Assembly (NCBI GenBank): GCA_964016885.1
Contig: OZ024764.1
Span: forward strand, 7,626,001-7,690,000
DNA: 64,000 nt
Source of the DNA: Eledone cirrhosa
Lineage: Eukaryota
Direction: 5' to 3'
The stretch's first letter is position 1; the number at the start of each line of letters is the position of its first letter. The position numbers and the translations under genes were made by a program. Below are positions 1-64,000 of this stretch, one piece after another. Below the pieces are notes generated by a model. It was not told the origin of the DNA and made no database searches. It saw only the letters and a list, made by a program, of their open reading frames with translations.

Positions 1-109
1 TGTCCACCATTGAACAATGGAACTTGGCCATATTTATTGTGGAATATTTCAGGTGACATTCCATAGTTGTTTGGCATCTGGTACATATGGCCTTGTATTC
101 CTGGTTGGT
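1..109 (-). CDS. Coding exon 4 of unknown secreted protein (continues beyond window start)
   Basis: Acceptor ctctctgttttccag|AC at 111/110; phase 1 matches exon 4868-4697; open frame (Y)[35 protein letters not shown]. Confidence 0.75.
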
Positions 110-124
110 CTGGAAAACAGAGAG

Positions 125-219
<95 letters not shown>

Positions 220-347
220 CATATATATATATTGTTATACTTTGGGAGGGTCATGTTGCCAATAAGAAACACACGTTTTCAGATAAAGAATCTTGCTAAA
301 CAAATTCAGAAACGAAATATATATATATACTTATGTGTATATATATA

Positions 348-1259
348 TGAGGTGTGTCAGAAAAGTTCCAGGACTGATGTCACAAAAGATTTATTTCGAA
401 CCCAAACTTCACACTAAGAGTTTTCTCCTTCAAAGTAATCCCCCTGGAGTATGTAACTGTAATCTTTGCTCTCTGCAGCGATCAAACTTTTTTCTTCATA
501 ATTTTATATACATGTCCTCTGTTTCAGGTTGTTAAGCAATGAGCACAGAGCAACGAACAAACTTTAAGTTTCTGGTACGGTTGAGGAAAACTCTGTCAGA
601 AGCACTGGGATTGCTGCAGCAAGTGTATGGAGATGAGACGATGTCACGCTCATGTGTTTTTGAGTGATGCAAGAGGTTTAAAGAAGGACGCGAGGACGTG
701 CAAGATGACCCCAGGAGCGGAAGGCCCTCAACAACCAGGACTGAGGTCAACGTTGAGCGCGTCAGGCAGATGGTGCGTAGCGATCGTCGGCTGACTGTTC
801 GACTGATGGCAAATGAGCTGGGCATGAATCGGGACAGCGTCTGGAAGATTCTCATATTTGGACATGCGGAAAGTCTACGCGAAGATGGTGCCAAAACTGC
901 TGAACGATGACCAGAAGGGTCGACGCATGCAAGTGTGCCAGGACATCCTCGAGCGTCTTGAAACCGAACCAGACTTGCTAGGGACAGTCATCACCGGTGA
1001 TGAGTCATGGATCTTCGAGTACGAACCGGAGGGGACCCGTTTTGAAGACGTGGACGACATCAAAAAGGCCATGACGACGGAACTGCAGAGGATCCCGGAA
1101 GAATCCTTCCAGCAGTGCATGCAAGCGTGGCAGAAATGGATGGAAAAGTGCATTAGGCTCCAGGGGGATTACTTTGAAGGAGAAAACTCTTAGTGTGAAG
1201 TTTGGGTTTGAAATAAATCTTTTGTGACATCAGTCCTGGAACTTTTCTGACCCTCCTCG
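348..1259 (+). mobile_element. Mariner (Tc1/mariner) DNA transposon, internally deleted and non-autonomous
   Basis: TA-flanked TIRs TGAGGTGTGTCAGAAAAGTTCCAGGACTG... / ...CAGTCCTGGAACTTTTCTGACCCTCCTCG (~100 bp); transposase remnants DDPRSGRPS, AKMVPKLL, VITGDESWIFEYEPE, CIRLQGDYFEG; stop at ~665 and frameshift at ~855. Confidence 0.93.
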
Positions 1260-1659
1260 TATATATATATATATACATATATATATATTGTTATAAATAG
1301 GGAGCAAAAGACGATTATTAGGAAGAAAAATATTTTTTTTTCCTTTTATTTTTTTCTCTTTTTTCTGGGTTAGAAAATTTTAAAACAAAATATTTTACTT
1401 TGTGTGAAGTGTTAAGGTATTAGTTAATTTATTTATTAATTAACAATGCCATTTATTTATTTATTTCTCCACATTTTAAAAATTATTATATATATATATA
1501 TATAATATAAATATATATATTATATATATTATATATATATATATAATATATATTATATATATATATATAATATATATTATATATATATATATAATATATA
1601 TTATATATATATATAGATATACATACATATATATAATATATATATATATAGATATACAT

Positions 1660-1731
<72 letters not shown>

Positions 1732-1736
<5 letters not shown>

Positions 1737-1880
1737 GTGTGGCTGAGTGGTTAGAGAATTGGATTCGCAATTGTGAGTTTGATTCCCAGACTGGGCGATA
1801 CGTTAGGTCCTGTCCTTGAGCAAGACACTTTATTTCACGTTGCTCCTTCTACCTGGAGTTGTGACCGATAGATAGTACTG
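1732..1880 (+). mobile_element. tRNA-derived SINE family A
   Basis: A-box-like TGGCTGAGTGG head; near-identical copies at 5285-5500(+), 20469-20680(+), 29055-29270(-), 52460-52675(-). Confidence 0.8.
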
Positions 1881-1906
1881 ATCGATTGGTTATTGATTAG
1901 GCGAAA

Positions 1907-2017
1907 CCCGCTGATGAAGCCATATGCGCTGATTATGCATTGTTGCATAATATATGCAGACAGAGGGTGCAGTGCACTCTACTGTTGCATTGAGTGTGGC
2001 CAAAACTCAAGTTCGGG
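1907..2017 (+). ncRNA. Degenerate hammerhead ribozyme with long stem II (GAAA mutated to AAAA)
   Basis: CCCG-CTGATGA-AGCCATAT...GTGTGGCC-AAAAC-TCAA-GTT-CGGG; helix I CCCG/CGGG. Confidence 0.55.
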
Positions 2018-2186
2018 AACTACTGTAGCTACCCGTTTACATGTGTTGTATTGAAGCGAATAACTATGTGTCTACTCTGGGAGTGTATCCTACATTACCT
2101 ATTGAGTACGCTGAGATACAACTGGTACTAGCAGTGATTCCCATGCTAGGTCTGTCAACTTATTATATATATATATACATATATAT

Positions 2187-2487
2187 ATAAATCAGGAAGG
2201 AAGGTTTACATGGTTTGCTATACAAAAAAGTTTTTAATCACATAGCTTACATTTGTTTCACTGAGCTGGTATGTCTAGAGATCGCTATCCGCCTAATTAT
2301 AACCAGTCAGATCTTCGGAGCATGCTCCGAAGATCTGACTGGTTATAATTCTGTATTGGCGATCGAGTGACGCAAAATTAGGCGGATAGCGATCTCTAGA
2401 CATACCAGCTCAGTGAAACAAATGTAAGCTATGTGATTAAAAACTTTTTTGTATAGCAAACCATGTAAACCTTCTTTCCTGATTTAT
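2187..2487. mobile_element. Fold-back palindrome from Penelope-like pLTR with hammerhead-like motif
   Basis: ~110-bp inverted arms plus inner hairpin; GCT-CCGAAGA...GAAAC-AAAT-GTA-AGC on +. Confidence 0.65.
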
Positions 2488-2891
2488 TATTACTCCAAGT
2501 GTTTACAACATAGGAATTACAGCATACCCGCAGCATCACTATGAAAACGCCTTGTTGAGTCAAACCAAGCCAAGCGTTAATATCATCCACTACCTGGAAT
2601 ACCATAACTGGACTTCACCTAAGTGGACTGCATTTAACTATTATTTGTTAATCCGTATACATATATATATATATATATATATATGTACATATAATATATA
2701 AGATCAAAAGATGGTTAAAAGAGTTCCATGTATTTTATTATGCGCATTTCAAAAACAAATATCATCATGCAATAATATTTGTGTTTTCATCAGATAAAAC
2801 AGGAAGACATGATATGAAGGTTAAAAAACACTTGTGGATAGTAAAACTGCACTATTCACAAGTGTTTTTTAACCTTCATATCATGTCTTCC

Positions 2892-2960
2892 TATTTTATC
2901 TGATGAAAATAAATGTTATTGCATGATGATATTTGTTTTTGAAATGCGCATAATAAAATA
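2892..2960 (+). ncRNA. Minimal type I hammerhead ribozyme in inverted duplication 2697-2995 (mirror copy ~2732-2800 on -)
   Basis: TATTTTAT-CTGATGA-stem II-GAAA-TGCGCA-TA-ATAAAATA: perfect 8-bp helix I, intact core, palindromic helix III. Confidence 0.85.
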
Positions 2961-3180
2961 CATGGAACTCTTTTAACCATCTTTTGATCTTATATATTAT
3001 TTATACTCCAGTCCTACAAACTGTAGAGTGCTTCTTATCCGATATCTGCATTGCTTTATTGTACTACAATAAAACTCACCTCCTACATATATATATATAT
3101 ATATGTGAGAAAAACCACAGACCCTCCATCCCAACTCCATATACTTTATATACTTTGTATACATTATATACTTTATATTG

Positions 3181-3360
3181 GCAGTATCGGTAGAGGGTCG
3201 GACACCATGCTTTGACGCATAGAGTTACGGCCCTTGCCATTCTGAGTACAAATCCCGCCGAGGTTAACTTAGCCTTTCATCCTTACGGGGTCGATAAAAT
3301 AAAGTACCAGTAATATACTGGGTAATTGCTGGCCTTGTGCCAATAGTAGAAACAATTATA
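3181..3360 (+). mobile_element. SINE family C
   Basis: GGCAGTATCGGTAGAGGGTCGGAC...GTAGAAACAATTAT; copies at 6944-7055, 22052-22240(-), 40548-41100(-), 52875-53050(-), 54015-54202(-). Confidence 0.75.
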
Positions 3361-4051
3361 TACTTTATATACTTTATATACTTTGTATACATTATATACT
3401 TTATATACTTTTTATACTTTGTATACATTATATACTTTATATACATTATATACTTTATATACATTATATACTTTATATACTTTATATATACATTATATAC
3501 TTTATATACATTATATACTTTATATACTTTATATACTTTATATACTTTTTATACTTTGTATACATTAGATACTTTATATACTTTATATACATTATATACA
3601 TTATATACTTTATATACTTTATATACTTTATATATACATTATATACTTTATATACATTATATACTTTATATACTTTATATACATTATATACATTATATAC
3701 ATTATATACTTTATATACATTATATACTTTATATATATAGGGGTCGATAAAATAAAGTACCAGTAATGCACTGGGTATTTGCTGGCCTTGTGCCTAAAGT
3801 AGAAACAATTATATACTTTATATACTTTATATACATTATATACATTATATACTTTATATACATTATATACTTTATATACATTATATACTTTATATACATT
3901 ATATACTTTATATACATTATATACTTTATAAAACTCTTTTTTAAAAGAATTATCCCTCTCATTTTTTCAATAATGTTACTTTGACGAATCAAAGAAAGGA
4001 AGAATAGGAAAAGCAGACCCTTAAATATATTTTCCATGCTATTTCCAACTT

Positions 4052-4163
<112 letters not shown>

Positions 4164-4399
4164 CGGAGGAAATGTGGTAAGGAACCAGGTGGACCATAAC
4201 GCACCAAAGTACTCAATACTTAGGGTAGTAGAGTGGGTAATAGGAACGAGTAGGACCCCGACGGCTGAGCTCAAGCCGTTTCGACGGCTAATTCTGGACT
4301 AAATGAGTCCAGAATTAGCCGTCGAAACGGCTTGAGCTCAGCCGTCGGGGTCCTACTTGTTCCTATATATATATATAAATCCCAAAAGTCAGCTCAAAA

Positions 4400-4620
4400 G
4401 TGACACAGAGGAGACTGGGGTTGGCTGGACATGCTCACCGACATCCAGAGTTGACATTGCACTCAGTGCTCCTTTGGGAGCCCCTACATGGACACACTAG
4501 AAGAGGAAGACCAAGGTTAACATATGTTGATGCCCTAAGGACAGACACTGGTCTGTTGGAGATGCAGGATATGGCAGCGATAATGAGGGACAGAGACCGC
4601 TGGAGAGAACTCGTCCATGG
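4400..4620 (+). mobile_element. RTE-type LINE 3' fragment (second copy ~63409-63625)
   Basis: RLGLAGHAHRH...WEP...RRGRPRLTYVD...DRDRWR, typical RTE C-terminus. Confidence 0.8.
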
Positions 4621-4696
4621 ATCTCGGGAATTTTACCCGCCTTATATAGATAGATAGATATATATATATGCACACACATACAAACACATTACTTAC

Positions 4697-4868
4697 AAGG
4701 ATGTTGTATTCCATGTCCAGGTCTGTAACCCAAGTAAGCCAGCATGGATGTGCAATGTTGTAACCACTGCCGGAACTGTTCAACTGTCTGGCCAGGTAAG
4801 TTGTGTGTCTTTAACATCTCGGCGAATTCAGTGTACAGCGTGGGGTATATATGGAGCATATTGTTGAG
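4697..4868 (-). CDS. Coding exon 3 of unknown secreted protein
   Basis: Acceptor cacccag|CTC, donor CCTT|gtaagt; 172 nt open in phase 0 to 1: LNNMLHIYPTLYTEFAEMLKTHNLPGQTVEQFRQWLQHCTSMLAYLGYRPGHGIQHP. Confidence 0.8.
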
Positions 4869-5044
4869 CTGGGTGTATACAGAAGGGTAGAGAAAGATGT
4901 ATACAGAAGGACATATATAGAATAGTTAGAACGTTAGATAGAATGCTTTGTAGAATTCCTTCCAACTCTCTGCTGTCTGTGTTCAAAAAGTACCAGTCAA
5001 ATACTGGCATCGATTCTTCCTCTATATCTCTTTCTCACTTCCAT

Positions 5045-5093
<49 letters not shown>

Positions 5094-5248
5094 TCATCAT
5101 CATCATCATCATCAACGTTTAACGTCCGTGTTCCACGCTTGCATGGGTTTGGACGGGGGTAGTCCCACTTGAGGCAAGAGTGATTGTCTTGCTCGCATAG
5201 GACTGTCTGGCAGGTTTTCTACAGTTGGATGCCCTTCCTAACACCAAC

Positions 5249-5284
<36 letters not shown>

Positions 5285-5720
5285 GAAGGCGTGTGGCTGA
5301 GTGGTTAGAGAATTGGATTCACAATCTTGAGGTTGTGAGTTCAATTCCTGGACCGGGCAATGCGTTATGTCCTTGAGCAAGACACTTTATTTCACGTTGC
5401 TCCTTCTACCTGGAGTTGCGACCGATAGATAGTATTAGCAGCTGGAAAGACCAATGGAAACATTGTTTCCTCGGTCCGATTTGACGAAAGTCGATCGCTA
5501 ATAAAAAAATAAAAAATATCCATATATATATATATATATATATAATTAAATAGCTCTGTACTATACATAGAGCACTCTTCTTTCCTTTACTTTTCCACAG
5601 AAATACTTAACATATATATATATATATATAGGAAAAGAGTCAGGACCCCGACAGCTGAGCTCTGGCCATTTCCACAGCTAGTTCTGAACTCATACAATAT
5701 ATATACAAATATATATATAT

Positions 5721-5911
5721 ATGACCGATGACCGATGGGTAAAGAAGTGCCAAGAAATCCCAGTTGAAGGAAGACGTGGTAGAGGTAGAGCACGAAAAAC
5801 ATGGGCGGAGGTGGTGAGAACAGACCTCAGATCGCTGAAGCTCACGGTGGAGATGACGAAGGACCGTGACAAGTGGAGAGATGCTGTGCTGAATAAGACC
5901 CGTCCCACCCT
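5721..5911 (+). mobile_element. RTE LINE 3' fragment
   Basis: DDRWVKKC...GRRGRGRARKTW...DRDKWR; related pieces at 10128-10620(+), 11020-11266(-), 25628-25920(-), 27649-27840(-), 34745-35100(-), 50060-50290(-). Confidence 0.85.
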
Positions 5912-6072
5912 TGGTGAACTGTATTCTGATTTTGTAGAGAATACATATTGATCAGATATTTTGTTTTAATTCTTTATTTATTTTAATAAGATACTCAACG
6001 AATTATGTAATCTTACTTTCAGTACAGATTGTCTCTAGTTCTAAGTTTTGATATGTCTTAATGCATGCTTAA

Positions 6073-6302
6073 CCCTTTAGCATTCACATTACTCTATTTA
6101 TACTCTATATATACTATTATATTTTCATGGTAAATGCTTTATCTCATATAATATCTCACATAATATTGAATCTATGAGATTTTGAAAGTATTTATTTTGA
6201 GAATAATACCTTAACATCAGTTTGAGTGACCAGTTACAGCTAGTTTCAATAGAAAAAGGTAGAGAATTCTGGCCGGTTTTGGCTGGTTTGAACATTAAAG
6301 TG
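6073..6302 (+). mobile_element. piggyBac-type MITE, single-unit copy
   Basis: TTAA-CCCTTTAGCATT ... AACATTAAAGTG-TTAA; homologous to 33144-34332 without the array. Confidence 0.65.
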
Positions 6303-6468
6303 TTAAGTGTCTATGGATATATATTTCATTAACTCTCTTATAATGATTAAGGCTCGATTTTATTCTCTGAATTCTATCTTGAGCTGTTTTTAAAGACGAG
6401 ACATATGTTAATGACATCCTTTACTTTGAATGTAATATAATATTTCTGCTCCTTATTTGTTGAACTGA

Positions 6469-6505
<37 letters not shown>

Positions 6506-7238
6506 TTAGGGTAAACATTGATGCAGGTGAGAGGTAGTATTGTGACCTGTAAAAACTAACACTCTCCCATCCCCTCTGGCTTTCGGCTGACTGCCACAGT
6601 CGGGATGGGTAGCAGTAAATTATGGTACAGGCCTAGGTGGGCCATTGTTTGGCTGAGAGGGTGAACTGACTAAGCGAATTTCGTTGAAATCTGCGGTAGC
6701 TAATGGTCAACTTCCTTCGGACATGCGCCTGCGCAGACCGGTGGGGGTGAATTGGTACTCACAGGGGAACGGATGAAGAACCCAAAAGCACGTACTTCGT
6801 CCGTTCCCATGTCGATTCAATTTGGATTGCCTCGGAAACAACCTTATTATGTAACAAGCTGTCTGATGATGTCACGACACTCGCACACACAGAACAGTGT
6901 GGCCAGTGTCGTCATTGAAATATATATCACAGCATTATTATTAAATCCCGCCGAGGTTAACTTTGCCTTTCATCCTTACGGGGTCGATAAAATAAAGTAC
7001 CAGTAATGTACTGGGTAATTGCTGGTCTTGTGCCAAAAGTAGAAACAATTATTATTAAAGGACTTGAACATCTGAAACTACTTCGCTTTTCCTTATTCTA
7101 TATATACATATATAGCAGGGAAATATATATACATAGCAGGGAAAAGTGGACGTAAAATGAAATGATGATGATGATGATGATGATATATTTGTTGAGCTGA
7201 TTATATATATATATTTATATGGTGTGTGAGATACTCAC

Positions 7239-7594
7239 GTTGAAGACGAAATCTGAGAGCTGTGCATTCTGTGCCACAAGGAAGATGAGTTGTTGTTCCC
7301 ACTGTGGGTTTCTCATGATATTGTCGTAATTGAGTATTTCAGAGAACTTGGTCCATGAGCTTTTCATGGCAGGGTCAGAGAGCCTCACTTTGTTCTTCAT
7401 CCAGTCGAGGGCCATTAGCAGGAAGTTGAAGCGAGCAGGTTCCTCTGAGTGCGGCAGTGCCCTTCCACCACCTCTAGTTCCCATCATCTCCAAATTCTCT
7501 GGAAGTTTTGCATCGGTGTCTCCCGGTTTACTCGGTGGTGTTGTTGTTGGACTGCTTTGAGTATCAGCTGCAAAGATTTCTATTGTAGCTGTTG
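7239..7594 (-). CDS. Coding exon 2 of unknown secreted protein
   Basis: Open frame ATATIEIFAADTQ...QLSDFVFN with donor AAC|gtgagt at 7239/7238; three in-frame phase-1 acceptor candidates (exon starts 7594, 7588, 7567). Confidence 0.8.
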
Positions 7595-7695
7595 CTGTTG
7601 TTGTTGTTGTTGTTGTTGTTGTTGTCGAATAGTTCAAGGGTTTTGTTGTTGTTTTTTTGAAAGAGAAAAGAAAAACATTTATATATATATATACG

Positions 7696-7741
<46 letters not shown>

Positions 7742-7754
7742 TATATATATATAT

Positions 7755-7788
<34 letters not shown>

Positions 7789-7938
7789 TCATCATTATCA
7801 TCATCATTGAGGACCGAGTAAGTTAGATCGCAGATATATATATATAAAAGACAGCGAGAAGCGAAAACCAACCAAACAGTGAGTGTGTTCTGTTATTAAT
7901 TCTGGCAATATTACGCAAATATGACCCTCCCCAAATAT

Positions 7939-7979
<41 letters not shown>

Positions 7980-8032
7980 CTATTATATATATATATATTA
8001 ATAGAATTATATATATATATATATATATATAT

Positions 8033-9295
8033 TGTTATATTTGGGGAGGGTCTTATTTGCGTAATATTGCCAGAATTAATAACAGAACACACTCACTGTT
8101 TGGTTGGTTTTCGCTTCTCGCTGTCTTTTATATATATATATCTGCGATCTAACTTACTCGGTCCTCAATGTTGCCATTGACTGACCGGCGGTCAAAAATA
8201 ATACAGATACAATATAGACAAACACATATATATATAGTTTACATAATTTACATAAATCTTTCGTTGCACATCTGCAACATCGTCAGTGGTGTTATATTCA
8301 TTGTTCCTCCTGTTGTGTTGTATGTCTACGCCATTTTTTTTTTTTTGTGTTCAGTCTGTCTATATATTTATTTATTTATTTGCTTGTTTGTTTATCTTAT
8401 TTTATTTTGTCTTCTTTGCGCATGCGTTTGCGTGTGTGTATAGTGTTATGTGTGATGTGTGACTAGTGTGTATAGTGTTGTGTCTGCTGGGTGACTAGTG
8501 TGTGTTTATGTGCTTGTGTATGTATTTATTTATCTTATTTTATTTAATTTAATTTACTTATTTATTTATACTTCTCTTAGGTCAGTGTTGTTTGTTTGGG
8601 TGTTGTTGTTGTTCCACTCATTCTTTCTGTTTAGCTTTGGTCTTCTAATTTCTATTTCACTGGCCTCTCTGATTTGCCTATCTGCTGGGTCATTCCTGTT
8701 TAGATATTATTCTAATTTCTATGTTGTCTATGTTACCGTCATGTTGTTGTCTAGCATGTTCGTATAGTACTGACCCGTTTTTTCGTCCTTTTAGTTCCCC
8801 CCAGTGTTGGTCTATCCTTTCACCTATGCTACGAGCTGTCTCACCTATGTATGTTGTTGTCGTGTTTCTGCAAGTACCCTCTGTACATCTTATGCTATAG
8901 ACTACGTTTCTAGTTTTACAGTTTATCCGGGGGTTCACCTTACATATGATACATTTCCTATTGGTACAGTGGGTTTTCTTAAAAGGGTAGGTTTTGCTGA
9001 TCAGGGATTTTATGGTGGTTCCTGGCTTTTCTACCACCTTTACTTTTAAGTGGGTCTTTCTCAGGGCCTTTCTACACTGGTTAGCTAATTTCCCTCCAGG
9101 GGTGGCGTCCACAAACATGACACTCTGATATCTCTGGTTGTCGTACCATGATGTGGCCTTCCCTATCTTATGTCTAGCCCTATCTAAGCTATTCCATGAT
9201 TTGCTCCTGTATAGTGGGCAAATTCCTTTCATGTCCAGTTCTATGAGGGTCTTATACTTTTCCATGGCTCCTTCGTATACTCTGACTCTGTCTCT
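8033..9295 (-). mobile_element. Penelope-like retroelement 3' fragment with GIY-YIG endonuclease
   Basis: ORF 8690-9265: CxxxxCxxC linker, NVVYSIRC...YIGETARSIGERIDQH...LYEH; degenerate hammerhead at ~8250-8290(-) (CTGACGA-TGTTGCA..TGCAAC-GAAA); inverted copy of its end at 7805-7945. Confidence 0.88.
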
Positions 9296-9893
9296 TTGGT
9301 TGTATATATATATATACGATATTAAATAAATGGAAACTATATTTATAAAACCATATTTATTTCATTATATATATTTCAGGGATATCACATTAAAAATATG
9401 GTATGCCTTCATCAGACAAAATACAATATAAACAGTCTTATAAATAGATAGATTTGACATACCTTACAGCTTCAACTTCCATTTAAAAAGTTGATTTGGT
9501 AGTGAAATATATATATATATATACAATAGATCAGTTAATATTGCCCCTCCCCCCAAAATATATTAGGACGAGTTAACTCATCTATGACACTGAAGAGGTT
9601 AAGCAGAAGGAGACAGGCAGAACATCATCATCATCGTTTAACGGCCATTTTCCATGCTAGTATGGCAGAGAAGTCAGCCAGGTAGAACTGATTTTGGCAT
9701 GGTTTCTATGGCCTTATGCCCTTCCCTAATTCCAACCACATTTTAAGTGTGAAAACGTTAGTACCCCGAGTGAGTTCCATAGCAAATTAACAACATCATC
9801 ATCAATATATATGTATATCCGGGAGCTTCCAACAGTAATGGTTGCATTTTTTAAGGGTATGTCGATATTTATTTATAAAACTGCTCTATATTG

Positions 9894-9958
9894 TATTTTG
9901 TCTGATGAAAGCACACCATAATTTAACTTGGTGTCCTTGAAATATGTATAATAAAATA
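9894..9958 (+). ncRNA. Minimal hammerhead ribozyme (inverted partner 9358-9423 on -)
   Basis: TATTTTGT-CTGATGA-stem II-GAAA-TATGTA-TA-ATAAAATA. Confidence 0.8.
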
Positions 9959-10088
9959 AATATGGTTTTATAAATATAGTTTCCATTTGTTAATATCGTA
10001 TGTTTACTCCAAATACTTGTTGAGTGCTTTATATCAGTTATAAAAATATTTGCTTGTTGTATCCCAACAATTTAAATAGAACTTTTGC

Positions 10089-10124
<36 letters not shown>

Positions 10125-10689
10125 AGTGAGACATGGGCAGCAACTGCAGAGGATATGCGACGGCTGGAGAGAAATGTGGCAAGCATGCTCCGTTGGATTT
10201 GCAATGTCAATGTGCGTGAATGACCCAGCATGAATGTGTTGAGAGAGAGACTGTGTCTGAGAGGGATAGAATGTAGTGTACGGGAGAGGAGACTGAGGTG
10301 GTAGGACATGTGATGTGTTGAGAGAGAAACTGTGTCTGAGAGGGATAGAATGTAGTGTACGGGAGAGGAGACTGAGGTGGTATGGACATGTGATGCGCAT
10401 TGAGAATGACCGATGGGTGAAGAAGTGCCAGGAAATGCCAGTTGAAGGAAGACGTGGTAGAGGAAGACCATGAAAAACATGGGGGGAGGTGGTGAGAACA
10501 GACCTCAGATCGCTGAAGCTCACAGTGGAGATGACGAAGGACCGTGACAAGTGGAGAGATGCTGTGCTGAATAAGACCCGTCCCACCCTTGCAAGCAGGT
10601 AAAAGTGGACGTAAAATGATGATGATGATGATGATGTGTGTGTGTGTGTGTATCTATATATACTTTTGTATATATATTCACACATAAGC

Positions 10690-10985
10690 TGGTTTGACTA
10701 GACACGAACAAAATCATATCAGTAGACCTCATGTAGATTATGATCTGAAAAGGTTTAAGGAATGTGGCACGGAATATGTTAGCATGGGAGGTCTCAAAAG
10801 TCATATGAGAACACACAGCCAGAACAAAGCAATGGAAAGTCCTGAAGGAGGCTACATTTGCCATGTATTAACCAAAGGGTGCAAGTATTTGGCTGGTTTA
10901 AAGAGCTACATTCATGCCTCAGATTTTTGAGCATTTTATCAGGTGATAGCATTGCACAAACACAAGTTTGCAGCCATCATCATGT
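10690..10985 (+). mobile_element. LINE-type 3' end with degenerate tandem C2H2 zinc fingers
   Basis: KECG...GLKSHMRTH, CHV..KGCKYLAGLKSY; related to 24590-24830 and 50283-50370; ends in (CAT)n. Confidence 0.6.
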
Positions 10986-11649
10986 ATATATATCATCATC
11001 ATCATCATCATCATCATCATTTTACGTCCGCTTTTACCTGCTTGCAAGGGTGGGACGGGTCTTATTCAGCACAGCATCTCTCCACTTGTCACGGTCCTTC
11101 GTCATCTCCACCGTGAGCTTCAATGATCTGAGGTCTGTTCTCACCACCTCCGCCCATGTTTTTCGTGGTCTACTTCTACCACGTCTTCCTTCAACTGGCA
11201 TTTCCTGGCACTTCTTCACCCATCGGTCATCCTCCATGCGCATCACATGTCCATACCACCTCAGTCTATATATATGTATATGTATATATATATGTATATG
11301 TGTATACATGTGTATATATGTATATGTGTATATATGTGTATATATGGATCTGCGTGGATGAGTATGTAAATGAGTGTGCATGTGGATATATGTATATGTG
11401 TATACATGTGTATATATGTATATGTGTATACATGTGTATATATATGTGTATACATGTGTATATATGTATATGTGTATATATGTGTATATATGTATATGTG
11501 TATACATGTGGATATATGTATATGTGTATACATGTGTATATATGTGTATATATGGATCTGCGTGGATGAGTATGTAAATGAGTGTGCATGTGGATATATG
11601 TGTGCATGTGTATCTATGTATGTGTAGAAATATGTATATATGTGTATGT

Positions 11650-14600
11650 ATATGTGTATATACATGTATGTGTATGTTTGAAGTTGTGTCTATGTATGTA
11701 TGTGCAAGTATATGTATATATGTGTATGTGTATGTTTGAAGTTGTGTCTATGTATGTATGTGCAAGTATATGTGTATATGTGTATGTATATATGTGCATG
11801 TGTATGTTTGAAGTTGTGTCTATGTATGTATGTGCAAGTATATGTATATATGTGTATGTATATATGTGCATGTGTATGTTTGAAGTTGTGTCTATGTATG
11901 TATGTGCAAGTATATGTATATATGTGTATGTATATATGTGTATGTGTATGTTTGAAGTTGTGTCTATGTATGTATGTGCAAGTATATGTATATATGTGTA
12001 TGTATATACGTGCATGTGTATGTTTGAAGTTGTGTCTATGTATGTATGTGCAAGTATATGTATATATGTGTATGTATATATGTGCATGTGTATGTTTGAA
12101 GTTGTGTCTATGTATGTATGTGCAAGTATATGTATATATGTGTATGTATATATGTGTATGTGTATGTTTGAAGTTGTGTCTATGTATGTATGTGCAAGTA
12201 TATGTATATATGTGTATGTATATATGTGTATGTGTATGTTTGAAGTTGTGTCTATGTATGTATGTGCAAGTATATGTGTATATGTGTATGTATATATGTG
12301 CATGTGTATGTTTGAAGTTGTGTCTATGTATGTATGTGCAAGTATATGTATATATGTGTATGTATACATGTATGTGTATGTTTGAAGTTGTGTCTATGTA
12401 TGTATGTGCAAGTATATGTGTATATGTGTATGTATATATGTGCATGTGTATGTTTGAAGTTGTGTCTATGTATGTATGTGCAAGTATATGTGTATATGTG
12501 TATGTATATATGTGCATGTGTATGTTTGAAGTTGTGTCTATGTATGTATGTGCAAGTATATGTATATATGTGTATGTATACATGCATGTGTATGTTTGAA
12601 GTTGTGTCTATGTATGTATGTGCAAGTATATGTGTATATGTGTATGTATATATGTGTATGTGTATGTTTGAAGTTGTGTCTATGTATGTATGTGTAAGTA
12701 TATGTGTATATGTGTATGTATATATGTGCATGTGTATATTTGAAGTTGTGTCTATGTATGTATGTGCAAGTATATGTATATATGTGTATGTATATATGTG
12801 CATGTGTATGTTTGAAGTTGTGTCTATGTATGTATGTGCAAGTATATGTGTATATGTGTATGTATATATGTGCATGTGTATATTTGAAGTTGTGTCTATG
12901 TATGTATGTGCAAGTATATGTATATATGTGTATGTATACATGTATGTGTATGTTTGAAGTTGTGTCTATGTATGTATGTGCAAGTATATGTGTATATGAG
13001 TATGTATATATGTGCATGTGTATGTTTGAAGTTGTGTCTATGTATGTATGTGTAAGTATATGTATATATGTGTATGTATGTGCAAATATATGTATATATG
13101 TGTATGTATATATGTGTATGTGTATGTTTGAAGTTGTGTCTATGTATGTATGTGCAAGTATATGTATATATGTGTATGTATATATGTGTATGTGTATGTT
13201 TGAAGTTGTGTCTATGTATGTATGTGCAAATATATGTATATATGTGTATGTATATATGTGCATGTGTATGTTTGAAGTTGTGTCTATGTATGTATGTGCA
13301 AGTATATGTATATATGTGTATGTATATATGGGCATGTGTATGTTTGAAGTTGTGTCTATGTATGTATGTGCAAGTATATGTATATATGTGTATGTATATA
13401 TGTGTATGTGTATGTTTGAAGTTGTGTCTATGTATGTATGTGCAAATATATGTATATATGTGTATGTATATATGTGTATGTGTATGTTTGAAGTTGTGTC
13501 TATGTATGTATGTGCAAGTATATGTATATATGTGTATGTATATATGTGTATGTGTATGTTTGAAGTTGTGTCTATGTATGTATGTGCAAATATATGTATA
13601 TATGTGTATGTATATATGTGCATGTGTATGTTTGAAGTTGTGTCTATGTATGTATGTGCAAGTATATGTGTATATGTGTATGTATATATGTGCATGTGTA
13701 TATTTGAAGTTGTGTCTATGTATGTATGTGCAAGTATATGTATATATGTGTATGTATATATGTGCATGTGTATGTTTGAAGTTGTGTCTATGTATGTATG
13801 TGCAAGTATATGTGTATATGTGTATGTATATATGTGCATGTGTATATTTGAAGTTGTGTCTATGTATGTATGTGCAAGTATATGTATATATGTGTATGTA
13901 TACATGTATGTGTATGTTTGAAGTTGTGTCTATGTATGTATGTGCAAGTATATGTGTATATGAGTATGTATATATGTGCATGTGTATGTTTGAAGTTGTG
14001 TCTATGTATGTATGTGTAAGTATATGTATATATGTGTATGTATGTGCAAATATATGTATATATGTGTATGTATATATGTGTATGTGTATGTTTGAAGTTG
14101 TGTCTATGTATGTATGTGCAAGTATATGTATATATGTGTATGTATATATGTGTATGTGTATGTTTGAAGTTGTGTCTATGTATGTATGTGCAAATATATG
14201 TATATATGTGTATGTATATATGTGCATGTGTATGTTTGAAGTTGTGTCTATGTATGTATGTGCAAGTATATGTATATATGTGTATGTATATATGGGCATG
14301 TGTATGTTTGAAGTTGTGTCTATGTATGTATGTGCAAGTATATGTATATATGTGTATGTATATATGTGTATGTGTATGTTTGAAGTTGTGTCTATGTATG
14401 TATGTGCAAATATATGTATATATGTGTATGTATATATGTGTATGTGTATGTTTGAAGTTGTGTCTATGTATGTATGTGCAAGTATATGTATATATGTGTA
14501 TGTATATATGTGTATGTGTATGTTTGAAGTTGTGTCTATGTATGTATGTGCAAATATATGTATATATGTGTATGTATATATGTGCATGTGTATGTTTGAA

Positions 14601-16100
14601 GTTGTGTCTATGTATGTATGTGCAAGTATATGTATATATGTGTATGTATATATGTGTATGTGTATGTTTGAAGTTGTGTCTATGTATGTATGTGCAAGTA
14701 TATGTATATATGTGTATGTGTTGTATGTGCAAGTATATGTATATATGTGTATGTGTATGTTTGAAGTTGTGTCTATGTATGTATGTGCAAGTATATGTAT
14801 ATATGTGTATGTGTATGTTTGTAGTTGTGTCTATGTATGTATGTGCAAGTATATGTGTATACATGCATGTGTATGTTTGAAGTTGTGTCTATGTATGTAT
14901 GTGCAAGTATATGTGTATATGAGTATGTATATATGTGTATGTATATACGTGCATGTGTATGTTTGAAGTTGTGTCTATGTATGTATGTGCAAGTATATGT
15001 ATATATGTGTATGTATATACGTGCATGTGTATGTTTGAAGTTGTGTCTATGTATGTATGTGCAAGTATATGTATATATGTGTATGTATATATGTGCATGT
15101 GTATGTTTGAAGTTGTGTCTATGTATGTATGTGCAAGTATATGTATATATGTGTATGTGTATGTTTGAAGTTGTGTCTATGTATGTATGTGCAAGTATAT
15201 GTATATATGTGTATGTATATATGTGTATGTGTATGTTTGAAGTTGTGTCTATGTATGTATGTGCAAGTATATGTGTATATGTGTATGTATATATGTGTAT
15301 GTGTATGTTTGAAGTTGTGTCTATGTATGTATGTGCAAGTATATGTATATATGTGTATGTATATATGTGTATGTATATACGTGCATGTGTATGTTTGAAG
15401 TTGTGTCTATGTATGTATGTGCAAGTATATGTATATATGTGTATGTATATATGTGTATGTGTATGTTTGAAGTTGTGTCTATGTATGTATGTGCAAGTAT
15501 ATGTGTATATGTGTATGTATATATGTGTATGTGTATGTTTGAAGTTGTGTCTATGTATGTATGTGCAAGTATATGTATATATGTGTATGTATATATGTGT
15601 ATGTATATACGTGCATGTGTATGTTTGAAGTTGTGTCTATGTATGTATGTGCAAGTATATGTATATATGTGTATGTATATACGTGCATGTGTATGTTTGA
15701 AGTTGTGTCTATGTATGTATGTGCAAATATATGTATATATGTGTATGTATATATGTGTATGTGCATGTTTGAAGTTGTGTCTATGTATGTATGTGCAAGT
15801 ATATGTATATATGTGTATGTATATATGTGTATGTGTATGTTTGAAGTTGTGTCTATGTATGTATGTATGTGCAAGTATATGTATATATGTGTATGTATAT
15901 ATGTGCATGTGTATGTTTGAAGTTGTGTCTATGTATGTATGTGCAAGTATATGTATATATGTGTATGTATATACGTGCATGTGTATGTTTGAAGTTGTGT
16001 CTATGTATGTATGTGCAAGTATATGTATATATGTGTATGTGTATGTTTGAAGTTGTGTCTATGTATGTATGTGCAAGTATATGTGTATATGAGTATGAAT
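11650..16100. repeat. 72-bp minisatellite (~60 units)
   Basis: Unit TGTGTATGTTTGAAGTTGTGTCTATGTATGTATGTGCAAGTATATG(TA/TG)n recurring every 72 bp. Confidence 0.95.
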
Positions 16101-16101
16101 A

Positions 16102-16136
<35 letters not shown>

Positions 16137-16154
16137 GTACGTGTGTGTACTCAC

Positions 16155-16197
16155 CTGCCAATAAGAGCCAAGCCAAATATATTCCCCTCATTTGCAT
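16155..16197 (-). CDS. First coding exon (signal peptide) of unknown secreted protein
   Basis: Acceptor ttatttattcag|AT-ATG, donor GCAG|gtgagt; [14 protein letters not shown] + phase 1 joins exon 2 to complete a hydrophobic signal peptide. Confidence 0.72.
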
Positions 16198-16263
16198 ATC
16201 TGAATAAATAAATAAGTATAAAACATATTGTGGGTGTTACTGTCTTCTGTGTTACAACGTCTC

Positions 16264-16335
<72 letters not shown>

Positions 16336-16351
16336 TATATATATATATATA

Positions 16352-16392
<41 letters not shown>

Positions 16393-16613
16393 TAAAATAA
16401 CAGATTAAAGTTTAAGCAAAGAATCGCTGTACTTAGGGTTTGGCTATGTGTATACGGGAGTTTTGCGTCCGCGTGAGTGTGCAGGTTCGTACGTATGGTG
16501 GGTGTGTGTATATGTGTACTTCTTGTTTTAGTTGACTTACGTCTCCGAACATTCGTGTATTTATATGTAGGTATGCGTGTGCGCTTGTTATATACGTATT
16601 TATTTACTTATAT

Positions 16614-16945
16614 GGAGGCACATGGATTAGTGGTTAGAGCATTGGCCTTGCAATCAAAAGGTTGTGAGTTCAATTCTCAGACCTGGTGATGTGTTGTTAC
16701 CTTGAGCAGGACCCTTTATTTCACATTGCTCCAGTTTACTCAGCTGTAGAAATGAGATGATAGGGACTGGGGTCCCTATCATTCCACTCTAAAGTGGTCG
16801 TGGAGGTGCCACGGCAAAAAAGCACCCAGCACTCACTGTAAATGAGGTTGGTGTTAGGAAGGGCATCCAGCTGTAGAAATCAAGCCAGAATCAGTTCCCG
16901 TCCCACCCTTGCAAGCAGGGAAAAAGTGGACGTAAAATGAAATGA
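16614..16945 (+). mobile_element. tRNA-derived SINE family B with RTE-derived tail
   Basis: tRNA-like head, tail CCGTCCCACCCTTGCAAGCAGG..GGACGTAAAATGA; copies 17865-18016(-), 49325-49645(+), 52110-52443(-), 62605-62860(+). Confidence 0.8.
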
Positions 16946-17685
16946 AAATGAAATGATATACGTTTATATAATTATTTATTTATTTGTACACAAGCATACA
17001 CACACACACATATTTATATGTGCGTGGTGTTGTATACCCATGGTAAGGTTTTGCGTATGCTTGTGTATGTACGTATCTGTTTGCGTGTATGTATTTATTT
17101 GTTTCTATTACTTCTGTATTGTATTTATTTACTTTGTTCTTAACTCTGTAGCGGAGATTCATTTGGTCTCCTAGTTAGAATTTTAGTCTACGACTTCTGC
17201 TATACCATTTACGTGGTTTTGTCTTTGCGTGCTATTGTTCTCCACGCTCCACATATGACTTATTATCTTCGTTTTTTCATTCATTGCCAGAGAACGTCTC
17301 TATACACCACCTAAGAGAACATTAGTCTACGACCTCTTTTATACCATAAACGTGGTTTTGTCTTTGCGCGTAATTGTTTTTCACCGCTCCTATTAATGAC
17401 GTATTATTCGTTTTTTCCCGTTCTTTGCCAGCGAACGTTACCACGAACCAAAGTATCATCTTCCTGTCTTCCTCCGGTTGCAACGTTTTTTGAAATATCC
17501 AGTTCTACGTTTACAGATTGACTTTGTTAGTTTCAGAAGATCCCGTTAAGGGTGAAAGCAGCGATTCTTTGCTTAAACTTTAATCTGTTATTTTAATAAA
17601 TATTTGCTCTACGGTTCTTATATATTTGATATATATTTTCCTTATCGAGCCCTCTTTGGATTTTAGTCTTCAATTTTATTATTAT

Positions 17686-17733
<48 letters not shown>

Positions 17734-18016
17734 TTAATATAGATGAGATTCTACAGGAATACATACTCTGCTATGTATTGAGTACCTTACTTACTGTGGT
17801 TACCTCCGATTCAACCCGGAATAACGTACTATATATATATATATATATATGTGGAATGATATGGACCTATCATCTCATTTCTACAGCTGAGTAAACTGGA
17901 GCAATGTGAAATAAAGTGTCTTGCTCAAGGAAACAACACATCACCCAGTCTGAGAATTGAACTCACAACCTTTCGATTGCAAGGCCAATGCTCTAACCAC
18001 TAATCCATGTGCCTCC

Positions 18017-18077
<61 letters not shown>

Positions 18078-18346
18078 TACACACACACGCACACATATAT
18101 ATATATATTTATATATATATATATACGTTTGTATATGTATAATAAAGCCAAAACAATGCAGGTATGGAATAAAGAATGCAAATGCAAAAGATATTGTTGA
18201 CAATTAGTCTTTTACCTTAGATTTATTTAAATGTCCTTAATTTTCGAGATAATATCTTCGAGATAATATCTTCGGAGGGAAGTAAAGCGATTAAACCAGT
18301 GTTCTAAATAGCTTGCCAAGTCATGACTTGATAGATACATATACAT

Positions 18347-18390
<44 letters not shown>

Positions 18391-18464
18391 ATGAAAGGTA
18401 TAGAAACATTGTAGTGAAAAGCCAACAGTATTCCATAATATATAAGTGACTATAGCATATACAT

Positions 18465-18546
<82 letters not shown>

Positions 18547-18867
18547 GATTCACACAGAAAGATCAATATATAAAATGATTGAGAATAGATCAAATAGTTC
18601 GAGTTTCTACTTACTGGTCTGTAAGGCTGCTTCACTGCAAAGGTTCTCAACGACACTCTACTGCCTTGCTCTTATTATATATATATATACCCCCCCCCCC
18701 CCCACACACACACATACATACATGGCTGTGTAATATATACCCGCACACACACATACATGGGTGTATAATATATATAAGATATATATTATCATCATCACCA
18801 TTTTACGTTCCTTCTTCCACGCTAGCATATATATATATATATATATAAATATATGTATATGTATATG

Positions 18868-18928
<61 letters not shown>

Positions 18929-18967
18929 GTATGTATATATGTATATATATATGTAAATATATATATG

Positions 18968-19002
<35 letters not shown>

Positions 19003-19053
19003 GTATGTATATATATATATGTATATGTATATATATATATGTATATATATATG

Positions 19054-19095
<42 letters not shown>

Positions 19096-19154
19096 TATAT
19101 ACATATATATACACATATATATATATATATATATACATATATATACATATATAT

Positions 19155-19220
<66 letters not shown>

Positions 19221-19233
19221 ATATATATACATA

Positions 19234-19264
<31 letters not shown>

Positions 19265-20408
19265 ATATATATATGTATATATATATATATATATATGTAT
19301 ATGTATGTATCATGTATGTATGTGTATATGTAAATATATATGTAAAATGTATGTATGTGTATATATATATCAATATACATACATATATATACACATATTT
19401 ATATGTATATACACATATTTATATGTGTATACATACATACGCAAAATTATATATAGATTTATCCTTGACTGGCCGGTTGTAATTCCCACATTAGTTATAT
19501 ATATATATATATATATACACATATATACACACATATATATATATTATGTGAAATCCTACATAGTCTTTCCCAGGTGGAATATCATAAAAGTCCACCGCCA
19601 TCACCACCACTACCACCACCACCACACCACCACCACCGTCACTACCACCACCACCACCACCACCACCATCACCACCATCACCACCACCACCGTCACACCC
19701 ATACCACCACAACCACCACCACCGTCACACACATTGACACCACTACCACCACCACTACCACCACCACCACCACCACCACCACCACCAACAACAACAACAA
19801 CTTCATATATACATACAACTTGTCTAACTGGGTCACATGTGGAGGTGGTGGTGATGGTGGTGGTGGCGGTGGTGGTGGTAAGGATTGTTCAGGTGTCTGT
19901 GGAATATTCTGCCACTAGCACTATAACACAACATATATATACATATATATACATATATATATATATATGGTGGTGGCTGCCAACTCGTTTTCGAGTACGG
20001 CCACTACTTTATATCCATGTAGGAGAACCCCTACCGATGCGCTGAACGAGTGTGACTTTTTAGTCCAGCCAGCGACTTGAAAACTCTGGTACAAACACTA
20101 CACTTGTGACAATTATTGACACATAGTGCTGGGCCCATGGTACCATGTGACGACAAGTGCAGAGAGATCTCCAGATATAAAGCAATGCCTGTGCCGTGAA
20201 GCTTTTATAGTGAGCAAAGGCACTGCACAAAGCCAGTCCCACTCTCTTAACCAAGATGATATTTACCAAAAAGAAGAACAAGTCAACATCATTGGATACC
20301 ATCAGGGTTGCAGGTGTTATATCAGAGTTTTCCTTCTCCTAGAATTCTGCCTTGACAAAGGCTAAGGGGTCATCTCTCCCGGACATATACATACATACAT
20401 ACATACAT

Positions 20409-20471
<63 letters not shown>

Positions 20472-20835
20472 GGCATGTGGCTGAGTGGTTAGAGAATTGG
20501 ATTCGCAATTGTAAGGTTGTGAGTTCGATTCCTGGACCAGGCGATGCGTTATGTCCTTGAGCAAGACACTTTATTTCACGTTGCTCCTTCTACCTGGAGT
20601 TGCGACCGATAGATAGTATTAGCAATTGGAAAGACAAACGGAAACATTGTTTCCTCGGTCCGATTTGACGAAAGTCGATCGTTCCTTTATGTATATATAT
20701 ATATATATATACATAAATATATATCCAGGGGATGTAACTTGGAGTTACTGCAGGTTCACCCGGAAGAGCACTCAATGTTTAGGTTCACTCCTGTGATGAG
20801 GTGTAGAGCTATACAGAGTATATTATAGTGAAAAG

Positions 20836-21127
20836 ATAACAAGGATGATTGGTTACTCCTTCATTACATTTATTGGTTGGTGACACGTGTTTCACCACTG
20901 ATCAGCTCAAGGTTCGATCTGTATCGATCTTACCCGACTCAATAATCGGCAGCTCGGCGGACCCTTTAAAATGGTATAAGATCTTATGCCATTTTAAAGG
21001 GTCCGTCGAGCTGCCGATCATTGAGTCGGGTAAGATCGATACAGATCGAACCTTGAGCTGATCAGTGGTGAAACACGTGTCACCAACCAATAAATGTAAT
21101 GAAGGAGTAATCAATCATCCTTGTTAT
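20836..21127. repeat. Near-perfect ~290-bp palindrome with no spacer
   Basis: Arms mirror around ATAAGATCTTAT (~20981); each end has GAAAC-ACGT-GTC (hammerhead 3' half). Confidence 0.9.
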
Positions 21128-21194
21128 TTTTTCAATATATATACATATATATATATATATATGTGTATATATATGTATATATATGTATATATAT

Positions 21195-21240
<46 letters not shown>

Positions 21241-22379
21241 ATTTATATATATATGTATTTATATATATATATATATGTATTTATATATATATATATTTAT
21301 ATATATTTATATATATATATATAGTAATTGGGCAACCAAGGCAAATTTTGGTGCACTTTCATCAGATAAAATACAAAATATGTTTTATAAATGTTGACAT
21401 ACCCGCCAAAGAACAACCTTGACCGTTGGAGGTTCGCTGGATAGTGGAAAAATGTTATTGAGGGTGATTCGAAGTTATGTGTGGTGTATGCAAATTAATG
21501 TCCGAAAAAATTGAAAAAAACAACGGTTTATTTAAATTTTACTGTTGGACGAAGAGAGGGAGAGAGAGAAAAACCAATTTGTTGAGTGCTTTATATCAGT
21601 TATAAAACTTTTAAGTTTGTTGAATTCCAACAAATTAAATATAACCTTTGTATATATATATATATATATTTGCTCTAGGGTTCTTATATATTTGATATAT
21701 ATTTATCCTTATCGAGCCCTCTTTGGATTTTAGTCTTCAAATTTATTATTATTACTATATATATATATATATGTATATACATATATATAGTTATACACAT
21801 ATATATATATGTGGTTGGTGTTAGGAAGGGCATCCAACTGTAGAAAACCTGCCAGACAGTCCTATGCGAGCAAGACAATCACTCTTGCCCCAAGTGGGAC
21901 TACCCCCGTCCAAACCCATGCAAGCGTGGAACACGGACGTTAAACGTTGATGATGATGATGATGATGATGATATATATATATATATAACAAAGGAATTGT
22001 GGTAAGGAACCAAATGGACCATAACGCACCAGATAATGGTTTCTCATAATATAATTGTTTCTACTTAAGGCACAAGGCCAGTAATTACCCAGTGCATTAC
22101 TGGTACTTTATTTTATTGACCCCCCCCCCCGCAAGGATGAAAGGCAAAGTCAACCTCGGTGGGATTTGAACTCAGATCGTAAAGGGACGTAACTATGCTG
22201 GAAAGCATGGCGTCTGACCCTCTACCGATACTGCCAATTGCCAATCCACAATACCAGTCAAGTACTGAGGTCGATACTTCCTCAGTATTTCTTTCGCACT
22301 CTCTATCCTTCTCTGGAAGAAATCTGCTGTATTCTAGCCTGGAGATGAGTTGAGCTCCACCTGGTTTCAAAAATGCCCT

Positions 22380-22612
22380 AGAAACGTCGTATGTCACTAC
22401 AGAGCGCCTATGGTGCCGCTACGACTCCATCAGGAGTTACGGGATTATACAATAACTAAACTGAGGTCGGAGAACAGACGAAAGTGTAGATAACAAAAAG
22501 CGACACTGCTAAACGAAAAACGAAACTGAATTTGAACAGCGATGATATTAGAGTGATCTCCCCCTGTTTGCCTTTCAGCTCCGGAAGACAAGGAAGGTCA
22601 CTAGCCGAGCAC
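22380..22612 (+). promoter_or_regulatory. Putative promoter and non-coding first exon for the SDHAF1/TAMM41 unit
   Basis: CpG-containing segment, not repeated in this window, ending in strong donor CAC|GTAAGT (GT 22613-22614); nearest downstream acceptor leading into a CDS is at 29355. Confidence 0.45.
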
Positions 22613-22785
22613 GTAAGTTCACTCTGTTATTGTTTTAATCCGTGTTTATATATATATATATGAAAAAATGGGGAGAAGAATATATATATATATATTAACG
22701 TGTACATACGTGTATATATATGTACATAATATTTACGTAGTGAGCACCTATTCTTTCGCGATTGTAATCCCTTACTATATATATT

Positions 22786-22843
<58 letters not shown>

Positions 22844-23032
22844 ATATAACGAAGGAAATGTGGTAAGGAACCAGGTGGACCATAACGCACCAAAGTACTC
22901 AAAACTTAGGGTAGTAGAGTGGGTAATAGGAACGAGTAGCACCCCGACGGCTGAGCTCAAGCCGTTTCGACGGCTAAGTACAGAATTAGCCGTCGAAACG
23001 GCTTGAGCTCAGCCGTCGGGGTGCTACTCGTT

Positions 23033-23082
<50 letters not shown>

Positions 23083-23124
23083 CGATATATTAACAAATGG
23101 AAACTTTATTTATAAAACCATATT

Positions 23125-23189
23125 TATTTCATTATACATATTTCAAGGACACCAAGTCAAATTATGGTGCGCTTTCATCAGATAAAATA
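23125..23189 (-). ncRNA. Minimal hammerhead ribozyme (same family as 9894 and 28849)
   Basis: Reverse complement TATTTTAT-CTGATGA-AAGCGCACCA...TGGTGTCCTT-GAAA-TATGTA-TA-ATGAAATA. Confidence 0.78.
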
Positions 23190-23395
23190 TAATATAGATG
23201 AGTTTTATAAATAAATATTGACATACCGTTAAAGAATGCGACCATTTCTGTTGGAAGCTCCCGGATAGTGGGGTTATTAAATTTATTTAGTCTATTATGC
23301 AAATTAGTGTCGGATATGTTTAAATTTGTTGAGTGCTTTATATCAGTTATAAAAATATTTGCTTGTTGTATCCCAACAATTTAAATATAAGTTCT

Positions 23396-23451
<56 letters not shown>

Positions 23452-23634
23452 GTGCGTGTGTGTACACACATACATATCTGTAGGCATGCATGTAAATATG
23501 TATATGTACGTGTATATATATATGTGTTTAACAGCATGTACGTAAACAATGACTTGTCATAAAACGATCGGTGTCTCCATTGAATTGGTTGGCCCTGGGT
23601 GTGGAAAAGTATGCTTGAGTAAATCTGAACTCGA

Positions 23635-24570
23635 GAGCCATTTTCAGACTAGTCGCAGCCATTTTCAGAGTAGTCGCAGCCATTTTCAGACTAGTCGCAG
23701 CCATTTTCAGACTAGTCGCAGCCATTTTCAGACTAGTCGCAGCCATTTTCAGACTAGTCGCAGCCATTTTCAGACTAGTCGCAGCCATTTTCAGAGTAGT
23801 CGCAGCCATTTTCAGACTAGTCGCAGCCATTTTCAGACTAGCCGCAGCCATTTTCAGAGTAGCCGCAGCCATTTTCAGAGTAGTCGCAGCCATTTTCAGA
23901 GTAGTAGCAGCCATTTTCAGAGTAGTAGCAGCCATTTTCAGAGTAGTAGCAGCCATTTTCAGACTAGTCGCAGCCATTTTCAGACTAGTCGCAGCCATTT
24001 TCAGAGTAGTCGCAGCCATTTTCAGAGTAGTCGCAGCCATTTTCAGAGTAGTAGCAGCCATTTTCAGAGTAGTAGCAGCCATTTTCAGAGTAGTAGCAGC
24101 CATTTTCAGACTAGTCGCAGCCATATTCAGAGTAGTGGCAGCCATTTTCAGAGTAGTCGCAGCCATTTTCAGAGTAGCCGCAGCCATTTTCAGAGTAGTC
24201 GCAGCCATTTTCAGAGTAGTCGCAGCCATTTTCAGAGTAGTCGCAGCCATTTTCAGAGTAGTCGCAGCCATTTTCAGAGTAGTAGCAGCCATTTTCAGAG
24301 TAGTAGCAGCCATTTTCAGAATAGTCGCAGCCATTTTCAGAGTAGTCGCAGCCATTTTCAGAGTAGTCGCAGCCATTTTCAGAGTAGTAGCAGCCATTTT
24401 CAGAGTAGTAGCAGCCATTTTCAGAATAGTCGCAGCCATTTTCAGAGTAGTCGCAGCCATTTTCAGACTAGTCGCAGCCATTTTCAGACTAGTCGCAGCC
24501 ATTTTCAGAGTAGTCGCAGCCATTTTCAGAGTAGTCGCAGCCATTTTCAGAGTAGTCGCAGCCATATTCA
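23635..24570. repeat. 21-bp tandem array (~44 units) inside a zinc-finger LINE remnant
   Basis: Unit AGCCATTTTCAGA(G/C)TAGTCGC; flanked by GCGKVC..LESH and CNECGKEC...H. Confidence 0.95.
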
Positions 24571-24957
24571 GAGAGAACCAGTGAACTGTGATCTCTACGG
24601 TATTGCAAGATGTAATGAATGTGGCAAAGAATGTCAATCTGTGGCAGGACTGAAGTGGCATGTGAAGGTTCACAGGCAACCTGATGCAAGACCTGGGGCC
24701 AGGGAGATCCATAGTTGTCGTCAATGTGAGGAGTACAAGTCTCTAGTAGGCTTGAAAAGCCATATCCGAGCGTCACACATGTGAATTTGACAAGCTATTG
24801 CAATACTCTTAGCAGAGTGTTCAGCCATCATATATATATATAAATATATATATAAATTAGACTTATCGTCCCCTACTTTTGCTCTTTACTCTCTTTACTC
24901 TTTGTTCTTGAATGTTTGATTGGTAGAGTCCATAACACCAATCAAACCCCTTTTATA

Positions 24958-25002
24958 GCTCTGACGAATCCTACGGTTACGTAAGGAAGAAACATTGTAA
25001 GC
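24958..25002 (+). ncRNA. Minimal hammerhead ribozyme
   Basis: GCT-CTGACGA-ATCCTACG GTTA CGTAAGGAA-GAAAC-ATT-GTA-AGC. Confidence 0.72.
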
Positions 25003-25043
25003 CAATAAAAATCTTTTGATGTTGTAGACGCTCTTGTGTTCTT

Positions 25044-25079
<36 letters not shown>

Positions 25080-25221
25080 GTATCCAAAATTAAGATAAAT
25101 TAAATGAATTTAATCTAAATCAAAATTATGGGTGTCATGCCATAACGGCATGCGCCATATCACCCGGAAAATAAGCTCAAAGATTCTATCGAGTAGGTCC
25201 GAGCATTTTATAATAACTTAT

Positions 25222-25263
<42 letters not shown>

Positions 25264-26501
25264 TGTGTATAACAATTCAACAACAAAATAGGAGGATGTT
25301 TGGACGGGAGTTTTCCCACTTGAGGCAAGATTTGTTGTCTTGCTCGCATAGGACTGTCTGGCGGGTTTTCTACGGCTGGATGCCCTTCCTAACACCAACC
25401 ACGTTTACAGTGTGGGGCTGGGAGGTTTTTACCTTGTTACCTACACGGCCACATTACAGCGTGGACTATGTGTTTTTTTTGTCGTGACACCTACACGACC
25501 TCATTTGTTTCGGACTGGATGTTGTGGTACCAACATAACTTCACATTTAAGGGGGATGGGGTGGGGGTAGTGGGACGGGGGGTGTATTTTGTTAGAGGTG
25601 CCTACTGACTGTAGGTTTCGCTTTGTACTTAGGCAAGGCGGGTCTTCTGTATTACTGTGTAGCGCCAAAGATCTCGGTCCAGTGACATTGTCTTGGAGAG
25701 GTGTAAGTGTGTGAGGTCTGAATTTATCAAGTCGTCCCAGGTTTTTCTGGGTCTGCCTACTCCGTGGCTACCGTCTATTTTTATCGCCCTGCACTTTTTT
25801 ATACAGCTGTCGTCTTTCATGCGCATCACCTGACCATACCAACGTAGTCTTCTTTCGAGTAAACAACATCTGATCCCTCTTATTCCTAATTTCTCCCTTA
25901 GTTCATTTATGCTTTACCGTTCACATAAATATATATATATATATATTTATTAAAATAACAGATTAAAGTTTAAGCAAAGAATCGCTGCTTTCACCCTTAA
26001 CGAGATCTTCTGAAACTAAAAAAGTCAATCTGTGAATGCAGAAGTAAATATTCCAAAAAACGTTATATATATATATAACTATTTCCTTTCTATAGGACAT
26101 ACGTCCCATGGTCCGCAAATATAATGCCAACTACCAGCTCGTATGAGTTATGGCCGTTAAAGTGACCCACATGTGACCCGGCCGCTAGAGCAAGCAGGAA
26201 TATTACAGACTTGTTGATGGCTTGGCTGCTAAAAAAATAGGAGTAAGCAACAACAAATTTTTTCTCTACATAGATTGGAGAATGTATAAAAATGAGGTAA
26301 ATATCTCACTGAGTACTAAGTACCCATAGAGATATGTAGGGTGTCTATAATATAATTGTTGTTCTTTGGTACTAATTCGAGATACCAGAACTATAAAAAT
26401 TGATGATATTATAGACACCCTATATATCTCTATGGGTACTTAGTGAGATATTTACCTCATTTATATATAGGTATATATAGGGTATATATATGTGTATATA
26501 T

Positions 26502-27148
26502 ATAAGCAAGATGTATGGTAGGTCGTATGTGAATCGCGATGATCACGCCTGACCTACCAAATATGTGACGGTAGCTAGTTAAGCTCTATGCGTATAAGCA
26601 GAGCAGAAATATTAATGAAAAAGAACAAAGGAACTATTATGACATTATAACAAGTTTATTGCCGACAGCCGTTTCGTCCGACCCCATGGTGGGACTTATC
26701 AAGGCATATAACGTGATTGTAAGTTCATTATTTACATCAACGTATCACTTAAGACTAGCAGTTTGAAATTGTAGTATACATCAGCAGCTCCGCTTGTATA
26801 TTTGGGGTCTATATTCTAAGGGGGCTCTTTTATATAGACCCCAAATATACAAGCGGAGCTGCTGATGTATACCACAATTTCAAACTGCTAGTCTTAAGTG
26901 ATACGTTGATGTAAATAATGAACTTACAATCACATGTTATATGCCTTGAAAAGTCCCACCATGGGGTCGGACGAAACGGCAGTCGGCAATAAACTTGTTG
27001 TAATGTCATAATAGTTCCTTTGTTCTTTTTCATTAATATTTCTGCTCTGCTTATACGCATAGAGCTTAACTAGCTACCGTCACATATTTGGTAGGTCAGA
27101 CGTGATCATCGCGATTCACATACGACCTACCATACATCTTGCTTATAT
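26502..27148. mobile_element. ~310-bp-arm inverted duplication (Penelope-like pLTR) with U3-A8 variant hammerheads at 26660-26706(-) and 26942-26988(+)
   Basis: Arms nearly identical; TGCC-TTGA(T/A)AA-GTCC...GGAC-GAAAC-GGC(T/A)-GTC-GGCA. Confidence 0.82.
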
Positions 27149-28032
27149 TTATCATCATCATCATCGTTTAACGTCCGTGTTCCATGCTTGCATGGGTTTG
27201 GACGGGAGTTTTCCCACTTGAGGCAAGAGTGGTTGTCTTGCTCGCATAGGACTGTCTGGCGGGTTTTCTACAGTTGGATGCCCTTCCTAACACCAACCAC
27301 ATTTACAGTGTGGGGGCTGGGAGGTTTTTACCGTGTTGCCTACACGGCCACATTACAGCGTGGACTGTCTGGCAGGTTTTCTACAGCTGGATGCCCTTCC
27401 TAACACCAACCACATTTACAGTGTGGGACTGGGACGTTTTTACCGTGTTGCCTACACGGTCACATTACAGCGTGGACTGTGTGTTTTTTTTTCGTGACAC
27501 CTACACGATCTCATTTGTTTCGGCCTGGATTTTGTGGCACCAACATAACTTTACATTGAAAGGGGCGGTGTGGATGGGGTGGGGGTGGTGGGACGGGGGT
27601 GTATTTTGTTAGAGATGCCTACTGACTGTAGTAGGTTTTACTTTGTATTTAGGTAACGCGGGTCTTCTCTGTTACTAAGTACCGCCAAAGGTCTCGGTCC
27701 AGTGACATTGTCTTGGAGAGGTGTAAGTGTGTGAGGTCGGAATTTATCAGCTCGTCCCAGGTTTTTCTGGGTCTGCCTACTCCGTGGCTACCATCTATCT
27801 TTATTGCCCTGCACTTTGTTATACAGCTGTCGTCTTTCATATATTTATATATATAAAAATGAGGTAAATATCTCACTGAGTACTAAGTACCCATAGAGAT
27901 ATATAGGGTGTCTATAATATCATCAATTTTTATAGTTCTGGTATCTCGAATTAGTACCAAAGAACAACAATTATATTATAGACACCCTATATATCTCTAT
28001 GGGTACTTAGTATTCAGTGAGATATTTACCTC

Positions 28033-28088
<56 letters not shown>

Positions 28089-28848
28089 ATATTTGGGGAG
28101 GGTCATATTTGCGTAATATTGCCAGAATTAATAACCACTCACTGTTTGGTTGGTTTTCGCTTCTCGCTGTCTTTTATATCTGCGATCTAACTTACTCGGT
28201 CCTCAATGTTGCCATTGACTGACCGGCGGTCAAAAATAATACAGATACAATATAGACACAAATACAATATATAAACAGTTTTATAAATAATTTTGACGTA
28301 CTATAAACCGGCTTCTTACATAACGGTTGCTCAATATTTATGGTACGTCAAAATTATTTATAAAACATAATAGTTCCTTTGTGTCTATATTGTATCTGTA
28401 TTATTTTTGACCGCCGGTCAGTCAATGGCAACATTGAGGACCGAGTAAGTTAGATCGCAGATATAAAAGACAGCGAGAAGCGAAAACCAACCAAACAGTG
28501 AGTGTGTTCTGTTATTAATTCTGGCAATATTACGCAAATATGACCCTCCCCAAATATAACAATATCTGTTTCGACACACGATTTCATATAAAAAACCTCG
28601 CTAAACTATATATATATATATATATACGATATTAAACAAATGGAAACTATATTTATAAAACCATATTTATTTCATTATACATATTTCGGGGATACCATAT
28701 TAAAAATACGGCATGCCTTCTTCAGATAAAATACAATATATAAACAGTTTTATAAATAATTTTGACGTACCATAAATATTGAGCAACCGTTATGTAAGAA
28801 GCCGGTTTATGGTACGTCAAAATTATTTATAAAACTGTTTATATATTG

Positions 28849-28914
28849 TATTTTATCTGAAGAAGGCATGCCATATTTTTAATATGGTATCCCTGAAATA
28901 TGTATAATGAAATA
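28849..28914 (+). ncRNA. Minimal hammerhead ribozyme in palindrome 28626-28957 (mirror ~28668-28733 on -)
   Basis: TATTTTAT-CTGAAGA-AGG..CCT-GAAA-TATGTA-TA-ATGAAATA. Confidence 0.8.
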
Positions 28915-29430
28915 AATATGGTTTTATAAATATAGTTTCCATTTGTTTAATATCGTATATCTACTCCAAAACTTGTCGAGTGCTTTATATCAGTTATAAA
29001 ATATTTACTTGTTGTAACCCAACAATTTTAAATAAAACTTTTGCATATATAAGGATAGATCGACTTTCGTCAAATCGGACCGAGGAAACAATGTTTCCGT
29101 CGGTCTTTCCAGTTGCTAATACTATCTATCGGTCGCAACTCCAGGTAGAAGGAGCAACGTGAAATAAAGTGTCTTGCTCAAGGACATAACGCATCACCTG
29201 GTCCACGAATCGAACTCACAACCTCAAGATTGTGAATCCAATTCTCTAACCACTCAGCCACACGCCTTCACTATATATATATATATAAATGTCTTGCTTT
29301 GTTTAGTATAATTGTTCTCATATTTTTCCTTTTTCTTCTTTCGCATCCAATCCAGATATGTGACCCCCACTCAAACATACACACACCACACCACACCACA
29401 CCACACCCCAGGGAAGAAAGGGGTGGTGTG

Positions 29431-29814
29431 ATGGTGCACAGTAAGCTTCAGTTGGAGGTGATCCATTTATACCGGAATCTTCTTCGGGCCGCCCGTACCA
29501 AGCCGGGCTTCAAGTCGTATATCGTCAGCGAGTTCCGGCGAAACGTGGCCATCCCAAGACACAACATTCTCCGCATCGAGCACCTGCTGAGGAACGGCAG
29601 GAAGAAACTTGCTCTAATTGAGAGCCACCAGGTCCAGAGTCTGGGTGTCTTTCACAAAGACGACGACGACGACAACAACAACAGCAACATTACCCAGAAA
29701 TCTGACAGTCCTGGCACGCCCACCACCGCTGACAAGAGCAACACCATCACTTCAACACCAACCACTGCTGCTACTACTACTACTACTAACCACCACCAGA
29801 AAGACATCAAATAA
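29431..29814 (+). CDS. SDHAF1: Succinate dehydrogenase assembly factor 1 (LYR-motif protein), 127 aa with Thr/Asn-rich tail
   Basis: MVHSKLQLEVIHLYRNLLRAARTKPG....SEFRRN..IPR.NILRIEHLLRNGRKKL matches the SDHAF1/Sdh6 pattern; acceptor tttcgcatccaatccag at 29355. Confidence 0.92.
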   Translation: MVHSKLQLEVIHLYRNLLRAARTKPGFKSYIVSEFRRNVAIPRHNILRIEHLLRNGRKKLALIESHQVQSLGVFHKDDDDDNNNSNITQKSDSPGTPTTADKSNTITSTPTTAATTTTTNHHQKDIK

Positions 29815-31018
29815 CAGCTGATACTACTACTACTACAACAGCTACCACAGCTGATACTACCACTACTACTACTGCTACCACAGCTGATACTACCACTACT
29901 ACTACTACTACAACAGCTACCACTATCAGCAACCACCACTGATACTACCACCACTACTACTACAACAGCTACCACCACCACCACCAGCAGCAACCACCAC
30001 TGATACTACCACCGCTACTACTACAACAGCTACCACAGCTGATACTACCACTACTACTACTACTACAACAGCTACCACCACCACCACCACCAGCAACCAC
30101 CACTGATACTACCACCACTACTACTACTACAGCTACCACCACCATCACCACCAGCAACCACAGCTGATACTACCACCACTACCACTACCACTACTACCAC
30201 TACTACTACTACTACTACAATAGTTACCACCACCAGCAACCACAGCTGATACTACCACCACCGCCACCACTACTACTACTACTACAACAGCTACCACCAC
30301 CACCAGCAACCACAGCTCATACTACCACCACTACTACTACTACTACTACAACAGCTACCACCACCACCACCAGCAACCACAGCTCATACTACCACCACTA
30401 CTACTACTACTACTACAACAGCTACCACCACCACCAGCAACCACAGCTCATACTACCACCACTACTACTACAACAGCTACCACCACCACCACCAGCAACC
30501 ACAGCTGATACTACCACCACTACTACTACTACTACAACAGCCACCACCACCACCAGCAACCACAGCTGATACTACCACCACTACTACTACAACAGCTACC
30601 ACCACCACCACCAGCAACCACAGCTGATACTACCACCACCACTACTACTACTACTACAACAGCCACCACCACCACCAGCAACCACAGCTGATACTACCAC
30701 CACTACTACTACTACTACAACAGCCACCACCACCACCAGCAACCACAGCTCATACTACCACTACTACTACTACTACAACAGCTACCACCACCACCACCAG
30801 CAACCACAGCTCATACTACCACCACTACTACTACAACAGCTACCACCACCACCACCAGCAACCACAGCTGATACTACCACTACTACTACTACTACAGCAT
30901 AAACAACTACCACCACCACCACCACCACCACTACTACTACAACATAAACAACAACAACAACATTAGTTAAGATGACATCACTAAATATCACCACCACCAC
31001 CACCACCACCACCACCAG
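29815..31018. repeat. (ACT/ACC/ACA)n-based compound minisatellite between SDHAF1 and TAMM41
   Basis: ~60-bp degenerate units CAGCTGATACTACCACC...CAGCAACCA. Confidence 0.9.
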
Positions 31019-33053
31019 ACGGTTGATGTGGTGGTGGAGGTGGCGTCAGTGTGGCACATGTGCCATACACAGGTCAGTGCCGGCGTCACAACAGTGTCAC
31101 TCCGGTGTCACAACACCACCACTTCATACCCTTTCCTCTCCACCACAGCCTCTTCTGCGACACCCATGTGCCACCTTCCGCTCCTCCCGTGCCGCCAGCT
31201 CCTTCTGCGACACGGCTCTCCTGCCCCAGTACATGCCCACCTCTATACGTGCCATCTCCACCATCTTGGCTCCCCGCGTGCCACCGACCTCCTCGACAGA
31301 CGACACCAAAACCTGTGCAGGCTCCACTCGAGCCACCACCACAACTCAAGCCAGCTCCCCTTCTGGTACCTCCACTCAAGCAAGATCCACTCGACCCACC
31401 TCGACTCGACCCGCCTCTACTCAGGCAAGCTCCACTCAAGCCAGCTCCCCTTCTGGTACCTCCACTCAAGCAAGATCCACTCGACCCACCTCCACTCGAC
31501 CCGCCTCTACTCAGGCAAGCTCCACTCGAGCCAACTTCCCTTCCGCTACCTCCACTCGAGCTACCTCTACTCAAGCAAGCCCCACTCGAGCCAACTTCCC
31601 TTCCGCCAGCTCCACTCAATCTACTTCTACTCAAGCAAGCTCCACTCGAGCCAACTTCCCTTCCGCTACCTCCACTCGAGCTACCTCTACTCAAGCAAGC
31701 CCCACTCGAGCCAACTTCCCTTCCGCCAGCTCCACTCAATCTACTTCTACTCAAGCAAGCTCCACTCGAGCCAACTTCCCTTCCGCTACCTCCACTCGAG
31801 CTACCTCTACTCAAGCAAGCCCCACTCGAGCCAACTTCCCTTCCGCCAGCTCCACTCGATCTACTTCTACTCAAGCAAGCTCCACTCGAGCCAACTTCCC
31901 TTCCGCTACCTCCACTCGAGCCAGCTCTTCTCACTCTTCCCCCCCGTCTACCCCCACCGCTGCCAATACCACCAGCAGCACCACCACCACCATCGTACCT
32001 GTGTACACACCACCAGCCTCCTCAACCCTCACCCCGACATTAACGGACGACGACGCTGAAAGCAAGCTTCAGGAATTCTTCGACGAGGCGGTGGTGCCGG
32101 CTTTCCCCGAGGGGATCCAGTGTTCGTTTGCATACGGATCGGGAGCCTTCCAGCAGCAGGGGACGGACCACATCAGCAAAAACATGCTCGACTTCATCTT
32201 CGTGGTGGACGACCCCGTCGCATGGCATGCGGAGAACCTGCAGCGCAACCGAACCCACTACTCGGCTCTCAAGTTCCTCGGGACGCGTGCCATTGCTCAC
32301 ATCCAGCAGCAGTACGGAGCAGGCATCTACTTCAACACGCTGGTCCCGCTCGGCGCCCGGCTCATCAAGTACGGTGTGGTAAGCACCGACCACCTCGTCA
32401 CGGACCTCTTCGACTGGGAGACGTTGTACGTGAGCGGGAGGCTACACAAGCCGGTGTTGACCGTCAGAAAGCCAACGAACCCGGATCTCGTTGTCGCCCT
32501 CGACAACAACCTCCACAGCGCCGTTCACGCGGCCCTTATTCAGCTCCCGGACACGTTCACAGAGGAGGAACTCTATGTAAGCATCGCCAACCTCTCATAT
32601 TCTGGAGATTTCCGCATGTCAATTGGAGAGGACCGGAACAAAGTCTCGAACATAGTCGTTCCGAATGTTCCAAAGTTCCGTTCGATGTACTCCGACATCC
32701 TCGAGTCGGAGGAGCATGTGTTCTACAACGTAACCAGGCAAACGTACGAGCAGTACCCGAACCACATCTCGCAGTATCACCACCTGAACCTGCTGCCGAA
32801 AACTGTCCACATTAACTTGGTGGCGCTCTGTAACGCCAACCGAGCCATTCCTGACACGGAAGATGTACTGCGAAACCTCGCCAATGACCCACACTGCGGC
32901 ACCTACGTGGCGAAATGTATCTCGGACATTGTCAAAAGATCTAGCTACAGCCAGAGTGGAAAGACTATTCTTACGGCTGGATTCACGAAGTCTGTAAAAT
33001 ATAGTTCGAAAAAATTGTTAAAAATGTTAAAAAGTGTGAAAAATAAAAAATAA
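30972..33053 (+). CDS. TAMM41: Mitochondrial phosphatidate cytidylyltransferase Tam41, intronless, with long Ser/Thr repeat N-terminal extension (alternative start 31026)
   Basis: FAYGSGAFQQ, MLDFIFVVDDP..WH..NL..N..HYS, IKYGVVS..L..DL.DWETLYVSGRLHKPV, LSYSGDFRM..GED..KV.NIV; AATAAA cluster 33042-33074. Confidence 0.95.
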   Translation: MTSLNITTTTTTTTTRRLMWWWRWRQCGTCAIHRSVPASQQCHSGVTTPPLHTLSSPPQPLLRHPCATFRSSRAASSFCDTALLPQYMPTSIRAISTILAPRVPPTSSTDDTKTCAGSTRATTTTQASSPSGTSTQARSTRPTSTRPASTQASSTQASSPSGTSTQARSTRPTSTRPASTQASSTRANFPSATSTRATSTQASPTRANFPSASSTQSTSTQASSTRANFPSATSTRATSTQASPTRANFPSASSTQSTSTQASSTRANFPSATSTRATSTQASPTRANFPSASSTRSTSTQASSTRANFPSATSTRASSSHSSPPSTPTAANTTSSTTTTIVPVYTPPASSTLTPTLTDDDAESKLQEFFDEAVVPAFPEGIQCSFAYGSGAFQQQGTDHISKNMLDFIFVVDDPVAWHAENLQRNRTHYSALKFLGTRAIAHIQQQYGAGIYFNTLVPLGARLIKYGVVSTDHLVTDLFDWETLYVSGRLHKPVLTVRKPTNPDLVVALDNNLHSAVHAALIQLPDTFTEEELYVSIANLSYSGDFRMSIGEDRNKVSNIVVPNVPKFRSMYSDILESEEHVFYNVTRQTYEQYPNHISQYHHLNLLPKTVHINLVALCNANRAIPDTEDVLRNLANDPHCGTYVAKCISDIVKRSSYSQSGKTILTAGFTKSVKYSSKKLLKMLKSVKNKK

Positions 33054-33143
33054 AAAATAAAATATTAAAATAAAAAATTAAAATGTCAGAAATTAGAAGT
33101 ATTATTGTTTTTTGTTTTTAAATATATATATATCATCATTTAA

Positions 33144-34332
33144 CCCTTTAGCATTTACATTACTCTATATATACTATTGTATTTTAATGTTAAAGGCTTT
33201 ACCTCACATAATATCTCACATGACATTTACATTACTCTATATATACTATTGTATTGTCACAGTAAAGGCTTTACCTCCCATAATATCTCACATAACATTT
33301 ACATTACTCTATATATACTATTGTATTTTCACAGTAAAGGCTTTACCTCACATAATATCTCACATAACATTTACATTACTCTATATATACTATTGTATTT
33401 TCACAGTAAAGGCTTTACCTCCCATAATATCTCACATAACATTTACATTACTCTATATATACTATTGTATTGTCACAGTAAAGGCTTTACCTCCCATAAT
33501 ATCTCACATAACATTTACATTACTCTATATATACTATTGTATTTTCACAGTAAAGGCTTTACCTCACATAATATCTCACATAACATTTACATTACTCTAT
33601 ATATACTATTGTATTTTCACAGTAAAGGCTTTACCTCCCATAATATCTCACATAACATTTACATTACTCTATATATACTATTGTATTGTCACAGTAAAGG
33701 CTTTACCTCCCATAATATCTCACATAACATTTACATTACTCTATATATACTATTGTATTTTCACAGTAAAGGCTTTACCTCACATAATATCTCACATAAC
33801 ATTTACATTACTCTATATATACTATTGTATTTTCACAGTAAAGGCTTTACCTCCCATAATATCTCACATAACATTTACATTACTCTATATATACTATTGT
33901 ATTGTCACAGTAAAGGCTTTACCTCCCATAATATCTCACAAAACATTTACATTACTCTATATATACTATTGTATTTTCACAGTAAAGGCTTTACCTCACA
34001 TAATATCTCACATAACATTTACATTACTCTATATATACTATTGTATTTTCACAGTAGAGGCTTTACCTCACATAATATCTCACATAACATTTACATTACT
34101 CTATATATACTATTGTATTTTCACAGTAAAGGCTTTACCTCACATAACATTTACATTACTCTATATATACTATTGTATTTTCATGGTAAAGGCTTTACCT
34201 CACATAATATCAACTCTATGAGATTTTAATATTTATTTTGAGAACAATACCTTAATATCAGTATGAGTGGCCAGTTTGAACAGAAAGGTGAGAGAATTCT
34301 GGCCAGATATAGTCAGTTTAAATGCTAAAGGG
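33144..34332 (+). mobile_element. piggyBac-type MITE containing a 72-bp tandem array (~15 units)
   Basis: TTAA|CCCTTTAGCATTTA ... TAAATGCTAAAGGG|TTAA. Confidence 0.85.
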
Positions 34333-35635
34333 TTAATGTCCATTTTCCCCCACAGTGAGTATATATATATCATCATCATCATGGTCGGGTGACCGTGTCT
34401 CGCTCATATAGGACTATCTGGCAGGTTTTCCCTTAGGATGGTTAGGATGCCCTTCCTAACACCAACTACATTTACAGTGTGGAACTGGGAACTTTTTACC
34501 GTGTTACCTACATAGCCACATTACAGCGAGGACTGTGTTTTTTTCTCATGACACTTACACAATCTCGATCTTGATCTCATTATCTCATTTATTTGGACTG
34601 GATGTTGTGGTACCAACTTTACAGAGAGAGGGTAGTGTTGGTGGGAGTGGGAGTAGAGGGTGGTATTGGTGGGAGGGTAGGGTAGGGGTAGGAGAGTGGG
34701 GTGTATATTTGGTTAAGAGGTGCCTACATGACTGTAGGTTTTGCTTTGTACATAGGCAAGGCGGGTCTTCTGTCTTACTGTGTAGCGCCAAAGATCTCGG
34801 TCCAGTGACATTGTCTTAGAGAGGTGTAAGGTCAGAATTTATCAGATCGTCCCAGGTTTTTCTGGGTCTACCTACTCCGTAACTACCATCAATTTTGATC
34901 ACCCTGCACTTTTTTATGCAGCTGTCGTCTTTCATGCGCATTACGTGACCATACCAACGTAATCTTCTCTCAAGTAAACAGCATCTGATCCCACTTAGTT
35001 CATTTATGCTTTGCCGTTCACGTATATTACTATTACACATCCAGCGGCGTATGCAGCTTCGTTCCTCTCCAGTCTGCGCAGGTCCTCTGCACGCAATGCC
35101 CATGTCTCACTGCCATATATATACGACCACCATCATACAGACACCTGCCCTACACACACACACACAAAAACAGTCCCCCACCACACATACTCAATTTCAA
35201 CCCAATTTGCTGACCTATTAATATAAGATAACATTTTATTATATCTTTTCAAAAATACATTCTGATGAAAGTATAAGTACATTAGTTTATGGGGAGGGGA
35301 GGTTGAAAAGAAGGTTACACCGACTACAATAAGTGACAGGTACTTCATTTTAGCCCTGAGAATTATGTAAAGAGAACATAGAAATATATACACAGTGTAT
35401 GTATGTATATATATACAGTATATATATGTATATATACACACATACAACAACTGTACCTATTTACTGAAGTAACATAAACCTTTGATCAGGAACAACCTGT
35501 GTTTATACATAAAATTTTATAAATATACTCACATATGCATATATATATATATATATACACACACACACCCATATATATATATATCATCATCATCGTTTAA
35601 CGTCTATCTTCTACACTAATATATATATACATACA

Positions 35636-36650
35636 GGCAGCTGGGCCTTCGGAGATAGTTGCTGAGATGTTGAAGGCATCTGGAATGGTGGGACATACTA
35701 TGGTCACCCGTATAGTTAACCAAGTAATACAGAATGGGGTCATACCAAAAGACTGGCGTAACAGCAGCATCATTAACTGCTACAAGGGTAAAGGGCATGC
35801 TCTAGATGGGGGAAACTATAGAGGTATTAAGTTAGCTGACCAGGTCATGAAGGTCACAGAAAGAGTTATAGCGCAACTAATCAGAGAGCGAATTGATCTA
35901 GATGAAATGCAGTTTGGGTTTGTGTCAGGTAAAAGTACCACAGATGCTCTTTTCCTTGTACGACAACTACAAGAAGTATCTAGCTAAAAGTAAACCCCTC
36001 TACTTAGCTTTTGTAGACCTGGAGAAAGCCTTTAACAGAGTCCCCCTCTCCATTATCTGGTGGGCTCTTAGAAAACTAGGTGTAGATGAATGGCTTGTGA
36101 GAGCTATACAAGCTATGTATAAAGAAACAGTCAGTAAGGTTAGAATTAACAGTGAATATTGTGAAGAATTTAGTGTAAAAGTTGGTGTTCATCAGGGCTC
36201 TGTCCTTAGCCCCCTCCTATTTATTATTGCCCTTCAGGCTATAACGGGGAGTTTAAGACCGGCTGCCCATGGGAACTCCTATACGCAGATGATCTAACGC
36301 TCATAGCTGAATCAATGGCTGAACTAGAGAAGAAATTCCAGACATGGAAGAATGGCCTAGAATCAAAAGGTCTTAAAGTTAACTTGTCTAAGACTAAAGT
36401 TCTAGTTTGTAGAAAGGAAAATAGGGCACAGGCGCCCTCAGGGAAATGGCCATGCTCAGTGTGTAGGGAAGGAGTAGGCAGAAATTCCATTTTATGTCCC
36501 AAATGCAAAGTATGGGTACATAAAAGATGTGGGATCACAGGTAAACTATCTAAGAACGTAGACTTTATATGTGGCCGATGCTCAGGTGCAATAGGTAGCA
36601 AGTGTCCACAGGATACTAGCCCCTTCTATTGCCCAGATGGTTCTATAGAA
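35636..36650 (+). mobile_element. RTE-clade LINE reverse transcriptase fragment (frameshifted)
   Basis: YKGKG..NYRGIKL, QFGF, FVDLEKAFNRVP, GVHQGSVLSPLLF, LLYADDL, followed by Cys-rich CxxC..CxxC..HxxC..CxxC. Confidence 0.92.
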
Positions 36651-36711
36651 AAAGACATTTTTTCCAATTCCATCTTGCCCGTCCTCTCAATCTATTTTAT
36701 TTCTCATTCTT

Positions 36712-36747
36712 TCTTCTGATGAAGGACTAGCGTCCGAAACGTTAAGA
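36712..36747 (+). ncRNA. Minimal hammerhead ribozyme
   Basis: TCTT-CTGATGA-AGGAC TAGC GTCC-GAAAC-GTT-AAGA; palindromic AACGTT. Confidence 0.7.
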
Positions 36748-37017
36748 CCCTTTTCCTGCTATATCAAGCGTTAACCTAATATATCCCTTCCATATACTGT
36801 ACTGATTGTGTTGTTATTTCTGTTTACATTTTACATACATATATATATATCATCATCATCATCATCACTGTTTTACGTCCGTTCTTCCATGCTAGCATGG
36901 GTTAGATGGGTTGTCCTGTTGTGGGCAGTGTCCGGTCGGCTGACCTTGTCTTGCTCATACAGGAACTGATTTTGGCTTGATTGCTACAGCTGGATGTCCT
37001 TCCTAACACTAACCTCA

Positions 37018-37575
37018 TTTACAGTGAGTGCTGGGTGCTTTTTTGCCATGGTGCCTCCACGACCACTTTACAGTGTGGGCTGGGTGCTTTTTTGCCGTGG
37101 TGCCTCCACGACCACTTTACAGTGAGTGATGGGTGCTTTTTTGCCGTGGCGCCTCCACGTCCACTTTACAGTGTGGGCTGGGTGCTTTTTTGCCGTGGTG
37201 CCTCCATGACCACTTTACAGTGAGTGCTGGGTGCTTTTTTGCCGTGGTGCCTCCACGACCACTTTACAGTGTGGGCTGGGTGCTTTTTTGCCGTGGCGCC
37301 TCCACGTCCACTTTACAGTGTGGGCTGGGTGCTTTTTTGCCGTGGCACCTCCACGACCACTTTACAGTGAGTGCTGGGTGCTTTTTTGTCGTGGTACCTC
37401 CACGACCACTTTACAGTGAGTGCTGGGTGCTTTTTTGCCGTGGTGCCTCCACGACCACTTTACAGTGTGGGCTGGGTGCTTTTTTGCCGTGGCGCCTCCA
37501 CGTCCACTTTACAGTGTGGGCTGGGTGTGTTTTTGCCGTGGCACCTCCACGACCACTTTACAGTGTGGGTTGGGT
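37018..37575. repeat. 42-bp tandem array expanded from within a SINE/RTE-tail element (related array 51290-52020)
   Basis: Unit TTTACAGTG(A/T)G(T/G)GCTGGGTGCTTTTTTGCCGTGG(T/C)GCCTCCACGACCAC. Confidence 0.9.
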
Positions 37576-39205
37576 ACTTTATAATTATATGTATATATAT
37601 AATACTAAAACTCTGTGATTGCTTGCTTGTCTCTAATGTAGTACAACCAAAAGGGCGCATAATGGGAAAATACTTTGAAAGGAAGTTGCCCCTGAAATGG
37701 GAATACAAATGGAATAAAACAAATAAAACAAATCGCGTAAATCGGAGCATGAGTTCCCGAGATATGGGGTTTTTCTGGGTACCTTCATAAACAGAGAGAG
37801 AGGGAGAGAGATAGTGGCTGTGGGAGAGTAGATTGAAAGAGAGACAGAGAGAGAGAGGGAGAGGAGACAGAGAAGGAGAATGTGTGTGTGTATATATATG
37901 TTTGTGTGTCTATGACCAGTGTATATAGATCACAGACACCCACATATATATATATATACACACACATACATATATATATGTATATATACATACACATTTA
38001 TATACATATGGCCTTGTATATTGTAATTATATAAAAAATATTTTAAAATAAATGTTACCCAACGGGTCATGGGTGCTCTAGTAGATATATATAAAATATA
38101 TAAAATATTAACAAGAAAATAGGCCAGACTCCACAAACATCAACACCATCACTACCACCACCACCACAACTGTCACTATCTCCACCACCACCACCACCAC
38201 AACTGTCACTATCTCCACCACCACCACCACTAACACCATCACCAACACCATCACTACCACCACCGCCATAACTGTCACTATCTCCACCACCACCAACATC
38301 ACCACCACCACCATCACCACTATTACCACCACCATCACCACCACCACTACCATCACCACCACCAACATCACCACCACCAACATCACCACTACCACCACCA
38401 ACATCACCACCACAAACACCACCACCATCACCACCACCACCAATACCACCACTACCAACATCACCACTACCACCACCAACATCACCACTACCACCACCAT
38501 TACCACCACCTTCATCACCATCACCACCACCACCACTACCACCAACATCACCACTACCACTACCACCAACATCACCACTACCACCACCACCACCAACACA
38601 GTCACCACCACCACCATCATCACCACCACTACCACCACCACTACCACCAACATCACCACTACCACCAACATCACCACCACCACCACAGTCACCATCACCA
38701 CCACCACTACCACCACCACCAACATCACCACTACCACCAACATCACCAACATCACCACCACCAACATCACCACCACAAACACCACCAATACCACCACTAC
38801 CAACATCACCACTACCACCACCAACATCACCACTACCACCACCATTACCACCACCTTCATCACCACCACCACCACCACCACCACCACCACCACCACCACC
38901 ACCACTACCACTACCACCAACATCACTACCACCACCACCACCATCACCACCACCAACACAGTCACCACCACCACCACCACTACCACCACCACCACCAACA
39001 TCACCACCACCACCAACACAGTCACCACCACCACCACCACCATCATCACCACCACCACTACCACCAACATCACCACTACCACCAACATCACCACCACCAC
39101 CACCACCACCACCACCAATACTATCTCCACCACCACCATCACCAACAACTTACCTTTTTCAGTAGTAATACTTATTACAGAGGACCACCAAAAACTCGCT
39201 TCGCT

Positions 39206-39900
39206 GTTCACTGTACATGTGTATATAGAAGTGGACATTATACACCCTCGTTGTGTATATACATACATATATAGCCTGTGGCACCACCAGCATCATCACC
39301 GCAATTCACTGTACATGTGTATATAGAAGTGGACAGTATACACCCTCGTTGTGTATATATATATATATATATATATATGTAGCCTGTGGCACCACCAGCA
39401 TCATCACCGCAATTCACTGTACATGTGTATATAGAAGTGGACAGTATACACCCTCGTTGTGTATATACATACATATATAGCCTGTGGCACCACCAGCATC
39501 ATCACCGCAATTCACTGTACATGTGTATATAGAAGTGGACAGTATACACCCTCGCTGTGTATATATATATATATACATATATAGCCTGTGGCACCACCAG
39601 CATCATCACCGCAATTCACTGTACATGTGTATATAGAAGTGGACAGTATACACCCTCGCTGTGTATATATATAGATATATAGCCTGTGACACCACCAGCA
39701 TCATCACCGCAATTCACTGTACATGTGTATATAGAAGACGAAATTATACACCCTCGCTGTGTGTATATATATATTATGGAATACTGTTAGCTTCTCGCTA
39801 CAACAATTTCTATACTTTTCATTTATATATATATATATATATATAGTCCGTGGCACCACCACCATCGCTGCAGTTCACTGTATACTGTGTATATAGAAGA
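39206..39900. repeat. ~100-110-bp tandem repeat (about 6 units)
   Basis: GCCTGTGGCACCACCAGCATCATCACCGCAATTCACTGTACATGTG... with variable (TA)n. Confidence 0.9.
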
Positions 39901-40547
39901 GATATACACCCTCGTTGTATATATAGTCCGTGGACATACCATCACCATCATCATCACAACAACACCAACAAAGGACATTTTACTTCGTGTGGGAAGGAGA
40001 AGAAGAGGAAGGCGGCGGGCCAGAGGTAACCTCCAACACCATCGTTGTCACCCGACACCACCACCACTCACATAGGACCACACCATCCGAACGTCACCAC
40101 AATAATACACCACGCATCACATATAAATATATGTACGTGTGCGTGTAGAAACGGTAAGAGCTGAGCCGTCGGGCAGTAACTCATTACTCTCTATATATAT
40201 ATATTATATATATATTATATATATATTATATATATTATATATATATTATATATATTATATATATATTATATATATTATATATATTATATATATATTATAT
40301 ATATATTATATATATATTATATATATATTATATATATTATATATATATTATATATATTATATATATTATATATATTATATATATATTATATATATTACCC
40401 CCTGACCTCCCCCTCTCCGCACCTGAGCGCTCACTCCTTAAAAGTCCCCCACCTACTCCCCACTCTCCTGAGCGTGAATTTAATAAACATTTATTGTACT
40501 GCCTCTCTGTTCTGTCCCTGTTCAAATTTTTCATTATATATATATAG

Positions 40548-41100
40548 TAATTGTTTCTACTTTTGGCACAAGGCCAGCAATTACACAGTACATTACTGGT
40601 ACTTTATTTTATCGACCCCCGTAAGGATGAAAGGCAAAGTCAACCTCGGCGGGATTTGAATTCAGAACGTAAAGGGACGTAACTCTATGCTGGAAAGCAT
40701 GGCGTCCAACCCTCTACCGATACTGCCAATAATTGTTTCTACTTTTGGCACCAAGCCAGTAATTATCTCAGTACATTACTGGTACTTTATTTTATCGACC
40801 CAGTAAGGATGAAAGGCAAAGTTAACCTCGGCGGGATTTGAACTCAGAACGTAAAGGGACGTAACTCTATGCTTCAAAGCATGGCGTCCGACCCTCTACC
40901 GATACTGCCAATAATTGTTTCTACTTTTGGCACCAAGCCAGTAATTATCCCAGTACATTACTGGTACTTTATTTTATCGACCCAGTAAGGATGAAAGGCA
41001 AAGTTAACCTCGGCGGGATTTGAACTCAGGTCATAAAGGGAGGTAACTCTATGCTTCAAAGCATGGCGTCCGACCCTCTACCCATACTGCCAATCCACCA
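40548..41100 (-). mobile_element. Head-to-tail triple of SINE family C, further partial copies to ~41780
   Basis: ~181-bp unit repeated three times without spacer. Confidence 0.85.
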
Positions 41101-41802
41101 ATAATGATTTCTTATAATAATATTTATGGTAATAATTGTTTCTACTTTTGGCACAAGGCCAGCAATTACACAGTGAATTACTGGTACTTTATATTATCGA
41201 CCTTGTAAGAATGAAAGGTAAAGTTAACCTTTGAACTCAGATCTTAAAGGGATATAACTCTGTTTCGCTTTGCAAAGCATGGAGTCCGATGGTCTACCGA
41301 TTACTCCAACCCACCACTTTCATGTGATAATAACGGTTTCTTATTTAGGCACAAGGCCAGTAATTTGGGAGAGTGGAAAGGTGATTAAATCTACCCCAGT
41401 CCGTTACTGGTACTTTATTTTATCAACCCCGTAAGGATGAAAGGCAAAGTTAATAATAATTGTTTCTACTTTAGGCACAAGGCCAGCAATTACCCAGTGT
41501 ATTACTGGTATAATAATAATTGTTTCTACTTTAGGCACAAGGCCAGCAATTACCCAGTGCATTACTGGTACTTTATTTTATCGACCCCGTAAGGATGAAA
41601 GGCAAAGTTAACCTCGGCGGGATTTGAACTCAGATCGTAAAGGGACGTAACTATACTGGAAAGCATGGCGTCCGACTGGTATAATAATAATTGTTTCTAC
41701 TTTTAGGCACAAGGCCAGCTATTACCAGTGCATTACTGGTACTTGCTGGCCTTGTGCCTAAAAGTAGAAACTGGTATAATAATAATGGTTTCTGATTTAA
41801 AT

Positions 41803-43560
41803 ACATAAAATTATGATGGAAGGTTTTTAGATAAATATAAACACTTTAACCCTTTCATTACCATATTTCTAATGAAAGACACTGTTGGTGTTTGGAACAT
41901 AACTTAACAAAGGTTCTTACATAAAATTATGATGGAAGGTTTTTAGATAAATATAAACACTTTAACCCTTTCATTACCATATTTCTAATGAAAGACACTG
42001 TTGGTGTTTGGAACATAACTTAACAAAGGTTCTTACATAAAATTATGATGGAAGGTTTTTAGATAAATATAAACACTTTAACCCTTTCATTACCATATTT
42101 CTAATGAAAGACACTGTTGGTGTTTGGAACATAACTTAACAAAGGTTCTTACATAAAATTATGGTGAAAGGTTTTTAGATAAATATAAACACTTTAACCC
42201 TTTCATTAACATATTTCTAATGAAAGACACTGTTGGTGTTTGGAACATAACTTAAAGGTTCTTACATAAAATTATGATGGAAGGTTTTTAGATAAATATA
42301 AACACTTTAACCCTTTCATTAACATATTTCTAATGAAAGACACTGTTGGTGTTTGGAACATAACTTAAAGGTTCTTACATAAAATTATGATGGAAGGTTT
42401 TTAGATAAATATAAACACTTTAACCCTTTCATTAACATATTTCTAATGAAAGACACTGTTGGTGTTTGGAACATAACTTAACAAAGGTTCTTACATAAAA
42501 TTATGATGGAAGGTTTTTAGATAAATATAAACACTTTAACCCTTTCATTACCATATTTCTAATGAAAGACACTGTTGGTGTTTGGAACATAACTTAACCA
42601 AGGTTCTTACATAAAATTATGGTGAAAGGTTTTTAGATAAATATAAACACTTTAACCCTTTCATTACCATATTTCTAATGAAAGACACTGTTGGTGTTTG
42701 GAACATAACTTAACAAAGGTTCTTACATAAAATTATGGTGAAAGGTTTTTAGATAAATATAAACACTTTAACCCTTTCATTAACATATTTCTAATGAAAG
42801 ACACTGTTGGTGTTTGGAACATAACTTAACAAAGGTTCTTACATAAAATTATGGTGAAAGGTTTTTAGATAAATATAAACACTTTAACCTTTCATTAACA
42901 TATTTCTAATGAAACACACTGTTGGTGTTTGGAACATAACTTAACAAAGGTTCTTACATAAAATTATGATGGAAGGTTTTTAGATAAATATAAACACTTT
43001 AACCCTTTCATTACCATATTTCTAATGAAAGACACTGTTGGTGTTTGGAACATAACTTAACCAAGGTTCTTACATAAAATTATGGTGAAAGGTTTTTAGA
43101 TAAATATAAACACTTTAACCCTTTCATTACCATATTTCTAATGAAAGACACTGTTGGTGTTTGGAACATAACTTAACAAAGGTTCTTACATAAAATTATG
43201 GTGAAAGGTTTTTAGATAAATATAAACACTTTAACCCTTTCATTACCATATTTCTAATGAAAGACACTGTTGGTGTTTGGAACATAACTTAACAAAGGTT
43301 CTTACATAAAATTATGGTGAAAGGTTTTTAGATAAATATAAACACTTTAACCCTTTCATTAACATATTTCTAATGAAAGACACTGTTGGTGTTTGGAACA
43401 TAACTTAAAGGTTCTTACATAAAATTATGATGGAAGGTTTTTAGATAAATATAAACACTTTAACCCTTTCATTAACATGAAAGACACTGTTGGTGTTTGG
43501 AACATAACTTAACCAAGGTTCTTACATAAAATTATGGTGAAAGGTTTTTAGATAAATATA
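41803..43560. repeat. 116-bp satellite (~15 units)
   Basis: Unit ACATAAAATTATG..GAAGGTTTTTAGATAAATATAAACACTTTAACCCTTTCATT...GGTTCTT at 41803, 41919, 42035... Confidence 0.95.
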
Positions 43561-44303
43561 AGAGATAGAGAGAATAATAAGTGTTGACTCTTTGATGCAT
43601 CTTACGAAGATGTTGTATAGTAAATATATTATATTTACTCTGGGAAGGTACATAAACAGACTCATTGTCTGCTTAATGAAGACAACTACAAGGATATAGC
43701 CCGAATGAAGGATATGGTCCGAATGTGAAAGAACCGAACTCCCATTGCCACCGCTCCTATCTCTCTCACCCTCCCCATCTCTCTGTATTGTGAGCAAATG
43801 GGGTCCCCACATGCTGGTCTCCCCCACAGCCCCGGCGGACAGAATGACAGAATGGAGAAGGCGTTTCCCTAGGCTCGAGGGAAACCCACTTTGGGAGCCA
43901 CTGCCATAGAGGATGTTAAGGGAGATGCGCTGGAAGGGCCGTTCCAACTTGCGACGCTAACACCTGCGGCTGACCAGCTCAGCGCCTATGGTGGTGAGTA
44001 GGGAAGAGTGTGGGTTAGCTACATGCACAAAATGATGGCTTCCAGTTCCTGTTTCGTGACTGGGTGAAAATGATCAAAATTTAAACCTCTATAACTTTTT
44101 TAAAACATTTTTCTGGAAAAAATAAAACAACTCCATCAATTCAGTTTGGAAAACTACATTAATATGTGACAAATTTTTTAATTTTCGATAAACTTTAATT
44201 CTGGCAACCAAACAGAAAAGATGCTTTTGTTTTTCTCCTTTTGCTATATATTTTCCATTCCATTCTTTTCAATCTAAATTTTCTCTTTTTCTTTCTCTAT
44301 TAA

Positions 44304-46000
44304 CCCTTTAACATTTACATTACTCTATATATACTATTGTATTGTCACAGTAAAGGCTTTACCTCACATAATACCTCACATAACATTTACATTACTCTAT
44401 ATATACTATTGTATTGTCACAGTAAAGGCTTTACCTCACATAATATCTCACATAACATTTACATTACTCTATATATACTATTGTATTTTCACAGTAAAGG
44501 CTTTACCTCACATAATATCTCACATAACATTTACATTACTCTATATATACTATTGTATTGTCACAGTAAAGGCTTTACCTCACATAATATCTCACATAAC
44601 ATTTACATTACTCTATATATACTATTGTATTGTCACAGTAAAGGCTTTACCTCACATAATACCTCACATAACATTTACATTACTCTATATATACTATTGT
44701 ATTGTCACAGTAAAGGCTTTACCTCACATAATATCTCACATAACATTTACATTACTCTATGTCTACTATTGTATTGTCACAGTAAAGGCTTTACCTCACA
44801 TAATACCTCACATAACATTTACATTACTCTATATATACTATTGTATTGTCACAGTAAAGGCTTTACCTCACATAATATCTCCCATAACATTTACATTACT
44901 CTATATATACTATTGTATTGTCACAGTAAAGGCTTTACCTCACATAATATCTCACATAACATTTACATTACTCTATATATACTATTGTATTCTCACAGTA
45001 AAGGCTTTACCTCACATAATATCTCACATAACATTTACATTACTCTATATATACTATTGTATTGTCACAGTAAAGGCTTTACCTCACATAATATCTCACA
45101 TAACATTTACATTACTCTATATATACTATTGTATTGTCACAGTAAAGGCTTTACCGCACATAATATCTCACATAACATTTACATTACTCTATATATACTA
45201 TTGTATTGTCACAGTAAAGGCTTTACCTTACATAATATCTCACATAACATTTACATTACTCTATATATACTATTGTATTTTCACAGTAAAGGCTTTACCT
45301 CACATAATATCTCACATAACATTTACATTACTCTATATATACTATTGTATTTTCACAGTAAAGGCTTTACCTCACATAATATCTCACATAACATTTACAT
45401 TACTCTATATATACTATTGTATTTTCACAGTAAAGGCTTTACCTCACATAATATCTCACATAACATTTACATTACTCTATATATACTATTGTATTTTCAC
45501 AGTAAAGGCTTTACCTCACATAATATCTCACATAACATTTACATTACTCTATATATACTATTGTATTGTCACAGTAAAAGCTTTACCTCACATAATATCT
45601 CACATAACATTTACATTACTCTATATATACTATTGTATTTTCACAGTAAAGGCTTTACCTCACATAACATTTACATTACTCTATATATACTATTGTATTT
45701 TCACAGTAAAGGCTTTACCTCATAATATCTCACATAACATTTACATTACTCTATACATACTATTGTATTTTCACAATAAAGACTTTACCTCACATAACAT
45801 TTACATTACTCTATATATACTATTGTATTTTCACAGTAAAGGCTTTACCTCACATAACATTTACATTACTCTATATATACTATTGTATTTTCACAGTAAA
45901 GGCTTTACCTCACATAATATCTCACATAACATTTACATTACTCTATATATACTATTGTATTTTCACAGTAAAGGCTTTACCTCACCTAATATCTCACATA
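44304..46000 (+). repeat. 72-bp array from the same piggyBac-type MITE (inverted short array 46240-46455; another 58789-59105)
   Basis: Begins TTAA|CCCTTTAACATTTAC; same unit as the 33144 array. Confidence 0.92.
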
Positions 46001-47445
46001 AAGACTTATGACCTGCATTTATGTTATTATGTAATATACTCTTGGATCACCAGAAATGAACTTTCCCGACATAAGGTATGACTCTCTTTGTTTATATTTT
46101 TATATGAATATTGATTGTTTGTTCCTGTATCTCATATCTGTTATTTTGCCTGAGAAAATATCTCTGTGTTCTTAAACAGTACACACATATATTTATTTTT
46201 TCATATCCAATTGAGTTCTTCGCACGAGGCTTGAATTCTTGTGAGATATTATGTGAGGTAAAGCCTTTACTGTGATAATACAATAGTATATATAGAGTAA
46301 TGTAAATGTTATGTGAGATATTATGTGCGGTAAAGCCTTTACTGTGAAAATACAATAGTATATATAGAGTAATGTAAATGTTATGTGAGATATTATGTGA
46401 GGTAAAGCCTTTACTGTGAAAATACAATAGTATATATAGAGTAATTTAAATGCTACAGTTGTAGCTGATGTTTGTGTTGCTAAGTCCACCTTGGGTATTT
46501 AATTATTTGGCAGTTGTTAAGGATTTTTTTATCTGGGTTTTTTTTTTTTTTTTTTTTTTTTTTTAGTCTTTGGCTGACAGAAATATATTTGAACAACAAC
46601 AACAACAACAACTACTAGGAGTACAACAATAACAATAACAGTAACTACTACTACTACTACTTCAACTGCACCAACAGGAATAACAACTACTACTACTACT
46701 ACTATTACAGCAACTGTACCAACGAGAATAACTACAACAGCAACTACTACCACTACCACTACTACAACAACAACAGCAACAACACCATCAAGATTGCCAC
46801 CAACTCTGTTACCACTACCACCACCACTGTCATCATCATCACAACCAACAGCACCCACCACCACCACCATTGTAGCAAACCACTAACCACTGCCACCACC
46901 ACCACCACCACCAAACCACTAACCACTACAACCAGCTACACCCTCACTACACCACCACCACCATACCACTACCACCACTACTACCACTAACTACTTCCAC
47001 CACCACCACACTACCACCACCATACCACCACCACCACACCACTAACACCACCATACCACTAACTACTTCCACCACTACCATACCACTACCACCACCACCA
47101 CACCACTACCACCACCACCACCACCACCATACCACTGCCACCACTACCATACCACCACTACTACCACCATACCACCACCACCACCATACCACTAACTACT
47201 GCCACCACTACCATACCACCACCACCATACCACCACTACTACCACCATACCACCACCACCACCACCACCATACCACTAACTACTGCCACCACTACCATAC
47301 CACCACCATACCACTAACTACTGCCACCACTACCATACCACTACCACCACCACCACCTACTGCCACCACTACCATACCACCACCACCTACTGCCACCACT
47401 ACCATACCACTACCACCACCACCACCACACCACCACCAACACAAC

Positions 47446-49302
47446 ATGTCAGTCAGACTTGAGTGCAGCCCCATGAAGGCCCTAATTGATGAAGAAATCT
47501 CCATTTGTGTTATGAACCTGGCACCCCGGGCCCTCGTCACGATGTGTGGGAGGGTAGAGGAGCCAGAGACACACAAAAGGTTTGGTTCCTTTGCACACTA
47601 CATAGCCTCGGAGAAGGGCAAGGTGGACTTATCCAAGGATCGGGCAGAGCCTAACAGAATGTATAAAGAGGCGGAGCCTAGCGGAACGTATAAAGAGGCG
47701 GAGCCTAGCAGAATGTATAAAGAGGCGGAGCCTAGCGGAACGTATAAAGAGGCGGAGCCTAGCGGAATGTATAAAGAGGCGGAGCATAGTGGGACGTTTA
47801 ATGGGGCGGGGCTTAGCGAAGAATACAGGGGGGAGGAGCCTAGCGGAATGTATAAAGAGGCGGAGCATAGTGGGACGTTTAATGGGGCGGGGCTTAGCGA
47901 AGACTACAGGGGGGAGGAGCCTAGCGGAATGTATGAAGAGGTGTATTCTAGCAGAACTTTGAAGTGCACGGAACCTAGCGGAACATACGAAGGGGTGGAG
48001 CCTATGGGACTCTTCTGGAGCATGGCTCCTGCCCCTGGGCAGAGGAGTGGTGCCAGGCTATTCCAGAGCGACTCCAGCGTGCCTCTTGCCTTTGATGTGC
48101 GGGTGTATGAGGGACACCTCTCCTGGGAGGATGTGTGGGCTGACAGGGGTGTAAGTAATGGTGGTGGGAGTGGTGAGTTTAAACTCCTGGCCAGGAAGAC
48201 AGTCCTCAGGTCATACAGGGCAGCTGACGTGAGTCGTGTTGTGGTCAATGTGGGTCGCATCCGTGGCACACTGTTTCTCCCTGGCGGGCTGAGGCACAGA
48301 GAGACACGGCCCGGTGTGATCGACATGTTCGGGTCACGAGGAGGACTGCTGGAGATGAGGGCAGCGCTGCTGGCGTCACACGGGTTCGTTACCATGGCGC
48401 TGGCCTACATGCGCTACAAGGACCTTCTCCAAAATAACGATTACTTCGATTACGAATATTTTGAGGAGGCGGCCCGCTGGCTCCAAGCCCGGCCTGAAGT
48501 TTCGCCTGGTGGGATCGGCATGATAGGGGTGTCACTCGGGGCACAGATTGCCCTCTACATGGGCTTTAACTGCCCCCTTGTGAAGGCTGTTGTAGCTATA
48601 TGTCACCCACCCTCATTTGGGGCAGGAGTTAAATTCAAAAAGGCTGGAGAATTAATCCCCACTCAGAGTTTTTATAACTTTTTGCCCCAGAAACACAGTT
48701 CTAACCTGATGACATTGTCTGGGGTATTTGAAACTGATAAGTATTTCTCCTTTCAAAACAGTCAGAGCCACACCCTCGAAGACAGTGGTCACACCCACAA
48801 CACAAGTGGCCATACCCACAACACAAGTGGCCATACCCACAACAATACTAGCCATACCCACATAAATATTAGCCACACCCACACAAACACAGGTCATGTC
48901 CACACCAATAACTGCCATGCCCACAATAACAACAACGACAACAATAAAACCAGTTCCTACAACAACAACAACAACAACCAGATCCATGCGCCACGGATCC
49001 TCTTCATCGTCGGCTCAGAAGACACAATGGCAAAGGTGTCGGACTATACGAAGTGGGTGGAAAGCCTGAGCAAGTGGGAGAAGTCAAGGGTAGAACTGGC
49101 TGTCTATAAGGGTGCAGGCCACCTCATAGAACCACCCTATGCACCACTCTGCAATGTAACCTTCCACAAGATGCTAGGAGGGCTCCTGTACTATGGTGGC
49201 ACAGCGAAGCCACATGCCATGGCACAGGAGCACTCGTGGCACAAAATGAGGGAGTTTCTGTGGAGCACGCTGGACAACAACTACGTAAGGTCTCAACTGT
49301 AA
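47446..49302 (+). CDS. Type I acyl-CoA thioesterase / BAAT-ACNAT family alpha/beta hydrolase, intronless CDS, predicted peroxisomal
   Basis: GRIRGTLFLP, PGVIDMFGSRGGLLEMRAALLASHGF, nucleophile GVSLG, GSED, GAGHLIEPPYAP; C-terminal SQL. Confidence 0.93.
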   Translation: MSVRLECSPMKALIDEEISICVMNLAPRALVTMCGRVEEPETHKRFGSFAHYIASEKGKVDLSKDRAEPNRMYKEAEPSGTYKEAEPSRMYKEAEPSGTYKEAEPSGMYKEAEHSGTFNGAGLSEEYRGEEPSGMYKEAEHSGTFNGAGLSEDYRGEEPSGMYEEVYSSRTLKCTEPSGTYEGVEPMGLFWSMAPAPGQRSGARLFQSDSSVPLAFDVRVYEGHLSWEDVWADRGVSNGGGSGEFKLLARKTVLRSYRAADVSRVVVNVGRIRGTLFLPGGLRHRETRPGVIDMFGSRGGLLEMRAALLASHGFVTMALAYMRYKDLLQNNDYFDYEYFEEAARWLQARPEVSPGGIGMIGVSLGAQIALYMGFNCPLVKAVVAICHPPSFGAGVKFKKAGELIPTQSFYNFLPQKHSSNLMTLSGVFETDKYFSFQNSQSHTLEDSGHTHNTSGHTHNTSGHTHNNTSHTHINISHTHTNTGHVHTNNCHAHNNNNDNNKTSSYNNNNNNQIHAPRILFIVGSEDTMAKVSDYTKWVESLSKWEKSRVELAVYKGAGHLIEPPYAPLCNVTFHKMLGGLLYYGGTAKPHAMAQEHSWHKMREFLWSTLDNNYVRSQL

Positions 49303-52300
49303 ACAGCTGCAATGACAGATATATAGTGGTTAGAGCATTGGCCTTGCAATCGAAAGGTTGTGAGTTCAATTCTCAGACCGGGTGATGTGTTGTTTCCTTG
49401 AGCAAGACACTTTATTTCACATTGCTCCAGTTTACTCAGCTGTAGAAATGAGATGATAGGGATTGGGGTCCCTATCATTCCACTGCAAAGTGGTCATGGA
49501 GGCGCCACGGCAAAAAAGTACCCAGCACTCACTGTAAATGAGGTTGGTGTTAGGAAGGGCATCCAGCTGTAGAAATCAAACCAGAATCAGTTCCCGTCCC
49601 ACCCTTGCAAGCAGGGAAAAGCAGACGTAAAATGATGATGATGATGATGATATATATATGAATGTATGTATAGTATATTTGGCAATATACTGTATGGTTA
49701 ATTAAAAACATCGCTCTGTTTAATCAGCTCCTAAATATTACTGGAATTCTGTAAGAAGCCAGCTTCTATAATTCTCTGCAGAAGCAAGGGAATCTGTGGT
49801 TTTGATAAACACCAACAAGTGAGAAACAGACTCCCGATCACTCTCCCCTTGTTTTTGCCGAAAATAAGTGACATAGTCACTACTTTAAAACTCATAGCGA
49901 ATAGTCTTCTAAATGTTTTTAATTAAACATACGGTATATTGCCAAATATACTATACATACATTCATATATATATATATATATATATATATTTATTATATA
50001 TATATATAATATAAACCCATAGAGCAAATATTCATTATATGTACAGATTTACCCAGGGGTCATCCTCCATGTGCATCACATGTCCATACCAATGCAGTCT
50101 TCTCTCCCACAGCTTATCCCTCTTATATACAGTTTCTCTCTCACCACCTCCACCCATGTTATTCGTGGTCTTCCACTACTATGTCTTCCTTCCACTGAGA
50201 TTTCTTGGCACTTCTTTACCCAGTGGTCATCCTCCGTGCACATCACATGTCCATACCATCTCAGTCTCCTCTCCTGCACACCACAGTGTGTGAAGGAGTG
50301 CAAGTCTCTAGCCGGCTTGAAAAGCCATATCCGAGTGTCACACATCTGAATCTGACAAGCGATTGCAATCCTCTTAGAGTTTGATACTCAAACATAGATG
50401 AGTTACCTCCCTTCGCATGACGGACAAAAACACAATTATATATCAGTAAATGCATAAAATTTGTTGTATGTGTTGAGTACGTTTTACCTGTCTTGTAATT
50501 TAAATTCATGGATGTCATTATACATACATATATATATAATAACTAGAAATTGATTAACATATAAATAAACATGAATAATCACAGGAGATAATTTTTACAA
50601 GTGTGTAACCACACATAGCTAGGTGGTAACTACATAAAGTTGACCAGAACTTAAAAAATGTAAAATGGTCATGTTGGTGACATGAAGTAAAGCGCTCAGG
50701 CAAGATATTTAGACAAACCAGACTCAAGGCCCTTATGAACACATTCTAACCTTATAATATGATTAATCCATAATTTTGATTTGGATTAAATTCATTTGAT
50801 TTATCTTAATTTTGGATATAGATATACATATATATATATATATATCGTTTAACATCCATTTTCCACGCTAGCATGGGTTAGACGAGTGGCCTGATTGAGG
50901 CAAGTTGGATCTGGTGACCATGTCTTGCTCACACAGAACCGCCCTTCCTAATGCCAACCACATTTACAGTGTGGACTGGGGACTTTGGAAGAAGAGGTGT
51001 GTAGTGGTTGGGGACAAGGGTGTATAGATGTGTGTTAGGAGCAGGGTGTTAGGATGGGAGAGGGGAATGGAAGTTGGGGTTGAGGTCAAAGCGGTGCACA
51101 GGTTAAATCACCCTGCGTGCCAAGATATTTAGACAAACCAGACTCAAAGCCCTGATGAACACATTCTAACATAGGTTAGACTAGTTGTCCCGTTGTGAGT
51201 CAAGTCAGATCAGATGAGTGTCCTGCTCATTCACAAGTTTCTGGCTTGGTTTCTATGGCTGGATGCCCTTCCTTATACCAACCACATTTACAGTGCGGGC
51301 CAGGTGCTTTTTATCATGTCACAAACACAACCACTTTAGTGTTGCCTAAGTGCTTTTCATTATGTCACCAACACAACCACTTTACAGTGCGGATTCTGTG
51401 CTTTTTATCATGTCACTAACATGACCACTTTACAGTGTTTCCTAAGTGCTTTTCATCATGTCACCAACACAACCACTTTAGTGTTGCCTAAGCGCTTTTC
51501 ATCATGTCACCAACACAACCACTTTAGTGTTGCCTAAGCGCTTTTCATCATGTCACCAACACAACCACTTTAGTGTTGCCTAAGCGCTTTTCATCATGTC
51601 ACCAACACAACCACTTTACAGTGTTGCCTAAGTGCTTTTTATCATGTCACAAACATGACCACTTTACAGTGCGGATTCTGTGCTTTTCATCATGTCACCA
51701 ACACAACCACTTTAGTGTTGCCTAAGTGCTTTTTATCATGTCACAAACATGACCACTTTACAGTGCGGATTCTGTGCTTTTCATCATGTCACCAACATGA
51801 CCACTTTACAGTGTTGCCTGAGCGCTTTTTATCGTGTCACCGAAACAACCACATTTTCAATATTGATTGGGTGTTTTTTATCATGTCACCAACACAACTA
51901 ATTTACAGTGTTGCCTGAGTGCTTTTTATCATTTCACCAACACAACTAATTTACAGTGTTGCCTAAGTGCTTTTTATCATGTCATCAGCACAACCACTTT
52001 ACAGTGCAGACTGGGTGTTTTTTGTCCTATCAGCAAACTGGCTACATTTTGTATTTTGTCCATCATGATCCTTTACAGGTTGGACAAGATGCTTTTGTTG
52101 TGTATCATCATCATTTCATTTTACGTCCGCTTTTTCCCTGCTTGCAAGGGTGGGACGGGAACTGATTTTGGCTTGATTTCTACAGCTGGATGCCCTTCCT
52201 AACACCAACCTCATTTACAGTGAGTGCTGGGTGCTTTTTTGTTGTGGCACCTCCACGACCACTTTGCAGTGGAATGATAGGGACCCCAGTCCCTATCATC

Positions 52301-53187
52301 TCATTTCTACAGCTGAGTAAACTGGAGTAATGTGAAATAAAGTGTCTTGCTCAAGGAAACAACACATCACCCGGTCTGAGAATTGAACTCACAACCCTTC
52401 GATTGCAAGCCCAATGCTCTAACCACTAAGCCATGTGCCTCCATGTATATATATATCGACAGTCGATGAACGTTTTTGTCAAATCGGACCGAGGAAACAA
52501 TGTTTCCGTTAGTCTTTCCAATTGCTAGTACTATCTATCAGTCGCAACTCCAGGTAGAAGGAGCAACATGAAATAAAGTGTCTTGCTCAAGGACATAACG
52601 CATCAGCCAGTGCAGGAATTGAAGTCACAATGTCAAGATTGCGAATCCAATTCTCTAACCACTCAACCATGTGCCTTTTAGTCTTCTTCTCAACAAGAAA
52701 GATGAACAGACCTTCTTCAATTCTTAATTTCAAATTTTTAATTCTTTTTAATTGTAATATTCAACATTTGATAAGATGGATTTCACCTATAAATCAAAAC
52801 CGGTAATACTTATGTATTTTATATACATTATAAAATTCCTTTTTTTTTTTTTAAATTGTTCCTCATTTTTTCAATAATTGTTTCTACTTTTGGCACAAGG
52901 CCAGCAATTACCCAGTACATTACTGGTACTTCATTTTATCGACCTCATGAGGATGAAAGGTAAAGTTAACCTTGGTGGGATTTGAACTCGACCGTAAAGG
53001 GCCGTAACTCTGTTGCAAAGCATGGCGTCCGACCCTCCACTGATACTGCCAAACCACTAATGTCCCTTTGACGGATCAAAGAAGAAAAAAAAAAAATGAA
53101 AAACAGACCCTTAAATATATTTTCCGTGCTATTTCCAACTTCACCTTTTCTCTATATCCACTGTTTTGTAGTGAACCTTACTTCCCT

Positions 53188-53234
<47 letters not shown>

Positions 53235-53830
53235 TATATAGATATATAGAAAAACCACAAACCCTCCATTTGAAAAGCACAAGAACTGCGAAACCGGTAA
53301 AGGAACCAAATAAATATATTTACCTAAAAGCATGGTCGCCATTTAATGACTGAAAACAGTAAAAATAAAATAAGAATATATATATAGTTTTATTAAATCA
53401 AACATTGAATATAATATATATACATATATATATATATATATCTTTAAAAGAAATTTCCATGGTAAGAAATTTGATGAAACTTATTTATATATATATATAT
53501 TTATCTATATATCTATGTGTATATATATATATATATATATTTATCTATATATCTATGCGTGTATATATATATATATATATATATTTATCTATATATCTAT
53601 CTATGCGTGTATATATATATATAGTTTTAATATAGATGAGATTCTACAGGACTAGAACTGTTTCATTCATTAGAAATCATCAGGAATCTCTGATGGGGAT
53701 TCCTGATGATTTCTAATGAATGAAACAGTTCTAGTCCTGTAGAATCTCATCTATATTAAAACTGTTATACTCTGCTATGTATTGAGTACCTTACTTACTG
53801 TGGTTACCTCTGATTCAACCCGGAATAACG

Positions 53831-53862
<32 letters not shown>

Positions 53863-54876
53863 AAAGGAATTTCTATGGTAAAAAATTCAATGAAACTTAT
53901 TGTGTATATATATATCTATATTTATGTGTGTGTATATATATATATATTTATATACAGTGAATTATTGGTGTTGGTAACAAATATATACACTATGCACAGG
54001 TAGAGTGTATATATTTGTTTCTACATTTGGCACAAGGCCAGCAATTACCCCAGTGTATTACTGGTACTTTATTTTATCGACCCCCCCCCCCCCCCCGTAA
54101 GAATGAAAGGCAGAGTTAACTTTGGCAGGAATTGAACTCGGCCGTAAAAGGCCGTAACTCTATGCTGCAAAGCACGGCGTCCAACCCTCAACCGATACTG
54201 CCAGTGTGTATAATAGAAGAAAAAGTTTCATTTATACATAAAAGACATTTATTCTGTATTGAGCTTATGCAGGTGACCCATAGGGAGTTATGGATCTGTC
54301 TGAAGAGCAGATCAATACTGGAGTCAGGTCCATAACTCCCTATGGGTGACCTTAAGCCAACCCTCAGCATATATTTAAAAGGAATTTCCATGGTAAAAAA
54401 TTTGATGAAACTTATTTATATATATATATTATCTATATATCCATGTGTGTATATATATATATATATATTTAAAAGGAATTTCCATGGTAAAAAATTTGAT
54501 GAAACTTATATATATATATATATTTATATATATCCATGTGTGTATATATATATATATATTTAAAAGGAATTTCTATGGTAAAAAATTTACAATAAATGTC
54601 TTTTACATGTAAATGGAACTTCCTTGTTTTTTTTCTATTATATATATATATATATATATTGTTATACTTTGGGAGGGTCATGTTGCCAATGAGAAACACA
54701 CGCACCAGTTGCTTTCACTCCAATTTATTATAAATTAAATTTATAAATTTCCGTCTGGTTGGTTGGTTGGTTCCACAACCGGACGGTTGTTCATATATTG
54801 TCAAAGTTCTTTTCGTCACACATTCTGTGACCTCTTCAGCGACTGGGGATTCTTTTCTTTGTTTTGTGCCTCTTCT

Positions 54877-54922
54877 TTGTTCTGAAGAGGTCACAGAATG
54901 TGTGACGAAAGAACTTTGACAA
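54877..54922 (+). ncRNA. Minimal hammerhead ribozyme in palindrome 54658-55063 (mirror ~54797-54843 on -)
   Basis: CTGAAGA-GGTCACA GAATG TGTGAC-GAAA-GAAC-TT-TGAC. Confidence 0.68.
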
Positions 54923-56562
54923 TATATGAACAACCGTCCAGTTGTGGAACCAACCAACCAACCGGAAATTTACAAATTTAATTTATAATAAATTGGAGTG
55001 GAGTGAAAGCAACTGGTGCGTGTGTTTCTTATTGGCAACATGACCCTCCCAAAGTATAACAATATCGGTTTCAACACACGTTTTCAGATAAAGAATCTTG
55101 CTAAACAAATTCAGAAACAAAATATATATATATATATATATATTTATTAAAATAACAGATTAAAGTTTATGGGTGTATATATGTAGTATATATAGAATGA
55201 TATGATATTCTAAATCTTGATAAAATTTCTTCAAACTAGATGAGAGATAGTGTGGATGGGAGGAAGAGGGGTGGGGAACTAGTAATATAGTGTGAGTAGA
55301 TATATATAGTGTATATGTATATAGTGTATATGTATATATATATATAGTGTGTGTATATATATATAGTGTGTGTAGATATATATAGTGTATATGTATATAT
55401 ATATATATAGTGTGAGTAGATATATATAGTGTATATGTATATAGTGTATATGTATATATATGTATATAGTGTATATGTATATATATATATATAGTGTGTA
55501 TATATATATATATATATATAGTGTGTATATATATATATATATATAGTGTGTATATATATATAGTGTGTGTAGATATATATAGTGTATATGTATATATATA
55601 TATATAGTGTGAGTAGATATATATAGTGTATATGTATATATATATATATATATATATAGTGTGTATATATATATAGTGTGTGTAGATATATATAGTGTAT
55701 ATGTATATATATATATATATATAGTGTGTATATATATATAGTGTGTGTAGATATATATAGTGTATATGTATATATATATATATATATAGTGTGTATATAT
55801 ATATAGTGTGTGTAGATATATATAGTGTATATGTATATAGTGTATATGTATATATATGTATATAGTGTATATGTATATATATATATATATAGTGTGTATA
55901 TATATATAGTGTGAGTAGATATATATAGTGTATATGTATATATATATATATAGTGTGTATATATATATAGTGTGAGTAGATATATATAGTGTATATGTAT
56001 ATATATATATATATATAGTGTGTATATATATATAGTGTGTGTAGATATATATAGTGTATATGTATATATATATATATATAGTGTGTATATATATATAGTG
56101 TGAGTAGATATATATAGTGTATATGTATATATATATATATAGTGTGTATATATATATAGTGTGAGTAGATATATATAGTGTATATGTATATATATATATA
56201 TATATAGTGTGTATATATATATAGTGTGTGTAGATATATATAGTGTATATGTATATATATATAGTGTGTATATATATATAGTGTGTGTGTATATATATAT
56301 AGTGTGTGTGTATATATATATATATGTTGAGTCATCAAGTACGAAATTTGTAGAAATTTGTTTTTTTTTCTACAAATTTCAAACTTGACGACCCAACATT
56401 ATATATATATACACTATATATATATATATACACTATATATATATATATATATATACACTATATATATATATATACACTATATATATATATATATACACTA
56501 TATATATATATATATACACTATATATATATATATATACACTATATATATATATATATATATA

Positions 56563-56600
<38 letters not shown>

Positions 56601-56692
56601 TATATATATACACTATATATATATATATATACACTATATATATACACTATATATATATATATATACACTATATATATATATATATATATATA

Positions 56693-56730
<38 letters not shown>

Positions 56731-57581
56731 TATATATATATATATATATATACACTATATATATATATATATACACTATATATATATATATATATATATA
56801 TACACTATATATATATACACTATATATATATACACTATATATATATACACTATATATATATATATAGTATATACACTATATATATATACATATATATACA
56901 CTATATATATATACACTATATATATATATATAGTATATACACTATATATATATACATATATATACACTATATATATATACACTATATCTCTATACACTAT
57001 ATCTCTCTCTCTCTATATATATATATATATACACACACTATATATATATATATAGTGTGTGTATGTCACCATCACTGTCTCTGAGACAATATTTTCTACT
57101 TGCTAAAAACAAAATCACCACCATACCACCTCCACCACCACCACACCACCTCCACTCCCACCATACCATCACCACACCACCTCCACTCCCACCATACCAT
57201 CACCACACCACCTCCACTCCCACCACACCATCACCACACCACCTCCACTCCCACCATACCATCACCACACCACCTCCACTCCCACCATACCATCACCACA
57301 CCGCCTCCACTCCCACCATACCATCACCACACCACCTCCACTCCCACCATACCATCACCACACCACCTCCACTCCCACCATACCACCACCACACCACCTC
57401 CACTCCCACCATACCATCACCACACCACCTCCACTCCCACCATACCATCACCACACCGCCTCCACTCCCACCATACCATCACCACACCACCTCCACTCCC
57501 ACCATACCATCACCACACCACCTCCACTCCCACCATCACCACACCACCTCCACTCCCACCACCACCATACCATCATCATCA

Positions 57582-57666
57582 TCAACCAGAGATGTTGACA
57601 CACAGTATTTTCTGCTCCTCCTTGCTAAATCCAATGTGTTCCAAGTAATCTGACACGGAGCCATAC
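57582..57666 (-). CDS. Terminal exon of PtpB/IphP-like phosphatase
   Basis: Acceptor ttatttcag|G, phase 2; (K)YGSVSDYLEHIGFSKEEQKILCVNISG* matches family C-terminal YGS..YL..IG motif. Confidence 0.85.
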
Positions 57667-57794
57667 CTGAAATAAGAAGGACTGTAGTTAGTACACCACA
57701 CCACACTGTACCACACCACACTACACTACACTGTACCACACCACACCACACTGTACCACACCACACCACACTACACTACACTGTCAACTAACTT

Positions 57795-58340
57795 GGTAAA
57801 CACCCACAAAATTATTAACCATCTGACCAACAACAACCCTGAGCACCTTTTTGAATTCCATGTGTCTACACCCGCGAAAATATTAGATATAACGGAATCA
57901 GAAAACAGCACAGCTCCCATGACTTTCAGAAACATTTTTTCACACTCAGAGTTGCTGAAGCATGGAACAAACTCCCTGCATCAGTTGTTAGCTGTCGAGA
58001 CACTGCATCCTTTAAAACCTCCATGGAACAAACTAGCTGCATCATTTGTTAGCTGTCGAGACACTGCATCCTTTAAAACCTCCATGGAACAAACTACCTG
58101 CATCAGTTGTTAGCTGTCGAGACACTGCATCCTTTAAAACCTCCATGGAACAAACTCCCTGCATCAGTTGTTAGCTGTCGAGACACTGCATCCTTTAAAA
58201 CCTCCATGGAACAAACTACCTGCATCATTTGTTAGCTGTCGATACACTGCATCCTTTAAAACCTCCATGGAACAAACTACCTGCATCAGTTGTTAGCTGT
58301 CGAGACACTGCATCCTTTAAAACCTCCATGCTTCCTGAAA
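57795..58340 (+). mobile_element. CR1/L2-like LINE 3' fragment with ~59-bp tandem amplification of its tail
   Basis: KHFFTLRVAEAWNKLPASVV...SFK; unit CCATGGAACAAACT.CCTGCATCAGTTGTTAGCTGTCGAGACACTGCATCCTTTAAAACCT x6. Confidence 0.75.
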
Positions 58341-58646
58341 TTCTCCACTACACCTGATATTCCCCCTCCATACACTCGTACACATGTATATCATGACTCA
58401 TACACTGTTCACTTCCCTGACATTTGTACATTATTCTATGTACTATACATGCACCTTTGATGAGTTGTAGTGCACCTGAGCACAGTACACAATAATTTCA
58501 TTATTATTGTATCACACCATCACACCACTACACCAGAGTACCACACCACCACACCATCACTACACTACACCATACCACTACAGTACCACACCACACCACA
58601 CCATCACACCACCACACCACACCATCACACCACACCACCAACTTAC

Positions 58647-58765
58647 TTCTCTTCAATAAAATCCAACAGGTCCATCATGGTCTCTTTTTTAGCAGTGATA
58701 AAAACATCATCCAGCTGGTATTTTGCTGTCATCTCACTTCTCAAAACCTCTTTTTCTAACAAAAC
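58647..58765 (-). CDS. Penultimate exon of PtpB/IphP-like phosphatase
   Basis: tatttcag|GTT...GAGAA|gtaagt; VLLEKEVLRSEMTAKYQLDDVFITAKKETMMDLLDFIEE, phase 0 to 2. Confidence 0.85.
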
Positions 58766-59226
58766 CTGAAATATAGGAGAGATATTAACCCTTTAGCATT
58801 TACATTACTCTATATATACTATTGTATTTTCACAGTAAAGGCTTTACCTCACATAATATCTCACATAACATTTACTTTACTCTATATATACTATTGTATT
58901 GTCACAGTAAAGTCTTTACCTCACATAATATCTCACATAACATTTACATTACTCTATATATACTATTGTATTTTCACAGTAAAGGTTTTACCTCACATAA
59001 TATCTCACATAACATTTACTTTACTCTATATATACTATTGTATTTTCACAGTAAAGGCTTTACCTCACATAATATCTCACATAACATTTACATTACTCTA
59101 TATTGTTATAATATTGCCAGAAATATATAATAAAACACACTGTTTGGTTTGTGTTGGACATTAAATGATGATGATGATGTGAATAAGAACAAAATGTGAA
59201 ATGAATGTGAAGAATGATCAACTTAC

Positions 59227-59375
59227 AGCTGACTCTGCGTAGTTGTTGGCAATATATTCCTTATCTTTGCCGAGGCAGGCCAAAATGAGAGCGGAGAGAA
59301 CACCGGTTCTATCTTTACCGAAGGTACAGTTTAACAGGGCTGGTACACGCTCTGGACAGGATAACAACTTGAGAG
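59227..59375 (-). CDS. Catalytic exon of tyrosine/serine phosphatase (Y_phosphatase3, PtpB/IphP-like)
   Basis: ctaccag|CT...GCT|gtaagt; P-loop NCTFGKDRTG followed by ALIL..LG...I..NY..S; phase 1 to 0. Confidence 0.9.
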
Positions 59376-60836
59376 CTGGTAGGAGGAGGGTGTAAGGGGA
59401 AGAATGAGTAAGTTGAATGTAAATATAGCAAGGTAGACACAGGCTCTGCAACAGGAACAACAACTACAACACTACCACCACAACAACAGCTCCACCACTA
59501 ACACCACCACTACAACAGCTCCACCACCACTACCACAACAACACTACCACCACAACAACATCTCCACCACCACCACTACCACAACAACAGCTCCACCACT
59601 ACCACAACAGCACCACCACTACCATAACAACAGCTCCACCACCACCACAACAACAGCACCACCACCACCACTACCACAACAGCTCCACCACTACCACAAC
59701 AACAGCTCCACCACCACCACTACCACAACAACAGCTCCACCACCACCACCACAACAACAGCACCACCACTACCACAGCTCCACCACCACCACTACCACAA
59801 CAACAGCTCCACCACCACCATAACAACAGCACCACCACTACCACAACAACAGCTCCACCACCACCACCACAACACAACCACCACCACCACCACCACAACA
59901 TCTCCACCACCACCACTACCACAACAACAGCTCCACCACTAACACCACCACTACCACAATAACAGCTCCACCACCACCACAACACAACCACCACCACCAC
60001 CACCACCACATCTCCACCACCACCACTACCACAACAACAGCTCCACCACTAACACCACCACTACCACAATAACAGCTCCACCACCACCACCACCACTACA
60101 ACAACAGCACCACCACCACTACCACCACCAAAACAACACCACCACCACCACTACAACAACAGCACCACCACCACTACCACAACAACAGCTCCACCACCAC
60201 TACTACCACAATAACAGCTCCACCACTAACACCACTACTACCACAACAACAGCTCCACCACTACCACAACAACAGCACCACCACCACCACACCACTACTA
60301 CCACAACAGCTCCACCACCACCACCACAACAACAGCACCACCACTACCACTACCACAACAACAGCTCCACCACCACAACAGCTCCACCACAACAACAGCA
60401 CCACCACAACAGCTCCACCACCACAACAGCTCCACTACCACAACTCCACCACCACCAACAACAACAGTAACAACAACAACACCACCAACAACAGTAACAA
60501 CAACAACAGTAACAACAACAACACCACCAACAACAGTAACAACAACAACAGTAACAACAACAACACCAACAACAGTAACAACAACAACAGTAACAACAAC
60601 ACCACCAACAACAGTAACAACAACAACACCACTAGCACAACAACACCAACAACAGTAACAACAGTAACAACAACACCACCACCAACAACAGTAACAACAA
60701 CAACAGTAACAACAACAACACCACCAACAACAGTAACAACAACAACAGTAACAACAACAACAACAACACCAACAACAGTAACAGTAACAACAACAACAAC
60801 AACAACAGTAACAACAACAACAACAGCAACACATAC

Positions 60837-61707
60837 CTGCACAAATCTGGGTACTTCCTATCTCAATCATGTCCTTGTATTGCCCGAGGATTCCCTGGGG
60901 GTTCATGACATTCCTGACATAGAGCCTCATGAAGTTCTTAAAGCCCGTGCGGAAGACCATGTCGTACAGGAACAGGAACACGCTGTAGAGCCGGATGTAC
61001 CACGGAGCCCTCCTCAGCACCAGCCAATGGTAAGACTTGAAGATGTCCATCAAATAATGTTGTCGCTCCTCTGAATCCCCGTTGCCGTTCTCGTTGTCAA
61101 TGACGGCGGCGGCAGGGTGGTTGTCGTCGGCAACGGCGGGGGTGTCGGCGGCAGGGTGGTTGTCGTCGGCAACGGCGGGGGTGTCGTCGTCGGCAACGGC
61201 GGGGTTCTCGTCAAGGAGACCGTCACGCCGGCTGCCCTTGTCGTCGTGTCTGTTGTCGTCCAGGTGATCATCCCGTGAAGCGCTGCCGGGCGCTCCACCG
61301 GTTTCGGCGTCGGCGTCGGCAGAAAGTCCAGGCCGCCGCGACGACGGTGTCTTCTGTGGCGGCTGTGACAACAGCGATGACGGCGAACCAGATAGTGTTG
61401 ACAGCGACGGCGAAGACGCCGACGGTGTTGGCATTTGTCCATGCTGTCGCTGTTGCTGTTGCTGTCGCGACGATCCGAATGACGGTGACAATGATGACGA
61501 AGGTGTTGTTTGTGTCGGTGTTGTTGGTGGTGTTGTTGTTGTAGTAGTAGTAGTGGAGGAGGCACGAGAATGAGTATTAGATGTCGTAGCAGGAGAGCGA
61601 GGGGATCCTGAGGGTGAGGACACGCTCCGACACACATTGTGTCGCTCCACCGGTTCACCCTTCACGGTTTCCTGCCTCTTATATATTCGTTGTTGCGGAA
61701 ACTTTAG
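60837..61707 (-). CDS. Large internal exon of the same phosphatase, with low-complexity insertion (upstream exons not identified)
   Basis: ttctttccag|CTA...GCAG|gtatgt; 871 nt open, phase 0 to 1, ends GILGQYKDMIEIGSTQICA. Confidence 0.85.
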
Positions 61708-61904
61708 CTGGAAAGAATGAAAAAAAAATAACAACACATAAGATTGTGACATGGAGACAATTAGTAATATAATAGTTTCTTAAACAGGCACAAGGCCAGC
61801 AATTATCCCAGTACATTACTGGTACTTTATAATATAGTTTCTTATATAGGCACAAGGTCGGTAATTTTTGTGGGGAGGGGAAAGTTGATTAAATTGAACC
61901 CAGT

Positions 61905-62600
61905 GCATATATACATACATATATACATACGTATATGCATCCATATATACATACATATATGCATACATATATGCATACATATATGCATACATATATACAG
62001 ACATATATGCATACATATATGCATACATATATGCATACATATATGCATACATATATGCATACATATATACATACATATATACATACATATATGCATACAT
62101 ATATGCATACATATATACATACATATATACATACATATATGCATACATATATGCATCCATATATACATACATATATGCATACATATATACATATATGCAT
62201 ACATATATGCATACATATATACATATATACATACATATATGCATCCATATATACATACATATATGCATACATATATACATACATATATACATACATATAT
62301 GCATACATATATACATACATATATGCATACATATATACATACATATATACATACATATATGCATACATATATGCATACATATATACATACATATATACAT
62401 ACATATATACATACATATATACATACATATATACATACATATATGCATACATATATGCATACATATATGCATACATATATGCATACATATATGCATACAT
62501 ATATGCATACATATATACATACATATATGCATACATATATGCATACATATATGCATACATATATGCATACATATATACAAACATATATACAAACACACAT
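61905..62600. repeat. 12-bp (CATACATATAT[G/A]-like) tandem repeat
   Basis: Direct inspection. Confidence 0.9.
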
Positions 62601-62936
62601 GTATTGTTTCCTTGAGCAAGACACTTTATTTCACATTGCTCCAGTTTACTCAGCTGTAGAAATGAGATGATAGGGACTGGGGTCCCTATCATTCCATTGT
62701 AAAGTGGTCGTGGAGGTGCCACGGCAAAAAGGCACCCAGCACTCACTGTAAATGAGGTTGGTGTTAGGAAGGGCATCCAGCTGTAGAAATCAAGCCAGAA
62801 TCAGTTCCTGTCCCACCCTTGCAAGCGGGGAAAAAGCCGACGTAAAATGAAATGATGATGATGATGATGATATATATTTATTAAAATAACAGATTAAAGT
62901 TTATCTTTGGATTTTAGTCTTCAAATTTATTATTAT

Positions 62937-62984
<48 letters not shown>

Positions 62985-63331
62985 ATATATAGAAGAGCTT
63001 CTACAGGACTAGAACTCTTTCATTCGTGAGAAATCATCAGGAAGCTGGCTGTCCAAGTAAATGGTAAAGAATTAGCTTTTAATGAATCCCCTTTCTTTAA
63101 ATCCTTCAACCAATGACCTCCACCCATCCCAATCCCCACTCTCTCCTACCACCAGATAAGGAAAGACATAAATACTACCATTTACTTGGACAGCCAGATT
63201 CCTGATGATTTCTCACGAATGAAACAGTTCTAGTCCTGTAGAAGCTCTTCTATATTAAAACTTTTATACTCTGCTATGTATTGAGTACCTTACTTACTGT
63301 GGTTACCTCCGATTCAACCCAGAATAACTTA

Positions 63332-63368
<37 letters not shown>

Positions 63369-64000
63369 TAGAAAGTGTCAGGGCCCATATATATATATAG
63401 CTCGAAAGTGACACAGAGGAGACTGAGGTTAGCTGGACATGCTCACCGACATCCAGAGTTGACACTGCACTCAGTGCTCCTGTGGGAGCCCCTGCATTGA
63501 CACACTGGAAGAGGAAGACCAAGGTTAACATATGTTGATGCCCTAAGGACAGACACTGGTCTCTTGGAGACGCAGGACATGGCAGCGATAATGAGGGACA
63601 GAGACCGCTGCAGAGAACTCGTCCTAGATAGATATATATATATATATAGTAATAATAATAAATGTGAAGACTAAAATTCAAAGAAGGCTCGATAAGGATA
63701 AATATATATCAAATATATAAGAACCATAGAGCAAATATTTATTAAAATAACAGATTAATGTTTAAGCAAAGAATTGCTGCTTTCGTCCTTAACGGGATCT
63801 TCTGAAACTAAAAAAAAATCAGTTAGTTTCAGAAGATCCCGTTAAAAATGGAACAGCGATTCTTTGCTTAAACTTTAATGTTATTTTAATAAATATATCT
63901 ATATATATATACACACATATATGTGAGTGTGTGTGTGTGTATAATGTATGTTTACAATATAGGTGATGCCATCAAGTCCAGAGAGAAGCATGAAGTTGTA

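Follow-up and report, generated by a model that had tools for sequence, protein, structure and literature searches.

The window, a 64,000-nt stretch of the Eledone cirrhosa genome, carries on its plus strand SDHAF1, a complex II assembly factor, followed in tandem by TAMM41, an enzyme of the cardiolipin pathway, both genes being intact and intronless (Table 1); their Pfam domains and the spacer length confirm the preliminary description of two mitochondrial genes about 1.16 kb apart. The upstream ORF belongs to the Complex1_LYR family (PF05347; E-value of 1.9e-9, 37.8 bits against a Pfam cut-off of 24.8) and is 71% identical to an LYR protein of Octopus bimaculoides. Its nearest named clusters in the ESM Atlas are SDHAF1 (0.91–0.92), with LYRM4 at 0.85, and the small ORF of the rotifer contig L059 likewise falls nearest to SDHAF1, these subfamily calls being automatic cluster names rather than a tree of LYRM paralogues. 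Proteins of the SDHAF1 family play a role in SDHB maturation and complex II assembly. Homologue searches with SDHAF1, the recall of which is limited by the word index, returned one protein apiece, and a sequence search of the PDB gave one match, at chance level only. The downstream ORF aligns over amino acids 373–684 with nearly the entire Tam41_Mmp37 profile (positions 3–322 of 322; E-value of 2.6e-106, 356 bits), clusters with Octopus TAMM41 (support of 1.00) and starts with MTSLNI, which resembles the N-terminus MSSLNI of the 396-aa Octopus protein. Each gene has a single match across the 3.0-Gb genome. The TAMM41 reading frame remains open from 30972 to 32060 across its repeats; a second open frame at 31058–32059 (333 aa), which has no Pfam match, was taken as a by-product of stop-poor repeats.

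Table 1. Features of the SDHAF1-TAMM41 locus in the E. cirrhosa window.
Feature	Position	Strand	Description
Candidate non-coding upstream exon (weak)	22460..22618	+	Ends at GTAAGT donor (22613)
Pyrimidine tract and AG, predicted 3′ splice site of the large exon	29316..29355	+	56% T, 83% pyrimidine in −40..−5
Start-stop uORF (ATG TGA)	29358..29363	+	Lies 73 nt ahead of the SDHAF1 ATG, at the very beginning of the predicted exon
SDHAF1 (LYR protein)	29431..29814	+	127 aa; ~77-aa conserved core, then microsatellite-derived tail
Intercistronic spacer	29815..30971	+	1157 nt, 6% G, ATG-free, mostly 61-bp CAC/CTA minisatellite
TAMM41	30972..33053	+	693 aa, intronless; Thr/Ser-rich N-terminal extension; catalytic domain ~32088–33023
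Coding tandem repeats in the TAMM41 extension	31344..31933	+	Periods of 15–120 nt, every one a multiple of three
AATAAA/ATTAAA cluster, predicted to serve as the unit's only poly(A) signal	33042..33082	+	

The signals flanking the pair are compatible with a single large exon. The AG of the predicted acceptor (29354–29355) follows a tract with 56% T, whereas the T content ahead of each of the 55 AGs in 29815–31060 does not exceed 25%; this agrees with the earlier claim of one clear acceptor here and none in the spacer; a crude short-window acceptor score separates this AG from those of the spacer weakly (1.5 versus 0.9). An acceptor scoring above 3 is found within 10–119 nt of the SDHAF1 ATG in six of nine relatives. 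Farther upstream, the segment 22250–22460 belongs to a repeat family while 22460–22630 matched only itself among 41 matches, and the GTAAGT donor of the candidate exon is one among 18 GT[AG]AGT sites that precede the acceptor. AATAAA occurs solely at 33042, 33049, 33056 and 33069 in a scan of 29300–33400, as expected from the description of a first cluster at the TAMM41 stop and no canonical AATAAA between the genes. Similarly, AATAAA or ATTAAA lies at most 400 nt from the TAMM41 stop in five of the six relatives with flanking sequence. Reads from sequencing run X3, whose size (88 M letters versus ~1400 M in the large runs) suggests RNA although the kind is not on record, gave a 359-nt contig identical to that of three large runs and reaching 61 letters left of 31053. 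The read comparison covered 31053–31343, to the right of these 61 letters, as 30856–31052 was skipped as repeat; the absence of a joint or loose end near 31019 in this contig is weak evidence.

No ATG occurs in 29434–30971, so that the run reported previously between the SDHAF1 start and 30972 is indeed ATG-free. Reading this run as a depletion indicative of leaky scanning did not survive closer analysis. When SDHAF1 is recoded with local codon use, 45% of cases have no internal ATG (1.5% with uniform codons or dinucleotide shuffles), and in the comparison with the relatives the zero count of the octopod has P of 0.41 under local codon use. The spacer is almost filled by 17 copies of the 61-bp minisatellite, other plus-strand repeats contain ATG-free runs of 1452, 1249 and 1148 nt versus 1541 nt at the pair locus, and elsewhere in the window the start of a lone ACOT-like gene is separated from its predicted acceptor by ~880 nt of CAC/CTA repeat devoid of ATG. 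In the nine relatives, each of which has 2–9 ATGs between the two starts, 15 out-of-frame ATGs are observed for 15.2 expected. We thus attribute the ATG-free stretch to the G-poor minisatellite and local codon use, and discarded ATG depletion as a signature. The caveats that accompanied the original reading hold: the spacer is poor in G, the SDHAF1 start context is strong in the octopod (G at −3 and +4), and CATAAA variants lie at 30898 and 30943.

Of 80 metagenome TAMM41 loci, nine have SDHAF1 directly upstream, in the same order and on the same strand; all nine are among the 63 loci whose upstream sequence extends to at least 330 nt. The pairing was found in bivalves, in a snail, in what are likely annelids, and in rotifers. 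Seven of these loci have spacers of 12–84 nt (12 nt in L037 and 33–84 nt in six), and the two ORFs overlap in L059 (−4, ATGA) and L064 (−1, TAATG). None of the nine loci has a poly(A) hexamer in its spacer or a spacer AG scoring above 1.5; AG is wholly missing from three spacers, and two further loci have no spacer. Both ORFs are constrained, SDHAF1 being under purifying selection in all four pairs (pN of 0.15–0.26, pS of 0.39–0.87) and TAMM41 being intact. Neither a clade of 25 loci on the annelid side nor L005 has the pair, which indicates that the linkage is dispensable. Judging from these sequences, the pair is likely an old two-gene mRNA that goes back to early spiralians. No account of the SDHAF1-TAMM41 pair surfaced in literature searches, and the one paper that carries both gene names (PMC7050145) does not link them in its accessible part; this two-gene mRNA apparently had not been described before.

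The rotifer contig L059 opens with 11 nt identical to the 3′-terminal 11 nt of the rotifer spliced leader (PMC3795323, Table 1), and this joint falls where its genomic relative L064 has a pyrimidine tract followed by AAG. In addition, the 51-nt intron of L064 is missing from L059. The most plausible reading of L059 is a mature mRNA with two ORFs, keeping in mind that, as an assembled contig, it may merge overlapping isoforms. For cluster mates whose contigs measure 16662, 2690 and 4977 bp, TAMM41 is represented solely by C-terminal pieces that begin after the intron site.

The tight tandem in spiralians, the overlaps and L059 support the part of the preliminary description that proposed one mRNA, whereas the alternative acceptor that it envisaged near 31019 found no support. 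Despite the growth of the spacer to 1157 nt, the octopod SDHAF1 and TAMM41 probably still reside on one mRNA, from which TAMM41 is likely to be mainly translated. The best explanation, which we consider to have an even chance of being correct, is a single bicistronic large exon inherited from early spiralians in which TAMM41 is translated by reinitiation after SDHAF1. Ribosomes would finish SDHAF1, scan onward and reinitiate at TAMM41. The octopod spacer may have grown to its present length by minisatellite expansion and, being long, ATG-free and weakly folded (−74 kcal/mol over 986 nt), would let the post-termination 40S subunit scan and reload initiator tRNA; its lack of ATG would then be permissive rather than a selected signature. 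SDHAF1 would be abundant and TAMM41 scarce, and complex II assembly would be coupled to cardiolipin synthesis.

Whether reinitiation is overall the main route to TAMM41 is, in our judgment, about evenly balanced. We favor it over leaky scanning because the ATGs between the two starts of the relatives are not depleted, because 8 of 10 pair loci have a purine at −3 of the SDHAF1 start (the context is weak, with T at −3, only in L059 and L064), and because UAAUG and AUGA overlaps such as those of the rotifers mark reinitiation following long ORFs (PMC10275272). Viral coupled reinitiation drops beyond ~30 nt (PMC10275272) and thus cannot explain the octopod spacer. Stop and start overlap or lie within about 30 nt of each other in L059, L064 and L037, not in the remaining six loci or in the octopod. 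TGGGA, which we take to be the 18S-complementary motif of TURBS type, was found within 110 nt of the SDHAF1 stop in only 1 of 10 loci, and a TURBS-like motif was rejected as not conserved. Reinitiation is described as working best following short ORFs (PMC11892635); the 77–127 codons of SDHAF1 were counted against reinitiation, as was the use of leaky scanning by the tested bicistrons of green algae and sloth1/2 (PMC11892635, PMC9681215). A broader scenario, which we regard as doubtful, is that of a mini-operon predating the rotifer/annelid/mollusc split, with reinitiation over −4 to 1157 nt, after a complete functional ORF, on a cellular mRNA and a tiny uORF ahead of SDHAF1 through which eIF2 phosphorylation during mitochondrial stress shifts output to the cardiolipin enzyme.

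The start-stop uORF brings up another use of the shared mRNA, to which we grant a modest chance: the SDHAF1 start might be bypassed by leaky scanning or after the tiny uORF, as in ATF4 or KSHV ORF35/36, in which case eIF2 could control the SDHAF1:TAMM41 protein ratio. Precedents appear in PMC3561293, PMC9681215 and PMC11892635, the octopod has no ATG between the two starts, and both rotifer-clade loci have the T at −3. Of the 10 pair loci, 7 have short uORFs at the corresponding position, which overlap the SDHAF1 start in four; this enrichment is suggestive but not significant (4.7 loci expected, P ~0.08). Moreover, the undepleted ATGs of the relatives and the prevailing purine at −3 run against a bypass. 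It is also unlikely that one promoter produces two mRNAs, a long one for SDHAF1 with TAMM41 as an untranslated tail and a shorter isoform for TAMM41 that would arise by splicing to a second acceptor, from an internal start site or, in rotifers, through internal trans-splicing. This arrangement is common among Drosophila dicistronic loci (PMC4528330). CG33331, a potential orthologue in the fly, has its promoter and 5′ UTR in common with its neighbor, and one TAMM41 protein of Octopus sinensis stands under two accessions. Acceptor-like AGs do occur inside SDHAF1 in five of nine relatives, and the spacer of L008 has a borderline CAG 2 nt ahead of the TAMM41 ATG; no acceptor is conserved, however, given the spacers that lack AG and the loci that lack a spacer, and in the octopod the T-poor AGs, the contig uninterrupted near 31019 (weak evidence, as said) and the 30972 start, which lies upstream of 31019 and agrees with the Octopus N-terminus, all argue against a shorter isoform.

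The expansion of the spacer, its two CATAAA variants and the splitting of the pair in other lineages would fit two independent octopod units, SDHAF1 ending at 30898 or 30943 and TAMM41 having a promoter in the spacer. We consider this very unlikely given that the spacer is almost pure minisatellite, that CATAAA is followed by CAA/CAC repeat rather than by GU-rich sequence, and that the canonical hexamer is absent before 33042. Most improbable of all is a spliced SDHAF1-TAMM41 fusion protein. Three of the 120 listed homologues are fused gene models (Potamilus, Pomacea and P0106); these three, P0022, P0036 and P0106, join both Pfam domains in one chain. Yet each of the 10 DNA loci read has a stop after SDHAF1, with the frame relative to TAMM41 varying among loci, the junctions differ among the three fused models, and in Pomacea the contig of the fused model also carries an unfused one of 442 aa. 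A set of 336 proteins contained no additional fused chain, and a P0022 search of 50%-identity representatives gave TAMM41 matches. The fused models are probably joins made by gene callers, and we set the fusion protein aside as such an artefact.

If the shared mRNA is real, a conserved bicistronic mRNA is added to the short list known in animals, and the repeated association of LYR microproteins with bicistrons, seen in MIEF1 and in green algae, extends to spiralians. LYR-microprotein bicistrons are already known as a class; what stands out is the deep conservation of SDHAF1-TAMM41. The pair also offers a natural series of stop-to-start distances on homologous mRNAs, from overlaps in rotifers through 12–84 nt to the octopod spacer. 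A review (PMC10275272) describes the distances that reinitiation requires following long ORFs on eukaryotic mRNAs as unknown, and this series makes them testable. In addition, the pair explains annotation errors: at least three gene models fuse SDHAF1 with TAMM41, and others may miss SDHAF1.

Several known systems resemble this organization in part. The UAAUG and AUGA overlaps of L064 and L059 are those of termination-reinitiation at calicivirus VP2 and influenza B BM2 (PMC10275272), which, unlike the pair with its scarce TGGGA and longer spacers, needs a TURBS and less than ~30 nt. In KSHV ORF35-ORF36, short uORFs before the first functional ORF permit translation of the second (PMC3561293); that system is viral, and the pair's uORFs, not significantly in excess, have a putative role. 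Bicistrons of green algae, TOM22-SDHAF3 among them, also involve LYR-motif mitochondrial assembly factors, with a short first ORF and a short spacer, but SDHAF3 is the downstream ORF (PMC7896298, PMC11892635), and the algal loci have weak ORF1 contexts, AUG depletion and leaky scanning, unlike the undepleted relatives of SDHAF1-TAMM41 with their mostly purine −3 positions. On the human MIEF1 mRNA, similarly, a PF05347 LYR microprotein is encoded ahead of a long mitochondrial ORF, and translation was demonstrated (PMC4383229); SDHAF1-TAMM41, with its predicted translation from one mRNA, differs in LYR subfamily and partner, seemingly occupies one exon and spans several phyla. Finally, Drosophila sloth1-sloth2 is likewise a conserved bicistronic mitochondrial pair with a few nucleotides between stop and start and is split in some lineages (PMC9681215), but it encodes two related small proteins of one complex and demonstrably uses leaky scanning (PMC9681215), whereas SDHAF1 and TAMM41 are unrelated proteins of different pathways.

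The preliminary description of two intact, intronless ORFs in tandem on the plus strand was borne out by matches to a LYR domain and a complete Tam41 domain. The closest named Atlas clusters to the LYR protein were SDHAF1, TAMM41 grouped with Octopus in a FastTree phylogeny (support 1.00), and each protein had a single match in the 3.0-Gb genome. The TAMM41 start (MTSLNI) corresponds to MSSLNI of the 396-aa Octopus proteins, and its surplus length consists of coding repeats with periods that are all multiples of three. The tract preceding the splice acceptor predicted at 29355 contains 56% T, a share that does not exceed 25% ahead of any of the 55 AGs located between 29815 and 31060; a crude short-window acceptor score separated it by a small margin only (1.5 versus 0.9). 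The first AATAAA lies near the TAMM41 stop (33042), and CATAAA variants lie at 30898 and 30943. An ATG-TGA at 29358 had been overlooked.

Features of the gene pair and other elements observed in the window
Feature	Position	Strand	Description
SDHAF1	29431-29814	+	Intact intronless ORF; 127-aa LYR protein by domain search
TAMM41	30972-33053	+	Intact intronless ORF, 693 aa; complete Tam41 domain, aa 373-684
TAMM41 N-terminal extension	30972-32060	+	~300 aa beyond Octopus, 44% Thr + Ser, between presumed presequence and catalytic domain
Second open frame	31058-32059	+	333 aa, His/Ser/Leu-rich, overlaps TAMM41 repeat extension; Pfam search without match
Long palindromic elements	26300-29000 (e.g. 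~27860-28040, 28150-28520)		In presumed intron upstream of acceptor
Acyl-CoA thioesterase/BAAT-like region	46567-49302	+	Intronless ORF 47446-49302, 618 aa, internal repeat expansions
Coding-looking stretch	60836-61752	-	GC-rich, running into CAA/CAC repeat; Pfam search without match; probably exon of another gene
Transposase remnant	340-1260	+	Broken, between short inverted ends; presumably mariner-like

Comparison with other animals indicates that SDHAF1-TAMM41 is a real, conserved gene pair. Among 120 listed TAMM41 homologues (551 passed an E-value of 1e-60), an N-terminal LYR domain is present in three, from Potamilus, from Pomacea and in the model P0106. These fused models are probably gene-caller joins, because the Pomacea contig also has a model in which TAMM41 is unfused; they nonetheless show the adjacency and order of the two genes. 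Metagenome contigs (L-numbers) yielded 181 confirmed TAMM41 loci, of which the best 80 were retained; an intact SDHAF1 lies directly upstream on the same strand in nine of these, out of 63 loci with 330 nt or more of flank on the upstream side. In the 116-sequence FastTree phylogeny, L031 and L034 were placed among Mya, Mercenaria and Mactra; a group of mostly annelid sequences, with mixed support, took in L008, L009, L018, L037, L062 and P0106; and L059 and L064 formed a distant pair. SDHAF1 was not upstream in the other 54 of the 63 informative loci, of which 23 belong to one 25-locus annelid-side clade that we take to be clitellate, 30 lie outside the mollusc-annelid group and one, L005, neighbours Paralvinella. 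The distribution of the pair is therefore either patchy or the product of more than one loss. In all four pairs compared, pN of SDHAF1 was below pS. Human SDHAF1 and TAMM41 reside on different chromosomes, and the rotifer-mollusc-annelid split is Cambrian or older. The pair is likely old.

RNA evidence for a shared transcript comes from L059. Its first 11 nt are identical to the 3′ end of the rotifer spliced leader (PMC3795323, Table 1), joined at the site of a pyrimidine tract and AAG in its genomic relative L064, and it lacks a 51-nt GT-AG intron present in L064 TAMM41. TAMM41 from close cluster mates of L059 was recovered as C-terminal pieces only, starting after that intron site; the contigs concerned measure 16662, 2690 and 4977 bp, and the SDHAF1 cluster shows these three lengths too. 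For these reasons L059 is best read as a trans-spliced and cis-spliced rotifer mRNA carrying both ORFs, as an assembly rather than a single molecule. A second contig derived from a transcript may be L037, which spans 97 nt before SDHAF1 to 11 nt past the TAMM41 stop; a two-codon uORF at L037:85-100 has its TAA overlapping the SDHAF1 ATG (TAATG). Four short contigs (L042, L048, L052 and L066) share a similar first 45 nt, the closing AAGAG of which directly precedes the start of TAMM41. This 5′ end resembles a spliced leader, and TAMM41 looks monocistronic in their clade.

The absence of ATG from 29434 to 30971, on which the bicistronic proposal had been argued, was confirmed, but not its meaning as a signature. 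A 61-bp minisatellite makes up the spacer, whose G content is 6%, and SDHAF1 recoded by local codon use stays ATG-free in 41-45% of cases. Uniform codons and dinucleotide shuffles each gave an ATG-free outcome in 1.5%, and shuffling the whole stretch in 0.3%, nulls that take no account of codon bias or repeat structure. Elsewhere in the window, repeats contain ATG-free runs of 1452, 1249 and 1148 nt. At the lone ACOT-like gene at 47446, a long T tract and AG, a strong acceptor, are followed by ~880 nt of similar ATG-free CAC/CTA repeat; in-exon repeat expansion seems common in this region. ATG depletion is thus not supported as a signature, and the bicistronic conclusion is likely right on other grounds, namely pair conservation, locus anatomy and L059.

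A bicistronic mRNA is probable. In the relatives, stop-to-start spacers measure 57, 44, 58, 84, 45, 12 and 33 nt in seven, and stop and start overlap in L059 (ATGA) and L064 (TAATG). None of the nine spacers contains a poly(A) hexamer or an AG with an acceptor score above 1.5; a good acceptor lies 10-119 nt ahead of the SDHAF1 start in six of the nine, and AATAAA or ATTAAA beyond the TAMM41 stop in five of the six with flank. Counted against a shared mRNA are a borderline CAG just ahead of the TAMM41 ATG in L008 and acceptor-like AGs within SDHAF1 in five relatives. L005 has an acceptor 107 nt ahead of TAMM41, which would fit the loss of SDHAF1 from a shared exon. A monocistronic TAMM41 isoform is unlikely in our estimation, and two independent genes or a fusion protein, as in the joined models, highly improbable. 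Octopod TAMM41 is present in four sequencing runs, none catalogued as RNA; one of them, X3, has fewer letters (88 M) yet greater depth (47) than the other three (~1400 M, depth 7), which suggests a transcriptome. On 30856-31343, reads of all four runs yielded a single contig of 359 nt that extends 61 letters to the left of 31053. It shows neither a joint nor a loose end and does not link the ORFs; since the repeat part of this interval was skipped, it is a weak hint against splicing at the alternative TAMM41 acceptor (~31019).

For translation of TAMM41 from such an mRNA, we give reinitiation after SDHAF1 about an even chance, and prefer it because ATGs inside SDHAF1 do not matter to it. UAAUG and AUGA overlaps are marks of reinitiation after long ORFs (PMC10275272); a weak point is that reinitiation works best after short ones (PMC11892635). 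Octopod ribosomes would resume scanning along the ATG-free, weakly folded spacer to the TAMM41 start; its fold (-74 kcal/mol over 986 nt) is low absolutely, yet more stable than shuffles (z -3.7). A viral TURBS mechanism fits the octopod poorly, as it requires a distance under ~30 nt (PMC10275272) and the TGGGA motif is not conserved across pair loci. The main rival, rather doubtful, is that on the same mRNA short uORFs enable ribosomes to bypass SDHAF1, as in KSHV ORF35/36 (PMC3561293), or that scanning is leaky. Short uORFs occur just ahead of SDHAF1 in seven of ten loci, four overlapping its start, but 4.7 loci are expected (P ~0.08). Unlike the leaky-scanning bicistrons of green algae (PMC11892635) and sloth1/2 (PMC9681215), the relatives have 2-9 ATGs between the two starts, no depletion of out-of-frame ATGs (15 observed versus 15.2 expected) and, in eight of ten pair loci, a purine at -3 of the SDHAF1 start.

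The fly SDHAF1 is presumably CG34229. At Drosophila 88D6, a promoter and 5′ UTR are listed as common to CG33332 and the potential Tam41 orthologue CG33331 (PMC4528330, File S2), and CG34229 is absent from these supplements (12 files searched); fly TAMM41 would therefore also belong to a shared transcription unit, with a different partner. No description of the SDHAF1-TAMM41 pair was found in the mainly open-access literature searched, and the sole paper naming both genes is unrelated to pairing (PMC7050145); further LYR bicistrons catalogued for algae could involve SDHAF1 together with a partner of some kind. Tam41 is a mitochondrial CDP-DAG synthase (PMC4736822), and the known roles of both families suggest that complex II assembly may be functionally coupled to cardiolipin synthesis. 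SDHAF1-TAMM41 probably joins, as a further case, the LYR-microprotein bicistrons already known from human MIEF1 mRNA (PMC4383229) and from green-algal pairs such as TOM22-SDHAF3 (PMC7896298, PMC11892635).
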